A stretch of 64,000 bases of DNA, taken from assembly GCF_048403405.1 (NCBI RefSeq), contig NZ_CP183129.1; one strand, 5' to 3'. The position numbers and the translations under genes were made by a program. Below the pieces are notes generated by a model. That model was not told the DNA's origin. It ran no database searches and saw only the letters and a program-made list of their open reading frames with translations. Shown here one piece after another: positions 1 through 64,000 of this stretch. How positions within the stretch are numbered: position 1 is the first letter of the stretch; each line of letters begins with the position of its first letter. The stretch is from Escherichia coli. Its GTDB lineage: Bacteria; Pseudomonadota; Gammaproteobacteria; Enterobacterales; Enterobacteriaceae.

Positions 1-143
1 CACCAGAACATCTTTTCACAGGCAAGCGTGAAATTCTGATTGATGTATTGATCAAGCTCCGCCAGGCATTCACGTTCAATCGCCAGGACTTCTTTACCTG
101 CTTGCTGAAAGTCAAAACCCGGTTGTAACTCTACGTGCGACAT
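1..143 (-). CDS. kdsD: D-arabinose 5-phosphate isomerase KdsD, 5' end only (N-terminal 47 codons; gene continues beyond window start)
   Basis: Reverse complement of 1..143 translates MSHVELQPGFDFQQAGKEVLAIERECLAELDQYINQNFTLACEKMFW, matching the KdsD/YrbH N-terminus; ATG at 141-143 (minus); lies directly downstream of yrbG on the same strand as in E. coli. Confidence 0.85.
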   Translation of the reverse strand, partial: MSHVELQPGFDFQQAGKEVLAIERECLAELDQYINQNFTLACEKMFW

Positions 144-156
144 AATGCGTTTCCAG

Positions 157-1134
157 TTATTCAACGAGTATTGGCGATAACCAGTACAACATCGCCAGCC
201 ATACGATAAATCCGCCAGTTAATAATACCCCTACACCACGGCCCGATTGCGGGGAGCGCCGCCAGCACAGCAACGCAAAAATAATGCTCACCAGCAACAT
301 CACGCTGTAGTCACGACTGTACGCCAGTGGATCAATCTCTCCTGGCGTTATCAGCGCGGGTAAACCCAACACGATGACAATATTAAAAATGTTTGCGCCA
401 ATGATATTTCCGACAGCAATGTCGTTTTCACCTTTGCGAACCCCCGCTATTGCGGTTGCCAGTTCCGGTAAGCTGGTTCCGATAGCAATTGCCGTCAGCC
501 CCATCGTCAACTCACTGATGGCAAAGTAATTCGCCAGCACCGTGGCGTTATCAACCACCATCCGCGTGGCCACTGGCATGATGATAAGCGCAATGCCGAG
601 CCATAAAAACGCGACGGGCAATCCACCGTCACGCGGCAGCTCTGCAAGCTGCTCTCTGGTCAGGCTGTCAGTCCCCTGACGTTCAGCCTGACGTGCAAGT
701 TTAACAATGAACAGCAGCCATAGCACAGCCAGAAAGAGGAGAAAGATACCATCGCTGCGACTAAGTTGTCCGTCATAGAGTACGGAACCGGCCACCACGC
801 TGACCAACAACATTAAGGGTAATTCACGGCGCAGAACATCGGAATGGACGGTAAAAGGACGAACCAGCGCAGCCAGACCGAGGATCAGCAATATATTGAT
901 AATGTTTGAGCCGAGGGCTGTACCAACGGCTAAATCGCGTTGTTCGTGCAGAGACGCGGCAAGCGAGACGATGATTTCTGGTAACGATGTACCAATACTG
1001 ACCACCGTCATGCCGATGATCAGCGGCGGGATGCCAAAGGTTCGGCAAAGAATAGACGCGGCAAAAACCAGGCGGTCGGCACTGTAAACGACCAAAAGTA
1101 AACCAACAATTAACAGTGCCGTAGCTAAAAGCAT
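157..1134 (-). CDS. yrbG: Putative Ca2+/Na+ antiporter, CaCA family inner membrane protein
   Basis: 325-aa ORF, ATG at 1132-1134 (minus), multi-TM hydrophobic protein with duplicated GTSLPE motifs typical of CaCA exchangers; matches E. coli YrbG. Confidence 0.93.
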   Translation of the reverse strand: MLLATALLIVGLLLVVYSADRLVFAASILCRTFGIPPLIIGMTVVSIGTSLPEIIVSLAASLHEQRDLAVGTALGSNIINILLILGLAALVRPFTVHSDVLRRELPLMLLVSVVAGSVLYDGQLSRSDGIFLLFLAVLWLLFIVKLARQAERQGTDSLTREQLAELPRDGGLPVAFLWLGIALIIMPVATRMVVDNATVLANYFAISELTMGLTAIAIGTSLPELATAIAGVRKGENDIAVGNIIGANIFNIVIVLGLPALITPGEIDPLAYSRDYSVMLLVSIIFALLCWRRSPQSGRGVGVLLTGGFIVWLAMLYWLSPILVE

Positions 1135-1343
1135 CTAACGTCCTTTCTTCAGGTATACTCGCCGGTCCGCTGAAGATTTTCAGAAAGCCGTAACGGATTC
1201 TTAATTTTGACTTTATGCGGCTAAAAAGTAAAACAAATGCCAGCTTTCGCTAACCACGGCGGGTAATATTCTGTAAATATGTTGGGTTCAAGGTTAAATT
1301 GAGCGCCATGCTTAGAAAATCAACGCAAGACGAAGGGTGAATT

Positions 1344-2943
<1,600 letters not shown>

Positions 2944-2947
2944 GTTC

Positions 2948-3499
2948 ATGCAAACGAAAAAAAATGAAATTTGGGTGGGTATCTTTTTATTAGCAGCACT
3001 ACTGGCGGCGCTGTTTGTTTGCCTGAAGGCGGCGAACGTGACGTCCATACGTACTGAACCGATCTACACGCTTTATGCGACGTTCGATAACATTGGCGGC
3101 CTGAAAGCGCGCTCTCCGGTCAGCATTGGTGGTGTTGTTGTGGGCCGGGTGGCGGATATTACGCTGGACCCGAAAACCTATCTGCCGCGCGTAACGCTGG
3201 AAATTGAACAACGTTATAACCACATTCCTGATACCAGTTCGCTGAGCATTCGTACTTCCGGCCTGCTGGGGGAACAATATCTGGCATTAAACGTCGGTTT
3301 TGAAGACCCGGAACTGGGGACTGCTATCCTGAAGGATGGCGATACAATTCAGGACACCAAGTCTGCGATGGTGCTGGAAGATCTTATTGGTCAGTTCCTT
3401 TACGGTAGTAAAGGCGATGACAATAAGAATAGTGGCGATGCGCCAGCTGCTGCGCCAGGTAATAATGAAACCACTGAACCTGTGGGTACAACGAAATAA
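2948..3499 (+). CDS. mlaD: Phospholipid ABC transporter substrate-binding protein MlaD (MCE domain)
   Basis: ORF-track entry 2933..3499 trimmed to ATG 2948 (MQTKKNEIWVGIFLL...), 183 aa, N-terminal TM anchor plus MCE domain. Confidence 0.93.
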   Translation: MQTKKNEIWVGIFLLAALLAALFVCLKAANVTSIRTEPIYTLYATFDNIGGLKARSPVSIGGVVVGRVADITLDPKTYLPRVTLEIEQRYNHIPDTSSLSIRTSGLLGEQYLALNVGFEDPELGTAILKDGDTIQDTKSAMVLEDLIGQFLYGSKGDDNKNSGDAPAAAPGNNETTEPVGTTK

Positions 3500-4152
<653 letters not shown>

Positions 4153-4153
<1 letters not shown>

Positions 4154-4446
4154 TGAGCGAGTCACTGAGCTGGATGCAGACGGGTGACACGCTGGCGCTA
4201 TCCGGAGAGCTGGATCAGGACGTTCTGCTACCGCTTTGGGAAATGCGTGAGGAAGCGGTGAAGGGGATTACCTGCATCGATCTTAGCCGTGTGTCCCGCG
4301 TGGATACGGGTGGACTGGCATTGCTGCTCCATCTTATCGATCTGGCGAAAAAGCAGGGCAACAACGTGACGCTTCAGGGGGTAAACGACAAAGTGTATAC
4401 CCTGGCGAAATTGTATAATTTGCCTGCTGATGTTCTGCCTCGTTAA
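4153..4446 (+). CDS. mlaB: STAS-domain protein MlaB
   Basis: ATG at 4153 overlaps the mlaC stop (TAATG); 97 aa MSESLSWMQTGDTLALSGELDQ...; the ORF-track start at 4057 is an upstream in-frame extension. Confidence 0.93.
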
Positions 4447-4605
4447 ATTTTTTCAGGCCGGATATGGCGTTAACCGCCTGTCCGGCAAACCTGCCTGCAA
4501 GTCGAGCCTTGTCTGATTTATCAGCGAGGCTTTTTGCTTATTTATGCCAGCGCAACTTTGCTCTAAGATGTTTCGCTGGTTTATTAACTGATGATTGAAG
4601 ATCCC

Positions 4606-4860
4606 ATGGAAAATAATGAAATTCAGAGCGTGTTGATGAACGCTCTCTCCCTCCAGGAAGTCCACGTTTCCGGCGATGGCAGCCACTTTCAGGTTATTGC
4701 CGTGGGTGAGTTGTTTGACGGCATGAGTCGGGTTAAAAAACAGCAGACGGTCTATGGCCCGCTGATGGAATATATTGCGGATAACCGCATTCATGCTGTG
4801 TCGATCAAAGCGTATACCCCAGCGGAGTGGGCGCGCGATCGCAAACTGAACGGCTTTTGA
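4606..4860 (+). CDS. ibaG: BolA-family acid-stress protein IbaG (YrbA)
   Basis: 84 aa from ATG 4606 ([34 protein letters not shown]...), BolA fold signature; ORF-track start 4591 is 5 codons upstream. Confidence 0.92.
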
Positions 4861-4914
4861 GCTATGGGCGATTCGCCGGTAGCGGATATGAATTGTTAAC
4901 TGAGAACAAACTAA

Positions 4915-6174
<1,260 letters not shown>

Positions 6175-6221
6175 TTGTCTGAGAGCTGGCAGCCCCGTTC
6201 GCGGGGCTACCGCCAGACCAC

Positions 6222-6500
6222 TCATTTTTTCGGTTTAGTGTAGCTACGCATCAACTGTGTTCTGTCGATAAACTCATGGGTCTGCGGATCATGGTAGCGA
6301 GATGGCCAGATAATCCAGGGGTCAGTTCCCAGGGCTTTCGCAATAATCATCTCTCCTTTCGGCCAGGGGCGCGATAATGCGTTCGCCAGCGTTGAGGAAC
6401 TCAAACCATTTCTGCGAGATTCCGCCGCCATTGACGTTCCCTTCTTGCGCAAACCCGCAATGATGTCAGCGGGATGCCAGTCAATGAAATTACTTTCCAT
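6222..6500 (-). CDS. sfsB: Ner-like DNA-binding transcriptional regulator SfsB (Nlp)
   Basis: 92-aa ORF MESNFIDWHPADIIAGLRKKGTSMAAESRRNGLSSSTLANALSRPWPKGEMIIAKALG...; matches Nlp/SfsB. Confidence 0.93.
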   Translation of the reverse strand: MESNFIDWHPADIIAGLRKKGTSMAAESRRNGLSSSTLANALSRPWPKGEMIIAKALGTDPWIIWPSRYHDPQTHEFIDRTQLMRSYTKPKK

Positions 6501-6727
6501 CTTTCCTCACTCCTTAAGTTAGTCGCTTTCATTCAGAACATTTCTTCTGTCGGGCATCACTATACTCCTGATGGCGTATTGTTCTAAAAAGTTCCTGTAA
6601 AGAGTGTGAATATTCAGAATATATAAAGATACATACACTGGTTTTTCAGGCGTTATTGCGCTGAATAAGTGTTTTTATGGAACTTATTGGAATCATCCCG
6701 CGCACTGCGCGGGATGAGGGGGAGGGA

Positions 6728-7699
6728 TTAACGATCGCGTTGAACAGCAATGTGCGCGAGGCCGATGAGTGCTTCTCGCCACGGGGTGTCCGGGAGCACC
6801 TGTAACGCTGCGATGGCTTTGTCTGCTTCTTCCTCGGCACGCTGACGCGTCCATTCAAGAGATCCACAAGCGTTCATTGCTTCCAGAACCGGTTCCAGAA
6901 GATGGCGACCGTTACCCTGTTCGATGGCGGTACGAATCATCTGTGCCTGTTCTGGTGTGCCATGATGCATTGCATGCAGCAGCGGCAGCGTCGGTTTACC
7001 TTCGTTCAGATCGTCGCCGACGTTTTTACCTAACTGTTCGCCATCGGCATTGTAATCGAGTAAATCGTCGATCAACTGGAAAGCAGTGCCGAGATAGCGC
7101 CCATAATCCTGCAGGCCTTTCTCCTCCTCCGGCGTACAGCCAGCCAGAATCCCGGAACACTGCGCGGCAGCCTCAAACAGACGCGCGGTTTTGCTATAGA
7201 TAACGCGCATGTAGTTTTCTTCAGTGATGTCCGGATCGTTAACGTTCATCAGTTGCAGAACTTCACCTTCTGCGATGACGTTTACGGCTTCTGACATGAC
7301 TTCCAGCACTTTGAGCGAGCCGAGGCTGGTCATCATCTGGAACGCGCGGGTATAAATAAAATCGCCTACCAGCACGCTGGCGGCATTGCCAAATGCGGCG
7401 TTGGCGGTAGCTTTACCCCTGCGCATATCTGATTCATCCACAACGTCGTCGTGCAGCAGAGTCGCCGTGTGGATAAACTCGATCAGGGCAGCAATGGTGA
7501 CATGCGCATTTCCCTCATAGCCAACAGCTCGTGCAGCCAGTACAGCAATCATCGGACGAATACGTTTACCGCCGCCGCTGACGATGTAATAGCCTAACTG
7601 ATTGATCAGTTGGACGTCGGAATTAAGCTGCTCAAGGATTGCCGCATTAACACCCGCCATATCTTGCGCGGTTAACTCATTGATTTTTTCTAAATTCAT
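6728..7699 (-). CDS. ispB: Octaprenyl diphosphate synthase IspB
   Basis: 323-aa ORF with trans-prenyltransferase motifs DDVVD and DDLLD. Confidence 0.96.
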   Translation of the reverse strand: MNLEKINELTAQDMAGVNAAILEQLNSDVQLINQLGYYIVSGGGKRIRPMIAVLAARAVGYEGNAHVTIAALIEFIHTATLLHDDVVDESDMRRGKATANAAFGNAASVLVGDFIYTRAFQMMTSLGSLKVLEVMSEAVNVIAEGEVLQLMNVNDPDITEENYMRVIYSKTARLFEAAAQCSGILAGCTPEEEKGLQDYGRYLGTAFQLIDDLLDYNADGEQLGKNVGDDLNEGKPTLPLLHAMHHGTPEQAQMIRTAIEQGNGRHLLEPVLEAMNACGSLEWTRQRAEEEADKAIAALQVLPDTPWREALIGLAHIAVQRDR

Positions 7700-7856
7700 C
7701 GCAAAAGCCGGGCTTTTCGCCCCGATTACCTTACTGTGAACAAAGGCAACTTAGGGTTTATGGTTAGGAATATAGGGTGATTGTACTGAAAAAATGGCAC
7801 AGATAAACGTTACCGTACAAGTTGTGTTTTTTTTCTTCGTGTATTGACTGTAGCAC

Positions 7857-7885
7857 TTGTCAAAGGCGTGCGTTTTGCGTAATAT
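7857..7885 (+). promoter_or_regulatory. Candidate sigma70 promoter of rplU-rpmA (-35 TTGTCA, 17-bp spacer, -10 TAATAT)
   Basis: TTGTCA at 7857-7862 and TAATAT at 7880-7885, about 70 bp upstream of the rplU ATG. Confidence 0.45.
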
Positions 7886-7921
7886 TCGCGCCCTATTGTG
7901 AATATTTATAGCGCACTCTGA

Positions 7922-8547
<626 letters not shown>

Positions 8548-8575
8548 GTTTTTCGCGTCCCGGTAACGGATGAAA

Positions 8576-8602
8576 GCCCCGCAACACGTTGCGGGGCTTT
8601 TT
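8576..8602 (+). terminator. Intrinsic terminator after rpmA
   Basis: GC hairpin GCCCCGCAAC / GTTGCGGGGC followed by TTTTT. Confidence 0.7.
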
Positions 8603-8673
8603 ACATTCGATAACCGGTAAAAATGCGCATGGTGCGACGTTAATTCGCAAATGCGCTTTGCAGGGAATACGGT

Positions 8674-9639
8674 ATGAAGCAGCAGGCAGGCATTGGCATT
8701 CTTTTGGCGCTCACCACAGCAATTTGCTGGGGGGCGTTGCCAATCGCAATGAAGCAGGTGCTGGAGGTGATGGAACCTCCGACAATCGTGTTTTACCGTT
8801 TCTTGATGGCGAGTATTGGCCTTGGTGCCATTCTTGCGGTGAAGAAGAGGTTGCCGCCATTACGCGTGTTTCGTAAGCCACGCTGGTTGATTTTGTTGGC
8901 AGTGGCGACCGCCGGGCTGTTTGGTAACTTCATCCTGTTCAGCTCATCCTTGCAATACCTGAGTCCGACCGCTTCGCAGGTGATTGGGCAACTCTCGCCA
9001 GTTGGCATGATGGTTGCCAGCGTATTTATCCTGAAAGAGAAAATGCGCAGCACTCAGGTTGTAGGGGCATTGATGCTCCTGAGCGGTCTGGTGATGTTTT
9101 TTAACACCAGTCTGGTTGAGATATTTACAAAGCTCACCGATTACACCTGGGGAGTTATCTTTGGGGTCGGTGCGGCGACGGTTTGGGTGAGTTATGGCGT
9201 GGCGCAAAAGGTTTTATTGCGTCGGCTGGCCTCACCGCAGATCCTGTTTTTACTGTACACTTTATGTACAATTGCGCTCTTCCCTCTGGCAAAGCCTGGA
9301 GTGATAGCGCAGCTTAGCCACTGGCAGCTCGCATGTTTAATTTTTTGCGGACTGAATACCTTGGTAGGATATGGCGCCCTGGCGGAAGCGATGGCTCGCT
9401 GGCAGGCAGCGCAGGTGAGCGCGATCATCACGCTCACCCCACTGTTTACGCTGTTTTTTTCAGATCTTTTATCACTGGCCTGGCCCGATTTCTTCGCCAG
9501 ACCGATGTTAAACCTTTTAGGTTATCTCGGTGCGTTTGTCGTGGTTGCGGGCGCGATGTATTCCGCCATTGGTCATCGTATTTGGGGCGGATTACGTAAG
9601 CATACAACGGTGGTATCGCAACCCCGCGCAGGCGAATGA
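8674..9639 (+). CDS. yhbE: EamA/DMT-family inner membrane transporter YhbE
   Basis: 321-aa polytopic membrane ORF in the conserved position between rpmA and obgE. Confidence 0.9.
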   Translation: MKQQAGIGILLALTTAICWGALPIAMKQVLEVMEPPTIVFYRFLMASIGLGAILAVKKRLPPLRVFRKPRWLILLAVATAGLFGNFILFSSSLQYLSPTASQVIGQLSPVGMMVASVFILKEKMRSTQVVGALMLLSGLVMFFNTSLVEIFTKLTDYTWGVIFGVGAATVWVSYGVAQKVLLRRLASPQILFLLYTLCTIALFPLAKPGVIAQLSHWQLACLIFCGLNTLVGYGALAEAMARWQAAQVSAIITLTPLFTLFFSDLLSLAWPDFFARPMLNLLGYLGAFVVVAGAMYSAIGHRIWGGLRKHTTVVSQPRAGE

Positions 9640-10827
<1,188 letters not shown>

Positions 10828-10833
10828 TCAGCA

Positions 10834-10865
10834 AAACCCCGGCCATGCGCCGGGGTTTCTTTTTG
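10834..10865. terminator. Bidirectional intrinsic terminator between convergent obgE and dacB
   Basis: Hairpin CCCCGGC-CATGC-GCCGGGG flanked by an A-run upstream and a T-run downstream. Confidence 0.7.
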
Positions 10866-10866
10866 A

Positions 10867-12300
10867 CTAATTGTTCTGATAAATATCTTTGTACAAACGG
10901 CTTTCAAAACGCACTAACGGAATACGGCGATTACGCTGATCCGCGGGTTCTACTGCATAGCCGGAAAGATATTGCACAAACGCCATTCGTTGCCCGCTCG
11001 CCGTGGTAATGAATCCCGCCAGGTTATATACCCCCTGCAACGAGCCGGTTTTCGCTGAGACTTTGCCATCCACGCCCGCCTGATGCAGACCTGCACGGTA
11101 CTGCAAAGAGCCGTCATAGCCCGCCAGCGGCAGCATAGAGATAAAGTTAAGTTCATTGTCGTGTTGGGCTATGTATTGCAGCACCTGCATCATGGTGGCG
11201 GGGGCAATCAGGTTATGCCGCGAAAGCCCTGAACCATCGGCAATAATGGTGTTACCAATATCGACACCGGCTTGCTGGCGCAGGATCTGACGCACGGCGT
11301 CCGACCCGGCCCGCCATGTTCCAGGCACATTGAAGCGCGCATGGCCGATCATGCGGAAAACCGTATCGGCAATCATGTTGTCCGACTTTTTCAGCATAAT
11401 CTTAAGCAGATCGTGCAGCGGGGCCGACTGTTTACTGGCAACTACCGCTCCAGGTTCGTTAACCTGCGTCTGACGCAGCAGTGTTCCGCTCCAGGTGATA
11501 CCTGCCTGTTTTAACTCATCTTTCAGAATTGCTCCGGCATAGCTGGCTCCATCCTGCACGGCAAAAGCCAACGGGAGCGGCTCAGAACGTTGTGGCAGGC
11601 ATCCGGTCAGCGTAAAGCGGTTCAGGTCGCCTGGCACCACATCCAGCTCGCAATATTGCGCTTCGGCAGAACCACGGGGGAGGGTGCGTACCTGGCTGAA
11701 CATCGTAACGGGGTAATAAGATGCCACGCGTATAAAAGCCATATCACCAGGTTTTGGGGCACTGTAGAGCGAGACGGAGAAACAGTTGCGGTCAACTATG
11801 GCGGCAGCAGGCGGAGCGCTAAAGCATTGTGTCATGTCATTCCATGGCCAGCCGGGGGCTTTATCGTGGCTGGCGAAAATGGAGGTATCTATCAACACAT
11901 TGCCATCGATTTGGTTGACGCCAGATTTTTTCAAAGTCGCGACCATATTGCGAATATCCTGACGTTTTAACGTCGGATCGGCACCAAATCGCGCCACTAA
12001 GTCACCCTTAAGTACGCCGTTTTCCACATTACCTTTGGTTTCAAGCGTCGTGGTAAAACGAAAATCGGGGCCGAGTTGAATCAACGCCGCCAGTGCAGTA
12101 ATCACTTTCTGCGTACTGGCGGGCAGCGCCATCTGCTGACTGTGGTAATCAATAGCGGGGGCCGACGCGCCGACTTTTTGCACCATCAGGGCAAGGTTGG
12201 CACCAGCGGGGAGTTGAGTAATGTACTCATCAACATTTGCGGCCTGAATACTGAACGCTATACAGCTGGTCAATCCGATGATAAATCTGGAAAATCGCAT
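10867..12300 (-). CDS. dacB: D-alanyl-D-alanine carboxypeptidase/endopeptidase PBP4
   Basis: 477-aa ORF with signal peptide and STQK active-site motif (ASTQKVITALAA). Confidence 0.96.
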   Translation of the reverse strand: MRFSRFIIGLTSCIAFSIQAANVDEYITQLPAGANLALMVQKVGASAPAIDYHSQQMALPASTQKVITALAALIQLGPDFRFTTTLETKGNVENGVLKGDLVARFGADPTLKRQDIRNMVATLKKSGVNQIDGNVLIDTSIFASHDKAPGWPWNDMTQCFSAPPAAAIVDRNCFSVSLYSAPKPGDMAFIRVASYYPVTMFSQVRTLPRGSAEAQYCELDVVPGDLNRFTLTGCLPQRSEPLPLAFAVQDGASYAGAILKDELKQAGITWSGTLLRQTQVNEPGAVVASKQSAPLHDLLKIMLKKSDNMIADTVFRMIGHARFNVPGTWRAGSDAVRQILRQQAGVDIGNTIIADGSGLSRHNLIAPATMMQVLQYIAQHDNELNFISMLPLAGYDGSLQYRAGLHQAGVDGKVSAKTGSLQGVYNLAGFITTASGQRMAFVQYLSGYAVEPADQRNRRIPLVRFESRLYKDIYQNN

Positions 12301-12419
12301 AATCTCGCGCTAACAACCTGGAATCGAGCCGTCATACTACGGCGCAACGCCCTATAAAGTAAACGATGACCCTTCGGGAACTTCAGGGTAAAATGACTAT
12401 CAAAATGTGAATTGTAGCT

Positions 12420-12453
12420 GACCTGGGACTTGTACCCGGGTCGGTATTTTTTT
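12420..12453 (+). terminator. Intrinsic terminator in the greA leader (3' end of the GraL leader RNA)
   Basis: Imperfect hairpin GACCTGGG-ACTTGTA-CCCGGGTC followed by GGTATTTTTTT, about 95 bp upstream of the greA ATG; consistent with the known terminated greA leader transcript. Confidence 0.5.
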
Positions 12454-12547
12454 GCTTCTGGTCCCGGTGAGGAGTTATGCCGGGCAGGCCGAACAGCCGG
12501 GGTGGGTGAAGACTTGCCCCATCAGGAATATTCAAGAGGTATAACAA

Positions 12548-13024
<477 letters not shown>

Positions 13025-13068
13025 GAATTACCCAATACTCAAGATGTTGATGTATTGTAAAGAAAGGA

Positions 13069-13091
13069 AAAAGGCCGCTATGCGGCCTTTT
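13069..13091. terminator. Bidirectional terminator between convergent greA and yhbY
   Basis: AAAAGGCCGC-TA-TGCGGCCTTTT palindrome with flanking A and T runs. Confidence 0.7.
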
Positions 13092-13179
13092 ATCAACGAA
13101 CAGAGCGTGGCATTTTGCTCTCCTGCCTGCGGAAAACCCCTCGTTTTACACAGCAAATGTGTGTAACTTTAGGATAATC

Positions 13180-13473
13180 TTAGCGTGGCAGCGAGATTTT
13201 ACGTTCTTTAGTTGGGCGATAAAGCACCAGCGTTTTACCGATGACCTGTACATTACAGGCGCCGGTTTCGCGCACGATAGCTTCCACGATCAAGGTTTTA
13301 GTTTCGCGATCTTCGGTGGCGATTTTCACCTTGATGAGTTCATGGTGCTCTAACGCTTGTTCAATCTCGGCCAGCACCCCTTCGGTCAAACCATTACTGC
13401 CAAGCAGAACAACTGGCTTGAGCGGATGTGCCAGACCTTTCAGGTGCTGTTTTTGTTTAGTACTCAGATTCAT
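13180..13473 (-). CDS. yhbY: RNA-binding protein YhbY (CRS1/YhbY CRM domain)
   Basis: 97-aa ORF MNLSTKQKQHLKGLAHPLKPVVLLGSNGLTEGVLAEIEQALEHHELIKVKIA... Confidence 0.95.
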   Translation of the reverse strand: MNLSTKQKQHLKGLAHPLKPVVLLGSNGLTEGVLAEIEQALEHHELIKVKIATEDRETKTLIVEAIVRETGACNVQVIGKTLVLYRPTKERKISLPR

Positions 13474-13598
13474 CGTATTTTTTGCTTACGTTGGGATTGA
13501 AAACGGATCATTCTACCGCCATCTCCCATATATCACCAAATAGGCGCGTAAAAATTTACGCAATTGGTTACGATGAGTTATCCCAATGGGAAAGTTAA

Positions 13599-14228
13599 AT
13601 GACAGGTAAGAAGCGTTCTGCCAGCTCCAGCCGCTGGCTTCAGGAACACTTTAGCGATAAATATGTTCAACAGGCACAGAAAAAGGGGTTACGTTCCCGT
13701 GCCTGGTTTAAACTTGATGAAATACAGCAAAGTGACAAACTCTTTAAACCGGGAATGACGGTTGTCGACCTTGGTGCTGCGCCGGGTGGTTGGTCACAAT
13801 ATGTGGTCACCCAAATTGGCGGCAAAGGCCGTATCATCGCTTGCGATCTTTTACCTATGGATCCTATCGTTGGTGTGGACTTTCTTCAGGGCGATTTTCG
13901 TGATGAACTGGTGATGAAAGCACTGCTGGAGCGCGTTGGCGACAGCAAAGTCCAGGTTGTCATGTCCGATATGGCACCAAACATGAGCGGAACACCGGCG
14001 GTGGATATCCCCCGTGCCATGTATCTGGTGGAACTGGCGCTAGAAATGTGTCGTGATGTATTAGCGCCAGGTGGCAGTTTTGTAGTGAAGGTGTTCCAGG
14101 GCGAAGGTTTCGATGAGTATCTAAGGGAAATTCGCTCCCTGTTTACGAAGGTCAAAGTTCGTAAGCCGGACTCTTCTCGCGCACGTTCGCGGGAAGTGTA
14201 TATTGTAGCGACCGGGCGTAAACCCTAA
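13599..14228 (+). CDS. rlmE: 23S rRNA (U2552) 2'-O-methyltransferase RlmE (FtsJ/RrmJ)
   Basis: 209-aa ORF with SAM-binding motif [13 protein letters not shown]. Confidence 0.96.
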
Positions 14229-14327
14229 CCGGGAGATTTCAGACGAAAGTTTGAAAGATGCTGGATATAGAGTATCCTGACGCTGTTTTTAACACAGTTG
14301 TAATAAGAGGTTAATCCCTTGAGTGAC

Positions 14328-16262
14328 ATGGCGAAAAACCTAATACTCTGGCTGGTCATTGCCGTTGTGCTGATGTCAGTATTCCAGAGCTTTGGGCCCA
14401 GCGAGTCTAATGGCCGTAAGGTGGATTACTCTACCTTCCTACAAGAGGTCAATAACGACCAGGTTCGTGAAGCGCGTATCAACGGACGTGAAATCAACGT
14501 TACCAAGAAAGATAGTAACCGTTATACCACTTACATTCCGGTTCAGGATCCGAAATTACTGGATAACCTGTTGACCAAGAACGTCAAGGTTGTCGGTGAA
14601 CCGCCTGAAGAACCAAGCCTGCTGGCTTCTATCTTCATCTCCTGGTTCCCGATGCTGTTGCTGATTGGTGTCTGGATCTTCTTCATGCGTCAAATGCAGG
14701 GCGGCGGTGGCAAAGGTGCCATGTCGTTTGGTAAGAGCAAAGCGCGCATGCTGACGGAAGATCAGATCAAAACGACCTTTGCTGACGTTGCGGGCTGCGA
14801 CGAAGCAAAAGAAGAAGTTGCTGAACTGGTTGAGTATCTGCGCGAGCCGAGCCGCTTCCAGAAACTCGGCGGTAAGATCCCGAAAGGCGTCCTGATGGTC
14901 GGTCCTCCGGGTACCGGTAAAACGCTGCTGGCGAAAGCGATTGCAGGCGAAGCGAAAGTTCCGTTCTTTACTATCTCCGGTTCTGACTTCGTCGAAATGT
15001 TCGTCGGTGTGGGTGCATCCCGTGTTCGTGACATGTTCGAACAGGCGAAGAAAGCGGCACCGTGTATCATCTTTATCGATGAAATCGACGCCGTAGGCCG
15101 CCAGCGTGGCGCAGGCCTGGGCGGTGGTCACGATGAACGTGAACAGACTCTGAACCAGATGCTGGTTGAGATGGATGGCTTCGAAGGTAACGAAGGTATC
15201 ATCGTTATCGCCGCGACTAACCGTCCGGACGTTCTTGACCCGGCGCTGCTGCGTCCTGGCCGTTTCGACCGTCAGGTTGTGGTTGGCTTGCCAGATGTTC
15301 GCGGTCGTGAGCAGATCCTGAAAGTTCACATGCGTCGCGTACCATTGGCACCCGATATCGACGCGGCAATCATTGCCCGTGGTACTCCTGGTTTCTCCGG
15401 TGCTGACCTGGCGAACCTGGTGAACGAAGCGGCACTGTTCGCTGCTCGTGGCAACAAACGCGTTGTGTCGATGGTTGAGTTCGAGAAAGCGAAAGACAAA
15501 ATCATGATGGGTGCGGAACGTCGCTCCATGGTGATGACGGAAGCGCAGAAAGAATCGACGGCTTACCACGAAGCGGGTCACGCGATTATCGGTCGCCTGG
15601 TGCCGGAACACGATCCGGTGCACAAAGTGACGATTATCCCACGCGGTCGTGCGCTGGGTGTAACTTTCTTCTTGCCTGAGGGCGACGCAATCAGCGCCAG
15701 CCGTCAGAAACTGGAAAGCCAGATTTCTACGCTGTACGGTGGTCGTCTGGCAGAAGAGATCATCTACGGGCCGGAACATGTTTCTACCGGTGCGTCCAAC
15801 GATATTAAAGTTGCGACCAACCTGGCACGTAACATGGTGACTCAGTGGGGCTTCTCTGAGAAATTGGGGCCACTGCTGTACGCGGAAGAAGAAGGTGAAG
15901 TGTTCCTCGGCCGTAGCGTAGCGAAAGCGAAACATATGTCTGATGAAACTGCACGTATCATCGACCAGGAAGTGAAAGCACTGATTGAGCGTAACTATAA
16001 TCGTGCGCGTCAGCTTCTGACCGACAATATGGATATTCTGCATGCGATGAAAGATGCTCTCATGAAATATGAGACTATCGACGCACCGCAGATTGATGAC
16101 CTGATGGCACGTCGCGATGTACGTCCGCCAGCGGGCTGGGAAGAACCAGGCGCTTCTAACAATTCTGGCGACAATGGTAGTCCAAAGGCTCCTCGTCCGG
16201 TTGATGAACCGCGTACGCCGAACCCGGGTAACACCATGTCAGAGCAGTTAGGCGACAAATAA
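14328..16262 (+). CDS. ftsH: ATP-dependent zinc metalloprotease FtsH (HflB)
   Basis: 644 aa from ATG 14328 ([19 protein letters not shown]...), AAA Walker A GPPGTGKT, zinc site HEAGHA; the ORF-track start at 14319 is an in-frame TTG 3 codons upstream. Confidence 0.96.
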
Positions 16263-16293
16263 GTTCCCGCATCAGATGACTGTATTTGTACCG

Positions 16294-16325
16294 AAAACCC
16301 CGGGGCGTGCTCCGGGGTTTTTTCT
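16294..16325 (+). terminator. Intrinsic terminator after ftsH
   Basis: CCCCGGGG-CGTGCT-CCGGGG hairpin followed by TTTTTTT. Confidence 0.7.
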
Positions 16326-16351
16326 TATCAATTCATACCAGGGATAACACC

Positions 16352-17200
16352 ATGAAACTCTTTGCCCAGGGCACTTCACTGGACCTTAGCCATCCTCACG
16401 TAATGGGGATCCTCAACGTCACGCCTGATTCCTTTTCGGATGGCGGCACGCATAACTCGCTGATAGATGCGGTGAAACATGCGAATCTGATGATCAACGC
16501 TGGCGCGACGATCATTGACGTTGGTGGCGAGTCCACACGCCCGGGGGCGGCGGAAGTTAGCGTTGAAGAAGAGTTGCAACGTGTTATTCCTGTGGTTGAG
16601 GCAATTGCTCAACGCTTCGAAGTCTGGATCTCGGTCGATACATCCAAACCAGAAGTCATCCGTGAGTCAGCGAAAGTTGGCGCTCACATTATTAACGATA
16701 TTCGCTCCCTTTCCGAACCAGGCGCTCTGGAGGCTGCTGCAGAAACCGGTTTGCCGGTTTGCCTGATGCATATGCAGGGAAATCCAAAGACCATGCAGGA
16801 AGCCCCGAAGTATGACGATGTCTTTGCGGAAGTGAATCGCTATTTTATTGAGCAAATAGCACGTTGCGAGCAGGCGGGTATCGCAAAAGAGAAATTGTTG
16901 CTCGACCCCGGATTCGGTTTCGGTAAAAATCTCTCCCATAACTATTCATTACTGGCGCGCCTGGCTGAATTTCACCATTTCAACCTGCCGCTGTTGGTGG
17001 GTATGTCACGAAAATCGATGATTGGGCAGCTGCTGAACGTGGGGCCGTCCGAGCGTCTGAGCGGTAGTCTGGCTTGTGCGGTCATTGCCGCTATGCAAGG
17101 CGCGCATATCATTCGTGTTCATGACGTCAAAGAAACCGTAGAAGCGATGCGGGTGGTGGAAGCCACTCTGTCTGCAAAGGAAAACAAACGCTATGAGTAA
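16352..17200 (+). CDS. folP: Dihydropteroate synthase FolP
   Basis: 282 aa from ATG 16352 ([32 protein letters not shown]...); ORF-track start 16286 is an upstream extension. Confidence 0.96.
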
Positions 17201-18530
17201 TCGTAAATATTTCGGTACCGATGGGATTCGTGGTCGTGTAGGGGATGCGCCGATCACCCCTGATTTTGTGCTTAAGCTGGGTTGGGCCGCGGGTAAAGTG
17301 CTGGCGCGCCACGGCTCCCGTAAGATCATTATTGGTAAAGACACACGTATTTCTGGCTATATGCTGGAGTCAGCACTGGAAGCGGGTCTGGCGGCTGCCG
17401 GTCTTTCCGCGCTCTTCACTGGCCCGATGCCAACACCGGCCGTGGCTTATCTGACGCGGACTTTCCGCGCAGAGGCTGGGATTGTGATATCTGCATCGCA
17501 TAACCCGTTCTACGATAATGGCATTAAATTTTTCTCTATCGACGGCACCAAACTACCGGATGCAGTAGAAGAGGCCATCGAAGCGGAAATGGAAAAAGAG
17601 ATCAGCTGTGTTGATTCGGCAGAACTGGGTAAAGCCAGCCGTATCGTTGATGCTGCGGGTCGCTATATCGAGTTTTGCAAAGCCACGTTCCCAAACGAAC
17701 TTAGCCTCAGTGAACTGAAGATTGTGGTGGATTGTGCAAACGGTGCGACTTATCACATCGCGCCGAACGTGCTGCGTGAACTGGGAGCGAACGTTATCGC
17801 TATCGGTTGTGAGCCGAACGGTGTAAACATCAATGCCGAAGTGGGGGCTACCGACGTTCGCGCGCTCCAGGCCCGTGTGCTGGCTGAAAAAGCGGATCTC
17901 GGTATTGCCTTTGACGGCGACGGCGATCGCGTGATTATGGTTGACCATGAAGGCAATAAAGTCGATGGCGATCAGATCATGTATATCATCGCGCGTGAAG
18001 GTCTTCGTCAGGGCCAGCTGCGTGGTGGCGCTGTGGGTACATTGATGAGCAACATGGGGCTTGAACTGGCGCTGAAACAGTTAGGTATTCCATTTGCGCG
18101 CGCGAAAGTGGGTGACCGCTACGTACTGGAAAAAATGCAGGAGAAAGGCTGGCGTATCGGTGCAGAGAACTCCGGTCATGTGATCCTGCTGGATAAAACC
18201 ACTACCGGTGACGGTATCGTTGCTGGCTTGCAGGTGTTGGCGGCGATGGCGCGTAACCATATGAGCCTGCACGACCTTTGCAGCGGCATGAAAATGTTCC
18301 CGCAGATTCTGGTTAACGTGCGTTACACCGCAGGTAGCGGCGATCCGCTGGAGCATGAATCAGTCAAAGCTGTGACCGCAGAAGTTGAAGCGGCGCTGGG
18401 TAGCCGTGGACGTGTGCTGTTGCGTAAATCCGGCACCGAACCGTTAATTCGCGTGATGGTGGAAGGCGAAGACGAAGCGCAGGTGACTGAATTTGCACAC
18501 CGCATCGCCGATGCAGTAAAAGCCGTTTAA
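17193..18530 (+). CDS. glmM: Phosphoglucosamine mutase GlmM
   Basis: 445-aa ORF with phosphoserine loop SASHNP; ATG overlaps the end of folP. Confidence 0.97.
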
Positions 18531-18550
18531 AGCGTTAGATAACTGGCTAA

Positions 18551-18577
18551 AAAGGCGGCGATTGTCGCCTTTTTTCT
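18551..18577 (+). terminator. Intrinsic terminator after glmM
   Basis: AGGCGGCGA-TTG-TCGCCT hairpin followed by TTTTTT. Confidence 0.65.
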
Positions 18578-18757
18578 CGGCGAACACATCGGTTTTGCTG
18601 TTTTTTTCCGCAGTTGATACAATGCGATAAAATTGCCCTTGCGAAGGTCATTCGCTTTGGTTAGTATTCACACCCGCTTCAGTGGGAAAGATTAAAAACT
18701 CCCGCTTTATTGGTTGAAGCATTGGTACGCGGCAACTCCGCAAGGAACAGGTTGATT

Positions 18758-19090
18758 ATGTACGAAGCTCTTTTGGTAGTTTTCCTTATTGTGGCAATTG
18801 GCCTTGTTGGTCTGATCATGCTGCAGCAAGGTAAAGGCGCTGATATGGGAGCCTCCTTCGGAGCAGGCGCTTCCGCTACGCTGTTTGGTTCAAGTGGTTC
18901 TGGTAACTTCATGACCCGCATGACGGCGCTGCTGGCAACGTTATTCTTCATCATCAGTCTGGTACTGGGTAACATCAATAGCAACAAAACCAATAAAGGT
19001 AGCGAATGGGAAAACCTGAGTGCGCCGGCCAAAACCGAACAAACTCAGCCAGCTGCTCCGGCTAAGCCGACCAGCGATATCCCGAACTAA
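18758..19090 (+). CDS. secG: Protein translocase subunit SecG
   Basis: 110 aa from ATG 18758 (MYEALLVVFLIVAIGLVGLIMLQQGKGADMGASFGAGASATLFG...); ORF-track start 18710 is an upstream extension. Confidence 0.96.
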   Translation: MYEALLVVFLIVAIGLVGLIMLQQGKGADMGASFGAGASATLFGSSGSGNFMTRMTALLATLFFIISLVLGNINSNKTNKGSEWENLSAPAKTEQTQPAAPAKPTSDIPN

Positions 19091-19104
19091 AAAGTAGTAT
19101 CCGT

Positions 19105-19191
19105 GCCGAGGTGGTGGAATTGGTAGACACGCTACCTTGAGGTGGTAGTGCCCAATAGGGCTTACGGGTTCAAGTCCCGTCCTCGGTACCA
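19105..19191 (+). tRNA. leuU: tRNA-Leu (anticodon GAG)
   Basis: 87-nt sequence GCCGAGGTGGTGGAATTGGTAGACACGCTACCTTGAGGTGGTAGTGCCCAATAGGGCTTACGGGTTCAAGTCCCGTCCTCGGTACCA with long variable arm, anticodon loop CTTGAGG and encoded CCA; directly downstream of secG. Confidence 0.97.
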
Positions 19192-19202
19192 AATTCCAGA
19201 AA

Positions 19203-19228
19203 AGAGACGCTGAAAAGCGTCTTTTTTC
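19203..19228 (+). terminator. Intrinsic terminator after leuU
   Basis: AGACGC-TGAAAA-GCGTCT hairpin followed by TTTTTT. Confidence 0.75.
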
Positions 19229-19647
19229 GTTTTGGTCCTGATCTGAGGAATGGTTGTCAGGTATCTGTATCTCGTCCAGTTGCTTTACTCGTAGCTGGTA
19301 CTTTGAAACGATGGTGCCGGTACGCCTTAGTTATAAACTTTTCCCTTCTGCTGACATAATTGGCACTTTATTGTGTCAACTCCAGTTCCGGTACGAATAC
19401 GGATATGTTTACTTCTCGATAAACCATCCTGCTCCTGTCAGTATAACTACTGATGGCTACGTTCTGCGTAATGTTTAGAGACGCATTGATAATGTTATTT
19501 AATTACTGAGAACAATGGCCGCATCATTTAAAAAGAAAAAACTAACAGTGTTTCGGTCTGATATGGATCAGAGTTGAAAAACATGTCTGATATAAAATTG
19601 AACATTGTTGATAATTGTTTATATTGGTTGTGAACTTGGATTTCTGG

Positions 19648-21273
19648 ATGACAGTATTCAACAAATTTGTTAGAAGTTTTAAATCTCATTGGTTGTTGTA
19701 TCTTTGTGTTATTGTTTTTGGTATTACGAACTTAGTCGCCTCTTCCGGAGCGCATATGGTTCAGCGATTGCTGTTCTTCGTTCTGACCATCCTGGTTGTT
19801 AAACGTATATCATCCCTTCCGCTTCGCCTGCTTGTTGCCGCACCATTTGTGTTACTGACAGCGGCAGACATGAGTATTAGCCTCTATTCATGGTGTACCT
19901 TTGGTACAACTTTCAATGATGGATTTGCGATTAGCGTGCTGCAGAGTGATCCGGATGAAGTTGTCAAAATGCTGGGGATGTATATCCCTTATCTATGTGC
20001 TTTTGCCTTTTTATCCCTTCTTTTTTTGGCAGTAATAATAAAATATGATGTTTCCTTGCCGACGAAAAAAGTGACAGGAATATTATTGCTGATTGTCATT
20101 TCGGGCAGTTTATTTTCCGCTTGTCAATTTGCTTATAAAGATGCAAAAAATAAAAAAGCGTTCAGTCCATATATACTAGCGTCGCGATTTGCTACCTATA
20201 CGCCGTTTTTCAATCTCAATTATTTTGCTTTAGCAGCGAAAGAGCATCAAAGATTACTCTCAATTGCAAACACGGTGCCATATTTTCAATTATCAGTCAG
20301 GGATACAGGTATTGATACCTACGTGTTGATTGTGGGGGAGTCTGTACGTGTCGACAATATGTCTTTGTATGGATACACACGCTCTACGACACCGCAAGTC
20401 GAAGCACAAAGAAAACAGATCAAACTGTTTAATCAAGCAATAAGCGGTGCACCTTACACTGCGCTGTCGGTTCCCCTTTCTTTAACTGCTGATTCTGTTT
20501 TGAGTCATGACATTCATAATTACCCGGACAACATTATTAATATGGCTAATCAAGCAGGATTTCAGACTTTCTGGCTAAGCTCGCAATCCGCTTTTCGGCA
20601 GAATGGTACAGCAGTTACCAGTATCGCCATGCGCGCCATGGAAACAGTCTATGTCAGAGGATTTGATGAATTGTTGTTGCCGCATTTATCGCAAGCGTTA
20701 CAGCAAAAGACGCAGCAAAAGAAACTGATTGTTCTTCATTTAAATGGAAGCCATGAACCGGCTTGTAGCGCCTATCCGCAATCCAGCGCCGTGTTTCAAC
20801 CGCAGGACGATCAGGATGCCTGCTATGACAACTCCATTCATTACACAGATAGTTTGCTAGGTCAGATTTTTGAATTATTAAAAGATCGCCGCGCCTCGGT
20901 CATGTATTTTGCCGACCACGGCCTGGAACGCGACCCTACGAAGAAGAACGTCTATTTTCATGGAGGCAGGGAGGCCAGCCAGCAGGCATATCATGTCCCG
21001 ATGTTTATCTGGTATAGCCCCGTTCTTGGGGATGGCGTTGATCGTACAACGGAAAACGATATCTTTTCCACTGCGTACAATAATTACCTTATTAATGCGT
21101 GGATGGGGGTAACAAAGCCGGAACAGCCGAAAACGCTGGAGGAAGTGATTGCACACTATAAAGGAGACTCACGGGTTGTGGATGCAAACCATGATGTTTT
21201 CGATTATGTGATGCTCAGAAAGGAGTTTACAGAGGATAAGCAAGGTAACCCCACCCCTGAAGGGCAGGGTTGA
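19648..21273 (+). CDS. yhbX: Putative phosphoethanolamine transferase / sulfatase-family inner membrane protein YhbX
   Basis: 541 aa from ATG 19648 (MTVFNKFVRSFKSHWLLYLCVIVFGITNLV...), N-terminal TM helices plus C-terminal sulfatase-like domain; visibly AT-rich relative to neighbours; ORF-track start 19615 is a TTG extension. Confidence 0.88.
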   Translation: MTVFNKFVRSFKSHWLLYLCVIVFGITNLVASSGAHMVQRLLFFVLTILVVKRISSLPLRLLVAAPFVLLTAADMSISLYSWCTFGTTFNDGFAISVLQSDPDEVVKMLGMYIPYLCAFAFLSLLFLAVIIKYDVSLPTKKVTGILLLIVISGSLFSACQFAYKDAKNKKAFSPYILASRFATYTPFFNLNYFALAAKEHQRLLSIANTVPYFQLSVRDTGIDTYVLIVGESVRVDNMSLYGYTRSTTPQVEAQRKQIKLFNQAISGAPYTALSVPLSLTADSVLSHDIHNYPDNIINMANQAGFQTFWLSSQSAFRQNGTAVTSIAMRAMETVYVRGFDELLLPHLSQALQQKTQQKKLIVLHLNGSHEPACSAYPQSSAVFQPQDDQDACYDNSIHYTDSLLGQIFELLKDRRASVMYFADHGLERDPTKKNVYFHGGREASQQAYHVPMFIWYSPVLGDGVDRTTENDIFSTAYNNYLINAWMGVTKPEQPKTLEEVIAHYKGDSRVVDANHDVFDYVMLRKEFTEDKQGNPTPEGQG

Positions 21274-21280
21274 TGTCGAA

Positions 21281-22639
<1,359 letters not shown>

Positions 22640-22675
22640 TTAATTAACTGATGATGAGCCTGGATTTCCGCTCTC

Positions 22676-22714
22676 ACTGAATTTTTATGCAAAATAAATG
22701 AGTTTTCATTTAAT
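22676..22714. promoter_or_regulatory. Tandem ARG boxes (ArgR operator) upstream of argG
   Basis: ACTGAATTTTTATGCAAA (22676-22693) and AATGAGTTTTCATTTAAT (22697-22714) fit the TNTGAATWWWWATTCANW ARG-box consensus, separated by 3 bp, 50-90 bp upstream of the argG start. Confidence 0.55.
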
Positions 22715-22927
22715 CATCTTTTATCGGAGACAGGAAGAGTTTAGTGTGTTTTTTGTAAAATAATGCGCTTAAGGGAGAGCAGGAGAAGGCAAAAGTATTC
22801 AACAAATGAAAGTGAACCGGATATTCATTCACGTGATTAGCAATAAACGTTGACAAAATGTGGCATGGATCACTATAATGCCTGCAGATTTTACGTCCCG
22901 TCTCGGTACACCAAATCCCAGCAGTAT

Positions 22928-22956
22928 TTGCATTTTTTACCCAAAACGAGTAGAAT
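22928..22956 (+). promoter_or_regulatory. Candidate sigma70 promoter of metY (-35 TTGCAT, 17-bp spacer, -10 TAGAAT)
   Basis: TTGCAT at 22928-22933 and TAGAAT at 22951-22956, about 15 nt upstream of the tRNA 5' end; a second candidate (TTGACA 22850-22855 / TATAAT 22874-22879, 18-bp spacer) lies further upstream. Confidence 0.5.
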
Positions 22957-22971
22957 TTGCCACGTTTCAGG

Positions 22972-23048
<77 letters not shown>

Positions 23049-23170
23049 CTTTCCCTTAGAGTCCTTTTTCAAATATACTGTGAAGACTTCGGCCTTCGTA
23101 GTGGGATTTGAAAAAATCCTTCTGGAAAGTGCTCCAGACCGCAGTTGCGGTTATAGGGTTCAGTTATATA

Positions 23171-23197
23171 AAGCCCCGATTTATCGGGGTTTTTTGT
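23171..23197 (+). terminator. Intrinsic terminator/attenuator between metY and rimP
   Basis: CCCCGAT-TT-ATCGGGG hairpin followed by TTTTTTGTT. Confidence 0.65.
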
Positions 23198-23254
23198 TAT
23201 CTGACTACAGAATAACTGGGCTTTAGGCCCTTTTTTTATGTCTTGGGGGTGGGC

Positions 23255-23707
23255 TTGTCCACATTAGAGCAAAAATTAACAGAGATGATTACTGCGCCAG
23301 TTGAGGCCCTGGGTTTTGAACTGGTTGGCATCGAATTTATTCGCGGTCGCACATCCACACTGCGCATCTATATTGATAGTGAAGATGGCATCAATGTTGA
23401 TGATTGTGCTGATGTGAGCCACCAGGTAAGTGCTGTGCTGGATGTTGAAGATCCCATCACCGTTGCTTATAACCTGGAAGTCTCCTCACCGGGTCTCGAT
23501 CGCCCACTGTTCACGGCTGAACACTACGCCCGTTTCGTCGGAGAAGAGGTGACTCTGGTTCTCCGCATGGCGGTACAAAACCGTCGTAAATGGCAGGGCG
23601 TTATCAAAGCGGTAGACGGTGAAATGATCACAGTTACCGTCGAAGGTAAAGATGAAGTGTTCGCGCTGAGTAATATCCAGAAGGCGAACCTGGTTCCCCA
23701 CTTTTAA
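23255..23707 (+). CDS. rimP: Ribosome maturation factor RimP (YhbC)
   Basis: 150 aa from TTG 23255 ([28 protein letters not shown]...); matches RimP with its TTG start; ORF-track start 23243 is 4 codons upstream. Confidence 0.93.
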
Positions 23708-23734
23708 TAGTCTGGATGAGGTGAAAAGCCCGCG

Positions 23735-25222
<1,488 letters not shown>

Positions 25223-25246
25223 TAAACTGTAGCAGGAAGGAACAGC

Positions 25247-27919
25247 ATGACAGATGTAACGATTAAAACGCTGGCCGCAGAGCGACAGACCTCCGTGGAA
25301 CGCCTGGTACAGCAATTTGCTGATGCAGGTATCCGGAAGTCTGCTGACGACTCTGTGTCCGCACAAGAGAAACAGACTTTGATTGACCACCTGAATCAGA
25401 AAAATTCAGGCCCGGACAAATTGACGCTGCAACGTAAAACACGCAGCACCCTTAACATTCCTGGTACCGGTGGAAAAAGCAAATCGGTACAAATCGAAGT
25501 CCGCAAGAAACGCACCTTTGTGAAACGCGATCCGCAAGAGGCTGAACGCCTTGCAGCGGAAGAGCAAGCGCAGCGTGAAGCGGAAGAGCAAGCCCGTCGT
25601 GAGGCAGAAGAATCGGCTAAACGCGAGGCGCAACAAAAAGCTGAACGTGAGGCCGCAGAACAAGCTAAGCGTGAAGCTGCTGAACAAGCGAAACGTGAAG
25701 CTGCGGAAAAAGACAAAGTGAGCAATCAACAAGACGATATGACTAAAAACGCCCAGGCTGAAAAAGCCCGCCGTGAGCAGGAAGCTGCAGAGCTCAAGCG
25801 TAAAGCCGAAGAAGAAGCGCGTCGTAAACTCGAAGAAGAAGCACGTCGCGTTGCTGAAGAAGCACGTCGTATGGCGGAAGAAAACAAATGGACTGATAAC
25901 GCGGAACCGACTGAAGATTCCAGCGATTATCACGTCACTACTTCTCAACATGCTCGCCAGGCAGAAGACGAAAGCGATCGTGAAGTCGAAGGCGGCCGTG
26001 GCCGTGGTCGTAACGCGAAAGCTGCGCGTCCGAAGAAAGGCAACAAACACGCTGAATCAAAAGCTGATCGTGAAGAAGCACGCGCAGCAGTACGTGGCGG
26101 TAAAGGCGGAAAACGTAAAGGTTCTTCGCTGCAGCAAGGCTTCCAGAAGCCTGCTCAGGCCGTTAACCGTGACGTAGTGATCGGCGAAACCATCACCGTT
26201 GGCGAACTGGCGAACAAGATGGCGGTTAAAGGCTCTCAGGTCATCAAAGCGATGATGAAACTGGGCGCAATGGCAACCATCAACCAGGTTATCGATCAGG
26301 AAACCGCACAGCTGGTTGCTGAAGAGATGGGCCACAAAGTTATCCTGCGTCGTGAAAACGAGCTGGAAGAAGCGGTAATGAGCGACCGTGACACGGGTGC
26401 AGCGGCTGAACCGCGCGCGCCGGTTGTGACCATCATGGGTCACGTTGACCACGGTAAAACCTCTCTGCTGGACTACATTCGTTCAACGAAAGTGGCCTCT
26501 GGCGAAGCGGGCGGCATTACCCAGCACATTGGTGCATACCACGTTGAAACTGAAAACGGCATGATCACCTTCCTGGACACCCCGGGGCACGCCGCGTTTA
26601 CTTCAATGCGTGCTCGTGGTGCGCAGGCAACGGACATCGTAGTCCTGGTTGTTGCTGCCGACGACGGCGTAATGCCGCAGACCATCGAAGCAATCCAGCA
26701 CGCGAAAGCGGCGCAGGTTCCGGTGGTCGTTGCAGTGAACAAGATCGATAAACCAGAAGCCGATCCGGATCGCGTTAAGAACGAACTCTCCCAGTACGGC
26801 ATCCTGCCGGAAGAGTGGGGCGGTGAAAGCCAGTTCGTACATGTGTCTGCGAAAGCGGGTACTGGTATCGATGAGCTGCTGGACGCTATCCTGCTGCAGG
26901 CGGAAGTTCTGGAACTGAAAGCGGTACGTAAAGGCATGGCGAGCGGTGCGGTTATCGAATCCTTCCTCGATAAAGGTCGTGGTCCGGTTGCTACCGTTCT
27001 GGTACGTGAAGGTACTCTGCACAAGGGCGATATCGTTCTGTGTGGCTTCGAATACGGTCGTGTTCGTGCGATGCGTAACGAACTGGGTCAGGAAGTGCTG
27101 GAAGCGGGTCCGTCCATTCCGGTGGAAATCCTCGGCCTGTCCGGCGTTCCGGCTGCGGGTGATGAAGTTACCGTTGTACGTGACGAGAAGAAAGCGCGTG
27201 AAGTTGCACTCTATCGTCAGGGTAAATTCCGCGAAGTTAAACTGGCGCGTCAGCAGAAATCTAAACTCGAGAACATGTTCGCCAACATGACCGAAGGCGA
27301 AGTTCACGAAGTGAATATCGTCCTGAAGGCAGACGTACAGGGTTCTGTGGAAGCTATCTCCGACTCCTTGCTGAAACTGTCTACTGACGAAGTTAAAGTG
27401 AAGATCATCGGTTCTGGCGTAGGTGGTATCACCGAAACCGACGCTACCCTGGCTGCGGCGTCCAACGCCATCCTGGTTGGCTTCAACGTACGTGCTGATG
27501 CCTCTGCACGTAAAGTAATTGAAGCGGAAAGCCTGGATCTGCGTTACTACTCCGTCATCTATAACCTGATCGACGAAGTGAAAGCGGCAATGAGCGGTAT
27601 GCTGTCTCCGGAACTGAAACAACAGATTATCGGTCTGGCGGAAGTTCGTGACGTATTCAAATCACCGAAATTTGGTGCCATCGCAGGTTGTATGGTTACC
27701 GAAGGTGTGGTTAAACGTCACAACCCGATCCGCGTTCTGCGCGACAACGTGGTTATCTACGAAGGCGAGCTGGAGTCCCTGCGCCGCTTCAAAGATGACG
27801 TTAACGAAGTCCGTAACGGTATGGAATGTGGTATCGGCGTTAAGAACTACAACGACGTCCGCACTGGCGATGTGATCGAAGTATTCGAAATCATCGAAAT
27901 CCAACGTACCATCGCTTAA
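25247..27919 (+). CDS. infB: Translation initiation factor IF-2
   Basis: 890-aa ORF with repetitive charged N-terminal region and GTPase domain ([21 protein letters not shown]). Confidence 0.98.
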
Positions 27920-27932
27920 GGTTGTCTGGGTT

Positions 27933-28009
27933 GTAGGCCGGATAAGGCTTTTACGCCGCATCCGGCAGCCGTTGCCTGATGCGACGCTCGCGCGTCTTAT
28001 CAGGCCTAC
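27933..28009. repeat. REP/BIME element (two inverted REP palindromes) in the infB-rbfA spacer
   Basis: GTAGGCCGGATAAGGC...GCCGCATCCGGCAG and GCCTGATGCGACGCTCGCGCGTCTTATCAGGCCTAC match the E. coli REP consensus. Confidence 0.8.
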
Positions 28010-28077
28010 ACAGCCCTTTCCACCTGAGATTAATTTTAAAAGGGGCTATGGCCCCTTTTTTGTCAGGAGAATTTATT

Positions 28078-28479
28078 ATGGCGAAAGAATTTGGTCGCCC
28101 GCAGCGCGTAGCGCAGGAAATGCAAAAAGAGATCGCTCTCATCCTGCAGCGTGAAATTAAAGATCCTCGTCTGGGCATGATGACCACCGTTTCCGGTGTC
28201 GAAATGTCTCGCGACCTGGCGTATGCCAAAGTATATGTAACGTTCCTCAACGACAAAGATGAAGACGCGGTTAAAGCGGGCATCAAAGCGCTGCAGGAAG
28301 CTTCTGGTTTCATCCGCAGCCTGCTGGGGAAAGCGATGCGCCTGCGTATCGTGCCGGAACTGACCTTCTTCTACGACAACTCGCTGGTTGAAGGGATGCG
28401 CATGTCAAACCTGGTGACCAGCGTGGTCAAACATGACGAAGAACGTCGTGTTAACCCGGACGACAGCAAGGAGGACTAA
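28078..28479 (+). CDS. rbfA: Ribosome-binding factor A
   Basis: 133 aa from ATG 28078 ([33 protein letters not shown]...); ORF-track start 27979 is an upstream extension. Confidence 0.96.
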
Positions 28480-29423
28480 TGAGTCGTCCTCGTCGTCGCG
28501 GTCGCGACATTAACGGCGTGTTGTTGCTGGATAAACCGCAGGGTATGTCCAGCAACGATGCGCTGCAAAAAGTGAAACGGATTTATAACGCCAACCGTGC
28601 TGGGCATACCGGTGCGCTGGACCCGCTGGCAACTGGCATGTTGCCAATTTGCCTCGGGGAAGCGACGAAGTTTTCCCAGTATCTGCTGGACTCCGACAAA
28701 CGCTATAGGGTGATTGCGCGTCTTGGACAGCGTACCGATACGTCTGACGCCGACGGACAAATCGTTGAAGAACGTCCGGTAACCTTTAGTGCAGAGCAAC
28801 TGGCGGCGGCGCTGGATACTTTCCGTGGCGATATCGAACAGATCCCTTCGATGTATTCAGCACTGAAATACCAGGGCAAAAAACTGTACGAATATGCGCG
28901 TCAGGGCATTGAAGTACCGCGTGAAGCGCGCCCGATTACCGTTTATGAATTGCTGTTTATTCGCCACGAAGGCAATGAGCTGGAGCTGGAAATTCACTGC
29001 TCAAAAGGCACTTATATCCGCACCATCATTGATGACCTGGGTGAAAAACTCGGTTGTGGCGCGCATGTTATTTACCTGCGTCGTCTGGCGGTAAGTAAAT
29101 ATCCGGTTGAACGGATGGTGACCCTGGAACATCTGCGTGAACTGGTTGAACAAGCCGAACAGCAGGATATTCCAGCCGCGGAGTTACTTGATCCATTACT
29201 GATGCCAATGGACAGTCCAGCTTCGGACTACCCGGTGGTGAATCTTCCGTTAACGTCTTCTGTTTACTTCAAAAATGGTAACCCGGTTCGTACATCCGGT
29301 GCGCCGCTGGAAGGACTGGTTCGCGTTACAGAAGGTGAGAACGGCAAGTTTATCGGTATGGGCGAAATTGACGATGAAGGCCGCGTCGCGCCTCGTCGCC
29401 TGGTGGTTGAATACCCGGCGTAA
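28479..29423 (+). CDS. truB: tRNA pseudouridine(55) synthase TruB
   Basis: 314-aa ORF, ATG overlaps the rbfA stop (TAATG); catalytic Asp context [12 protein letters not shown]. Confidence 0.97.
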
Positions 29424-29434
29424 TGTTAACCGTC

Positions 29435-29463
29435 TTGCGATAACAGGTCGCTACGAGTAGAAT
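29435..29463 (+). promoter_or_regulatory. Candidate sigma70 promoter of rpsO (-35 TTGCGA, 17-bp spacer, -10 TAGAAT)
   Basis: TTGCGA at 29435-29440 and TAGAAT at 29458-29463, about 110 bp upstream of the rpsO ATG. Confidence 0.5.
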
Positions 29464-29475
29464 ACTGCCGCTTAA

Positions 29476-29841
<366 letters not shown>

Positions 29842-29861
29842 TTCTTGCGAGTTTCAGAAAA

Positions 29862-29886
29862 GGGGGCCTGAGTGGCCCCTTTTTTC
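29862..29886 (+). terminator. rpsO intrinsic terminator
   Basis: GGGGCC-TGAGT-GGCCCC hairpin followed by TTTTTTT, 20 nt after the rpsO stop. Confidence 0.8.
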
Positions 29887-30087
29887 AAGCTGACGGCAGC
29901 AATTCACTGGAAACTAATGTATTGTTGCTATGAATGATCTTCCGTTGCAGAGGTTCGCGCGGCTAATGAGAGGCTTTACCCACATTGGGCTGGGTTAGGG
30001 TTGTCATTAGTCGCGAGGATGCGCAGAAGATCGGGTATTAACACCAGTGCCGTAAGGTACTGTCTAAGAAAGAGAAAGGATATTACA

Positions 30088-32223
30088 TTGCTTAATCCGA
30101 TCGTTCGTAAATTCCAGTACGGTCAACACACCGTGACTCTGGAAACCGGCATGATGGCTCGTCAGGCTACTGCTGCTGTTATGGTTAGCATGGATGACAC
30201 CGCGGTATTCGTTACCGTTGTTGGTCAGAAAAAAGCCAAACCAGGTCAGGACTTCTTCCCACTGACCGTTAACTATCAGGAGCGTACCTACGCTGCTGGT
30301 CGTATCCCGGGTAGCTTCTTCCGTCGTGAAGGCCGCCCAAGCGAAGGCGAAACCCTGATCGCGCGTCTGATTGACCGCCCGATTCGCCCGCTGTTCCCGG
30401 AAGGCTTCGTCAACGAAGTTCAGGTTATCGCCACCGTGGTTTCTGTTAACCCGCAGGTTAACCCGGATATCGTCGCGATGATTGGTGCTTCCGCAGCACT
30501 GTCTCTGTCTGGTATTCCGTTCAATGGTCCGATTGGTGCTGCCCGCGTAGGTTACATCAATGACCAGTACGTACTGAACCCGACTCAGGACGAGCTGAAA
30601 GAGAGCAAACTGGATCTGGTTGTTGCCGGTACTGAAGCCGCTGTACTGATGGTTGAATCTGAAGCTGAACTGCTGAGCGAAGACCAGATGTTGGGCGCAG
30701 TAGTGTTCGGTCATGAACAACAGCAGGTTGTCATTCAGAACATCAATGAACTGGTGAAAGAAGCCGGTAAACCGCGTTGGGACTGGCAGCCGGAGCCGGT
30801 AAACGAAGCGCTGAACGCGCGCGTTGCTGCACTGGCTGAAGCTCGTCTGAGCGATGCTTACCGCATCACCGACAAACAAGAGCGTTATGCGCAGGTTGAT
30901 GTCATCAAATCTGAAACCATCGCGACGCTGCTTGCTGAAGATGAAACCCTGGACGAAAACGAACTGGGTGAAATTCTGCACGCTATCGAGAAAAACGTTG
31001 TTCGTAGCCGCGTACTGGCAGGCGAACCGCGTATCGACGGTCGTGAAAAAGATATGATTCGTGGTCTGGATGTGCGTACTGGCGTGCTGCCGCGTACTCA
31101 CGGTTCTGCGCTGTTCACCCGTGGTGAAACTCAGGCGCTGGTTACCGCAACGCTGGGTACTGCACGTGACGCGCAGGTTCTTGATGAACTGATGGGCGAA
31201 CGTACTGACACCTTCCTGTTCCACTACAACTTCCCTCCGTACTCCGTAGGCGAAACCGGCATGGTCGGTTCTCCGAAGCGTCGTGAAATTGGTCACGGTC
31301 GTCTGGCGAAGCGCGGCGTGCTGGCAGTCATGCCGGATATGGACAAATTCCCGTACACCGTACGTGTTGTGTCTGAAATCACTGAATCCAACGGTTCCTC
31401 TTCTATGGCTTCCGTGTGCGGCGCGTCTCTGGCGCTGATGGACGCAGGTGTGCCGATCAAAGCTGCTGTTGCGGGTATCGCAATGGGTCTGGTGAAAGAA
31501 GGCGACAACTACGTTGTACTGTCTGACATTTTGGGCGACGAAGATCACCTGGGCGATATGGACTTCAAAGTTGCGGGTTCCCGCGACGGTATCTCTGCAT
31601 TGCAGATGGATATCAAAATTGAAGGTATCACCAAAGAGATCATGCAGGTTGCGCTGAACCAGGCTAAAGGTGCGCGTCTGCATATCCTGGGCGTAATGGA
31701 ACAGGCGATCAACGCGCCGCGTGGCGATATCTCTGAGTTCGCTCCGCGTATCCATACCATCAAGATCAACCCGGACAAGATCAAAGACGTTATCGGTAAA
31801 GGCGGTTCTGTTATCCGTGCTCTGACCGAAGAAACTGGCACCACCATCGAAATCGAAGATGACGGTACTGTGAAAATCGCAGCGACCGACGGCGAGAAAG
31901 CGAAACATGCTATTCGTCGTATCGAAGAGATCACTGCAGAAATCGAAGTGGGCCGCGTCTACAATGGTAAAGTGACCCGTATCGTTGACTTTGGCGCATT
32001 TGTTGCCATCGGCGGCGGTAAAGAAGGTCTGGTACACATCTCTCAGATCGCTGACAAACGCGTTGAGAAAGTGACCGATTACCTGCAGATGGGTCAGGAA
32101 GTACCGGTGAAAGTTCTGGAAGTTGATCGCCAGGGCCGTATCCGTCTGAGCATTAAAGAAGCGACTGAGCAGTCTCAACCTGCTGCAGCACCGGAAGCTC
32201 CGGCTGCTGAACAGGGCGAGTAA
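30088..32223 (+). CDS. pnp: Polynucleotide phosphorylase
   Basis: 711 aa from TTG 30088 ([31 protein letters not shown]...), with RNase PH, KH and S1 domains; PNPase is known to use a UUG start; ORF-track start 30001 is an upstream extension. Confidence 0.96.
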
Positions 32224-32231
32224 GGTTGCCA

Positions 32232-32260
32232 TTTGCCCTCCGCTGCGGCGGGGGGCTTTT
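32232..32260 (+). terminator. Candidate intrinsic terminator after pnp
   Basis: GCCCTCCGC-TGC-GGCGGGGGGC hairpin (one mismatch) followed by TTTT. Confidence 0.5.
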
Positions 32261-32331
32261 AACCGGGCAGGACGCCTTGTTAGCAACCGGGAACAGGACG
32301 TTCATTCAACCGTGGTCTTCGGGAGTGGGAA

Positions 32332-33216
32332 ATGAAGCCTTTTTTGCGCTGGTGTTTCGTTGCGACAGCACTTACGCTTGCAGGATGCAGTAATACTTCC
32401 TGGCGTAAAAGTGAAGTCCTCGCGGTACCATTGCAACCGACTTTACAGCAGGAAGTGATTCTGGCACGTATGGAACAAATCCTTGCCAGTCGGGCTTTAA
32501 CCGATGACGAACGCGCACAGCTTTTATATGAGCGCGGAGTGTTGTATGATAGTCTCGGTCTGAGGGCATTAGCGCGTAACGATTTTTCGCAAGCGCTGGC
32601 AATCCGACCGGATATGCCTGAAGTATTCAATTACTTAGGCATATATTTAACGCAGGCAGGCAATTTTGATGCTGCCTATGAAGCGTTTGATTCTGTACTT
32701 GAGCTTGATCCAACTTACAACTACGCGCACTTGAATCGCGGGATCGCATTATATTACGGCGGTCGTGACAAGTTAGCGCAAGATGATCTGCTGGCGTTTT
32801 ATCAAGACGATCCCAATGATCCTTTCCGTAGTCTGTGGCTTTATCTCGCCGAGCAGAAGCTCGATGAGAAGCAGGCTAAAGAAGTGTTGAAACAGCACTT
32901 CGAAAAATCGGATAAGGAACAGTGGGGATGGAACATTGTCGAGTTCTACCTGGGCAACATTAGCGAACAAACGTTAATGGAAAGGCTCAAGGCGGACGCA
33001 ACGGATAACACCTCGCTCGCTGAGCATCTCAGTGAAACCAACTTCTATTTAGGTAAGTACTACCTAAGTCTGGGGGATTTGGACAGCGCCACGGCACTGT
33101 TCAAACTGGCGGTTGCCAACAACGTTCATAACTTTGTTGAGCACCGATACGCATTGTTGGAATTATCGCTCCTGGGCCAGGACCAAGATGACCTGGCAGA
33201 ATCGGACCAGCAATAG
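32332..33216 (+). CDS. nlpI: TPR-repeat outer membrane lipoprotein NlpI
   Basis: 294-aa ORF with lipobox LAGC near the N-terminus and TPR repeats. Confidence 0.96.
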
Positions 33217-33322
33217 CTGACGTACACATCAGCCCGTAATCTTTTTTGATTGCCATCACCTTAACGGGTGAGGGCGTTGTTGTTCGTTAATACACCTACT
33301 TTGAGCCGGTTCACACTTTTCA

Positions 33323-33403
33323 ATGAAAATTGCTGATCAATTTCATGATGAGTTATGTAGACTGGCCGCCATTAATTTTGAGGCACACGTACTACATGGC
33401 TGA
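33323..33403 (+). CDS. yrbN: Small ORF (26 codons) overlapping the deaD start, candidate YrbN
   Basis: ATG 33323 to TGA 33401-33403 encodes [26 protein letters not shown]; its stop overlaps the deaD ATG (ATGGCTGA); position corresponds to the annotated E. coli small protein YrbN, recalled from memory. Confidence 0.5.
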
Positions 33404-35285
33404 ATTCGAAACCACTTTTGCAGATCTGGGCCTGAAGGCTCCTATCCTTGAAGCCCTTAACGATCTGGGTTACGAAAAACCATCTCCAATTCAGGCAGAG
33501 TGTATTCCACATCTGCTGAATGGCCGCGACGTCCTGGGTATGGCCCAGACGGGGAGCGGAAAAACTGCAGCATTCTCTTTACCTCTGCTGCAGAATCTTG
33601 ATCCTGAGCTGAAAGCACCACAGATTCTGGTGCTGGCACCGACCCGCGAACTGGCGGTACAGGTTGCTGAAGCAATGACGGATTTCTCTAAACACATGCG
33701 CGGCGTAAACGTGGTTGCCCTGTACGGCGGCCAACGTTATGACGTGCAATTACGCGCCCTGCGTCAGGGGCCGCAGATCGTTGTCGGTACTCCGGGCCGT
33801 CTGCTGGACCACCTGAAACGTGGCACTCTGGACCTCTCTAAACTGAGCGGTCTGGTTCTGGATGAAGCTGACGAAATGCTGCGCATGGGCTTCATCGAAG
33901 ACGTTGAAACTATTATGGCGCAGATCCCGGAAGGTCATCAGACCGCTCTGTTCTCTGCAACCATGCCGGAAGCGATTCGTCGCATTACCCGCCGCTTTAT
34001 GAAAGAGCCGCAGGAAGTGCGCATTCAGTCCAGCGTGACTACCCGTCCTGACATCAGCCAGAGCTACTGGACTGTCTGGGGTATGCGTAAAAACGAAGCA
34101 CTGGTACGTTTCCTGGAAGCGGAAGATTTTGATGCGGCGATTATCTTCGTTCGTACCAAAAACGCGACTCTGGAAGTGGCAGAAGCCCTTGAGCGTAACG
34201 GCTACAACAGTGCCGCGCTGAACGGTGACATGAACCAGGCGCTGCGTGAGCAGACACTGGAACGACTGAAAGATGGTCGTCTGGACATCCTGATTGCGAC
34301 CGACGTTGCGGCCCGTGGCCTGGACGTTGAGCGTATCAGCCTGGTAGTTAACTACGATATCCCGATGGATTCTGAGTCTTACGTTCACCGTATCGGTCGT
34401 ACTGGTCGTGCGGGCCGTGCTGGCCGTGCGCTGCTGTTCGTTGAGAACCGTGAGCGTCGTCTGCTGCGTAACATTGAACGCACCATGAAGCTGACCATTC
34501 CGGAAGTTGAACTGCCGAACGCAGAACTGCTGGGCAAACGTCGTCTGGAAAAATTCGCCGCTAAAGTACAGCAGCAGCTGGAAAGCAGCGATCTGGATCA
34601 ATACCGTGCACTGCTGAGCAAAATTCAGCCGACTGCAGAAGGTGAAGAGCTGGATCTCGAAACTCTGGCCGCCGCACTGCTGAAAATGGCACAGGGTGAA
34701 CGTACTCTGATTGTTCCGCCAGATGCGCCGATGCGTCCGAAACGTGAATTCCGTGACCGTGATGACCGTGGTCCGCGCGATCGTAACGACCGTGGCCCGC
34801 GTGGTTACCGTGAAGATCGTCCGCGTCGTGAACGTCGTGATGTTGGCGATATGCAGCTGTACCGCATTGAAGTGGGCCGCGATGATGGTGTTGAAGTTCG
34901 TCATATCGTTGGCGCGATTGCTAACGAAGGTGACATCAGCAGCCGTTACATTGGTAACATCAAGCTGTTTGCTTCTCACTCCACCATCGAACTGCCGAAA
35001 GGTATGCCGGGTGAAGTGCTGCAACACTTTACGCGTACTCGCATTCTCAACAAGCCGATGAACATGCAGTTACTGGGCGATGCACAGCCGCATACTGGCG
35101 GTGAGCGTCGTGGCGGTGGTCGTGGTTTCGGTGGCGAACGTCGTGAAGGCGGTCGTAACTTCAGCGGTGAACGCCGTGAAGGTGGTCGTGGTGATGGTCG
35201 TCGTTTTAGCGGCGAACGTCGTGAAGGCCGCGCACCGCGTCGTGATGACTCTACCGGTCGTCGTCGTTTCGGTGGTGATGCGTAA
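33396..35285 (+). CDS. deaD: Cold-shock DEAD-box RNA helicase DeaD (CsdA)
   Basis: 629 aa from ATG 33396 ([33 protein letters not shown]...), motifs [25 protein letters not shown] and RGG-rich C-terminal tail; ORF-track start 33330 is an upstream extension. Confidence 0.97.
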
Positions 35286-35309
35286 TCATCGCTAAACAGC
35301 GAACACAAT

Positions 35310-35386
35310 CTGTAAAATAATATATACAGCCCCGATTTTTACCATCGGGGCTTTTTTTCTGTCTTTTGTACTCGTGTACTGGTACA
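35310..35386 (+). promoter_or_regulatory. mtr control region: candidate TyrR box and TrpR operator
   Basis: TGTAAA-ataata-TATACA (35310-35327) resembles a TyrR box (TGTAAA-N6-TTTACA); GTACTCGTGTACTGGTACAG (35367-35386) is a trp-operator-like GTAC repeat about 55 bp upstream of the mtr ATG; mtr is known to be TrpR- and TyrR-regulated. Confidence 0.5.
35326..35358 (+). terminator. Intrinsic terminator after deaD
   Basis: AGCCCCGAT-TTTTACC-ATCGGGGCT hairpin followed by TTTTTTT. Confidence 0.8.
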
Positions 35387-35438
35387 GTGCAATACATAAC
35401 AACGCAGTCGCACTATTTTTCACTGGAGAGAAGCCCTC

Positions 35439-36683
35439 ATGGCAACACTAACCACCACCCAAACGTCACCGTCGCTGCTTGGCGGCGTGGTGATTATCGG
35501 CGGCACCATTATTGGCGCAGGGATGTTTTCTCTGCCTGTGGTCATGTCCGGGGCGTGGTTCTTCTGGTCAATGGCGGCGCTGATCTTTACCTGGTTCTGT
35601 ATGCTGCATTCCGGCTTGATGATTCTGGAAGCTAACCTGAATTACCGAATCGGTTCTAGCTTTGACACCATCACCAAAGATTTGCTGGGCAAAGGCTGGA
35701 ATGTAGTCAATGGCATTTCCATTGCCTTTGTGCTCTATATCCTGACTTACGCCTATATTTCTGCCAGCGGTTCGATTCTGCATCACACCTTCGCGGAGAT
35801 GTCGCTGAACGTCCCTGCACGGGCAGCGGGTTTTGGTTTTGCACTACTGGTGGCGTTTGTGGTGTGGTTGAGCACCAAAGCGGTCAGCCGGATGACGGCG
35901 ATTGTGCTGGGGGCGAAAGTTATTACCTTCTTCCTCACTTTCGGTAGCCTGCTGGGACATGTGCAGCCTGCGACATTGTTCAACGTCGCCGAAAGCAATG
36001 CGTCTTATGCACCGTATCTGTTGATGACCCTGCCGTTCTGTCTGGCGTCGTTTGGTTATCACGGTAACGTGCCAAGCCTGATGAAGTATTACGGCAAAGA
36101 TCCGAAAACCATCGTGAAATGCCTGGTGTACGGTACGCTGATGGCACTGGCGCTGTATACCATCTGGTTGCTGGCGACGATGGGCAACATCCCTCGTCCT
36201 GAGTTTATTGGCATTGCCGAGAAGGGTGGTAACATTGATGTGCTGGTACAGGCATTAAGCGGCGTGCTGAACAGCCGTAGCCTGGATCTTCTGCTGGTCG
36301 TGTTCTCAAACTTTGCGGTAGCGAGTTCGTTCCTTGGCGTAACGCTGGGTTTGTTTGACTATCTGGCAGATCTGTTTGGTTTCGACGACTCGGCTATGGG
36401 CCGTTTGAAAACAGCGTTGCTGACCTTTGCCCCGCCTGTTGTGGGTGGCCTGCTGTTTCCTAACGGATTCCTGTACGCCATTGGTTATGCTGGCTTAGCG
36501 GCTACCATCTGGACGGCAATTGTTCCGGCGCTGTTGGCCCGCGCATCGCGTAAACGCTTTGGTAGCCCGAAATTCCGCGTCTGGGGCGGCAAGCCGATGA
36601 TTGCGCTGATTCTGGTGTTTGGCGTTGGCAACGCACTGGTGCATATTTTATCGAGCTTTAATTTGCTGCCGGTGTATCAGTAA
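35439..36683 (+). CDS. mtr: Tryptophan-specific permease Mtr
   Basis: 414-aa polytopic [45 protein letters not shown]... of the HAAAP aromatic amino acid permease family. Confidence 0.96.
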
Positions 36684-36689
36684 TCAGCG

Positions 36690-36795
36690 GTGCCTTATCC
36701 GCCATTTCTGCTGCCTACACAATGCCTGATGCGCTTCGCTTATCAGGCCTATATAGGACAGCGTTGCCAGCCCGATAAGGCTTCCCGCGTTAAGA
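36690..36795. repeat. REP/BIME element cluster between convergent mtr and yhbW
   Basis: Contains TGCCTGATGCGCTTCGCTTATCAGGCCTAT and flanking GCC/GGC palindromic units typical of REP sequences. Confidence 0.75.
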
Positions 36796-36799
36796 CACA

Positions 36800-37807
36800 C
36801 TATCCCAACAACTCTTCCTTAACATCCATCGCCAGTTCAAACGAATGCAGGCGCGCCTGGTGATCGAAAATCTGCCCGTTAACCATAATCTCATCGGCGT
36901 CGGTTTCGCGCAGGATCGACTGCAAGCCGTGACGCACTTTCGCTTTATCACCCACCAGCGACATACTCAGCGCCTGCTGCACGCCATACTGCTCGGACGG
37001 TGACCAGAACTGATCCATATTTTGAATCGGCGGCGGCAGTTGCCCGGTTTCGCCACGGCGCAGCTTCACAAAGGCTTGCTGCATTGAGGTAAACAGAAAT
37101 TCAGCGTCGCGGTTGCTGTCGGCGGCGATAATATTGATGCACACCATCGCATACGGTTTTTCCAGCCGTGCCGACGGTTTGAAGTTGCTGCGATAAAGAT
37201 GCAGCGCCTGGAACAACATATCCGGCGCGAAGTGTGAGGCAAACGCAAACGGCAGACCAAGCTGCGCCGCCAATTGCGCGCTGTAAAGGCTGGAGCCTAA
37301 CAACCACACGGGGATTTTCTCGCCATAGCCTGGTACCGGGCGCACATGCGGATTGGGATCGCGGGCGTCAAACCAGTCCACCAGCTCCGCGACATCGCGG
37401 GGAAAATTATCAATATCGCCGCTCATATGACGACGTAGAGCCATCATGGTTCGCTGGTCACTACCCGGAGCACGACCCAGCCCCAAATCGATTCGCCCCG
37501 GATAGAGCGTATTAAGCGTGCCGAACTGTTCGGCGATCACCAATGGTGAGTGATTAGGCAACATCACGCCGCCAGACCCCAGATGCAGCGTAGTGGTATT
37601 CGCCGCCAGATAGCCAATCAAAACTGATGTTGCAGCACTGGCAATGCCGGTCATATTGTGGTGTTCCGCCAGCCAGTAGCGATGATAGCCGCGCTTTTCA
37701 GCCAGACGGGCGAGGTCGAGAGAGTGGGAGAACGCTTCTCGCGCTGAAGAACCTTCGGGAATGGGGGCCAGATCGAGTAGCGAAAACGCAATGGTTTTAT
37801 CAGTCAT
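36800..37807 (-). CDS. yhbW: Luciferase-like monooxygenase family protein YhbW
   Basis: 335-aa [54 protein letters not shown]... Confidence 0.93.
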
Positions 37808-37887
37808 AACAGCTCACTTTGTTACCGATTAATCTTTAATACTGCATTAAAGAGTAGTTAAAGTTGTTAACAAAGTGAGCTATTTAC

Positions 37888-38766
37888 TTACGCTTGCAGC
37901 TCCAGCCCGGCCAGCCGACGCCAGTAGCCGTTACAATCGCTGTTTGCCGTCAACGGCAGTGGCGCAGCGCCATTTTCATTGGCGCGGAAGGCGTCGAGTA
38001 TCGCGAAAGTGTCAGTACCCTGCGGTGACAGGCGGACCACATCAACCAGCCCCTGCATGGATGCCAGCTCGTTACCGAGGTTGTAAACGTAGCCGCTCAT
38101 GGTCTGAATGCCGTTGAGTACAAACACTTGTTGGTTTTCCTGCGACAGCACGTTGCGCCCGTTCGGATACTTAATGCAGCAGGTTTCGCACTCATCTTTC
38201 GGGCGGTCTTCCGAACGCGCGGTAAAGCAGCGGGCGGAGTAGGCCAGCGGCAGATGACCGTAGCTCAGGACTTCCACTTCAAACTGGTTGCGAATGCCCA
38301 GCTCATCGCACTGATTAAGCAGATTCACCAGCCAGTCGCGGGAAAGCTCCACCGGCATACACCAGCGCATCATGCCCTGTTTGAGCAATATTTTCAGTGT
38401 CACCGCGTTGTAGCAGTTCAGCGCGTGCCCGGCGACGAACGGCAGTTTGCGTTCAGCGCACATATTCACCACGCCGAGATCGCTGGCTTCAATCAGAAAC
38501 TCACCGTTCTCAACATAGCGTTTCAGTTCGCCCAGTTCAGAGGATGCCTGCACCAGCGCCAGCGTGGAGAGCACAATCTGCTTACCACTTCCGGCGAGTG
38601 ATTTTGCCATCTCCAGCCAGTCGCCAACTTTGGTTGCCCGGCGCTTGCTGCATACCGCTTCACCAAGATAAATCACGTCGGCGCTGCTGGCGGCGGCCTG
38701 CTGATAAAATTCTTCCAGCGTCTCTTTTGGCCAGTACCACAGCACTGGCCCTAAGGAATATTTCAT
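37888..38766 (-). CDS. ubiV: U32-family peptidase-like protein UbiV (YhbV), O2-independent ubiquinone biosynthesis
   Basis: 292 aa from ATG at 38764-38766 (MKYSLGPVLWYWPKETLEEFYQQAAASSADVIYLGE...); ORF-track start 38784 is an upstream extension. Confidence 0.92.
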   Translation of the reverse strand: MKYSLGPVLWYWPKETLEEFYQQAAASSADVIYLGEAVCSKRRATKVGDWLEMAKSLAGSGKQIVLSTLALVQASSELGELKRYVENGEFLIEASDLGVVNMCAERKLPFVAGHALNCYNAVTLKILLKQGMMRWCMPVELSRDWLVNLLNQCDELGIRNQFEVEVLSYGHLPLAYSARCFTARSEDRPKDECETCCIKYPNGRNVLSQENQQVFVLNGIQTMSGYVYNLGNELASMQGLVDVVRLSPQGTDTFAILDAFRANENGAAPLPLTANSDCNGYWRRLAGLELQA

Positions 38767-38774
38767 TGCTTTTC

Positions 38775-39770
38775 TCACTGCCATTTACGGTGATACGCGC
38801 CAAGGGTGGTCTGCGTGCCTTCGGACATCGACCCGAGCGTCTCCATCCACGCGCTTTGCGGTACGAAGTTTTGCGGATCGGCCTTACAACGGTCGATAGC
38901 CTGACGCCAGACTTTCGCCACCTGGCTGACATACGCCGGGCTACGCTGGCGGCCTTCAATTTTCACCGAAGCAATATTCGCCGCCATTAACTCCGGCAGC
39001 AGTTCCAGGGTATTGAGACTGGTGGGTTCTTCCAGCGCGTGATAGCGCTCGCCGTCCACCAGATAACGCCCTTTACACAGCGTCGGATAACCTGCGTTTT
39101 CGCCATCCTGATAACGGTCGATCAGCACTTCGTTCAGGCGGGATTCCAGCCCCTGCGGCGTTTGTTGCCAGCGCACGAAACGGGCCGGAGAACACGCACC
39201 CACAGTGTTGGGCGACTCACCCGTCAGATACGACGACAGATAGCAACGCCCTTCCGACATAATGCACAGGCTGCCGAAAGCAAACACTTCCAGCGGGACA
39301 GGTGTGACCCGAGCCAGTTGTTTCACCTGATGAATCGACAACACGCGCGGCAGCACCACGCGTGCAACGTCAAAATGGCGATGATAAAAGTTAATCGCCT
39401 CTTCATTGGTCGCCGAAGCCTGCACCGATACGTGACGTTCAATATGCGGGTAACGCTCGGCGGCGTACTCCAGCATGGCGAGGTCGGCGAGGATCAGCGC
39501 GTCGGCACCCAGCTGCGCCGCCATATCCACGGCGCGCTGCCAGCGGGCGTAACCGTCCGGATGCGCAAAAGTGTTAATCGCGATGTGAAGTTTGCGGCGA
39601 TGTTGATGGACAAAACTCACCGCTTCCTGCAATTTTTTCTCGGTAAAGTTAAGGCCGGCGAAGTGACGGGCATTGGTATCATCTTTTAGCCCGATATAAA
39701 CAGCATCTGCGCCGTTTTCGATGGCCGCCTTAAGCGCCGGGAGATTTCCGGCAGGGCAGAGCAGCTCCAT
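38775..39770 (-). CDS. ubiU: U32-family peptidase-like protein UbiU (YhbU), O2-independent ubiquinone biosynthesis
   Basis: 331 aa from ATG at 39768-39770 (MELLCPAGNLPALKAAIENGADAVYIGLKDDTN...), conserved Cys cluster; ORF-track start 39797 is an upstream extension. Confidence 0.92.
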   Translation of the reverse strand: MELLCPAGNLPALKAAIENGADAVYIGLKDDTNARHFAGLNFTEKKLQEAVSFVHQHRRKLHIAINTFAHPDGYARWQRAVDMAAQLGADALILADLAMLEYAAERYPHIERHVSVQASATNEEAINFYHRHFDVARVVLPRVLSIHQVKQLARVTPVPLEVFAFGSLCIMSEGRCYLSSYLTGESPNTVGACSPARFVRWQQTPQGLESRLNEVLIDRYQDGENAGYPTLCKGRYLVDGERYHALEEPTSLNTLELLPELMAANIASVKIEGRQRSPAYVSQVAKVWRQAIDRCKADPQNFVPQSAWMETLGSMSEGTQTTLGAYHRKWQ

Positions 39771-39978
39771 AATTTTTCCTGAAGGTTGCGCTATCAAAGC
39801 GCAAAAATGTTAACGAACTGGGATTTTAGTTAACCTTGCTGCGACAATTTTTGATTTAAGGCAGTTAAAGTTGTATTGGTGGTAGCAGCAATTTCATATG
39901 GAATTGTTGATTTATACCGCTATGTTATTTTTCTGATATGGCAAAATAGGATGATTGTTGAAACAGGGAGTAAAACTC

Positions 39979-40503
39979 GTGTTGGATAAACTGCGTTCCC
40001 GTATTGTGCATTTGGGGCCATCTCTGTTGAGTGTACCGGTAAAACTGACGCCATTTGCGCTAAAACGCCAGGTTCTTGAGCAGGTCTTAAGCTGGCAATT
40101 CCGTCAGGCGCTGGATGATGGCGAGCTGGAGTTTCTTGAAGGCCGCTGGTTAAGTATTCATGTGCGTGATATTGACCTGCAATGGTTTACCTCGGTGGTG
40201 AATGGCAAACTGGTCGTTAGCCAGAACGCGCAAGCTGATGTGAGTTTTAGTGCCGACGCCAGCGATCTGCTGATGATTGCGGCGCGTAAACAAGATCCGG
40301 ATACGCTCTTCTTCCAGCGTCGGCTGGCGATTGAAGGCGATACGGAGCTGGGGCTGTATGTGAAAAACCTGATGGACGCCATTGAACTGGAGCAAATGCC
40401 GAAAGCCTTACGCATGATGCTGCTGCAACTGGCGGATTTTGTTGAGGCGGGTATGAAAACCGCGCCTGAAACCAAACAGACATCGGTAGGTGAACCATGC
40501 TAA
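39979..40503 (+). CDS. ubiT: SCP2-domain protein UbiT (YhbT)
   Basis: 174 aa from GTG 39979 (V/MLDKLRSRIVHLGPSLLSVPVKLTPFALKRQVLEQ...), preceded by GGGAG Shine-Dalgarno at 39965-39969; divergent from ubiUV. Confidence 0.88.
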   Translation: MLDKLRSRIVHLGPSLLSVPVKLTPFALKRQVLEQVLSWQFRQALDDGELEFLEGRWLSIHVRDIDLQWFTSVVNGKLVVSQNAQADVSFSADASDLLMIAARKQDPDTLFFQRRLAIEGDTELGLYVKNLMDAIELEQMPKALRMMLLQLADFVEAGMKTAPETKQTSVGEPC

Positions 40504-41000
40504 TTCGAGTAGAAATTCCCATTGATGCGCCGGGTATTGATGCCCTGCTGCGTCGTTCATTCGAAAGTGATGCGGAAGCGAAGCTGGTTCACGATCTGCG
40601 TGAAGATGGCTTTCTGACGTTGGGGCTGGTGGCGACAGATGACGAAGGTCAGGTCATTGGCTATGTGGCATTTAGTCCGGTTGATGTGCAGGGCGAAGAC
40701 CTGCAATGGGTCGGCATGGCACCGCTGGCGGTAGATGAAAAATACCGTGGACAGGGGCTGGCACGCCAACTGGTCTATGAAGGACTCGATTCGCTCAATG
40801 AGTTCGGCTATGCCGCAGTGGTGACGCTGGGCGATCCGGCGCTGTACAGTCGTTTCGGCTTTGAGCTGGCGGCGCATCACGATCTGCGTTGCCGCTGGCC
40901 GGGCACTGAAAGCGCCTTCCAGGTACATCGTTTAGCGGATGACGCGCTGAACGGCGTAACCGGTCTGGTTGAGTATCACGAGCACTTCAATCGCTTTTAA
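40497..41000 (+). CDS. yhbS: GNAT-family N-acetyltransferase YhbS
   Basis: 167-aa ORF overlapping the ubiT stop; acetyl-CoA-binding motif context [10 protein letters not shown]. Confidence 0.92.
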
Positions 41001-41289
41001 TCTTTGGGGTTTGCAGGCTGCTCAACAGTTCTGCAAACCCTGCACCTTCCGCTACCAGACGTTCTTTTTGCCGTTTGGTCAGTTGCTTAACGCGATATTC
41101 TGCCCGTAACGCCAGCGAACGATCGCCCACTGGCGCGGAAAACGCCAGCGTTAGTTCTCCTTTCCCGCGCAGTGCTTTCGCCCCTTTGCCGCTCTGGTGC
41201 TCCTTATAGCGGCGTTCGACATCCGTGGTGATCCCGGTATAAAGCTTATTATCGGCGGTACGGATCAAGTAAAGAAACCAGGGTGTCAT
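40987..41289 (-). CDS. yhbQ: GIY-YIG domain protein YhbQ (UPF0213)
   Basis: 100-aa [37 protein letters not shown]... with GIY-YIG motif. Confidence 0.93.
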
Positions 41290-41339
41290 CGTCTGCGTCG
41301 CATGTTAAGGTCAGGCCCACAGTATAAAAGAGAACAGCA

Positions 41340-41762
41340 ATGGAAACACTCACCGCCATCAGCCGTTGGCTGGCAAAACAACATGTTGTCACCTGGTGTG
41401 TGCAGCAGGAAGGGGAACTCTGGTGCGCTAATGCCTTTTATCTTTTTGATGCGCAGAAAGTCGCCTTCTACATTTTGACGGAAGAAAAAACGCGCCACGC
41501 GCAGATGAGTGGGCCGCAGGCGGCAGTTGCCGGAACTGTAAACGGTCAGCCGAAAACGGTAGCGTTAATTCGCGGCGTGCAATTTAAAGGCGAGATCCGC
41601 AGACTGGAAGGTGAGGAAAGCGACCTCGCACGCCAGGCGTACAATCGTCGCTTTCCGGTTGCCCGAATGCTGTCGGCCCCGGTGTGGGAAATCCGGCTCG
41701 ATGAAATCAAATTCACCGACAACACGCTGGGCTTTGGTAAAAAAATGATCTGGCTACGTAAC

Positions 41763-41783
<21 letters not shown>
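41340..41783 (+). CDS. yhbP: UPF0306 protein YhbP (PNPOx-like fold)
   Basis: 147-aa [52 protein letters not shown]... Confidence 0.92.
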
Positions 41784-42319
<536 letters not shown>

Positions 42320-42398
42320 TCACGATCGGGGATAATTACCTCGTAGACTATTAAGCCTGGTGCATGAGCCGGGGAGCGCAAGGCAGACAATTCTGTAA

Positions 42399-43044
<646 letters not shown>

Positions 43045-43116
43045 TTATTCCCAAGAAATGATAGTGAGCGTAATATTCACGCGCTCAATTATCATAACTT
43101 ATTCCTGGGGAATGCT

Positions 43117-44157
43117 ATGACTGGTCAGTCTTCATCTCAGGCGGCAACGCCCATTCAGTGGTGGAAACCCGCGCTTTTCTTTCTCGTTGTCATTGCTGGT
43201 CTCTGGTATGTGAAATGGCAACCATACTACGGCAAAGCGTTTACTGCTGCCGAAACCCACAGTATCGGTAAATCTATCCTTGCGCAGGCGGATGCTAATC
43301 CGTGGCAGGCGGCGTTGGATTACGCGATGATCTATTTCCTCGCGGTATGGAAAGCGGCGGTGCTGGGGGTGATCCTCGGTTCGTTGATTCAGGTGCTGAT
43401 CCCGCGTGACTGGTTGCTGCGTACGCTTGGGCAATCGCGCTTTCGCGGCACGCTGCTGGGAACGCTGTTTTCGCTGCCGGGTATGATGTGTACCTGCTGT
43501 GCGGCTCCGGTCGCGGCGGGAATGCGTCGCCAACAGGTATCGATGGGCGGGGCGCTGGCATTCTGGATGGGGAATCCGTTGTTAAACCCGGCGACGCTGG
43601 TGTTTATGGGGTTTGTCCTCGGCTGGGGCTTTGCCGCGATTCGTCTGGTGGCGGGGCTGGTGATGGCGTTGCTGATTGCGACGCTGGTGCAAAAATGGGT
43701 ACGTGAAACACCGCTAACGCAGGCACCGGTCGAAATTGACATACCGGAAGCGCAGGGCGGATTTTTTAGCCGCTGGGGCAGGGCGCTATGGACGCTTTTC
43801 TGGAGTACGATCCCGGTTTACATCCTTGCAGTACTGGTGTTGGGTGCCGCTCGCGTGTGGTTATTCCCCCATGCTGATGGTGCTGTCGATAACAGCCTGA
43901 TGTGGGTGGTGGCGATGGCGGTGGCAGGATGCTTGTTTGTCATTCCCACGGCAGCAGAAATTCCGATTGTACAAACGATGATGCTGGCAGGCATGGGAAC
44001 CGCTCCGGCGCTGGCATTGTTGATGACGCTCCCGGCGGTGAGTTTACCGTCACTGATTATGCTGCGCAAAGCGTTCCCGGCGAAAGCCTTATGGCTGACA
44101 GGGGCGATGGTGGCAGTGTCTGGTGTGATTGTCGGCGGGTTGGCGCTGTTGGCCTAA
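43117..44157 (+). CDS. yraQ: Inner membrane permease YraQ (UPF0718 family)
   Basis: 346-aa polytopic hydrophobic ORF. Confidence 0.92.
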   Translation: MTGQSSSQAATPIQWWKPALFFLVVIAGLWYVKWQPYYGKAFTAAETHSIGKSILAQADANPWQAALDYAMIYFLAVWKAAVLGVILGSLIQVLIPRDWLLRTLGQSRFRGTLLGTLFSLPGMMCTCCAAPVAAGMRRQQVSMGGALAFWMGNPLLNPATLVFMGFVLGWGFAAIRLVAGLVMALLIATLVQKWVRETPLTQAPVEIDIPEAQGGFFSRWGRALWTLFWSTIPVYILAVLVLGAARVWLFPHADGAVDNSLMWVVAMAVAGCLFVIPTAAEIPIVQTMMLAGMGTAPALALLMTLPAVSLPSLIMLRKAFPAKALWLTGAMVAVSGVIVGGLALLA

Positions 44158-44191
44158 GATGTTGGATGCTCCTGAATACAGCACTGGACGG

Positions 44192-44230
44192 TCCCCTCTC
44201 CCCTTTGGGGAGAGGGTTAGGGTGAGGGGA
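44192..44230. repeat. GC-rich palindromic element between convergent yraQ and dolP
   Basis: CCCTCTCCCC-TTT-GGGGAGAGGG perfect 10-bp inverted repeat followed by TTAGGGTGAGGGG; no T-run, so not a canonical intrinsic terminator. Confidence 0.45.
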
Positions 44231-44278
44231 ACAGGTCGGCTAAGATGTGAATATTTACTTCAACGACCGATCAATGGC

Positions 44279-44854
44279 TTATTTAATAAACGTAAACGCC
44301 GTAGTTACCCGCTTCACGCCGCTCACCCGGCTGGCAATATCTGCCGCCGCTTTCGCTTCACGTTCAGTCACCAGCCCCATCAGGAACACTTCACCGTTTT
44401 CGGTGGTCACTTTCACGTTGGACGATTTCACCAGGTCGCTGGTTAAGAGCTGCGAACGTACTTTGGTGGTGATCCATGTATCGTTAGACGCTTCGCCCAG
44501 ACCAATCGGCTGGCCCTGACGAATCTCGTTATACACTTCGTTGGCACCGTCTACGCCCATAGCAATCTGTTTGGCGCGAGCCGAAAGTTCAGCGTTTGGT
44601 GACTGCCCAACCAGCAGCACTTTGCCCTGATACGCCGTGACATTAATACGGGTTTCTTTCTTAATCTGTTCGTCTTTCGACAATGCGCTGTTTACGCGCA
44701 CTTCCAGGGTACCATCGTCCACCTGGGTGCCGACACTGCGTGGGTCAGTTGCGGCTTTGGTACCTACAGCAGCGGTACCCACTACGGCAGCGGCAACACA
44801 ACCTTGCAACAGCAGCGCGGAAAGAAGGACTGCGATTGGCGATAATGCCTTCAT
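44279..44854 (-). CDS. dolP: BON-domain outer membrane lipoprotein DolP (YraP)
   Basis: 191-aa ORF with lipobox LLQGC and two BON domains. Confidence 0.94.
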   Translation of the reverse strand: MKALSPIAVLLSALLLQGCVAAAVVGTAAVGTKAATDPRSVGTQVDDGTLEVRVNSALSKDEQIKKETRINVTAYQGKVLLVGQSPNAELSARAKQIAMGVDGANEVYNEIRQGQPIGLGEASNDTWITTKVRSQLLTSDLVKSSNVKVTTENGEVFLMGLVTEREAKAAADIASRVSGVKRVTTAFTFIK

Positions 44855-44863
44855 GTATTCTCC

Positions 44864-45454
44864 TTAAACATCCTGGTGAGGGAAAAGCGTGTTATCGATC
44901 AGATCGCACAGGCAATTTACCGTCAGCATATGCATCTCCTGAATGCGAGCACTACGATGCGAAGGAATGCGGATCTCCACATCCTGTGGCCCTAACAAAC
45001 CTGCAAGTTCACCGCCGTCATAGCCGGTTAATGCCACAATGGTCATATCACGCGTAACGGCAGCTTCTACCGCTTTTACAATATCGCGGCTGTTGCCACG
45101 GGTGGAAATGGCTAACAATACATCTCCCGCATGACCCAGCGCCCGCACCTGTTTTGCATACACTTCATCATGTAAGCGATCGTTGGCAATCGCCGTTAAG
45201 ACAACATTATCAGTATTTAGTGCAATGGCAGGTAAGCTGGGCCGCTCCGTTTCGAAACGGTTGATCATGCTGGCAGCAAAATGCTGTGCATTGGCAGCGG
45301 AAGTTCCATTACCACAACAGAGGATTTTGTTGCCATTGAGCAGAGACTGAACCAGCGTCATGGCTGCACGGGAGATGGCATCCGGAAGCGCCTCTGCCGC
45401 CGCAATTTGAGTTTGAATGCTTTCAGTGAAGCAAGCTTTAATTCTTTCTTGCAC
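44864..45454 (-). CDS. diaA: DnaA initiator-associating protein DiaA (SIS domain)
   Basis: 196-aa [64 protein letters not shown]..., apparent GTG start. Confidence 0.94.
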
Positions 45455-45473
45455 GCTAATCCTTAAACCTTAA

Positions 45474-45869
45474 TTATGAGTGGTCATTAAAGGCATCCTT
45501 AATCCACTCAACCTCATTCCCGGTGAAGGCTACCACATCGAACCGGCAATCCACAGTATCAAAACTCCCATTATGACGCGCGAGCCACAAGCGGGCAGTC
45601 TGTAATAATTTGTGTTGTTTGCTGCGGGTCACACTGGCTGCCGCGCCGCCATAAAGCGCAGAGCGGCGGTAACGCACCTCGACAAAAACGGTGATCCGGC
45701 CTTCACGCATTATCAGATCGATCTCGCCGCCACGCTCGTTCACGTTAGCGGCGATAAACCGCAGTCCTTTGCCTTCCAGCCAGCGACGCGCTTGTGCTTC
45801 CCACGCATCGCCGGTCTGTTTGGTGGTTAACTGGCGGGGACTACCTGACCTTGTTGGTACTGTAGCCAT
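45474..45869 (-). CDS. yraN: UPF0102 protein YraN (endonuclease-like fold)
   Basis: 131-aa ORF; its 5' end overlaps the 3' end of lpoA. Confidence 0.92.
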
Positions 45870-47854
45870 GATAACTTCCTGTTAATCACGCAATCCGGGT
45901 TAGCCGTCAGACTTCCGGTATTACCGTTGATTTCAAAACCCTGAACCTGGCGCATTTGTGAGAAATGATTTGCCAACGACCAGGCATCGACGCCCATCGC
46001 ATACATGCGAGCCAGCGAATAATCGTTGTTCACCGCGCTGAGCGCCTGCTGCATTAACGGCAGATTACCGCCTGCCAGCATCGGGATTTCGCTGTACTGC
46101 AAGCCTTCCATCTCCAGACGGAAATCCGGGCCTGCGGTGCCTTGTGCGCTGCGGGAACTGGCGTACAGCGTTGCACCGCTCTGGCTACCGTTACGCATGG
46201 CGATCATCGGTTTGATAAAAGCGATTTCACCCGGCGTTGCCACAATGTAGACCGCATCGACACGACCGCCATTATTGGTGAACTGGTCATCGGTTGGCGT
46301 GGTTTGCAGCGTTGGATTGTTGGTCGTCATGCCGGAGTCGGTTGTCGCTCTGGGAGTAATCGGGCTACCCGTTAAAGCAATACCAGAACCGCCGTTAACA
46401 CCCGCGCGTAATTCGCTGGTGGAACCAAATTTTTGTTGCAGAACGGTGCCGCCACCCAGTTTCTGCCACTCTTGCGCAAACGCATTGGCTACGCGATCGC
46501 CCAATGAACTACGTGGGATCAGCACCAGCGGCGCTTGTTTACCCTGGTCACGAATATGACGCGCTGCATCGCGCGCTTCGTCTTCTGGTGAAAGCGCGAA
46601 GTAACAAATATTGACGCGGTTTTCGATATTCTCCGGCTGGTTCAGTGCCAGCACGTTCAGCGGGGTGTTGCTCTTCAGCAACTCTTCAACGTTATTTTTC
46701 AGCAACGGGCCGACCACAATACTCGCGCCATCCTGTTGAACCTGGTTGAGGATCTGGCTAAGTGGTTGTGATGATGTATCGTAGATTTTCAGCTCTGCGG
46801 ATGGATTCGCAGGTGCGCTTACCGCTGCGGTGGTTGCCGCCGGGGCGCTTACAGGCACCGGCTGGGCCGCAGGTTGTTCACCGGTCAGATCGCTAACCGA
46901 GGCTTGTGCCGGGCTGGCAACGCCATCCACGGTTTGCGGCTGAGGTTGTTCTGCTACGTCTGCGGCAGCTACCTGAGCCGCCACTGGCTGAGTGCCGATA
47001 TTTTTCGCCGCTTCAAAGCCTTGCTGAATAGTGCGACCAAATACCGCTGCCTGGCCATTCAGTGGCAACAGCAGGGCGATTTTGTTGGTCGATGCGGGTT
47101 TAAACGCTTTTACGTTAACCAACTGCGTTGGCAGCATTTTCGCGCCCGGGTTGTTCGGATAACGTTTCTGCCAGTCGGCGATCCCGGCTTTCATCATGTC
47201 GGGATCGTTACGGTTATCAAACCAGATGCGCTGCAGATCCAGCCAGCCTTGCAGAATATTTTCGTCGGCATTGATCACCAGCGTATTCGCCTGTTCCTGA
47301 GTCATGGAGGAGAGCGCCTGCCAGGTGGCGTCAATATTCTGCTGCTTTTCTTTCGCGCCGAGCAGCGGTTCCTGAGCAATTAACGCGCGCAGTAAATCAA
47401 TGGAAGGACGCCCCTGGCTGGCATCGATTTTTGCCTGCCAGTAACGCGCTTGCTGGTTTTGTTCTAAATCTGCAGGTGTGATTTTCGCCAGCAAGTTTTG
47501 CGCGCCAGCAAAATCTTTCTGCGCCAGTTTAATCTCTGCCGCCAGCAGTGTTTTCTCGCGACGCTGAGAATCGTTCAGTTCTTGCGGTAGTTGGTTAAAC
47601 AACTCCACCGCCTGTCCGGTTTTACCTTCTTTCACCAGTGCACGAATGGCGAGTAATTGCCAGTTGATCCTGGTATCATCAGAACTTTGCTGCATCTGTT
47701 GCAGGTAAAAGGCAGAATCAGCCTGCGCCGTGCCCTGCATATAGGCAGTGGACTGATCGGGAGTATGGGTGCCACAACCGGCGAAAATCAGGGCTGCCAG
47801 AACAACAGGCAGACAACGCGCGGCTTTCAAACGAGAAAATGTTGAGGGTACCAT
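45827..47854 (-). CDS. lpoA: Penicillin-binding protein 1A activator lipoprotein LpoA
   Basis: About 675 aa from ATG at 47852-47854 ([34 protein letters not shown]...), lipobox FAGC, TPR-like N domain and periplasmic-binding-like C domain; ORF-track start 47884 is an upstream extension. Confidence 0.93.
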
Positions 47855-47918
47855 AATGTATCCAGTGATATTTTTTTTACGCAATGCTCAATATTAAATC
47901 GGCAATACGGACGACACA

Positions 47919-48782
47919 ATGAAACAACACCAATCGGCGGATAATTCTCAGGGCCAGCTTTACATTGTACCGACGCCAATCGGCAATCTGGCGGATATCA
48001 CCCAGCGTGCGTTGGAGGTATTACAGGCCGTTGATCTGATTGCCGCCGAGGATACGCGTCACACCGGTTTATTGCTGCAACATTTTGGGATTAATGCTCG
48101 GTTGTTTGCGCTGCACGACCATAACGAACAACAAAAAGCCGAAACGCTGCTGGCGAAGCTGCAAGAGGGGCAAAACATTGCGCTGGTTTCCGATGCCGGA
48201 ACGCCGCTAATTAACGATCCTGGCTACCATCTGGTGCGTACCTGCCGTGAAGCGGGGATTCGCGTGGTGCCGCTACCCGGGCCGTGTGCTGCTATCACTG
48301 CGTTAAGCGCCGCGGGTTTACCATCCGATCGTTTTTGTTATGAAGGCTTTTTACCTGCCAAATCAAAAGGCCGCCGTGATGCGCTAAAAGCCATTGAAGC
48401 GGAGCCGCGCACGCTGATTTTTTATGAATCTACCCACCGTCTGTTAGATAGCCTGGAAGATATCGTTGCGGTATTAGGCGAATCCCGCTACGTCGTTCTG
48501 GCGCGTGAGCTGACCAAAACCTGGGAAACCATTCACGGCGCGCCCGTTGGCGAGCTGCTGGCGTGGGTCAAAGAAGATGAAAACCGTCGCAAAGGCGAAA
48601 TGGTGCTGATTGTCGAAGGCCATAAAGCGCAGGAAGATGACCTGCCTGCTGATGCCCTGCGCACGCTGGCGCTGCTACAGGCAGAACTGCCGCTGAAAAA
48701 AGCGGCGGCGCTGGCAGCAGAAATTCACGGCGTGAAGAAAAATGCGCTGTATAAGTATGCACTGGAGCAGCAGGGAGAGTGA
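47919..48782 (+). CDS. rsmI: 16S rRNA (C1402) 2'-O-methyltransferase RsmI
   Basis: 287-aa [56 protein letters not shown]... (tetrapyrrole methylase fold). Confidence 0.95.
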
Positions 48783-48831
48783 TTACAGGCGTCGCAGCAG
48801 GAATAGCGTTGCAACGCCTGTAGCAGGCGAG

Positions 48832-49599
48832 TTAACGACGACACATCTCATCAATCATGCATGTGAAATAGTTATGCAGCCATAAAAATGAAGCCGGGAT
48901 AGCGGTAGAGACTTTAGCCGTGAGAAAACGTTCTGTCGCATCCTGCTTTCCTTCGCCAGTCACCAGTAACAAAACTTCGCGGGCATTGAGAATATCCTTC
49001 AGGCCTAAGGTGATCCCACGAGTCACGGGACGGCCCGCGGTTTTTAACATCTCATGTTGCTGTGTTCTGGCATCAAGTTGACTGATATGGCAGGCCGGTT
49101 GCAGGCTTTCTCCCGGTTCGTTCAGCCCAAGATGACCGTTTTTCCCCAACCCGAGAACGCATAAATCCAGACCGCCTTTGCGCGCAATCAGGTGCGTTAC
49201 CCGTTCGCACTCTGTCTCATTTATCTCTTCGGAGCGAAAGCTGATGAGCTGGTCTTCACGCAGCCCCAGCGGCTGCACGATATGCTGTTGCAGGAAAGTT
49301 TCGCAGGTACCAGGCATAGTTAATGGCAGATCCACCCATTCGTCGAGCTTCACGAAGGTGAGCTGGCTGACATCAACCTGCTGCTGGTGGATTTTTTCTA
49401 CCAGATAATGATACGTCAGTAATGGCGTGGCTCCGGTCGCCAGGCAAATCACTGCATCCGGTTTGCTACGGATCATGGCCAATAAATATTCGCTGGCACG
49501 TTCACTTAACGCCATATAGTTTTCAACTTGCTGAAGGGTTTGCACAGGATGAAATTCCTTAAGTAAAGAGGCACCACCAGACGCAGTGCCTCGTTCCAT
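48832..49599 (-). CDS. agaI: Putative galactosamine-6-phosphate deaminase/isomerase AgaI (NagB family)
   Basis: 255-aa ORF with NagB-like fold motifs (ICLATGATP, KLDEWV), last gene of the aga operon. Confidence 0.9.
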   Translation of the reverse strand: MERGTASGGASLLKEFHPVQTLQQVENYMALSERASEYLLAMIRSKPDAVICLATGATPLLTYHYLVEKIHQQQVDVSQLTFVKLDEWVDLPLTMPGTCETFLQQHIVQPLGLREDQLISFRSEEINETECERVTHLIARKGGLDLCVLGLGKNGHLGLNEPGESLQPACHISQLDARTQQHEMLKTAGRPVTRGITLGLKDILNAREVLLLVTGEGKQDATERFLTAKVSTAIPASFLWLHNYFTCMIDEMCRR

Positions 49600-50391
49600 T
49601 TACAAAATGCCGAATGCGGAACAAACAATAGAGAGCACAAAAGTCACGCCGATTAACAGCACCGGATGCGCTTTTTTCACCCGCAGGAAGTAATACATCA
49701 GCAGGGTGTAGGCCATCGGTAAAATATTCGGGAAGACTTTATCGAAGAAATCCTGCTGCAGCGCGACGCTGTGGGTACTGTCGATGGCAAACGATGTCAC
49801 CACGTTAATATGCACATACGAAGCGATCAGCCCGCCGATTACCGTGATCCCGAGGATGGTTGCCGAGCGAGCAATCATCTGCGAGTTCTCTCGCACTTTA
49901 TCGATCGCCTTCACGCCGACTGAATAACCGACGTGGGTCCAGCCGACGCGCAGGAAAAAGATAAGCAGGTAAACGGCGAAAAATAGAATCGGCCCCAGCA
50001 AGTTTCCCTGGCTGGCAAATGATGAGCAAATTCCCGCCATAATCGGCAATAAGGTAAACCAGAAAATCGCATCGCCAATCCCGGCGATTGGGCCAAACAG
50101 TGCTACTTTGAGGCCTTTAATGGTGTCGCGGTTTTCTCCTTTTTCTTCCATCGAAATTAATAACCCCATCAGGAATCCGACCAGATTCGGGTGGGTATTA
50201 ATAAATTCGAGGTTATCTTTCATCGCCGCGCTTAGGCCCGGTTTGTCGTCCTTATAAATCTTTTTCAGGATCGGCAACATCGCCCAGGTAAAACCGCCCG
50301 CCTGCATCCTTTCGTAATTAAAGCTCGCTTGCAGCAGTGACGAACGAAAGCCCAGACGGGTGATATCTTTTTTACTGATTTCAGATCCCAT
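49600..50391 (-). CDS. agaD: PTS galactosamine-specific EIID component AgaD
   Basis: 263 aa from ATG at 50389-50391 (MGSEISKKDITRLGFRSSLLQASFNYERMQA...), mannose-family IID; overlaps the agaC 3' end by 11 nt; ORF-track start 50538 is an upstream extension. Confidence 0.93.
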   Translation of the reverse strand: MGSEISKKDITRLGFRSSLLQASFNYERMQAGGFTWAMLPILKKIYKDDKPGLSAAMKDNLEFINTHPNLVGFLMGLLISMEEKGENRDTIKGLKVALFGPIAGIGDAIFWFTLLPIMAGICSSFASQGNLLGPILFFAVYLLIFFLRVGWTHVGYSVGVKAIDKVRENSQMIARSATILGITVIGGLIASYVHINVVTSFAIDSTHSVALQQDFFDKVFPNILPMAYTLLMYYFLRVKKAHPVLLIGVTFVLSIVCSAFGIL

Positions 50392-51184
50392 TGCTGTAGT
50401 CCTCTTCTTCATTTCTACTGGCAACGGGCTGCGGTTGCGCTTGCTGCCGGGATTTCGCATTGAAAAACTCATACACCGCAAAGCCTGCGCCCAGTACGGC
50501 AACCGGCAACAGGTTGCTGACCTGGATGTAGCAAACAAACAGGAAACCGGCGATCAGGTAAGGGATATATTGCGCTTTGAACATCACGCGCAGCAGCAAG
50601 CCAAAACCAACGGCAGGCAGAATACCGCCAGCCACTTCAAAGCCGTGGGTCAGCCAGGCAGGCATCGCTTTCACCAGCGCCTGCATCGCCCCCTGTGCCA
50701 GGTAAGTACAGAGGAAAGCAATCACCGCATACGCTGAAGCGACGATGAGCATCGTTGTCCAGTTAAGTCGGGAAAACGCTGCCGTATCCGCCTCTTTTGC
50801 GCATTTATCGGCTTTGGTCATAAATAATGAGAAAGCGGAATAGAAGAACAGAATGACGTACTGCATTAACAAACTAAACGGCAGGCCAAGACCAATTGCC
50901 GTTTTGGCATCAACGCCCGTAGACCATGCAATGACAGTGGTCATCAGACCCGCCATAATCGGGTTGGGCGGCTGAACACCACCTGCAGGGGTTAATCCGG
51001 CGAAAGCCAACTCTGTCAGACCACCGGTAATTAAGCCAGTCTGAATATCACCGAGAATAGCGCCAGTTAGGGTACAAACGATTATCGGGCGGAATAAAAA
51101 TAAGGCTTCCAGCCAAAAATCAATCCCCAGAACGAAAACTAACGCCGCCAGGGATAATCCCTGAAGTAGGGTTATTTCATGCAT
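50381..51184 (-). CDS. agaC: PTS galactosamine-specific EIIC component AgaC
   Basis: 267-aa polytopic ORF MHEITLLQGLSLAALVFVLGIDFWLEALFLFRPIIVCTLTG..., mannose-family IIC. Confidence 0.94.
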   Translation of the reverse strand: MHEITLLQGLSLAALVFVLGIDFWLEALFLFRPIIVCTLTGAILGDIQTGLITGGLTELAFAGLTPAGGVQPPNPIMAGLMTTVIAWSTGVDAKTAIGLGLPFSLLMQYVILFFYSAFSLFMTKADKCAKEADTAAFSRLNWTTMLIVASAYAVIAFLCTYLAQGAMQALVKAMPAWLTHGFEVAGGILPAVGFGLLLRVMFKAQYIPYLIAGFLFVCYIQVSNLLPVAVLGAGFAVYEFFNAKSRQQAQPQPVASRNEEEDYSNGI

Positions 51185-51222
51185 TTTTATTACCTCAAAC
51201 CAATATTAAGGCGATTTTAGAT

Positions 51223-51699
51223 TTAGTCAGGGATTTGTTCTTTTTGATCGCCAGGGACGTCCTGAATGAAAACATTCACGCCACGTTGTTTAATAAAACG
51301 TAAGTCCGTGAGATCCTGGTCATCGACATAAACTTTACTGCTGATTTGCTTTTTCCCTTCCGAGAAATGCATATTGCCGACGTTGACATCTTTCAGGTCA
51401 ATGCCACCTTCTACCAATTTACGTACCGTTTGTGGCGTGCGGCAAATCAGGAAGATCTTTTGATGCGGTGCAGCTTTGCCGATGACATTAATGGTTTTTT
51501 CGATAGTAAAGAAACGAATGCCAAAGCCGTAGGTTTCCGCGGTAATACCCATTAATTTCTGTTGAATATCATCGTTAGCGACAACATCATCCACGACTAC
51601 CAGCAGATTTGCACCGATGGTAGATGTCCAGGTCACGCCAACCTGACCGTGAACCAGACGGTTATCAATACGGGTTAAGAGAATATTTGGACTGCTCAT
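51223..51699 (-). CDS. agaB: PTS galactosamine-specific EIIB component AgaB
   Basis: 158-aa ORF MSSPNILLTRIDNRLVHGQVGVTWTSTIGANLLVVVDD..., mannose-family IIB with phospho-His context RLVHGQ. Confidence 0.94.
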   Translation of the reverse strand: MSSPNILLTRIDNRLVHGQVGVTWTSTIGANLLVVVDDVVANDDIQQKLMGITAETYGFGIRFFTIEKTINVIGKAAPHQKIFLICRTPQTVRKLVEGGIDLKDVNVGNMHFSEGKKQISSKVYVDDQDLTDLRFIKQRGVNVFIQDVPGDQKEQIPD

Positions 51700-51865
51700 T
51701 GTGTAATCCTCACCATAAAGTTGAATAATATAATTTTTTTAAATATATTATTGTTGCGATATTGTACTGATGTATTTATTAAGGTTTAGTCATCTCCTTT
51801 TCCATTAAGGCACTCCCCGATATTAATCGGGAAGTACATTGGGATAAATCATAAAAAACTAATGA

Positions 51866-52738
<873 letters not shown>

Positions 52739-53893
52739 TTATGCCTGCCACGGATGAATGATTACGCCTTGCACCACGCGGTTAACGGTGCCGCTGGCTG
52801 ATGGGGTATCCGGCGTATTGCCCATGTGCAGCGATTGCATCAGTGCAAACGTCTGGGCGTACATCAGGAAGCAAAATGCCTGCTCAACGTCGATAAAGTG
52901 ACGGGACGGCGGCAGGATGATATGTGGACCGGCGGTAATAACGTCGTTGCTTTCCGCGGCGATGGCGATTACGCGCATTGCCTGGTTATCGCGGCGGAGT
53001 TCTGCCAGCAGATCAAGATCATACTGACGGGTGTAAGGGTGGCTGGAGACAAAAAACACCACCAGCGTTTCGTCATCGACCAGCGATTTTGGTCCATGAC
53101 GGAATCCGGTCGGGGAATCATAAAAGGCCGCCAGTTTACCCGCCGTCAGTTCCAGCACTTTCAGCGCCGACTCGCGTGCTGCGCCCTGTAAGCCACCGCT
53201 GCCGAGATAAACGATCCGTTTCCACGGTGCGTAACCAAACACACCCTCGCTGAAATCGCCCAGTGAGGTCAGGATCGCCTGGCAACGATCCGCCACGTCG
53301 CGGAAGCTCTGGCTATTGATCGTCTCAGGTGCGAAAACCGCGAGGCAGCTGGCCATCATGGTGGTAATGCTGCTGGTCATCGCAAAGCCGCGATCGTGCG
53401 TTTCTGCGGGCATCAGCAGGGCAAACGCGTTGTCGCTGTTGATCGCGTTTTGGTAAAGAGCGCCCGCTTCGTTGCAGGTGATCGGCAGGTGATAGCATTC
53501 TGGTACAAATTGATTTGCCAGTTCCACGGCGGCGACGCTTTCCGGGCTGTTGCCGGATCGACCGAAGGAGATCAACAGTAGCGGATGAGCTGGATTCAGG
53601 TAGTCCATCGGATTAGTGACCAGATCGGTGGTCGGTACGGCGCTGAAGTTTTTACCGGTATGGCTGGCGAGCCACGGCGCGATGATGTCACCGATAAATG
53701 CCGAGGTTCCGGCTCCGGTCAGGATTACCCGCAGATTCTCTTTGAGCAGTAACGGTTCAAGGAAGTTATTGAGCGCGGAACGTAGCGCGTCGATGTTGGT
53801 GAGTGAACGGATCCATGCGCGAGGCTGATGGCGGATCTCTTCTTCAGTCCATGTACCGGTTGCGGCAGCAGCAGGGGTGTAATTTTCTGGCAT
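52739..53893 (-). CDS. agaS: SIS-domain sugar-phosphate isomerase/deaminase AgaS
   Basis: 384-aa ORF with two SIS domains. Confidence 0.94.
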   Translation of the reverse strand: MPENYTPAAAATGTWTEEEIRHQPRAWIRSLTNIDALRSALNNFLEPLLLKENLRVILTGAGTSAFIGDIIAPWLASHTGKNFSAVPTTDLVTNPMDYLNPAHPLLLISFGRSGNSPESVAAVELANQFVPECYHLPITCNEAGALYQNAINSDNAFALLMPAETHDRGFAMTSSITTMMASCLAVFAPETINSQSFRDVADRCQAILTSLGDFSEGVFGYAPWKRIVYLGSGGLQGAARESALKVLELTAGKLAAFYDSPTGFRHGPKSLVDDETLVVFFVSSHPYTRQYDLDLLAELRRDNQAMRVIAIAAESNDVITAGPHIILPPSRHFIDVEQAFCFLMYAQTFALMQSLHMGNTPDTPSASGTVNRVVQGVIIHPWQA

Positions 53894-53929
53894 AACTCAA
53901 TCCTTAGTCTGATGAACTTGACGTCGGGC

Positions 53930-54060
53930 GTTGTCGCTTTCGCTTACCTTTCGTTTCATTTCACTTGGTGATGTCTTTCGTTGATTAAAATCTATAGAAA
54001 AGAAACTGAAAGTTCAATGGAGAAAAAAGAAATAAAACGAAATTTGTGATCATTGAAAGA
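53930..54060. promoter_or_regulatory. agaS promoter region with CTTTC/GAAAG repeat clusters (candidate AgaR operator)
   Basis: Repeated CTTTCG / TTTCGTTTCATTTC / GAAAG units in AT-rich DNA immediately upstream of agaS (minus strand), resembling the repeat arrays between kbaZ and agaR. Confidence 0.45.
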
Positions 54061-54113
54061 AAAGACAAGGGAAGATTAAAGGATTGCGTAATGACGTCGC
54101 TATGTTCACCGAT

Positions 54114-54170
54114 TGCCGGATGCGGCGTACCGTAGGTCGGATCAGACGCGTTAGCGTCGCATCCGACACC
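54114..54170. repeat. REP-like palindromic element in the agaA-agaS spacer
   Basis: GCCGGATGCGGCGTAC ... GTCGGATCAGACGCGTTAGCGTCGCATCCGAC matches REP-type inverted repeats. Confidence 0.7.
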
Positions 54171-54243
54171 GCTGCACAGATCAAAAAGAAAGAAAAAGAA
54201 AGGCCTTACGGGGGAAGTGAAGGCCCAATAATGGAGCAAACCA

Positions 54244-55377
54244 TCAAATCGAAGCTAATTGACCCTGAATCCAGATTTGTTGCACATGCAGCCCGCTATC
54301 CAGCGCAACGACGCTGGCGCGTTTGCCCGGTTTAAGCGATCCCAGAACACCATCAACACCCAGCATTCGCGCCGGATGCAGCGACGCCATATGGATGGCT
54401 TCCGCAGGCGTTACGCCCGTTAACTCGACCATGTTGCGCACTGCTGCATCGACAGATAGCGTACTGCCCGCCAGCCCACCGGACGCGGTACGGACAACGC
54501 CACCGTGCATCTGCACTTCTTCGCCACATAACGTATAGCGACCATCCGGCATCCCAGCTGCCTGCATCGCGTCGGTGATCAGTACGATTCTCTCTTTCGC
54601 ACAGCAACAACACAGCGACATCGCCGCCGGATGCACATGATGACCATCGGCTATCAGTTCCAGCCAGGCGCGCTTGTCCGTTAATCCCGCGCCAACCATT
54701 CCCGGTTCGCGGTGATGTAAACCTGTCATCCCGTTATAGCAATGCACCAGGCCGTCGGCACCAGCATCAAATGCGGCGCGGGTTTGTTGCCAGGTCGCCG
54801 CGCTATGCCCCAGCATCACCCTTACGTTTTGCTGTTTAAGATGGCGGATGGCCTGCAATGCCCCTTCTTTTTCCGGTGCCAGCGCTACCACGCGCAAGGT
54901 GTGCTGAGAAACGGCAATCAATTGATCCAGCTCGGCAATTTCCAGCTCGCGAAACAGCTCCGGCGGATGCGCGCCTTTATTCTGCGGCGTGAAGTATGGT
55001 CCTTCGAGATAACTCCCCAGCACTTGCGCACCAGGTCCGTCGCGTTGGCAACGTTGAGCAATACGTTTCAGCGCCGCATGAATGGTATTAAGCGGCGCGG
55101 TTACGGTGGTCGGTAACCAACTGCCGACACCTTCGCGTGCTTTGTGCATTGCCAGCTTGTCGAGCACATCCGGCGCGTCATCCATTACATCAACGCCCGC
55201 ACCACCGTGTACATGGGTGTCGATGTAAGCGGGGCAGAGCAGTTCCGCATCGCGTTCAGTCACGCCCACTGGAATCGGTTCGATTGCTGCGATTACACCG
55301 TCAGCAATACGCAACTGATGGTCATCGAGCCATCCCTCTTCAGTCAGCAGCCTTCTGGCGCGCAAAACGGGTGTCAT
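54244..55377 (-). CDS. agaA: N-acetylgalactosamine-6-phosphate deacetylase AgaA (full length)
   Basis: 377 aa from ATG at 55375-55377 (MTPVLRARRLLTEEGWLDDHQLRIADGVIAAIEPIPVGV...), NagA-family amidohydrolase; ATG overlaps the agaF stop (ATGA); N-terminus is intact. Confidence 0.93.
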   Translation of the reverse strand: MTPVLRARRLLTEEGWLDDHQLRIADGVIAAIEPIPVGVTERDAELLCPAYIDTHVHGGAGVDVMDDAPDVLDKLAMHKAREGVGSWLPTTVTAPLNTIHAALKRIAQRCQRDGPGAQVLGSYLEGPYFTPQNKGAHPPELFRELEIAELDQLIAVSQHTLRVVALAPEKEGALQAIRHLKQQNVRVMLGHSAATWQQTRAAFDAGADGLVHCYNGMTGLHHREPGMVGAGLTDKRAWLELIADGHHVHPAAMSLCCCCAKERIVLITDAMQAAGMPDGRYTLCGEEVQMHGGVVRTASGGLAGSTLSVDAAVRNMVELTGVTPAEAIHMASLHPARMLGVDGVLGSLKPGKRASVVALDSGLHVQQIWIQGQLASI

Positions 55378-55808
55378 ATTCCTTCCTCGACCGGACATTC
55401 TTCATGGCAGCGGCCTAACTCGTCCACCAAACTGGTCAGCCCACGGTGTCCACACTCCAGCGCCTGCACACGGAACTCTTCACCGCTTAACCCTTCGCGC
55501 TCCAGCACCATCTCCAGTAGCAGTTGCAAATTGGTGCCGGTGATCACTTCACAGCCCGGTTTTTGCATCGCCAGCGTTGAAGCTACGCGAAACGGCGTGC
55601 CGCCCAGCAAATCTGTCAGAAAAACAATGCCGTCTTCACAATCCAGTTGGGCGAAGGCCTCTTCAAGCTGCGATGTAAGCAGCGCGGTGCTTGAGGTTTC
55701 CGGAAAATCGATGGCGATAAACTGCGATTGCTCGCCGAGGATTTGCTTCATTGCTTTTTCCATGCCGCTGGCAAATCCGCCATGCCCTGTCAAAATAATA
55801 CTTAACAT
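55374..55808 (-). CDS. agaF: PTS N-acetylgalactosamine-specific EIIA component AgaF
   Basis: 144-aa ORF MLSIILTGHGGFASGMEKAMKQILGEQSQFIAIDFPE..., mannose-family IIA. Confidence 0.93.
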   Translation of the reverse strand: MLSIILTGHGGFASGMEKAMKQILGEQSQFIAIDFPETSSTALLTSQLEEAFAQLDCEDGIVFLTDLLGGTPFRVASTLAMQKPGCEVITGTNLQLLLEMVLEREGLSGEEFRVQALECGHRGLTSLVDELGRCHEECPVEEGI

Positions 55809-55825
55809 CTAATACCTCATTGTAT

Positions 55826-56704
55826 TTAAAGGAAATGACAGAATTTACCGACGATACCGAGAACCACGGTAACTGCAATCAGGCGCAGCGGACTCCAGCC
55901 GCGGCGTACCAGCCAGAACATGGTCAGGGTGTAGACCAGCGGTAAGAAGGCAGGCATCAGTTTGTCGATAACATCAGCCTGTAACTTAACCACTGCATCG
56001 CCAGCGGTGATTTCCAGCGTGGTGCTTAAACGAACATAGGTTGCTACCAGCGCGCCGATTACCGTCATCCCAACGATTGACGCAGCATGGCCGACTTTTT
56101 TGGTATTCGCTTTAATGAGTGGAATCGCCGCCACGCCCATGCGGTAAGCATAATGCGCCAGACCAAAACGCAGCCCCAGGTGTACCACGTTAAACAGCAC
56201 AATAAAGACGACTGCGCCAAGAATGGAGCCTTGCAATGCCAGACTGGCTCCAATCCCGCCACAAATCGGCAGTAGCGTTAGCCAGAACATTGCATCGCCA
56301 ATCCCGCCAAGCGGCGCACCGACGGCAATTTTGGTGCTCTGAATACTGTTAACGTCCTGCTTAGAACGCTCCATCGCAAGGATAATGCCGATAACAAACG
56401 TCACCAGAAACGGATGGGTATTGAAGAAACCCATATGCCCTTTCATGGCGCGCGCCAGGTCGCGTTTATTAGTGTGGATCTTTTTCAGAGCAGGCAGCAG
56501 ACCGTACAACCAGCCAGAAGCCTGCATACGTTCGTAGTTAAAAGACGCTTGTAACAGCATGGAACGCCAGGCGACGCGGTTGATATCTTTTTTTGTCAGC
56601 TCCGCGCCAATACTCTGATCTTCATACACGTTTTCATTGACGCCTGTCAGCAGTGTTTCTTCGTTTTCACTGACGTTCGGCAGGGTGGTTTGATTAGATG
56701 CCAT
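55826..56704 (-). CDS. agaE: PTS N-acetylgalactosamine-specific EIID component AgaE
   Basis: 292 aa from ATG at 56702-56704 (MASNQTTLPNVSENEETLLTG...), mannose-family IID paralogous to AgaD; overlaps the agaW 3' end by 11 nt; the ORF-track start at 56710 is a TTG two codons upstream. Confidence 0.9.
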   Translation of the reverse strand: MASNQTTLPNVSENEETLLTGVNENVYEDQSIGAELTKKDINRVAWRSMLLQASFNYERMQASGWLYGLLPALKKIHTNKRDLARAMKGHMGFFNTHPFLVTFVIGIILAMERSKQDVNSIQSTKIAVGAPLGGIGDAMFWLTLLPICGGIGASLALQGSILGAVVFIVLFNVVHLGLRFGLAHYAYRMGVAAIPLIKANTKKVGHAASIVGMTVIGALVATYVRLSTTLEITAGDAVVKLQADVIDKLMPAFLPLVYTLTMFWLVRRGWSPLRLIAVTVVLGIVGKFCHFL

Positions 56705-57473
56705 CTTCAAATTCCTCTTTCTGTGCCGCAGGTTGAGTCGGTTCAGGAGATTTACGCAGCAGGTCGATCAGCGCCATCGCCAGCGCGGCGGCAGCAATAG
56801 CCAGCACCGGTAACTTGAGCCAGGCTGCGGCAACAAAGCCCAGGATGAAGTAGGGGATGTAGACGTTTTTCATCATGATTTTCAGCAGCACGGCAAAACC
56901 GATTGCTGGCATGATGCCGCCCGCGACGCCGAGGCCGTCGATTAATCGTTGCGGCAGGACATCAATGATGGTTTTGGCATGTTCTGCGCCGAAGTAGATA
57001 GGCAGGAAAGCGCAGAGAAAATAGAAAGTGCCGAGTGCCAGCAGTGCCAGATAGTTCACGCGTTCAATGCCGCGAGTATCGGCGTTCTCTGCCATCCGGT
57101 CACAGCGGGACATTACGCCAGACATCACCGAGAACAGGAAGGTAATCCCCATCTGTACTGCGACAGCGAAAGGTACGGCGACACCGACCGCGACATCGGG
57201 TTTCACGCCGGTAGTAATGGCAAACGCCGTGCCGACGATAGTACCGATAATCACGTTAGGCGGCTGTGCACCCGCCAGCGGGGCCAGCCCCATCCACACC
57301 AGTTCCAGCGTACCGCCGGTTAAAATACCGGTATGCAGATCGCCAAGTACCAGCCCGACCAACGGGCCGAGGACCACCGGGCGGTGCATATGGGTTAGGC
57401 CGTTAAACATATCCAGGCCAGCGATAAAGGCGATAATGCCCAACGCGAATGCCTGCAACAGACTGATTTCCAT
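56694..57473 (-). CDS. agaW: PTS N-acetylgalactosamine-specific EIIC component AgaW (full length)
   Basis: 259-aa polytopic ORF MEISLLQAFALGIIAFIAGLDMFNGLTHMHRPVVLGPLVG..., intact C-terminus ending EEFEDGI. Confidence 0.93.
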   Translation of the reverse strand: MEISLLQAFALGIIAFIAGLDMFNGLTHMHRPVVLGPLVGLVLGDLHTGILTGGTLELVWMGLAPLAGAQPPNVIIGTIVGTAFAITTGVKPDVAVGVAVPFAVAVQMGITFLFSVMSGVMSRCDRMAENADTRGIERVNYLALLALGTFYFLCAFLPIYFGAEHAKTIIDVLPQRLIDGLGVAGGIMPAIGFAVLLKIMMKNVYIPYFILGFVAAAWLKLPVLAIAAAALAMALIDLLRKSPEPTQPAAQKEEFEDGI

Positions 57474-57483
57474 GATGAATCCC

Positions 57484-57957
57484 TCAAAGTAATTTAAAGA
57501 GGTCCACAGCAGGCTCTGTCGGGACGCCCTGAACGAAGCATTCCACCCCAGCGGCTTTCAGGTCGTTAAATGCTGCGATATCGCCCGCATCTACAGAAAC
57601 CGTTTTGGCGATTTGTTGCTTGCCATTGGCGTAGTGCATATTGCCAACGTTAATGCGATTCACCGGAACGCCACCTTTCACCAGCGTCAGGAAATCGGCA
57701 GGTGTTTTACAAACCAGCAGGATTTTCTGTCGATCGGCGGCGCGATGAATGTTGTCGATGACTTTTTGCAGCGTCCAGAAACGTACGGCGATCCCTTCTG
57801 CCAGTACCATTTCCATCAGGTTTTGTTGTACCGGATCTTCGGCAACCTCATCGTTGGCTACCAGCACCAGATTTGCCCCCGCAAATCCGACCCACTGAAC
57901 GCCGACCTGACCGTGAATCAAGCGTTCATCAATCCGGCTTAAAACAATATTTGGCAT
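57484..57957 (-). CDS. agaV: PTS N-acetylgalactosamine-specific EIIB component AgaV
   Basis: 157 aa from ATG at 57955-57957 (MPNIVLSRIDERLIHGQVGVQWVGFAGANLVLV...); ORF-track start 57993 is an upstream extension. Confidence 0.93.
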   Translation of the reverse strand: MPNIVLSRIDERLIHGQVGVQWVGFAGANLVLVANDEVAEDPVQQNLMEMVLAEGIAVRFWTLQKVIDNIHRAADRQKILLVCKTPADFLTLVKGGVPVNRINVGNMHYANGKQQIAKTVSVDAGDIAAFNDLKAAGVECFVQGVPTEPAVDLFKLL

Positions 57958-57979
57958 AGCGTGTTCCTCTTTGTTTTGC

Positions 57980-59260
57980 TTATTGGCCTTCACAGGCTGT
58001 GTGGTACTGCGCCAGGATGTCCTGAATATGGTTGATAATGAGTTCCCGTGGCGTTGGCTGCAGCTCGCCGGAGCGAACTTTCACGTATTGCAGCGGCAAA
58101 TACTGGCTGATGAGCGGTAGCGGAATTGGTGAATCCGCCAGATTACGAACCAGATGAGCGAAAGCGTCATCAATCTGGCTGTCCGGCCAGTAATAGCGCA
58201 CGCGATCCGAGTAGCTATAACCACGTGCCAGACGACGCGCGTTGCCGTCACCGTGGTAGTGGCTTTGCCAGTATTCCGGGCGGTCGAGCATCACGTTTTC
58301 CAGTACCTGACGCAGACCGGAACAGGCTTTCGCTGGCACCAGTTCTTCTTCAATCGCCGCCAGAGAGAACAGAGCTTCACGCAGGGCGAAGGTCAGCGCC
58401 GGGCCAACTTTCAGAATGGCAAAGTGGTCAATCACCAGCTGGCGCAGCGATTGCGGCGTTTGATAATCGGTAGAGTGCGCTTCGAAAATCAGCGTTTCGT
58501 AGTTTTCGACCATCTGGCTTAAGGCGGTCGCTTTAGCTGGCTGATAATCAATAACGTTGGTGTGATCGAATTCGACGCCGGGTTGTACCACCAGAGCAAT
58601 GATGCGTGGCCAGATGGCACTCAGACCTTGCTTTTCAAAGGCGTGACGATGGGCTTCCAGCGTGGCGCGGGCGGCATCTGGCGTGGTGACCGCCAGCTCG
58701 CTTAAGGTTTCATGCGCGCCGCCAGGTACCGGCACTTCGGTACCAATGACATACTCCAAATCGGCTTCGCCAAAGTGTTCACGACAGGTTTCTTCCGCCA
58801 CTTTCGCCAGACGTGCGGCGCGTTCAGCCACGATGTCATCAGTTAAGGGAATTGGATCGTCCTGACAGGACATGCTGCAATCAAGGTGAATTTTTTTGAA
58901 TCCTGCCGCCACGTAGCTTTTAATCAAATCATCGGCATTGGCCATTGCCTGAGCGGCTGGCAGGTTTTGCCAGCGGTTTGGCCCCAGATGGTCGCCTCCC
59001 AAAATCAACGCATCCTGTGGGAAATTCAACGAGTCGGCGAGCTGACAAACAAAGCCGCGAAAATCGGCGGGCGTCATTCCGGTATAACCGCCGAACTGGT
59101 CCACCTGATTGGAGGTTGCTTCAATCAGTAACGGCGTTTGGTTTGCACTGGCGTAGCGGATTGCAGCTTCCAGCACCAGCGGATGTGCGGAACAAACGGC
59201 ATAAATCCCATTTGTTTTACCCTCTTTGTGCTGTCTCACCATTTCTGTCAGATGTTTCAC
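57980..59260 (-). CDS. kbaZ: Tagatose-bisphosphate aldolase non-catalytic subunit KbaZ
   Basis: 426-aa [40 protein letters not shown]..., apparent GTG start. Confidence 0.94.
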
Positions 59261-59280
59261 TTTCCTCTCCAGTTCAGATT

Positions 59281-59500
59281 ACTGCGATATTAATCTTTCG
59301 TTTTGTTTCAGTTGATACTGCGCCATGGTGAGATAAAAATAAAACGAAAGATAATGGTTTTCTGATCTGATTCACAAAAGAAACATAATGAAAGCCACTG
59401 AAACGAGAGTAGCTTGCGCCAATGGGTAAGGTGGGCTTGCATTTGCTTAATAGAAAGGCGTTAATAGGCAAAACGAAATGAAACGAAAGTTTTACGAAAG
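59281..59500. promoter_or_regulatory. Divergent kbaZ/agaR promoter region with multiple CTTTC/GAAAG repeats (candidate AgaR operators)
   Basis: AATCTTTCGTTTTGTTTCAG (59293-59312), AAAACGAAAG (59341-59350), AAACGAGAG (59401-59409) and AAACGAAATGAAACGAAAGTTTTACGAAAGG (59471-59500) in AT-rich DNA between divergent kbaZ and agaR. Confidence 0.55.
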
Positions 59501-59508
59501 GACTTACT

Positions 59509-60318
59509 ATGAGTAATACCGACGCTTCAGGTGAGAAGCGAATGACAGGCACCAGCGAGCGACGAGAACAGATCATTCAGCGTCTGCGACAGCAAGGGAG
59601 TGTGCAGGTTAACGATCTGTCGGCATTGTATGGCGTATCTACTGTGACGATCCGCAACGATCTGGCGTTTCTGGAAAAGCAGGGGATCGCTGTGCGTGCC
59701 TATGGCGGCGCGTTGATCTGCGATAGCACGACGCCGTCAGTCGAGCCATCAGTGGAAGATAAAAGCGCGCTGAACACCGCAATGAAACGCAGCGTTGCGA
59801 AAGCTGCCGTTGAGTTGATTCAGCCAGGTCATCGGGTAATCCTCGATTCCGGGACCACCACTTTTGAGATTGCTCGTCTGATGCGCAAGCACACTGACGT
59901 AATTGCGATGACCAACGGTATGAACGTGGCTAATGCGTTGCTGGAAGCGGAAGGCGTTGAGCTGCTGATGACCGGCGGGCATTTGCGCCGTCAGTCGCAA
60001 TCTTTTTACGGCGATCAGGCTGAGCAATCGCTGCAAAATTACCACTTCGATATGCTGTTTCTTGGTGTAGATGCGATCGATCTGGAGCGCGGCGTCAGCA
60101 CACATAATGAAGATGAAGCTCGTTTAAACCGCCGGATGTGCGAAGTTGCGGAACGGATCATCGTGGTCACCGATTCCAGTAAGTTCAATCGTTCCAGTTT
60201 ACATAAGATCATTGATACTCAACGTATCGACATGATCATTGTTGATGAAGGCATTCCTGCGGATAGTCTGGAAGGGCTGCGAAAGGCTGGGGTTGAAGTG
60301 ATTCTGGTCGGGGAGTGA
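59509..60318 (+). CDS. agaR: DeoR-family transcriptional repressor AgaR
   Basis: 269-aa ORF with N-terminal HTH ([42 protein letters not shown]) and DeoR C-terminal sugar-phosphate sensor domain. Confidence 0.95.
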
Positions 60319-60372
60319 GAAAGGGTGCCCGCTGGTCAACACGAATGCGTTCGGCGGGCATTGTGAACACCA

Positions 60373-60837
60373 TCAATGGGTTTCTTCTGTCTCTCGGGTG
60401 AGGGTTTCCCAGTCGGCAGGAGGATGTCCTCTTTTTAACATTTTGCTGAATACGGTATAGGCATCTGTTTTTTTACCGTAGGTGCGCAGAGTGTTTTCAT
60501 CGTTCATCCATCCCAGAATGATGACTTTCTCTTTTTCACTATAACGAAAGAAGAGACGATAACGACCAGCACCAAATTTTACCCGTGACCAGTCTTTATT
60601 TTTCCCAGAGCCTAACGACTTGCCATGACGGAATGCCGGTGATGATGGATTGACCGTGATATGCTCCTCAATCACTTTATGGACTACCGCCAATAACTTT
60701 GTGGCGGCTTTTCTCTGATAATTTTCAGGATCTTTTCCCTTTAATGTCTCGACTTCGGCAACTAAAGCGTCGTAGGTTTCCTGAAAACAGGGATGAGCAT
60801 ATAGCGCCCAACCATTAACCCTTTGTGGAAAATCCAT
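60373..60837 (-). CDS. yhaV: Type II toxin YhaV (ribosome-dependent mRNA interferase)
   Basis: 154-aa ORF MDFPQRVNGWALYAHPCFQETYDALVAEVETLKGKDPENYQRKAATKLL...; ATG overlaps the prlF stop (TAATG). Confidence 0.93.
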   Translation of the reverse strand: MDFPQRVNGWALYAHPCFQETYDALVAEVETLKGKDPENYQRKAATKLLAVVHKVIEEHITVNPSSPAFRHGKSLGSGKNKDWSRVKFGAGRYRLFFRYSEKEKVIILGWMNDENTLRTYGKKTDAYTVFSKMLKRGHPPADWETLTRETEETH

Positions 60838-61172
60838 TATTCGTCGTCGCCAATCTCATCATCAATGTTGACGTCCATGCCAGCGACAAGTTTCTTTCCT
60901 TGTTGAATGTTGAATGGACGAGTTTTTTGCGGGGTGTTCTGGATATCTGCATCCAGAAAACGCAAAAATGCATTCATAGTATGATCCTCCTGTTCATCTC
61001 CCAGTCGGCACATAAATACTTGCCCACCAGGCAGAATTTCGTAATGAATGCTGTCCTGGCCTGGCTTCAGTTTTAAGGCCTCACGCACTGGCGCGGGGAT
61101 AGTTGTTTGTCCGCGTATCGTGACCTTTGATTCAGTGGTCAGTACAGCGTGAGAGCGAGCATTAGCGGGCAT
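60837..61172 (-). CDS. prlF: Antitoxin PrlF (SohA), AbrB/SpoVT-fold
   Basis: 111-aa ORF MPANARSHAVLTTESKVTIRGQTTIPAPVREALKLKPGQDSIHYEILPGGQVFMCRL... with acidic C-terminal tail. Confidence 0.93.
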   Translation of the reverse strand: MPANARSHAVLTTESKVTIRGQTTIPAPVREALKLKPGQDSIHYEILPGGQVFMCRLGDEQEDHTMNAFLRFLDADIQNTPQKTRPFNIQQGKKLVAGMDVNIDDEIGDDE

Positions 61173-61228
61173 GATTCACTGTCCTTTTACAGCCTGTTTT
61201 CTGCTCAAATTATAAGCTTGAACTAAGG

Positions 61229-61244
61229 TAATGCAAATGCATTA
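61229..61244. promoter_or_regulatory. Perfect 7-2-7 inverted repeat TAATGCA-AA-TGCATTA upstream of prlF (candidate PrlF-YhaV autoregulatory operator)
   Basis: Palindrome 57-72 bp upstream of the prlF start codon, in the position expected for a TA autorepression site. Confidence 0.4.
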
Positions 61245-61267
61245 TTAATGTACGTGGGGGCTTTAAA

Positions 61268-61300
61268 CAATAAAAACATGGCACTAAGGCCATGTTTTGC
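61268..61300 (-). terminator. Intrinsic terminator after garD
   Basis: 10-bp stem AAAACATGGC / GCCATGTTTT with 6-nt loop; on the minus strand the hairpin is followed by TTTTTATTGTTT. Confidence 0.7.
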
Positions 61301-61320
61301 GAGGGACGTTCCAAAAGAAA

Positions 61321-62892
61321 TCAGGTCACCGGTGCCGGGTTAAACACCGCCAGCTGGTTATGCAGTCCCCATTGATCTGAGAAGGTTTTCTTCTTCCCGC
61401 TGGCGACGTCGAGAATAAAGTGGAACAACTTCCAGCCCACCTCTTCAATAGTTTCTTCGCCGGTAGCGATGGTGCCCGCATTAATATCCATTAAATCAAA
61501 CCAGCGGTTCGCCAGCTCGGTGCGGGTCGCCATTTTAATGACGGGTACCGCCATCAGGCCGTACGGCGTACCGCGACCGGTCGTAAACACTTGCACGGTA
61601 ATCCCTGAAGCCACCTGTTGTGTGCCACAGACAAAATCACTGGCTGGCGTCGCGGCGTAAATTAATCCGCGTTTAGTCGGGCGTTGACCGGGCGACAGCA
61701 CTTCAACAATTGCACTTTTACCCGATTTAGCAATGGAGCCGAGCGCTTTCTCCACCACGTTTGCCAGACCGCCTTTCTTGTTGCCCGGCGAAGGGTTGGC
61801 GCTGCGGTCGGTTTTTCCCATATTGAGATAGTTATCGTACCACTCCATCTCCTCCAGCAGCCGTTTGCCGACCTCTTCGTTCACTGCGCGTGGTGTCAGC
61901 AGATGGATCGCGTCACGCACTTCCGTGACTTCTGAAAACATCACCGTTGCGCCGCAGCGCACCAGTAGATCAGACGCATACCCAACCGCCGGGTTTGCCG
62001 TTACGCCAGAAAACGCATCGCTACCGCCGCACTGCATGCCGACAACCAGTTCTGAAGCCGGACAGGTTTCTCGCTGCCGTTGATTCAGTTTGTGCAAATG
62101 GCGTTCGGCGACCTGCAAAATATCCTCGACCATGGACTGAAAACCGACATGCTTTTCATCCTGCAAACTGACAATGCTGGCGCTTTCTACTGGAATAGCT
62201 TGCACATCATCCGTTCCAGTCAGCAGGCGTTCAGGCTGCAACTTTTCACAACCCAGACCAATCACCATTACTTCGCCGCCAAAGTTAGGGTTCAGCGAAA
62301 TATTGTGAATGGTACGAATAGGCACAACTGCCGCCGGTGCGTTAATCGCCACGCCACAACCGTACAAATGATTCAGCCCCACCACGCCATCGACGTTCGG
62401 GTATTTCGGTAGCAGATCGCGTTCAATGATTTTTACTACATAGTCCACCACGCCTGCCACACAGTGGACGCTGGTGGTGATGCCGAGCAGGTTTTTAGTG
62501 CCCACGCTGCCATCGGCATTGCGATAGCCCTCAAAGGTGTATCCTTCCAGTGGCGGTAAGGGTGCCGGGACTTTGGTTGCCAGTGGCAGCGTGTGTAACG
62601 GTGGCGCTTCCGGTAGCACAACCATTGATTCGTCGATCCAGCTTCCGCGTGGGATTGCGCGCACGGCGTAACCAATCACTTCGCCATAACGAATAATTTC
62701 ACCATTAGCCGGAATGTCCAGCAATGCGACTTTATGCCCCTGGGGAATATGTTCAATTAATTCCAGCCCATCCGGAAAACGCGTTCCTGCTTTCAGGCCA
62801 TTATCATTAACAATAATTGCCACATTATCTGTGTCGTGAACTTTTATATAAAACGCAGTTGGCGTTTCTTGTCTGATTTCGATGTTGGCCAT
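61321..62892 (-). CDS. garD: Galactarate dehydratase (L-threo-3-deoxy-hexulosarate-forming)
   Basis: 523-aa [60 protein letters not shown]... Confidence 0.95.
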
Positions 62893-63266
62893 TGTGCAAT
62901 ATTCTCCAGCCAGGGGTTATTAAAATGAGGACCTGGTCTCATTTAAAAATAAATGACTTCATTGGGTGAAATAAGAATGTCAGGAGTTTAAAGGCAGAAA
63001 TGTGATCAATGTCAATCATTTCAGGGATTGCAGTGCCGCGCAGTAAGGTAAAGCGCAAATCTGTGCTTTAGCGCGCAACCTTATGTGCATATGCTCAAAA
63101 TAATATTTAAATAGTATTAATTAAATTAGCATTTGCACAATGATTATTATTCTCGCGCTGCTTATACTAATTCCCGAGTTCATTGCCGTAACGGCATAAA
63201 TAAAACTCATAAATAACACCTTCCCCATAATAATAAAAATCAGCATAAGTACCCGAGGTAAATAAA

Positions 63267-64000
63267 ATGATTCTGGACACCGTTGACGTAAAAAAGAAAG
63301 GCGTGCATACCCGCTATTTAATATTACTGATTATTTTTATTGTTACCGCCGTTAACTACGCCGATCGTGCAACGCTGTCTATTGCTGGTACCGAAGTGGC
63401 AAAAGAGTTGCAGTTAAGTGCGGTTTCGATGGGTTACATCTTCTCGGCTTTTGGCTGGGCCTACTTGCTGATGCAAATCCCCGGCGGCTGGTTGCTTGAT
63501 AAGTTTGGCTCGAAAAAAGTTTACACCTATAGCCTCTTTTTCTGGTCGCTGTTCACCTTCCTGCAAGGCTTTGTTGATATGTTCCCGCTGGCCTGGGCAG
63601 GGATCTCCATGTTCTTTATGCGCTTTATGCTGGGGTTCTCGGAAGCGCCATCATTCCCGGCGAACGCCCGTATTGTCGCCGCCTGGTTCCCGACGAAAGA
63701 ACGTGGTACTGCCTCCGCCATCTTTAACTCGGCGCAATATTTCTCGCTGGCGCTCTTTTCGCCGCTGCTTGGCTGGCTGACTTTCGCCTGGGGCTGGGAG
63801 CACGTCTTTACCGTTATGGGGGTAATTGGTTTTGTGCTGACGGCGCTGTGGATCAAGTTGATTCATAACCCGACAGATCACCCACGTATGTCTGCGGAAG
63901 AGCTGAAGTTTATCTCAGAAAATGGCGCGGTGGTCGATATGGACCACAAAAAGCCGGGCAGTGTGGCAGCAAGCGGTCCCAAACTGCATTACATCAAGCA
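63267..64000 (+). CDS. garP: Galactarate/glucarate MFS transporter GarP, 5' part (runs off the window end)
   Basis: ATG 63267 preceded by GAGG; translation MILDTVDVKKKGVHTRYLILLIIFIVTAVNYADRATLSIAGTEVAKELQLS... with MFS motifs; no stop before position 64000, so absent from the ORF track. Confidence 0.9.
   Translation, partial: MILDTVDVKKKGVHTRYLILLIIFIVTAVNYADRATLSIAGTEVAKELQLSAVSMGYIFSAFGWAYLLMQIPGGWLLDKFGSKKVYTYSLFFWSLFTFLQGFVDMFPLAWAGISMFFMRFMLGFSEAPSFPANARIVAAWFPTKERGTASAIFNSAQYFSLALFSPLLGWLTFAWGWEHVFTVMGVIGFVLTALWIKLIHNPTDHPRMSAEELKFISENGAVVDMDHKKPGSVAASGPKLHYIK

Follow-up and report, generated by a model that had tools for sequence, protein, structure and literature searches.

In the window, the 64,000-nucleotide stretch of Escherichia coli DNA analysed here, a short G+C-rich palindrome lies in the spacer between the convergent genes yraQ (permease) and dolP (yraP), as the initial annotation had stated. 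The element is entirely intergenic: yraQ stops at 44157 and dolP at 44279. The surrounding region (43000-45500), which covers yraR, yraQ, dolP, diaA and yraN, was 100% identical to the corresponding sequence of strains TUM14771, GN02461, 4621 and MS 69-1. The features of the locus are as follows.

43117-44157 (+): yraQ coding sequence; the last two codons and the stop (TAA) are allele-specific
44158-44278 (no strand): yraQ-dolP spacer, 121 bp, allele-specific, showing no similarity to the K-12 spacer, which carries a REP pair
44181-44193 (+): left flank conserved in type-A BoxC copies, GCACTGGACGGTC; consensus about gNGCACGGACGGTC
44194-44203 (+): block 1, pyrimidine arm CCCTCTCCCC, 5' half of the hairpin
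44204-44206 (+): loop 1, TTT
44207-44216 (+): block 2, purine arm GGGGAGAGGG, 3' half of the hairpin and central strand of the potential triplex
44217-44219 (+): loop 2, TTA, which marks TMECO type A
44220-44229 (+): block 3, GGGTGAGGGG, potential Hoogsteen third strand, antiparallel to block 2
44230-44258 (+): family-conserved internal spacer, AACAGGTCGGCTAAGATGTGAATATTTAC
44259-44278 (no strand): expected place of the inverted type-B arm; remnant not detected (shuffle p 0.27-0.94)
44279-44854 (-): dolP coding sequence; the stop is TAA here and TAG in K-12

The + strand at 44193-44229 reads C CCCTCTCCCC TTT GGGGAGAGGG TTA GGGTGAGGGG. Positions 44194-44203 paired with 44207-44216 around the loop at 44204-44206, so the perfect 10-bp stem and TTT loop described earlier were confirmed; the range originally given for them, 44192-44230, is this 37-mer plus flanking bases on either side (two 5' and one 3', as counted). 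Both the 23-mer palindrome and the 22-mer GGGAGAGGGTTAGGGTGAGGGG occurred once in the window and in 0 of 100 dinucleotide-preserving shuffles. As single-stranded DNA, the 37-mer folded into the hairpin at -11.4 kcal/mol (z = -2.65), and folding of the RNA of both strands gave the hairpin about -21 to -24 kcal/mol, the calculated range being -21.7 to -23.7. The RNA folds of the whole spacer were unexceptional (z = -1.3 and -2.0). In yraQ-sense RNA (44181-44240, +), block 1 could pair either with block 2 over the perfect 10 bp or with block 3 and part of block 2, and the minimum-energy fold of this 60-nt RNA (-23.7 kcal/mol) was the block 1:block 3 alternative, not the block 1:block 2 hairpin. 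Two competing hairpins are therefore available in yraQ-sense RNA and one in dolP-sense RNA. Placed antiparallel to block 2, block 3 gave 10 of 10 allowed triads in the purine motif (8 G·G:C, 1 T·A:T and 1 A·A:T), and the three blocks fit a class II purine-motif triplex (G·G:C, A·A:T, T·A:T). A 3-layer G-quadruplex, predicted at -12.6 kcal/mol for the G-rich part alone, was rejected as a fold of the element and was never the minimum-energy fold with block 1 present. On sequence grounds, the hairpin and the odd tail that had been noted behind it form one three-block unit, a potential triplex motif.

This unit matched the consensus of the TMECO triplex motif, CCCTCNCCC-N3-6-GGGNGAGGG-N3-GGGNGAGGG[GTC-] (Holder et al. 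2015, PMC4666352), which those authors equated with the BoxC repeat of the 1990s and with the PIT element of Hoyne et al. 2000. A regular-expression search of the window with this consensus returned a single exact hit, at 44194-44228 (+), followed by G at 44229. The TTA second loop assigned the copy to type A. It stands one base apart from the commonest K-12 type-A copy (G to T at block 1 position 6), and its stem is perfect because T, not the commoner G, occupies this position. Table 1 of Holder et al. (2015) lists 23 copies in K-12; none of the 23 was identical to the window copy, and yraQ-dolP is not among the 23 sites. The supplements of the same paper hold 62 loci, given without gene names. 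No repeat feature was annotated in the K-12 RefSeq record at the 16 BoxC loci inspected.

Of 5426 complete E. coli genomes, 5425 contained matches to a 51-mer query around the element; the median was 18 matching places in a genome, and in total 93030 matches lay on chromosomes and 377 on plasmids. The initial annotation had proposed a copy count with the 39-mer in the same genome and had named a single copy with no transcript 3' ends nearby as refuting its reading; the element proved to be multi-copy, and the suggestion of "another small intergenic repeat family" was borne out by the exact consensus match together with the many genomic copies, the family being BoxC, also known as PIT and TMECO. 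A search of Rfam gave best hits of about 15 bits against gathering thresholds of 37-88, all of them generic GC hairpins; whalefall-1, mir-3059, Pab91 and other candidates, all sub-threshold at about 15 bits, were set aside. The palindrome is almost certainly a one-armed type-A copy of BoxC (PIT element, TMECO triplex motif). It is an already catalogued E. coli repeat and not a new regulatory element.

The extent of the element was determined by aligning the window with the trmJ-iscR, gcvP-ygfF and recA-recX copies and by comparison with a list of 25 E. coli copies and their flanks. Family homology spanned 44181-44258, comprising the left flank, the motif and the internal spacer, and was thus wider than the 39-mer originally reported. 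Flank and spacer homology was common to trmJ-iscR, gcvP-ygfF, recA-recX and 14 K-12 loci, and in the three-locus alignment nearly all columns were invariant for window positions 44187-44235. The type-A family flanks present in the window are GGACGGTC on the 5' side and GAACAGG...GAATATTTAC on the 3' side. Full-length E. coli copies begin with a left flank (about gNGCACGGACGGTC) that leads into the type-A motif. A conserved spacer (GAACAGGCCGGCACTGGCGCGAATATTTAC) follows, then a type-B motif in inverted orientation whose second loop is CCG, and a short right flank closes the unit; the arms stand 29 nt apart, and the whole is an imperfect palindrome about 125 bp long. By a position-by-position count, 22 of the 29 bases of the internal spacer at 44230-44258 were those of the segment that separates the arms in full-length copies. 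A consensus search of the window found no second motif, that is, no inverted type-B partner about 29 nt downstream. The stretch 44259-44278 was considered as a decayed right arm and rejected, its local alignment to three right arms being no better than that of shuffles (p = 0.27-0.94); the stretch compared, 44257-44278, contained no significant remnant. Unpaired motifs are common in K-12 (13 of 23). The window copy shares with the described family (Bachellier et al. 1990s; Hoyne et al. 2000; Hoyne & Maher 2002; Holder et al. 2015) the exact consensus, the type-A TTA loop, an intergenic and strain-variable position, a multi-copy nature and homology in flank and spacer, and it differs in having T instead of the commoner G in block 1 and in lacking the inverted type-B partner.

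The same spacer holds a REP pair without BoxC in K-12 MG1655. The window spacer shared no sequence with this REP pair, nor did it match the REP consensus palindrome (GCCGGATG...CATCCGGC type), and the earlier statement that the palindrome is not a REP was upheld. The BoxC allele, scored where at least 80% of a 181-bp query across the spacer matched, was counted in 428 of 5426 E. coli genomes (7.9%); the K-12-type REP allele was present in the same spacer in 4649 of 5426 (86%). The two alleles differ from the last two yraQ codons and stop (TAA vs TGA) through the dolP stop (TAA vs TAG), and the last YraQ residue differs between them. In strain WCHEC025943 a tandemly duplicated REP pair was observed, and the spacer thus exists in at least three E. 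coli forms: BoxC, REP pair and duplicated REP pair (compared: window 44151-44281; L001 3986-4098; L127 2531-2734). Holder et al. 2015 (PMC4666352) reported that TMECO loci vary and rearrange between strains far more than control spacers do, and the yraQ-dolP polymorphism fits this. Elsewhere in K-12, single BoxC copies directly adjoin REP in the convergent-gene spacers frlR-yhfS (L138 ~1380-1460) and fimH-gntP (L143 ~1370-1450), so that BoxC and REP accumulate at the same places. REP/BIME and BoxC are alike as short G+C-rich intergenic palindromes, often located after gene ends, and REP forms RNA hairpins that block 3' exonucleases, as BoxC may do too; a REP pair also fills the yraQ-dolP spacer itself in the 4649 genomes above. 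However, the sequence of REP is unrelated to that of BoxC and has no third block, and REP has a known transposase (RayT) and known binding proteins, whereas neither is known for BoxC.

Outside E. coli, the exact consensus was found at least 145 times in about 1 Mb sampled of Mitsuaria chitosanitabida, at least 13 times in a Methylomirabilota MAG, at least 3 times in Candidatus Contendobacter and at least 5 times in an unclassified MAG. The three 9-nt blocks of the E. coli motif were identical in these distant phyla, and the loops and flanks were genome-specific (L014-L120, L006-L013, L021-L023, L121-L125). Each of the Mitsuaria matches (at least 145) was followed by a conserved TCTTCGGGCT, and at least 27 stood in head-to-head pairs 30-272 nt apart. 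The tail-to-tail pairs of the Methylomirabilota MAG (L007 1551-1651, L012 1031-1130, L013 985-1086) had a spacing similar to that of an E. coli A/B pair (L003 1508-1606), 29-31 vs 29 nt, with unrelated spacers. Among the matches listed, block 1 position 6 was T or G, and its partner, block 2 position 4, was A in 173 of 174. Four lineages, namely E. coli, Mitsuaria, Contendobacter and the unclassified MAG, therefore have a frequent G.A mismatch at one and the same place in the stem. The mismatched G could wobble-pair with a T of block 3, yet at least 15 Mitsuaria copies have this G together with an A in block 3. In the copies listed, the three blocks are near-invariant from Enterobacteria to Burkholderiales and Methylomirabilota.

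RNA 3' ends near BoxC were assessed in K-12 Term-seq and bicyclomycin data (Adams et al. 2021, PMC7815308), which we checked at all 23 motif coordinates of Table 1 of Holder et al. The sequence column of the Adams table consists of 50 nt upstream, the 3' end nucleotide and 10 nt downstream, as verified against the coordinates. A Term-seq 3' end lay within 12 nt of the hairpin at 4 of 18 K-12 BoxC loci. The primary lldD end, 3781065(+), was located 4 nt past the TM#17 hairpin in a significant Rho region (Rho score 1.49), and its intrinsic-terminator score was 1.32, under the cut-off of 3.0. The end at 3959467(-) was located 4 nt past the block 1:block 2 stem of TM#20 (ppiC side), and that at 164636(+) 5 nt past the TM#2 hairpin (hrpB side). 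At the fepB-entC locus, 624567(-) lay 12 nt past TM#7 and 624680(-) lay 4 nt upstream of TM#8. The latter is a strong 3' end in the fepB leader (L134 ~2181; read counts 103563 and 243213), positioned before the type-B TM#8 and not downstream of its hairpin; it could reflect pausing or processing ahead of the structure. At some loci, including gcvP (gcvP-ygfF, L003 1440-1500) and ppiC, BoxC is found just downstream of a canonical intrinsic terminator, and at ppiC 3' ends occurred both at the intrinsic terminator (3959499) and 4 nt past the BoxC hairpin (3959467). By a rough estimate of chance, about 3000 uniformly distributed ends would place about 1 row near the motifs, and more if ends concentrate in spacers; 6 rows were seen. 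The enrichment of 3' ends at BoxC is weak by itself, and the argument rests mainly on the regularity of the +4/+5 positions.

The same data gave evidence on Rho. Rho regions beyond TM#5, TM#14 and TM#16 in K-12 were antisense to tauD, aaeR and zntA, and therefore transcription reads through those copies. At the K-12 dolP-yraQ locus, a strong Rho termination region at 3297309(+) was antisense to yraQ (score 8.5, p = 1.9e-17); it lies about 211 nt into antisense yraQ, and its window equivalent is about 43946 (-). A 3' end at 3298255(+) was antisense to yraR (window equivalent about 43000, -), and the window has the sequence surrounding this end at 42997-43041 (-), conserved but for a single mismatch. 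From the Rho region antisense to yraQ and the 3' end antisense to yraR it follows that dolP-operon transcription in K-12 passes through the spacer and is ended by Rho beyond it. Within the yraQ-dolP REP spacer of K-12 itself, the Adams et al. data list no curated 3' end. Dar & Sorek 2018 (PMC6061677) showed that Rho-dependent transcripts of E. coli have their steady-state 3' ends directly behind stable stem-loops that lack a U-tract and block the exonucleases PNPase and RNase II; REPs make up only 24% of those protective stem-loops.

Overall, the locus is probably best explained by a one-armed BoxC copy in the shared 3' region of yraQ and dolP whose RNA hairpin protects the ends of the messages. 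Transcription from either side would run through the BoxC element, and Rho would end it further on; the K-12 evidence for an end beyond the spacer concerns the dolP direction and the REP allele. The 10-bp G+C hairpin would form in the RNA of both strands and halt 3'->5' exonucleases, so that mature yraQ and dolP messages would end a few nt past the stem. The BoxC hairpin would thereby take the part that, in the 86% of E. coli genomes with REP here, probably falls to the REP pair. At the level of single-stranded DNA, block 3 would permit the intrastrand triplex seen in vitro, a structure that has been put forward as the basis of the high turnover at BoxC loci. The following 3' ends are predicted.

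44220-44221 (+): predicted steady-state 3' end of yraQ mRNA, 4-5 nt past the hairpin, by extrapolation from K-12 copies
44189-44190 (-): predicted steady-state 3' end of dolP-operon mRNA, 4-5 nt past the hairpin, by extrapolation from K-12 copies and the Rho data of the locus

The RNA 3'-end role of the hairpin at yraQ-dolP, considered as a separate claim, is an analogy with the K-12 copies to which we give tentative, rather less than even, credence. The initial annotation had suggested a Rho-dependent or structure-based 3'-end stabiliser, and for this the support is indirect, from the 3' ends 4-5 nt past the hairpin at three other copies and from Rho termination beyond the yraQ-dolP spacer in K-12. 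Like the protective 3' stem-loops of Rho-dependent transcripts, BoxC is a stable hairpin without a U-tract, three of its K-12 copies have 3' ends a few nt past the stem, and Rho termination occurs further downstream; unlike BoxC, those stem-loops are a functional class and not a sequence family, and membership of the yraQ-dolP copy in that class would be by inference. Against the role stand the low proportion of K-12 BoxC loci with a nearby Term-seq end (only 4 of 18), the pairing of block 1 with block 3 at similar energy in the yraQ sense, and the report that the motif is unrelated to gene orientation, with more copies upstream than downstream of ORFs (Holder et al., PMC4666352). The unexceptional RNA folds of the whole spacer and the absence of a curated 3' end from the K-12 REP spacer also count against it.

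A stable hairpin between convergent genes, in a spacer with no other terminator-like site, might also be read as an unconventional bidirectional intrinsic terminator for yraQ and dolP. The K-12 3' ends 4-5 nt past the hairpin would agree with this, and a G+C-rich hairpin after a stop codon is what BoxC has in common with Rho-independent terminators. Nevertheless, such a terminator is barely credible. The absence of a U-tract, pointed out in the initial annotation, was confirmed for both strands: there is no T-run, and the stem is followed by TTAGGG (+) and GACCGT (-). Terminator and promoter scans of 43900-44500 gave 0 sites, and PIT elements are cited as having neither promoter nor terminator activity in reporter assays (Hoyne & Maher 2002, as quoted under ref. 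41 in Holder et al., PMC4666352), a further difference from Rho-independent terminators as far as that quotation goes. In K-12, moreover, the lldD end lies in a Rho region and scores below the intrinsic-terminator cut-off (1.32 < 3.0), and there is Rho-dependent read-through past three other copies and past the yraQ-dolP spacer. The BoxC hairpin here is not a terminator. A neutral or selfish repeat, tolerated in a permissive spacer and doing nothing useful there, is a more serious alternative, in which the K-12 3' ends would be incidental by-products of any stable hairpin. It agrees with the lack of an assigned function after three dedicated studies, with the mixed settings of 16 K-12 loci (6 convergent, 8 co-directional and 2 divergent spacers), with a presence that varies between strains and reaches only 7.9% of genomes at yraQ-dolP, with the truncation of the window copy, whose right arm is absent, and with the piling up of BoxC and REP in spacers such as frlR-yhfS and fimH-gntP. 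This reading overlaps the protective-hairpin explanation, as an incidental hairpin would still shape the 3' end, and the near-invariance of the three blocks across copies and even phyla is hard to square with pure neutrality; we consider it unlikely, though it deserves weight.

An effect on DNA itself appears less likely still. Here the G-rich strand, when single-stranded during replication, transcription or repair, would fold into an intrastrand purine-motif triplex or a G-quadruplex, and the stalling of polymerases and destabilisation of the locus would be the biological effect. The triads are all of an allowed kind (10 of 10), the 3-layer G-quadruplex (-12.6 kcal/mol) is available to the isolated G-rich part, and CD and NMR of near-identical oligonucleotides showed a stable triplex of the isolated strand, with polymerase stops in vitro (Holder et al., PMC4666352); the rearrangement of TMECO loci relative to control spacers and the three or more forms of the yraQ-dolP spacer point in the same direction. 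However, DMS footprinting in vivo did not reveal a triplex, double-stranded DNA of the motif keeps its duplex form, and RNA does not adopt purine-motif triplexes (Holder et al., PMC4666352); an earlier study, as relayed in that paper, found no in vivo effect on replication. The hairpin also outcompetes the quadruplex when block 1 is present, and hypervariability may equally follow from repeat insertion and loss. The protective-hairpin, DNA-triplex/instability and tolerated-selfish-repeat readings are not mutually exclusive. A REPIN- or MITE-like mobile element would supply a different origin: the two-armed form would be mobile, moved by a REP-associated tyrosine transposase or another enzyme, and the window copy would be a decayed half. 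This would suit the palindromic full-length E. coli copies (about 125 bp, arms separated by 29 nt), the same tail-to-tail geometry in the Methylomirabilota MAG (29-31 nt apart) and the abundance of exact matches in Mitsuaria chitosanitabida, where about 1 Mb contained at least 145, at least 27 of them in inverted pairs; a full-length BoxC also resembles REPINs (inverted REP doublets) as an inverted doublet with a short spacer. We nonetheless judge it very improbable. tblastn with a single E. coli RayT query against about 1.1 Mb sampled from motif-bearing loci of four genomes found no relative around the motifs (best E = 3.4), and the E. coli RayT is tied to classical REP. No association of the motif with transposons, phages or plasmids was reported (Holder et al., PMC4666352), and a right-arm remnant was not found in the window copy. 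BoxC thus differs from REPINs in that a RAYT was not found by the motifs sampled and in that the window copy is a singlet.

A broader proposal, which we put forward as speculative and on balance improbable, has two parts. BoxC/TMECO may be a second genome-dispersed class of 3'-protective modules that serves Rho-terminated transcripts, does not depend on REP and can trade places with it in the same spacer. Separately, the near-invariant blocks, with their recurrent G.A mismatch variant and the arm spacing of 29-31 nt, may reflect a sequence-specific partner, either a protein or a mobilising enzyme, and not triplex physics alone. At the yraQ-dolP spacer, two hairpin repeats of unrelated sequence replace each other cleanly and naturally in the same 3' region, a modest addition to the catalogue. 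The Term-seq ends 4-5 nt past BoxC hairpins at three K-12 loci give a family that has long been without a function a testable role at the RNA level.

Follow-up and report, generated by a model that had tools for sequence, protein, structure and literature searches.

The Yra system is one of the cryptic chaperone-usher operons of Escherichia coli K-12. In that strain yraHIJK lie between agaI and rsmI/yraL, which is the same chromosomal site as the one considered here, where the DNA under study carries none of the four genes. Such an absence follows a published pattern (PMC6896753): Gonzalez-Alba et al. (2019) reported that the E/B1/A lineage gained yra, which D and F/G/B2 lack, and expression of yra has been seen only in A/B1 isolates (PMC4128348). 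The lack of yra outside the E/B1/A lineage is thus already known from these two studies, and our observation is real but ordinary. Both treat yra as a matter of gene presence or absence. What is added here is the anatomy of the junction, namely an exact exchange of 99 bp for 5,484 bp that alters the C-termini of both flanking proteins, a spacer whose conservation reaches E. albertii, and three further alleles at the same site. None of this detail would surprise a specialist.

Integration hotspots between conserved core genes are a concept of comparative genomics in E. coli genomes. Like them, the agaI/rsmI site holds varied accessory cargoes at a fixed position between core genes, apparently exchanged by flanking homology. 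Unlike them, it is very small (0.05-5.5 kb) and has no tRNA, integrase or prophage. A second point of comparison is the canonical bidirectional intrinsic terminator, which consists of an A-tract, a hairpin and a U-tract. The spacer between agaI and rsmI is alike in position and in its GC-rich stem, but has neither an A-tract nor a U-tract on either side.

A third class is that of the hairpin-only, overlapping bidirectional terminators of Ju et al. (2019), which we cite as described in a preprint (10.1101/2022.10.23.513370). Its authors state that the bidirectional terminators which SEnd-seq located between converging genes of E. coli "do not resemble intrinsic terminators"; their RNA hairpin pauses polymerases coming from both sides, and head-on and trailing collisions then release the polymerases. 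The class is already described, and our spacer shares with it a single hairpin between convergent genes that can be formed by both strands, the absence of intrinsic-terminator features, and a position right after both stop codons. The difference is that K-12, the strain studied there, has yra at this place.

The DNA that we analysed is a stretch of 64,000 nt from E. coli (NZ_CP183129.1), referred to below as the window. In it, rsmI, encoding the 16S rRNA C1402 2'-O-methyltransferase, and agaI, encoding galactosamine-6-phosphate isomerase/deaminase, are convergent, intact and full length, with their stop codons 49 bp apart (Table 1). The RsmI proteins of the window and of K-12 share 99.65% amino acid identity. 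The junction is 100% identical to that of many RefSeq E. coli chromosomes in which rsmI and agaI are annotated. The list of open reading frames and the annotation of one of these chromosomes, strain 7/2, agree exactly with the coordinates and the 49-bp spacing given in a first-pass annotation of the window.

The same annotation had proposed that yraHIJK are absent and that K-12 has the order agaI-yraH-yraI-yraJ-yraK-rsmI, and both statements hold. When K-12 proteins were searched by tblastn against the whole 64-kb window, agaS-kbaY-agaBCDI, rsmI, lpoA, yraN, diaA and dolP were matched, and YraH, YraI, YraJ and YraK had no match. In strain WCHEC000837, whose junction is identical to that of the window, a yra search returned only generic usher similarity elsewhere, at 8% coverage. 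In MG1655 the genes follow the order given above, and the agaI and rsmI stops are separated by 5,449 bp, so the two genes do not abut there. Further along the window (54244-60318), open reading frames stand in the order and approximate sizes of a complete aga/gam cluster (agaA, agaF, agaE, agaW, agaV, kbaZ, agaR), and these genes are annotated in that order in an ST617 genome with an identical junction. The agaW and agaA of K-12 are pseudogene fragments.

Table 1. Features of the agaI/rsmI junction, in window coordinates.
Feature	Coordinates	Strand	Description	Basis
rsmI	47919..48782	+	287 aa; C-terminus ...EQQGE*; stop TGA at 48780-48782	ORF list, RefSeq annotation of identical locus, homolog C-termini
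agaI	48832..49599	-	255 aa; tail ...LWLHNYFTCMIDEMCRR*; stop TAA read from 48834 to 48832	ORF list, RefSeq annotation of identical junction
Intergenic spacer of yra-free haplotype	48783..48831	.	49 bp, no ORF	Sequence and ORF list
Haplotype-specific segment	48776..48874	.	99 bp: last 7 nt of rsmI, spacer, last 43 nt of agaI	BLASTN breakpoints against K-12, side-by-side borders
Hairpin 5' arm	48784..48798	.	TACAGGCGTCGCAGC	Repeat search, RNA folds, pair counts
Hairpin loop	48799..48807	.	9 nt, AGGAATAGC; first 8 nt invariant in 9/9 alleles	Allele alignment
Hairpin 3' arm	48808..48822	.	GTTGCAACGCCTGTA	Repeat search, RNA folds, pair counts
Perfect 12-nt palindrome	48806..48817	.	GCGTTGCAACGC; overlaps loop end and 3' arm; needs T at 48809	Repeat search

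We compared the junction with that of K-12. BLASTN homology ends at 48775 on the rsmI side and restarts at 48875 on the agaI side, which places the breakpoints within the 3' coding ends of both genes. The K-12 counterpart of the segment in between (48776-48874) is 5,484 bp long (NC_000913.3, 3286995-3292478) and carries yraHIJK. The two haplotypes therefore differ by a replacement, 99 bp against 5,484 bp, and not by a simple insertion or deletion. RsmI ends in ...EQQGE* in the window and in ...EQQG*, one residue shorter, in K-12, and AgaI ends in ...LWLHNYFTCMIDEMCRR in the window as against ...LWLHSNFICLINT in K-12. The window thus has the gene ends of the yra-free haplotype, RsmI ...QQGE* and AgaI ...DEMCRR*. 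The two AgaI tails are recognisably homologous, with F, C and I aligned, and the identity between the agaI genes is about 99% directly upstream of the breakpoint and drops to about one half in the final 8-9 codons (hand count of codons).

The GC content is 45% in the yra insert and 27% in the agaI-yraH intergenic region, compared with 51-53% in the flanks, and the K-12 agaI tail is AT-rich, as is the remaining yra insert. This tail contains an AT-rich motif, AAC TTT AyT TGy TTA, which is common to the yra haplotypes of K-12, E. whittamii and Escherichia sp. MOD1-EC7003 and absent from the empty haplotypes. The shared motif points to a single old insertion, the descendants of which may have diverged or been transferred. 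The gene content of the K-12 insert is yraHIJK alone, with no IS and no integrase. Of the hallmarks of a site-specific genomic island, neither direct repeats, nor an integrase, nor a tRNA target was found at agaI/rsmI: no tRNA genes lie near the site, and a search for direct and inverted repeats at the borders of the occupied site in K-12 gave a longest shared word of 7-8 nt against a shuffled mean of 7.7, that is, no excess over chance.

How the two haplotypes are distributed was examined in 5,426 complete E. coli genomes. The contiguous junction with the 49-bp hairpin spacer was present in 1,821 of them, and K-12-type yra DNA in 3,523, with at least 80% coverage in 3,264 and less than 80% in 259, many of these IS-disrupted. 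Three other contents were encountered at the site. A 2.4-kb segment with an MBL-fold hydrolase and a LysR regulator was seen in 64-65 of the 5,426 genomes, such as AH02 (6594-9007 of the locus) and the O145:H28 strain RM12581; an 851-bp segment with a RelE/ParE toxin and an HTH antitoxin in about 12, such as XJ34 (1501-2351 of the locus); and a divergent fimbrial operon like that of MOD1-EC7003 in two, one being 18KM2445. The first two account together for 77 genomes, and all three for about 79. Since the allele counts sum to 5,423 of 5,426, the states behave essentially as mutually exclusive alleles of a single site, at which E. coli has no fewer than five alternative contents. The presence/absence polymorphism put forward in the first-pass annotation is thus confirmed as a polymorphism of the population (1,821 against 3,523 genomes), but not as a two-state one, as there are at least five alleles and they differ by replacement.

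The MBL/LysR and toxin-antitoxin alleles keep the window-type gene ends, with exactly 48784-48830 replaced, and they have both border sequences in common, as if two cargoes had been set in one common frame. In O145:H28, the MBL/LysR allele adjoins a partial deletion of the aga cluster. The chaperone-usher operon of 18KM2445 and MOD1-EC7003 occupies the same site with 53-65% protein identity to YraHIJK; YraJ and the related usher UshC have been reported never to co-occur (Stubenrauch et al., PMC5717340). In the O157:H7 genomes sampled (F6294, Z1831), the annotation places an IS1203 (IS3-family) transposase inside the yra operon and lists no yraK, which makes it likely that the operon does not function in these genomes.

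To place these alleles in a wider context, one genome per species was scanned with the window AgaI, which yielded six loci. The arrangement of agaI, 49 bp and rsmI recurs in E. albertii, in Escherichia sp. E1V33 and in 'E. coli' E69, where the spacer is identical to that of the window at 48, 46 and 39 of the 49 positions, respectively. In Trabulsiella odontotermitis, agaI also abuts rsmI, across a 102-bp spacer with two inverted REP-like units. E. whittamii has yraHIJK at the junction, with 83-90% amino acid identity to K-12, and MOD1-EC7003 has its very divergent yra-like operon (10778-16167 of the locus, 53-65% amino acid identity). The yra operon of E. whittamii, together with the diverged one of MOD1-EC7003, implies that both states are old within the genus. 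The Trabulsiella spacer (10706-10807 of the locus; GCCGGATAAGGCG... / ...CGCTTATCCGGCCTAC) is unrelated to the Escherichia hairpin.

The end of RsmI also bears on polarity. The RsmI of Trabulsiella ends in QQG*, as in K-12, so this character is not free of homoplasy, and a polarity read from it with Trabulsiella alone was misleading; more genera resolved it. RsmI ends in QGE in several other enterobacterial genera, namely Siccibacter, Jejubacter and Scandinavium and two large clusters, where the end of the rsmI DNA reads ...CAGGGnGAGTrA. It follows that the rsmI end seen in the window is the ancestral one and that of K-12 is derived. In those genera rsmI converges on garD or another sugar cluster and not on agaI. 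In the contig that carries the RsmI named Siccibacter colletis and in one further locus, rsmI and garD converge directly and an aga cluster is absent, which means that the whole aga region is itself variable at the rsmI boundary.

The polarity rests on few outgroups, and these support the yra-free state as the presumably older one. The proposal of an ancestral empty site made in the first-pass annotation is supported by the spacers of E. albertii, E1V33 and E69, the adjacency in Trabulsiella, the QQGE* ends in other genera, the GC content of the insert and the published distribution (PMC6896753). Taken together, we consider it quite probable that 48783-48831 is the native spacer of the yra-free haplotype, an old Escherichia allele and not a scar of yraHIJK deletion. 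The yra operon may have been acquired by an Escherichia lineage in the distant past, at the extreme 3' end of agaI, and may later have been brought into the E/B1/A branch of E. coli. Junction alleles would then have been swapped between strains via homologous recombination in the flanking core genes.

ST617 belongs to clonal complex 10, which is that of K-12, and to phylogroup A, in which yra is normally present. A junction identical to that of the window occurs in strains that PMC6392093 lists as ST617. One strain listed there, WCHEC005784, is yra-free and differs from K-12 by 2.3% along all 40 kb of the locus that were fetched, giving a tract of at least 40 kb. A large recombination import probably removed yra from this strain, and the divergence suggests that the empty haplotype can return through homologous recombination over large tracts. 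The window itself shows about 1.8% divergence from K-12 across all 64 kb, and its first 25 kb have exact matches to only six genomes, including TUM14771 and MS 69-1.

The window junction might also be read as secondary loss: its lineage would once have had yraHIJK, and the 49 bp would be a healed deletion junction. The empty allele of ST617 strains, in a group where yra is the rule, speaks for this reading. Partial or IS-disrupted yra operons are indeed common, as the 259 of 3,523 carriers below 80% coverage attest, and real deletions occur at the locus. However, a true IS1-mediated deletion, that of strain EC25, looks different: it has a K-12-type agaI, 136 bp of yra leader, IS1 and a truncated mtr. 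At the window junction no IS, truncated gene or tRNA was found, both neighbours are full length, and 48776-48874 contain no yra-derived bases. Moreover, a deletion from the K-12 haplotype cannot recreate the QQGE* codon, the 14-codon AgaI tail and a spacer nearly identical to that of E. albertii, and the divergence of the ST617 locus from K-12 over at least 40 kb is that of an allele replacement, not of a deletion. Secondary loss is therefore largely refuted, and we regard it as very improbable. That the junction is not a deletion scar, as had been suggested at first pass, is upheld by these findings and by the chance-level repeats at the K-12 borders. The EC25 deletion runs from 136 bp downstream of agaI to the truncated mtr beside deaD, and yraHIJK, rsmI, lpoA, yraN, diaA and dolP are all unannotated in this stretch.

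We next describe the native spacer itself. It forms one imperfect hairpin over 39 of its 49 bp, with a 15-bp stem and a 9-nt loop, that begins 2 nt past the rsmI stop codon and finishes 9 nt short of the agaI stop codon. The underlying inverted repeat, ACAGGCGT (48785-48792) and ACGCCTGT (48814-48821), has arms that extend to 13-15 nt, and the stem in the window includes one C.A mismatch and one G.U pair. Nested repeats around a central palindrome had been described at first pass. The inverted repeat is real; the palindrome GCGTTGCAACGC, however, is neither central nor nested, and since it overlaps the 3' arm of the hairpin, the two structures compete as alternatives. The palindrome is also allele-specific, as most other alleles, including that of E. 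albertii, have C at 48809 and read GCGCTGCAACGC. Homology of GCGTTGCAACGC with the K-12 rsmI/yraK terminator hairpin (GCGTTGCG...CGCAACG) was considered and rejected, the shared core being about 7 nt, self-complementary and indistinguishable from chance.

The RNA of the window spacer is predicted to fold at -24.3 kcal/mol (z = -2.5) in the rsmI sense (+) and at -24.5 kcal/mol (z = -3.6) in the agaI sense (-), more stably than expected by chance. Other spacer alleles fold at -22 to -29 kcal/mol, with z from -3.9 to -6.6. The exception is the rsmI sense of the A32/MS198-1 allele, which has two uncompensated stem changes and for which another fold takes precedence over the hairpin (-14.9 kcal/mol, z = -0.65). 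In the nine alleles compared, the + strand keeps 12-15 of the 15 stem pairs and the - strand 14-15, and 10 stem pairs are invariant. Position 16/36 varies among alleles (C.A, U-A or U.G). The spacer of E69 has substitutions at 10 of 49 positions (20% divergence), yet all 15 pairs are retained, with one compensatory double change from G-C to A-U. We also tried to read the strand on which the hairpin acts from the asymmetry of G.U and C.A pairs, and rejected the approach, as two positions favour the agaI sense and two (48809 in the window allele and 16/36 in E69) the rsmI sense.

The E. albertii spacer differs from that of the window at 1 of 49 positions, compared with 67 of 258 four-fold sites in rsmI and agaI (binomial P = 7e-6), and divergence in the adjacent 150 nt of rsmI and agaI is normal. 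Against E1V33 and E69, the divergence of the window spacer is no lower than that of four-fold sites, and formal covariation statistics on the seven distinct alleles did not rise above shuffles. The hairpin could accordingly be without function, a palindrome present by chance or by hitch-hiking in a spacer that is short and neutral. The non-significant covariation score, the weakened stem of the common E. coli allele A32/MS198-1 and the fact that the MBL/LysR, toxin-antitoxin and yra alleles lack the hairpin would allow this. It is difficult to reconcile with a spacer that has diverged from E. albertii far less than four-fold sites, next to normally diverged gene ends, with the 15 of 15 pairs retained in E69 at 20% divergence, and with a loop whose first 8 nt are invariant in nine alleles. 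We judge a functionless hairpin to be rather unlikely.

Could the spacer instead be a REP/BIME-type repeat, or the attachment site of a mobile element that delivers the alternative cargoes? REP/BIME elements are likewise imperfect palindromes at gene 3' ends, and protection of mRNA 3' ends may plausibly be a shared role. In addition, at least five cargoes are found at exactly one position, and the Trabulsiella spacer is a pair of inverted REP-like units. These units, however, belong to Trabulsiella and not to the window, whose spacer has a longer stem, lacks the REP consensus and is single-copy: with up to 3 mismatches allowed, the inverted repeat occurs once in the 64-kb window (0 expected in shuffles). 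An Rfam search of the spacer at a permissive E-value returned only a meaningless snoRNA match (E = 4.5). There is also no integrase, tRNA or direct repeat, and the hairpin is absent from both borders of the occupied alleles, neither split nor duplicated, with no half of it retained at any such border. A repeat or attachment site is thus scarcely credible here, and we return to the spacer as a single-copy hairpin at the end of two converging genes.

The 3' flanks of the stem read GCAGGCGAGUUAAC / GCAGGCGAG on the + strand and AUCACUCUCCCUGC / AUCACUCUC on the - strand, with no U-run either way, and a scan of 48500-49100 for consensus promoters and terminators gave 0 sites. Because no U-tract follows the stem, the hairpin does not qualify as a canonical intrinsic terminator. 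A Rho-independent bidirectional terminator of the canonical kind, with a hairpin flanked by an A-tract and a U-tract, would nevertheless suit a stable GC-rich hairpin directly after both stop codons, and related junctions have such features. At the equivalent rsmI junction of Siccibacter there is a textbook A7-hairpin-T7 bidirectional terminator (7865-7925 of the contig bearing the RsmI named Siccibacter colletis), and in K-12 a hairpin followed by CTTCTTTT lies between rsmI and yraK. These two cases suggest that some terminator function is needed at this position. With the U-runs missing in GCAGGCGAGUUAAC and AUCACUCUCCCUGC, the consensus scan empty and a loop of 9 nt, the canonical form is unlikely for the window spacer.

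Judging from its sequence, the spacer would be at most a hairpin-only, collision-type terminator, and it fits the sequence-level description of hairpin-only bidirectional terminators between convergent genes. The hairpin probably marks the shared end of both transcripts. At the RNA level, it may serve as a common 3'-end element of the converging rsmI and agaI transcripts, pausing RNA polymerase from either side and so allowing hairpin-only, collision-type bidirectional termination, and/or shielding the transcript 3' ends against exonucleases; a role as a 3'-exonuclease barrier is equally compatible with the hairpin. Since agaI belongs to an inducible operon, convergent transcription, and hence polymerase collision, would be conditional at this junction, which is a further difference from the class of Ju et al. 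(2019). The hairpin is a convenient natural test of the collision model, because the aga operon, one of the two that converge, can be switched on and off.

A broader proposal combines two statements. First, selection would have maintained the 49-bp element as a bidirectional terminator, or a stabiliser of 3' ends, that has no U-tract and predates the split of E. coli and E. albertii. Second, the junction would be a cassette site that swaps intergenic modules (the hairpin, two divergent Yra-type operons, MBL-hydrolase with LysR, and RelE/ParE) purely by homologous recombination in the flanking core, including the return of the empty allele to clones of phylogroup A, for example ST617. We put forward this combination tentatively and think it possible but doubtful as a whole.

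The significance of the locus goes little beyond bookkeeping. For annotators, missing yraHIJK represents a normal phylogroup-linked allele, not an assembly error or a recent deletion, and the C-termini of AgaI and RsmI are haplotype-specific. The locus is also a clear natural example of how alternative cargoes, here at least five, are exchanged between convergent genes with no mobile-element machinery.

Repeats shared by the rsmI end and the hairpin were also noted. A direct repeat of GCAGCAGG at an offset of 27 nt (48767 / 48794) was considered as a tandem duplication and set aside, as the 63% identity over 27 nt (hand count) is unconvincing. In the repeat search, GCAGCAGGGAGAG at the 3' end of rsmI (48767-48779, + strand) recurred as GCAGCAGGAATAG at 48794-48806 within the hairpin, with 11 of 13 positions matching, which may reflect either an ancient duplication of the end of rsmI or chance.

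Follow-up and report, generated by a model that had tools for sequence, protein, structure and literature searches.

The DeoR and GlpR repressors of Escherichia coli act at palindromic operators of ~16-20 bp. There are several operators per promoter, repression is exerted by oligomers of the protein, release is brought about by a sugar-phosphate, and there is a partnership with CRP. AgaR is a repressor of the DeoR family for which a 24-nt consensus, WRMMTTTCRTTTYRTTTYNYTTKK, was reportedly described by Ray and Larson in 2004. AgaR represses and binds the aga promoters (PMC3668189, PMC5018945), and the regulon becomes constitutive in agaR deletion strains (PMC3668189). The physiological ligand of AgaR remains unclear (PMC4694137). 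Table S3 of PMC8667592 gives an experimentally used AgaR site 'from PkbaZ', CTTTCGTTTCATTTTCGTTT, and PMC3668189 and PMC9628945 cite, for E. coli K-12, operators at three promoters, those of agaR, agaZ (kbaZ) and agaS.

We have analyzed repeats of the CTTTC/GAAAG type in a window of 64,000 nucleotides of E. coli DNA. AgaR, whose gene is adjacent to these repeats, is a DeoR-family repressor, and the repeats are very probably its operators. Each is an array of ~20 bp containing three to four tandem 5-bp units, with the consensus ATCTTTCGTTTYRTTTC. They lie in the same locus and at the same promoters as the K-12 operators, in so far as the citing passages of the two papers describe these. In having several operators per promoter the aga system is like DeoR and GlpR, and the oligomeric repressor, the release by a sugar-phosphate and the partnership with CRP are shared features that we propose for AgaR below. 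The aga sites differ in being direct tandem arrays of 5-bp units; such symmetry as there is relates one whole array to another, at a distance of 55 or 95 bp.

The aga locus and the abundance of its repeats

The region from 53700 to 60400 is 100% identical to several human isolates of E. coli, and ~4,930 of 5,426 complete E. coli genomes have it over most of its length. The window holds the E. coli aga/gam cluster, and the cluster is intact. In the annotation of an identical strain the genes of the minus strand are ordered agaI, agaD, agaC, agaB, kbaY, agaS, agaA, agaF, agaE, agaW, agaV and kbaZ. Here agaS (52739-53893, minus strand) is the first gene of agaS-kbaY-agaBCDI, and kbaZ (also agaZ; 57980-59260, minus strand) is the first gene of kbaZ-agaVWEFA. 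The agaA gene, labelled nagA in the annotation, occupies the minus strand from 54244. Divergent from kbaZ is agaR (59509-60318, plus strand), assigned to the DeoR-family repressors from the annotation and from the domains of its product (HTH_DeoR, E = 1.9e-21; DeoRC, E = 3.3e-55). The gene identities presumed in a preliminary description of this DNA agree with the annotation of the identical strain, and the gene order means that 59261-59508 (the kbaZ-agaR spacer, 248 bp, 37% GC) and 53894-54243 (upstream of agaS, 43% GC) are correctly named as non-coding control regions. Next to agaI (47919-49599) come rsmI and lpoA, with nothing between; in K-12 the yraHIJK fimbrial operon separates agaI from these two genes, but it is missing in the present strain, and the K-12 alignment ends ~30 bp short of the end of K-12 agaI.

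Within the kbaZ-agaR spacer CTTTC is found at 59295, and GAAAG at 59346, 59390, 59453, 59485 and 59496; exact CTTTCG/CGAAAG hexamers occur at 59295, 59345, 59484 and 59495. The region upstream of agaS (53894-54243) has CTTTC(G) at 53937, 53948 and 53975, and GAAAG at 54008, 54055, 54188 and 54198. Direct listing of the motif thus recovers the clusters of CGAAAG/CTTTCG that had been described in the kbaZ-agaR region, save that at 59401-59409, which reads GAAACGAGA and contains no CGAAAG unit. The similar units described upstream of agaS are also present. The range then given for them, 53930-54060, omits the GAAAG units at 54188 and 54198, which lie in the T-run of the agaA terminator.

Expected numbers were taken from 5000 dinucleotide-preserving shuffles of each region. 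The kbaZ-agaR spacer has six CTTTC/GAAAG pentamers compared with a shuffle mean of 1.01 (z 5.2, P = 0.0004), four CTTTCG/CGAAAG hexamers compared with 0.20 (P < 0.0002), and seven occurrences of TTTCRT/AYGAAA compared with 0.74 (P < 0.0002). Upstream of agaS there are seven pentamers where the shuffles give a mean of 1.69 (P = 0.0006), and five where they give 0.78 in the range 53930-54060 (P = 0.0008). When all 250-bp windows of the 64 kb are ranked, the kbaZ-agaR spacer comes first for all three patterns and the agaS region is second or tied second. The comparison with shuffled sequence that the preliminary description had proposed therefore places the density above expectation for AT-rich DNA in both control regions, and the shuffle excess together with the top rank means that the excess is no by-product of AT-richness.

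Arrays around the aga promoters

The recognition unit is a tandem-pentamer array of ~20 bp starting CTTTCG, and not the scattered pentamer. In the reading direction of kbaZ, array A is CTTTC-GTAAAA-CTTTC-GTTTC-ATTTC-GTTTT, array B is CTTTC-ATTAT-GTTTC and array C is CTTTC-GTTTT-ATTTT, while array D is inverted, reading GAAAC-AAAAC-GAAAG. The units within each site are direct tandem repeats, and inverted symmetry is found only between separate arrays; a palindromic operator of the DeoR/GlpR type, with an inverted repeat of 16-20 bp at each site, was not found at the aga arrays. A repeat finder independently identified D and C as an inverted pair (16 nt, 94% complementary, 28-nt gap), S3 and S1 upstream of agaS as another (14 nt, 93% complementary, 66-nt gap), and arrays A and C as direct repeats with a spacing of 139 bp.

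The 24-nt consensus WRMMTTTCRTTTYRTTTYNYTTKK is matched with 0 mismatches only at 59469-59492 (array A) and 53945-53968 (S3). With up to 3 mismatches allowed, six of its seven matches lie in the two control regions, compared with 0.16 expected, a test that is partly circular because the consensus was derived from the same aga sites that are being matched. The seventh match (2950-2973, 3 mismatches; ATGCAAACGAAAAAAAATGAAATTTGG) lies over the start codon of mlaD (MQTKKNEIW), and is most likely a chance product of the lysine-rich N-terminus.

Arrays A, C, D, S1 and S3 served as the training set for a position matrix, with a threshold of at least 17 bits for a hit. In 1.24 Mb of orthologous loci 507 matches score at least 17 bits, and 503 of these fall in the two control regions, defined for this count as 260 bp upstream of agaR and 420 bp upstream of agaS. 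The trained arrays score 29-31 bits. Since A, C, D, S1 and S3 are in the training set their own matches are by construction, and the independent results of the matrix are only those for B, S2 and S0 together with the near-absence of matches elsewhere.

We collected orthologous loci by a scan with the AgaR protein, taking one genome per species. This gave 80 loci from more than 20 enterobacterial genera with an AgaR identity of 81-98%, including Escherichia, Klebsiella, Kluyvera, Raoultella, Citrobacter, Enterobacter, Salmonella, Lelliottia, Yersinia, Buttiauxella, Serratia, Kosakonia, Pantoea, Mixta, Cedecea and Ewingella, and from them we aligned 73 distinct kbaZ-agaR spacers and 58 distinct agaS upstream regions. 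kbaZ is divergent from agaR in every one of the 80 loci, and 72 of 74 spacers between the two genes have a length of 245-251 bp. Across the 80 loci the arrays are ~98% conserved at fixed positions. The conserved blocks of the 73 spacers are D, TTnATACTG, C, a CRP-like site, B, GGGCTTGCAT, GAAAGGCGTTAATAG and A. In the kbaZ-agaR region the conserved set comprises arrays A to D together with a single unit within the promoter spacer of agaR; upstream of agaS it comprises S1, S2 and S3. Five of the six exact pentamers of the kbaZ-agaR spacer are 98-99% conserved and that at 59496 is 51% conserved. GAAAC at 59400 is conserved at 23%, and it is because of this cross-genus identity of only 0.23 that 59401-59409 is rejected as an operator unit. 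The alignments reproduce the AgaR regulon motif of Proteobacteria (Leyn et al. 2012), in the form in which it is summarised in PMC5018945 and PMC4694137.

Array A (59470-59491; AACTTTCGTTTCATTTCGTTTT on the minus strand) is a stronger operator match than any other array, with the top score of 31.1 bits and 0 mismatches to the 24-nt consensus, and it is at least 90% conserved across the 73 distinct orthologous spacers. The predicted agaR promoter (59437-59465, plus strand) consists of a -35 TTGCAT (59437-59442), a 17-bp spacer and a -10 GTTAAT (59460-59465), both hexamers being conserved. Array A begins 5 bp past this -10, so that the predicted agaR start is covered by it, and array A keeps a constant distance of 52 bp from the -35 in 71 of 73 spacers. 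Inside the predicted promoter spacer there is a single GAAAG unit (59453-59457; GCCTTTCTTTT on the minus strand) with a mean identity of 0.98. An extra CGAAAG unit (59495-59500, minus strand), an exact hexamer, adjoins the start codon of agaR. Its conservation is only partial, with a mean cross-genus identity of 0.51, and in other genera CCTTTnnT is found.

Array B (59375-59396, minus strand; GGCTTTCATTATGTTTCTTTTG) has its units 10 bp apart, and the element CTTTCATTATGTTTCTTTTGTGA is nearly invariant. There are 2 mismatches to the 24-nt consensus, and the array scores 18.8 bits though it is outside the training set of the matrix. It abuts a putative CRP site (59361-59376; TCTGATCTGATTCACA) that is conserved and has 1 mismatch to TGTGA-N6-TCACA, and that lies ~61-63 bp upstream of the kbaZ start as predicted; at a class I CRP-dependent promoter the site would be ~61 bp upstream. 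Over the window as a whole the CRP pattern shows no enrichment (25 matches compared with 27 expected); the assignment rests on the position of the site, its conservation and the literature, kbaZ being a CRP target in a genomic SELEX listing (PMC3105977).

Array C (59331-59352, minus strand; ATCTTTCGTTTTATTTTTATCT; 28.8 bits) is conserved and overlaps the predicted kbaZ -35 region. The predicted kbaZ -10, TATCAA on the minus strand (59312-59317), lies between C and D, and is conserved as TTnATACTG. Array D (59293-59314, plus strand; ATCTTTCGTTTTGTTTCAGTTG; 29.6 bits) has 3 mismatches to the 24-nt consensus and is at least 90% conserved. Its orientation is opposite to that of A, B and C, and it lies over the kbaZ start as predicted and the beginning of the transcribed region. 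D and C are spaced by 55 bp in 66 of 73 spacers, and C and B by 44 bp in all 73. A variable linker of 37 bp (59396-59432), which includes 59401-59409, joins the promoter modules of kbaZ and agaR. Its mean pairwise identity is 0.33, and B lies 43-46 bp from the agaR -35 in 69 of 73 spacers. The length of the linker is held within a few bp over more than 20 genera, which suggests that the distance from one module to the other is of importance.

Upstream of agaS, array S1 (54024-54045, minus strand; AAATTTCGTTTTATTTCTTTTT; 29.5 bits) is conserved, with 1 mismatch to the 24-nt consensus, and lies between a CRP half-site and the predicted -35. The predicted agaS promoter (53989-54017, minus strand) has a -35 TTGAAC (54012-54017), a 17-bp spacer and a -10 TAGATT (53989-53994), and the hexamers are conserved. 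S2 (53997-54012, minus strand; CTTTCAGTTTCTTTTC) lies in the spacer between these hexamers. It is irregular and is conserved as CTTTCGATTTCTTTTC; outside the training set, it scores 11.6 bits in the E. coli window and 15-21 bits in other genera. S3 (53946-53967, plus strand; ACCTTTCGTTTCATTTCACTTG; 30.4 bits) is downstream of the predicted agaS start, and is conserved, with 0 mismatches to the 24-nt consensus. The candidate CRP site (54045-54060) was identified from the conservation of TTGTGATC, in which only the TGTGATC half is conserved, and it is not among the matches to the CRP pattern at up to 2 mismatches. Among the 58 distinct agaS upstream regions the CTTTCG at 53937 and 53975 is not conserved (identity 0.28 and 0.29), and GAAAG at 54055 is conserved only in part (identity 0.49). 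A REP/BIME-like palindromic element with inverted repeats (54100-54175) lies between the agaA terminator and the agaS promoter, and is not part of the operator set. It explains the distance from S0, in the terminator, to agaS, which is ~304-311 bp in Escherichia and ~200-257 bp in other genera.

Consensus scans for promoters and terminators found none upstream of agaS, and in the kbaZ-agaR region they gave two promoter-like sites on the plus strand and one weak terminator-like site. The promoter scan called no minus-strand promoter, and the predicted promoters of agaR, kbaZ and agaS all went uncalled; the three promoter assignments are therefore deduced from the conserved hexamers, and the predicted starts fall at ~59472 (agaR), ~59305 (kbaZ) and ~53982 (agaS).

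The published site CTTTCGTTTCATTTTCGTTT (PMC8667592) corresponds to array A at 59470-59489 save for one extra T, the genome reading CTTTCGTTTCATTTCGTTTT in K-12 and the window alike. A misprint could account for the extra T, or the printed site could be a variant made by engineering. The repeats are thus the published AgaR sites at the three aga promoters, and the interpretation given in the preliminary description, that AgaR recognizes repeated CTTTC units at several operators, is therefore right and already known. Its core is borne out by the HTH_DeoR and DeoRC domains, the published site and the ~98% conserved arrays, and its list of sites needs revision. The positions 59401-59409, 53937 and 53975 are not conserved, 59495 and 54055 are conserved only in part, and the conserved arrays B (59375-59396) and S1 (54024-54045) were left out, S1 having been overlooked because it has no exact CTTTC.

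It had further been suggested that the full set of operators could be read here because a segment deleted in K-12 is intact. The K-12 alignment runs to 57098 and resumes at 54802, defining a deletion of 2.3 kb (~54803-57097, inside agaW to agaA) whose size agrees with PMC3668189. The alignment blocks overlap by ~10 bp at the junction (54797-54807 and 57093-57103), which fits a short repeat at the site of recombination between agaW and agaA. Unlike K-12, the window has intact structural genes from one control region to the other. Nothing in the deleted segment scores above 8.6 bits with the matrix, compared with 29-31 bits for the trained arrays, and on this basis we reject the idea of operators hidden there. 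K-12 keeps both control regions. The kbaZ-agaR spacers are identical at 244 of 248 positions, with none of the four differences in a pentamer, and every array upstream of agaS is kept. There, position 53942 is G in the window and A in K-12 (CTTTCG compared with CTTTCA), S0 at 54187 reads CTTTCTTTTT in the window and CTTTCGTTTT in K-12, and the main block of difference is the REP block at 54100-54175. Since K-12 retains both control regions and the deletion contains no operator-like element, the intact cluster adds no operator that is missing from K-12.

A conserved tract at the agaA terminator

The kbaZ-agaVWEFA operon ends in a predicted intrinsic terminator hairpin (54201-54226, minus strand) after the agaA stop codon. 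Across genera its stem varies as GGCCTTCG/CGTAAGGCC, GGTCTGTGG/CACAGACC and GGTTTGTGG/CACAAACC, and from these compensatory changes we conclude that the terminator is real. The fold energy of the 74-nt terminator stretch is unremarkable (z = -0.6), and it is on covariation that the call rests. A simple terminator scan missed 54183-54226, where the loop of 7 nt is within the 3-8 limit of the scan; the likely cause is an unpaired base that interrupts the stem. In genera other than Escherichia a B-like element, CTTTCATTnTGnnTC, is found just before the agaA terminator hairpin.

The T-run of this terminator contains the tract S0 (54183-54204, minus strand; GCCTTTCTTTTTCTTTCTTTTT), with GAAAG units at 54188 and 54198. 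The pattern CCTTTCTTTTYCTTTC (CTTTC-TTTTY-CTTTC) is found in 52 of the 54 loci in which agaA precedes agaS. The chance that this tract is nothing more than the U-run of the terminator, with no AgaR site, we put at about even. S0 directly follows the hairpin with the covarying stem, its score of 21.2 bits (14-20 in other genera) is well under the 29-31 bits of the trained arrays, and at its unit starts the G/R letters are replaced by T/C. Against this, C6, C12 and C16 of the tract are kept in 43-50 of the 52 loci while the stem and flanks diverge, the repeat finder identified S0 as an 89% direct repeat of S1, and array B is conserved yet scores lower than S0. A U-run needs no fixed C residues, and so a second role of S0 as a distal AgaR site is plausible. 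We suggest tentatively, and with some doubt, that the set of AgaR operators is larger than the promoter-proximal arrays, S0 being a candidate distal array at the junction of the two aga operons.

Other readings of the repeats and a model of repression

Could the arrays serve some other function? The phased T/A tracts might act mainly as curved DNA, or as sites for nucleoid proteins of the H-NS/SlyA type that silence the cluster, and not as specific operators. The units do recur at spacings of 5 and 10 bp, and raised SlyA increases the agaS-kbaY-agaBCDI transcripts 2.5-fold in K-12, SlyA being a protein that activates other operons by countering H-NS (PMC5797941). Yet curvature would not need the invariant C/G at the unit boundaries (CTTTCG), which is 98-99% conserved. 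A 20-bp word is repeated in both orientations around the promoters, and published work gives these promoters to AgaR. Repression lost on deletion of agaR while hns is intact would refute the silencing reading, and the regulon is indeed reported to be constitutive in agaR deletion strains (PMC3668189). We consider it very improbable as the main function of the repeats; a nucleoid-protein or curvature role may coexist as a secondary layer.

Even less probable is that arrays D and S3 are RNA elements in the leaders of kbaZ and agaS. If the predicted starts are right both would be transcribed, reading GAAACAAAACGAAAG and GAAAUGAAACGAAAG. These starts are themselves only predicted, however, no Rfam family reaches its gathering score in 53700-59700, and A, B, C and S1 carry the same word upstream of promoters in the opposite orientation, which fits recognition of double-stranded DNA.

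The least credible reading, that of chance low-complexity sequence in AT-rich intergenic DNA with no specific function, has in its favor the base composition of both control regions and the poor conservation of the pentamers at 53937, 53975, 54055 and 59496 and of GAAAC at 59400, and is refuted by the 4- to 20-fold excess over dinucleotide shuffles, by the first rank of the kbaZ-agaR spacer among all windows, by the specificity of a motif nearly missing from the other 1.2 Mb scanned, and by the 96-99% conservation of 7 of the 11 exact pentamers scored in both control regions beside a linker at 33% identity.

We return to the repeats as AgaR operators. The inverted pairs of arrays flank the predicted core promoters, with C and D at kbaZ and S1 and S3 at agaS. 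On this basis we propose that oligomers of AgaR would sit on the arrays to either side of each catabolic promoter, as well as over the start of agaR, blocking RNA polymerase and making agaR autoregulated. The arrays would cooperate, possibly via looping, as the fixed spacings suggest. If AgaR follows the pattern of its family, the DeoRC domain could bind a sugar-phosphate from the GalNAc/GalN pathway and the repressor be released, after which CRP at 59361-59376 would activate kbaZ.

The analysis confirms that a reading from the sequence alone recovered the operators of a characterized repressor, which in itself matters little beyond annotation. It provides a cleaner map of the conserved units, their orientation and their fixed spacing at the three promoters, and this could guide the engineering of aga promoters or of AgaR circuits. 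A detail that is possibly new is the CTTTC-TTTTY-CTTTC tract, deeply conserved within the T-run that follows the agaA hairpin. If S0 is a distal AgaR site, it might aid the repression of agaS by looping to S1-S3, or it might couple the occupancy of the repressor to termination and read-through.

Follow-up and report, generated by a model that had tools for sequence, protein, structure and literature searches.

In the E. coli module mazEF, the AbrB-fold antitoxin MazE binds its own promoter at a palindromic operator, and the toxin enhances this binding. A second toxin-antitoxin module, relBE, is an antitoxin-first, bicistronic operon with autorepression, as is prlF-yhaV, but its antitoxin RelB is a ribbon-helix-helix protein and is not AbrB-like. 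The closest described system is prlF(sohA)-yhaV of E. coli K-12 (Schmidt et al. 2007, J Mol Biol 372:894). As cited in reviews, Schmidt et al. (2007) reported that YhaV is toxic, arresting growth, and is neutralized by the direct binding of PrlF. In a 2020 review citing the same work, a PrlF2-YhaV4 heterohexamer is described as binding cooperatively to a palindromic sequence of the prlF promoter (PMC7781912), and another review lists prlF-yhaV among the modules whose toxin may be a co-repressor (PMC8138530).

The locus considered here lies within the window, by which we mean the whole 64,000-nucleotide stretch of DNA that was analysed. Its genes are arranged as follows.

59509..60318, plus strand: agaR, which converges on yhaV and is followed by kbaZ-agaVWE
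60373..60837, minus strand: yhaV, the 154-aa ribonuclease toxin, probably of the RelE/ParE superfamily (ORF listing, PF11663, AlphaFold2 model)
60835..60839, minus strand: the TAATG junction of prlF and yhaV
60837..61172, minus strand: prlF (sohA), the 111-aa antitoxin and autorepressor (ORF listing, PF15937, PGAP annotation)
61321..62892, minus strand: garD, upstream of prlF

In Pfam, PrlF matched PF15937 (PrlF_antitoxin) at 2.4e-41 and 140.3 bits, with a curated cut-off of 32, and YhaV matched PF11663 (Toxin_YhaV) at 7.8e-54 and 181.9 bits, with a curated cut-off of 35. A 1.1-kb stretch was 100% identical at the DNA level to many E. coli chromosomes, on which PGAP labels garD, prlF, yhaV and agaR, and of 5426 complete E. 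coli genomes, 5359 contain this stretch. The original prediction had named the two genes and placed the module beside garD and the aga operon; the Pfam matches and the identity to PGAP-annotated genes bear out the names, and the neighbours are indeed garD upstream and agaR, then kbaZ-agaVWE, downstream. Locus, proteins, garD/agaR neighbours and promoter palindrome are the same as those of the K-12 system, from which nothing substantive differs. In the window, TTCAACA is present in two copies, as in the wild type, and the 111-aa PrlF is intact. The antitoxin-first bicistronic layout with overlapping genes that marks the PrlF-YhaV family was found here as well. With high confidence, we identify the region as the prlF-yhaV operon of the E. 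coli chromosome, a type II toxin-antitoxin module that carries a promoter and an operator of its own. Both the system and its binding to the promoter palindrome are already known, having been published in 2007, and the original prediction is correct but ordinary.

The AlphaFold2 model of YhaV, made with a 13-sequence homologue alignment, had a pLDDT of 80.4, and its best matches in the PDB were PfiT, E. coli RelE, M. tuberculosis RelE and HigB (E 3e-4 to 1e-2, probability ~1.0). These matches support the placement of YhaV in the RelE/ParE superfamily. Judged from the model, which matches RelE (4fxh/4fxe) as well as the Mycobacterium tuberculosis RelE, the toxin of relBE would belong to the same structural superfamily; YhaV, at 154 aa, is larger than RelE and appears to carry extra N-terminal helices. 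For the antitoxin any likeness would be to mazEF, in that the N-terminal DNA-binding motifs may be related: PrlF matched PF04014 (MazE_antitoxin) weakly, at an E of 9.5e-4 and under the gathering score, and a PDB profile search with PrlF gave only three AbrB-family regulators, which were weak matches (E ~0.5) over residues 15-39. However, mazEF differs in its toxin, which is MazF/CcdB-like where YhaV appears RelE/ParE-like, and in its operator sequence, which is unrelated. The stoichiometry is also different, MazF2-MazE2-MazF2 compared to the PrlF2-YhaV4 given in the 2020 review (PMC7781912). The AlphaFold2 model of the PrlF monomer had a pLDDT of 44 and was unusable; an intertwined, obligate PrlF dimer would explain this low value. 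When the PDB was searched by sequence with PrlF and YhaV, no real relatives were found, nor any solved structure of either protein, of their complex or of PrlF on DNA.

As had been claimed, the genes overlap by 1 nt at TAATG: on the minus strand, the prlF stop codon TAA (60839..60837) and the yhaV start codon ATG (60837..60835) have one A in common, in the context GAA-TAATG-GAT. Among the homologues, the junction was TAATG or TGATG, an ATGA overlap, or a gap of up to 24 nt. Previous work using RNA-seq and ribosome profiling has shown that prlF and yhaV share one transcript, that their antitoxin/toxin mRNA ratio is 1.11, and that the antitoxin is translated more than the toxin (PMC5535158). These observations are consistent with coupling through the overlap, short of proving it. 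With both genes on one mRNA, ribosomes ending prlF would reinitiate on yhaV via TAATG, and toxin synthesis would be tied to, and kept below, antitoxin synthesis. We infer the translational coupling of prlF and yhaV from the overlap.

Upstream of prlF, 148 nt of intergenic DNA separate the gene from the end of garD and contain these features.

61182..61186, minus strand: putative Shine-Dalgarno-like AAGGA, 9 nt before the prlF ATG (read from the sequence)
61209..61237, minus strand: predicted sigma-70 promoter of prlF-yhaV (promoter scan, 10/12 matches)
61229..61244, no strand assigned: perfect 7-2-7 palindrome, TAATGCA-WW-TGCATTA, with arms invariant across genera; the putative PrlF-YhaV operator
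61273..61298, minus strand: intrinsic terminator hairpin of garD, AAAACATGGC-CTTAGT-GCCATGTTTT, a 10-bp stem followed by a T run (terminator scan and inverted-repeat listing)

The garD terminator is kept in the Escherichia and Pseudocitrobacter loci and splits prlF transcription from garD. The position of this strong terminator, directly after garD, shows that prlF is transcribed from a promoter of its own. The best sigma-70-like site has a -35 TTTGCA at 61237..61232, a 17-nt spacer and a -10 TATAAT at 61214..61209, with TTGCAT at 61236..61231 as an alternative -35; the -35 falls inside the right arm of the palindrome, and transcription would start near 61202. On the plus strand, positions 61229..61244 read TAATGCAAATGCATTA, 57-72 nt upstream of the prlF ATG (at 61172), and the perfect TAATGCA-AA-TGCATTA described in the original prediction can be read there directly. 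The 16-bp putative operator is TAATGCATTTGCATTA. When up to two mismatches were allowed, the exact motif TAATGCANNTGCATTA occurred only once in the whole window. A full-text literature search for the palindrome sequence gave unrelated matches only.

When one genome per species was scanned with a PrlF alignment, 19 loci were found; four look-ups with divergent PrlF proteins gave six further loci, and tblastn of plasmids gave 304 records with PrlF relatives, of which nine were inspected. The sequences found upstream of the prlF homologues were as follows.

Escherichia spp., including one locus with a different upstream context (L003): TAATGCA-TT-TGCATTA, the same as in the window
Pseudocitrobacter: TAATGCA-TT-TGCATTA, the same as in the window
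Enterobacter sp.: TGATGCA-AT-TGCATTA, one mismatch
Cedecea davisae: ATGGTAATGCAATTGCATTACCAT, in which the palindrome is extended to a perfect 24 bp
Photorhabdus, eleven loci with 42-47% protein identity: CAATGCA-TT-TGCATTA or CAATGTA-TT-TGCATTA, in which the outermost base differs
Salmonella prophage-like locus beside an antirepressor gene: TAATGCA-NN-TGCATTA
Three metagenomic loci: TAATGCA-NN-TGCATTA, with two copies 22 bp apart on one contig

Eleven representative loci, whose flanking genes are unrelated, were aligned on the motif for footprinting. The arms carried 1.88 bits per position compared to 0.45 for the flanks (14 nt on the upstream side and 46 nt on the downstream side alike), and the central dinucleotide varied among TT, AT, AA and AC. 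Even where protein identity falls to ~34%, the arms AATGCA/TGCATT in front of prlF homologues stay essentially invariant, and the flanks are scrambled. Plasmid homologues with the motif were 34-44% identical in protein overall. They include a Pantoea agglomerans plasmid with two tandem copies of the core motif upstream of its prlF homologue, and Phaeobacter and Bradyrhizobium plasmids with single copies, whose PrlF is 34-42% identical to E. coli PrlF. Within Escherichia, the palindrome and the -10 are invariant, and nearly all polymorphisms of the garD-prlF region fall in the ~14 nt directly 5' of the palindrome (window 61245..61262). Tandem AATGCA-NN-TGCATT pairs, 18-22 bp apart, were seen at L023:1125-1162 on the metagenomic contig and at L030:400-432 on the Pantoea agglomerans plasmid.

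We considered whether the palindrome could be kept for reasons other than binding PrlF-YhaV. That it serves purely as core promoter, as a -35 hexamer with adjacent AT-rich DNA and no repressor involved, is very unlikely. At all of the enterobacterial homologues, TTGCAT in the right arm is indeed followed after 16-17 nt by a strong -10 (TATAAT, TATACT or TATATT), a layout seen in Pseudocitrobacter, Enterobacter, Cedecea and the Salmonella-context and metagenomic loci among others, and part of the conservation of the right arm could reflect this -35 role. However, the left arm is equally invariant, which a -35 role does not explain. Moreover, in Photorhabdus, Phaeobacter and Bradyrhizobium, a separate -35 (TTGCCA or TTGACA) is found just upstream, and the palindrome occupies the spacer right up to the -10; that the register of the palindrome relative to the promoter shifts as its sequence stays constant argues against a motif kept merely as a -35 element. 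The two tandem copies at L023 and L030, and the binding reported in the 2020 review (PMC7781912), also speak against a core-promoter role alone.

It is more improbable still that the palindrome is the site of an unrelated host regulator, such as CpxR or another global factor, with PrlF-YhaV binding elsewhere. CpxR-dependent repression of prlF has been reported in a published screen (PMC9600279), but CpxR-like GTAAA/GTGAA repeats are located elsewhere, at 61175..61190. In the 148-bp intergenic region, the garD terminator is the only additional inverted repeat whose arms are perfect over 6 bp or more, and the motif travels with prlF into unrelated contexts, onto plasmids and into different bacterial classes, as fits a site of the module's own protein. 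A functionless, AT-rich inverted repeat arising by chance is the least credible explanation. By frequency alone, the palindrome is within chance at the scale of the window, where six perfect 7-2-7 inverted repeats were observed compared to 4.6 +/- 2.1 expected from first-order Markov simulations, and 41 inverted repeats with loops of 0-6 nt compared to 31.6 +/- 6.7 simulated. Thus, the frequency in the window does not by itself exclude chance, and the palindrome is significant because it is conserved: 14 specified bases are kept in at least 10 independent lineages with diverged flanks. Compared across homologous loci, this conservation is far beyond chance, and the conservation data alone effectively refute a chance origin.

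The palindrome is, then, almost certainly the module's own, already published repressor-binding site. This reading is supported because the palindrome overlaps the predicted -35, because its arms are conserved in the phylogenetic footprint, and because binding to the palindrome of the prlF promoter is reported in the 2020 review (PMC7781912); its position is that expected for autorepression by the toxin-antitoxin complex, as had been proposed. An operator within its own promoter is a further mark of the PrlF-YhaV family and appears to be present here as the conserved palindrome over the predicted -35. In the mechanism that we propose, transcription would start at the sigma-70 promoter whose -35 TTGCAT is embedded in the right arm of TAATGCA-TT-TGCATTA. 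PrlF, with a putative DNA-binding domain of the AbrB/MazE type at its N-terminus and a tail at its C-terminus that binds the toxin, would occupy the palindrome together with YhaV as co-repressor. RNA polymerase would then be blocked, presumably by steric occlusion at the -35, and the operon would repress itself. A complex bound in either of the two promoter layouts would be expected to occlude RNA polymerase. If PrlF were lost or its C-terminus altered, for example by a 7-bp duplication at 60901..60916, repression would be relieved. The abstract of Schmidt and colleagues reportedly states that the complex binds "a conserved sequence in the promoter region". For this mechanism, the features, the families, the promoter overlap and the conservation of the arms are our own observations, and complex formation, DNA binding, toxicity and derepression are taken from the literature.

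Other PrlF homologues differed in both the protein motif and the DNA. On Novosphingobium and Acetobacter plasmids (L032, L034), the PrlF N-terminal motif is STITAKGQTTIPK (STITAKGQTT...), and the palindrome is GTAAG-N8-CTTAC, located just after a TTGACA -35. In a PrlF subfamily of Citrobacter, an E. coli plasmid and Pantoea ananatis (SRLTERSQTT...IRDALH), no obvious palindrome was found upstream of prlF. Because subfamilies with different N-terminal motifs carry another palindrome or none, the operator sequence tends to track the subfamily of the DNA-binding domain. Bradyrhizobium is an exception, in that its N-terminal motif differs and AATGCA-AA-TGCATT is retained. The half-site AATGCA/TGCATT is common to gamma- and alphaproteobacterial PrlF homologues and could permit cross-regulation between chromosomal and mobile copies. 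What is gained here is an operator defined by phylogenetic footprinting, with invariant arms and a free central dinucleotide; in enterics it covers the -35, and in the other groups the spacer/-10. Its conservation reaches to ~34% protein identity, and it changes in subfamilies with a different DNA-binding motif. This definition can be used in the annotation of PrlF-family modules and in the design of binding or structural experiments.

The prlF gene contains one further feature.

60901..60916, minus strand: 7-bp tandem repeat TTCAACA, 2.3 copies, inside prlF (Tandem Repeats Finder)

Previous work found a recurrent TTCAACA duplication in laboratory evolution exactly at this site, in mutants with increased prlF-yhaV expression and altered resistance (Maeda 2020, PMC7686311). 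A 2025 study described a compensatory 7-bp duplication at the same repeat, equating it with an earlier-reported mutation, the prlF1 allele (PMC12107188), and the 2020 review gives the prlF1 insertion as derepressing prlF (PMC7781912). Public PrlF entries of E. coli and, above all, of Shigella sonnei contain the peptide FNIQHST in 1-10 copies, from which we infer that the 7-bp unit is repeated 5-30 times and that all three reading frames are represented. These records suggest that TTCAACA is a hypermutable repeat, the number of which varies in nature and rewrites the C-terminus of PrlF. Given these 5-30 natural copies in three frames and the recurrent one-copy gain in laboratory evolution, it is conceivable, though rather unlikely, that the repeat is a contingency (phase-variable) switch, in which slippage would alter the frame or length of the PrlF C-terminus and toggle derepression together with stress and antibiotic phenotypes. 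In this reading, the C-terminus is the part of PrlF that binds the toxin and enables co-repression. A literature search found no link between the prlF 7-bp repeat and VNTR/MLVA typing schemes.

Several minor observations were made in the course of this work. In the window, CpxR-like half-sites GTAAA (61190..61186) and GTGAA (61179..61175) are separated by 6 nt and overlap the ribosome-binding site of prlF. Both prlF and yhaV are among the promoters of a 2025 Reg-Seq preprint, the main text of which gives no result for them (PMC12133099). A tblastn search of a phage genome collection found no PrlF homologues, despite the 304 plasmid records. Two homologues (L020 and L025) adjoin phage-type genes: one lies beside an ANT antirepressor, the other beside a phage lysozyme and DUF2570. 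Finally, in Enterobacter sp. BIGb0383 (L006:1833-1850), yhaV starts ATG TAA, with a stop at codon 2, and is a toxin pseudogene; prlF is intact there, and the one-mismatch operator TGATGCAATTGCATTA is retained.
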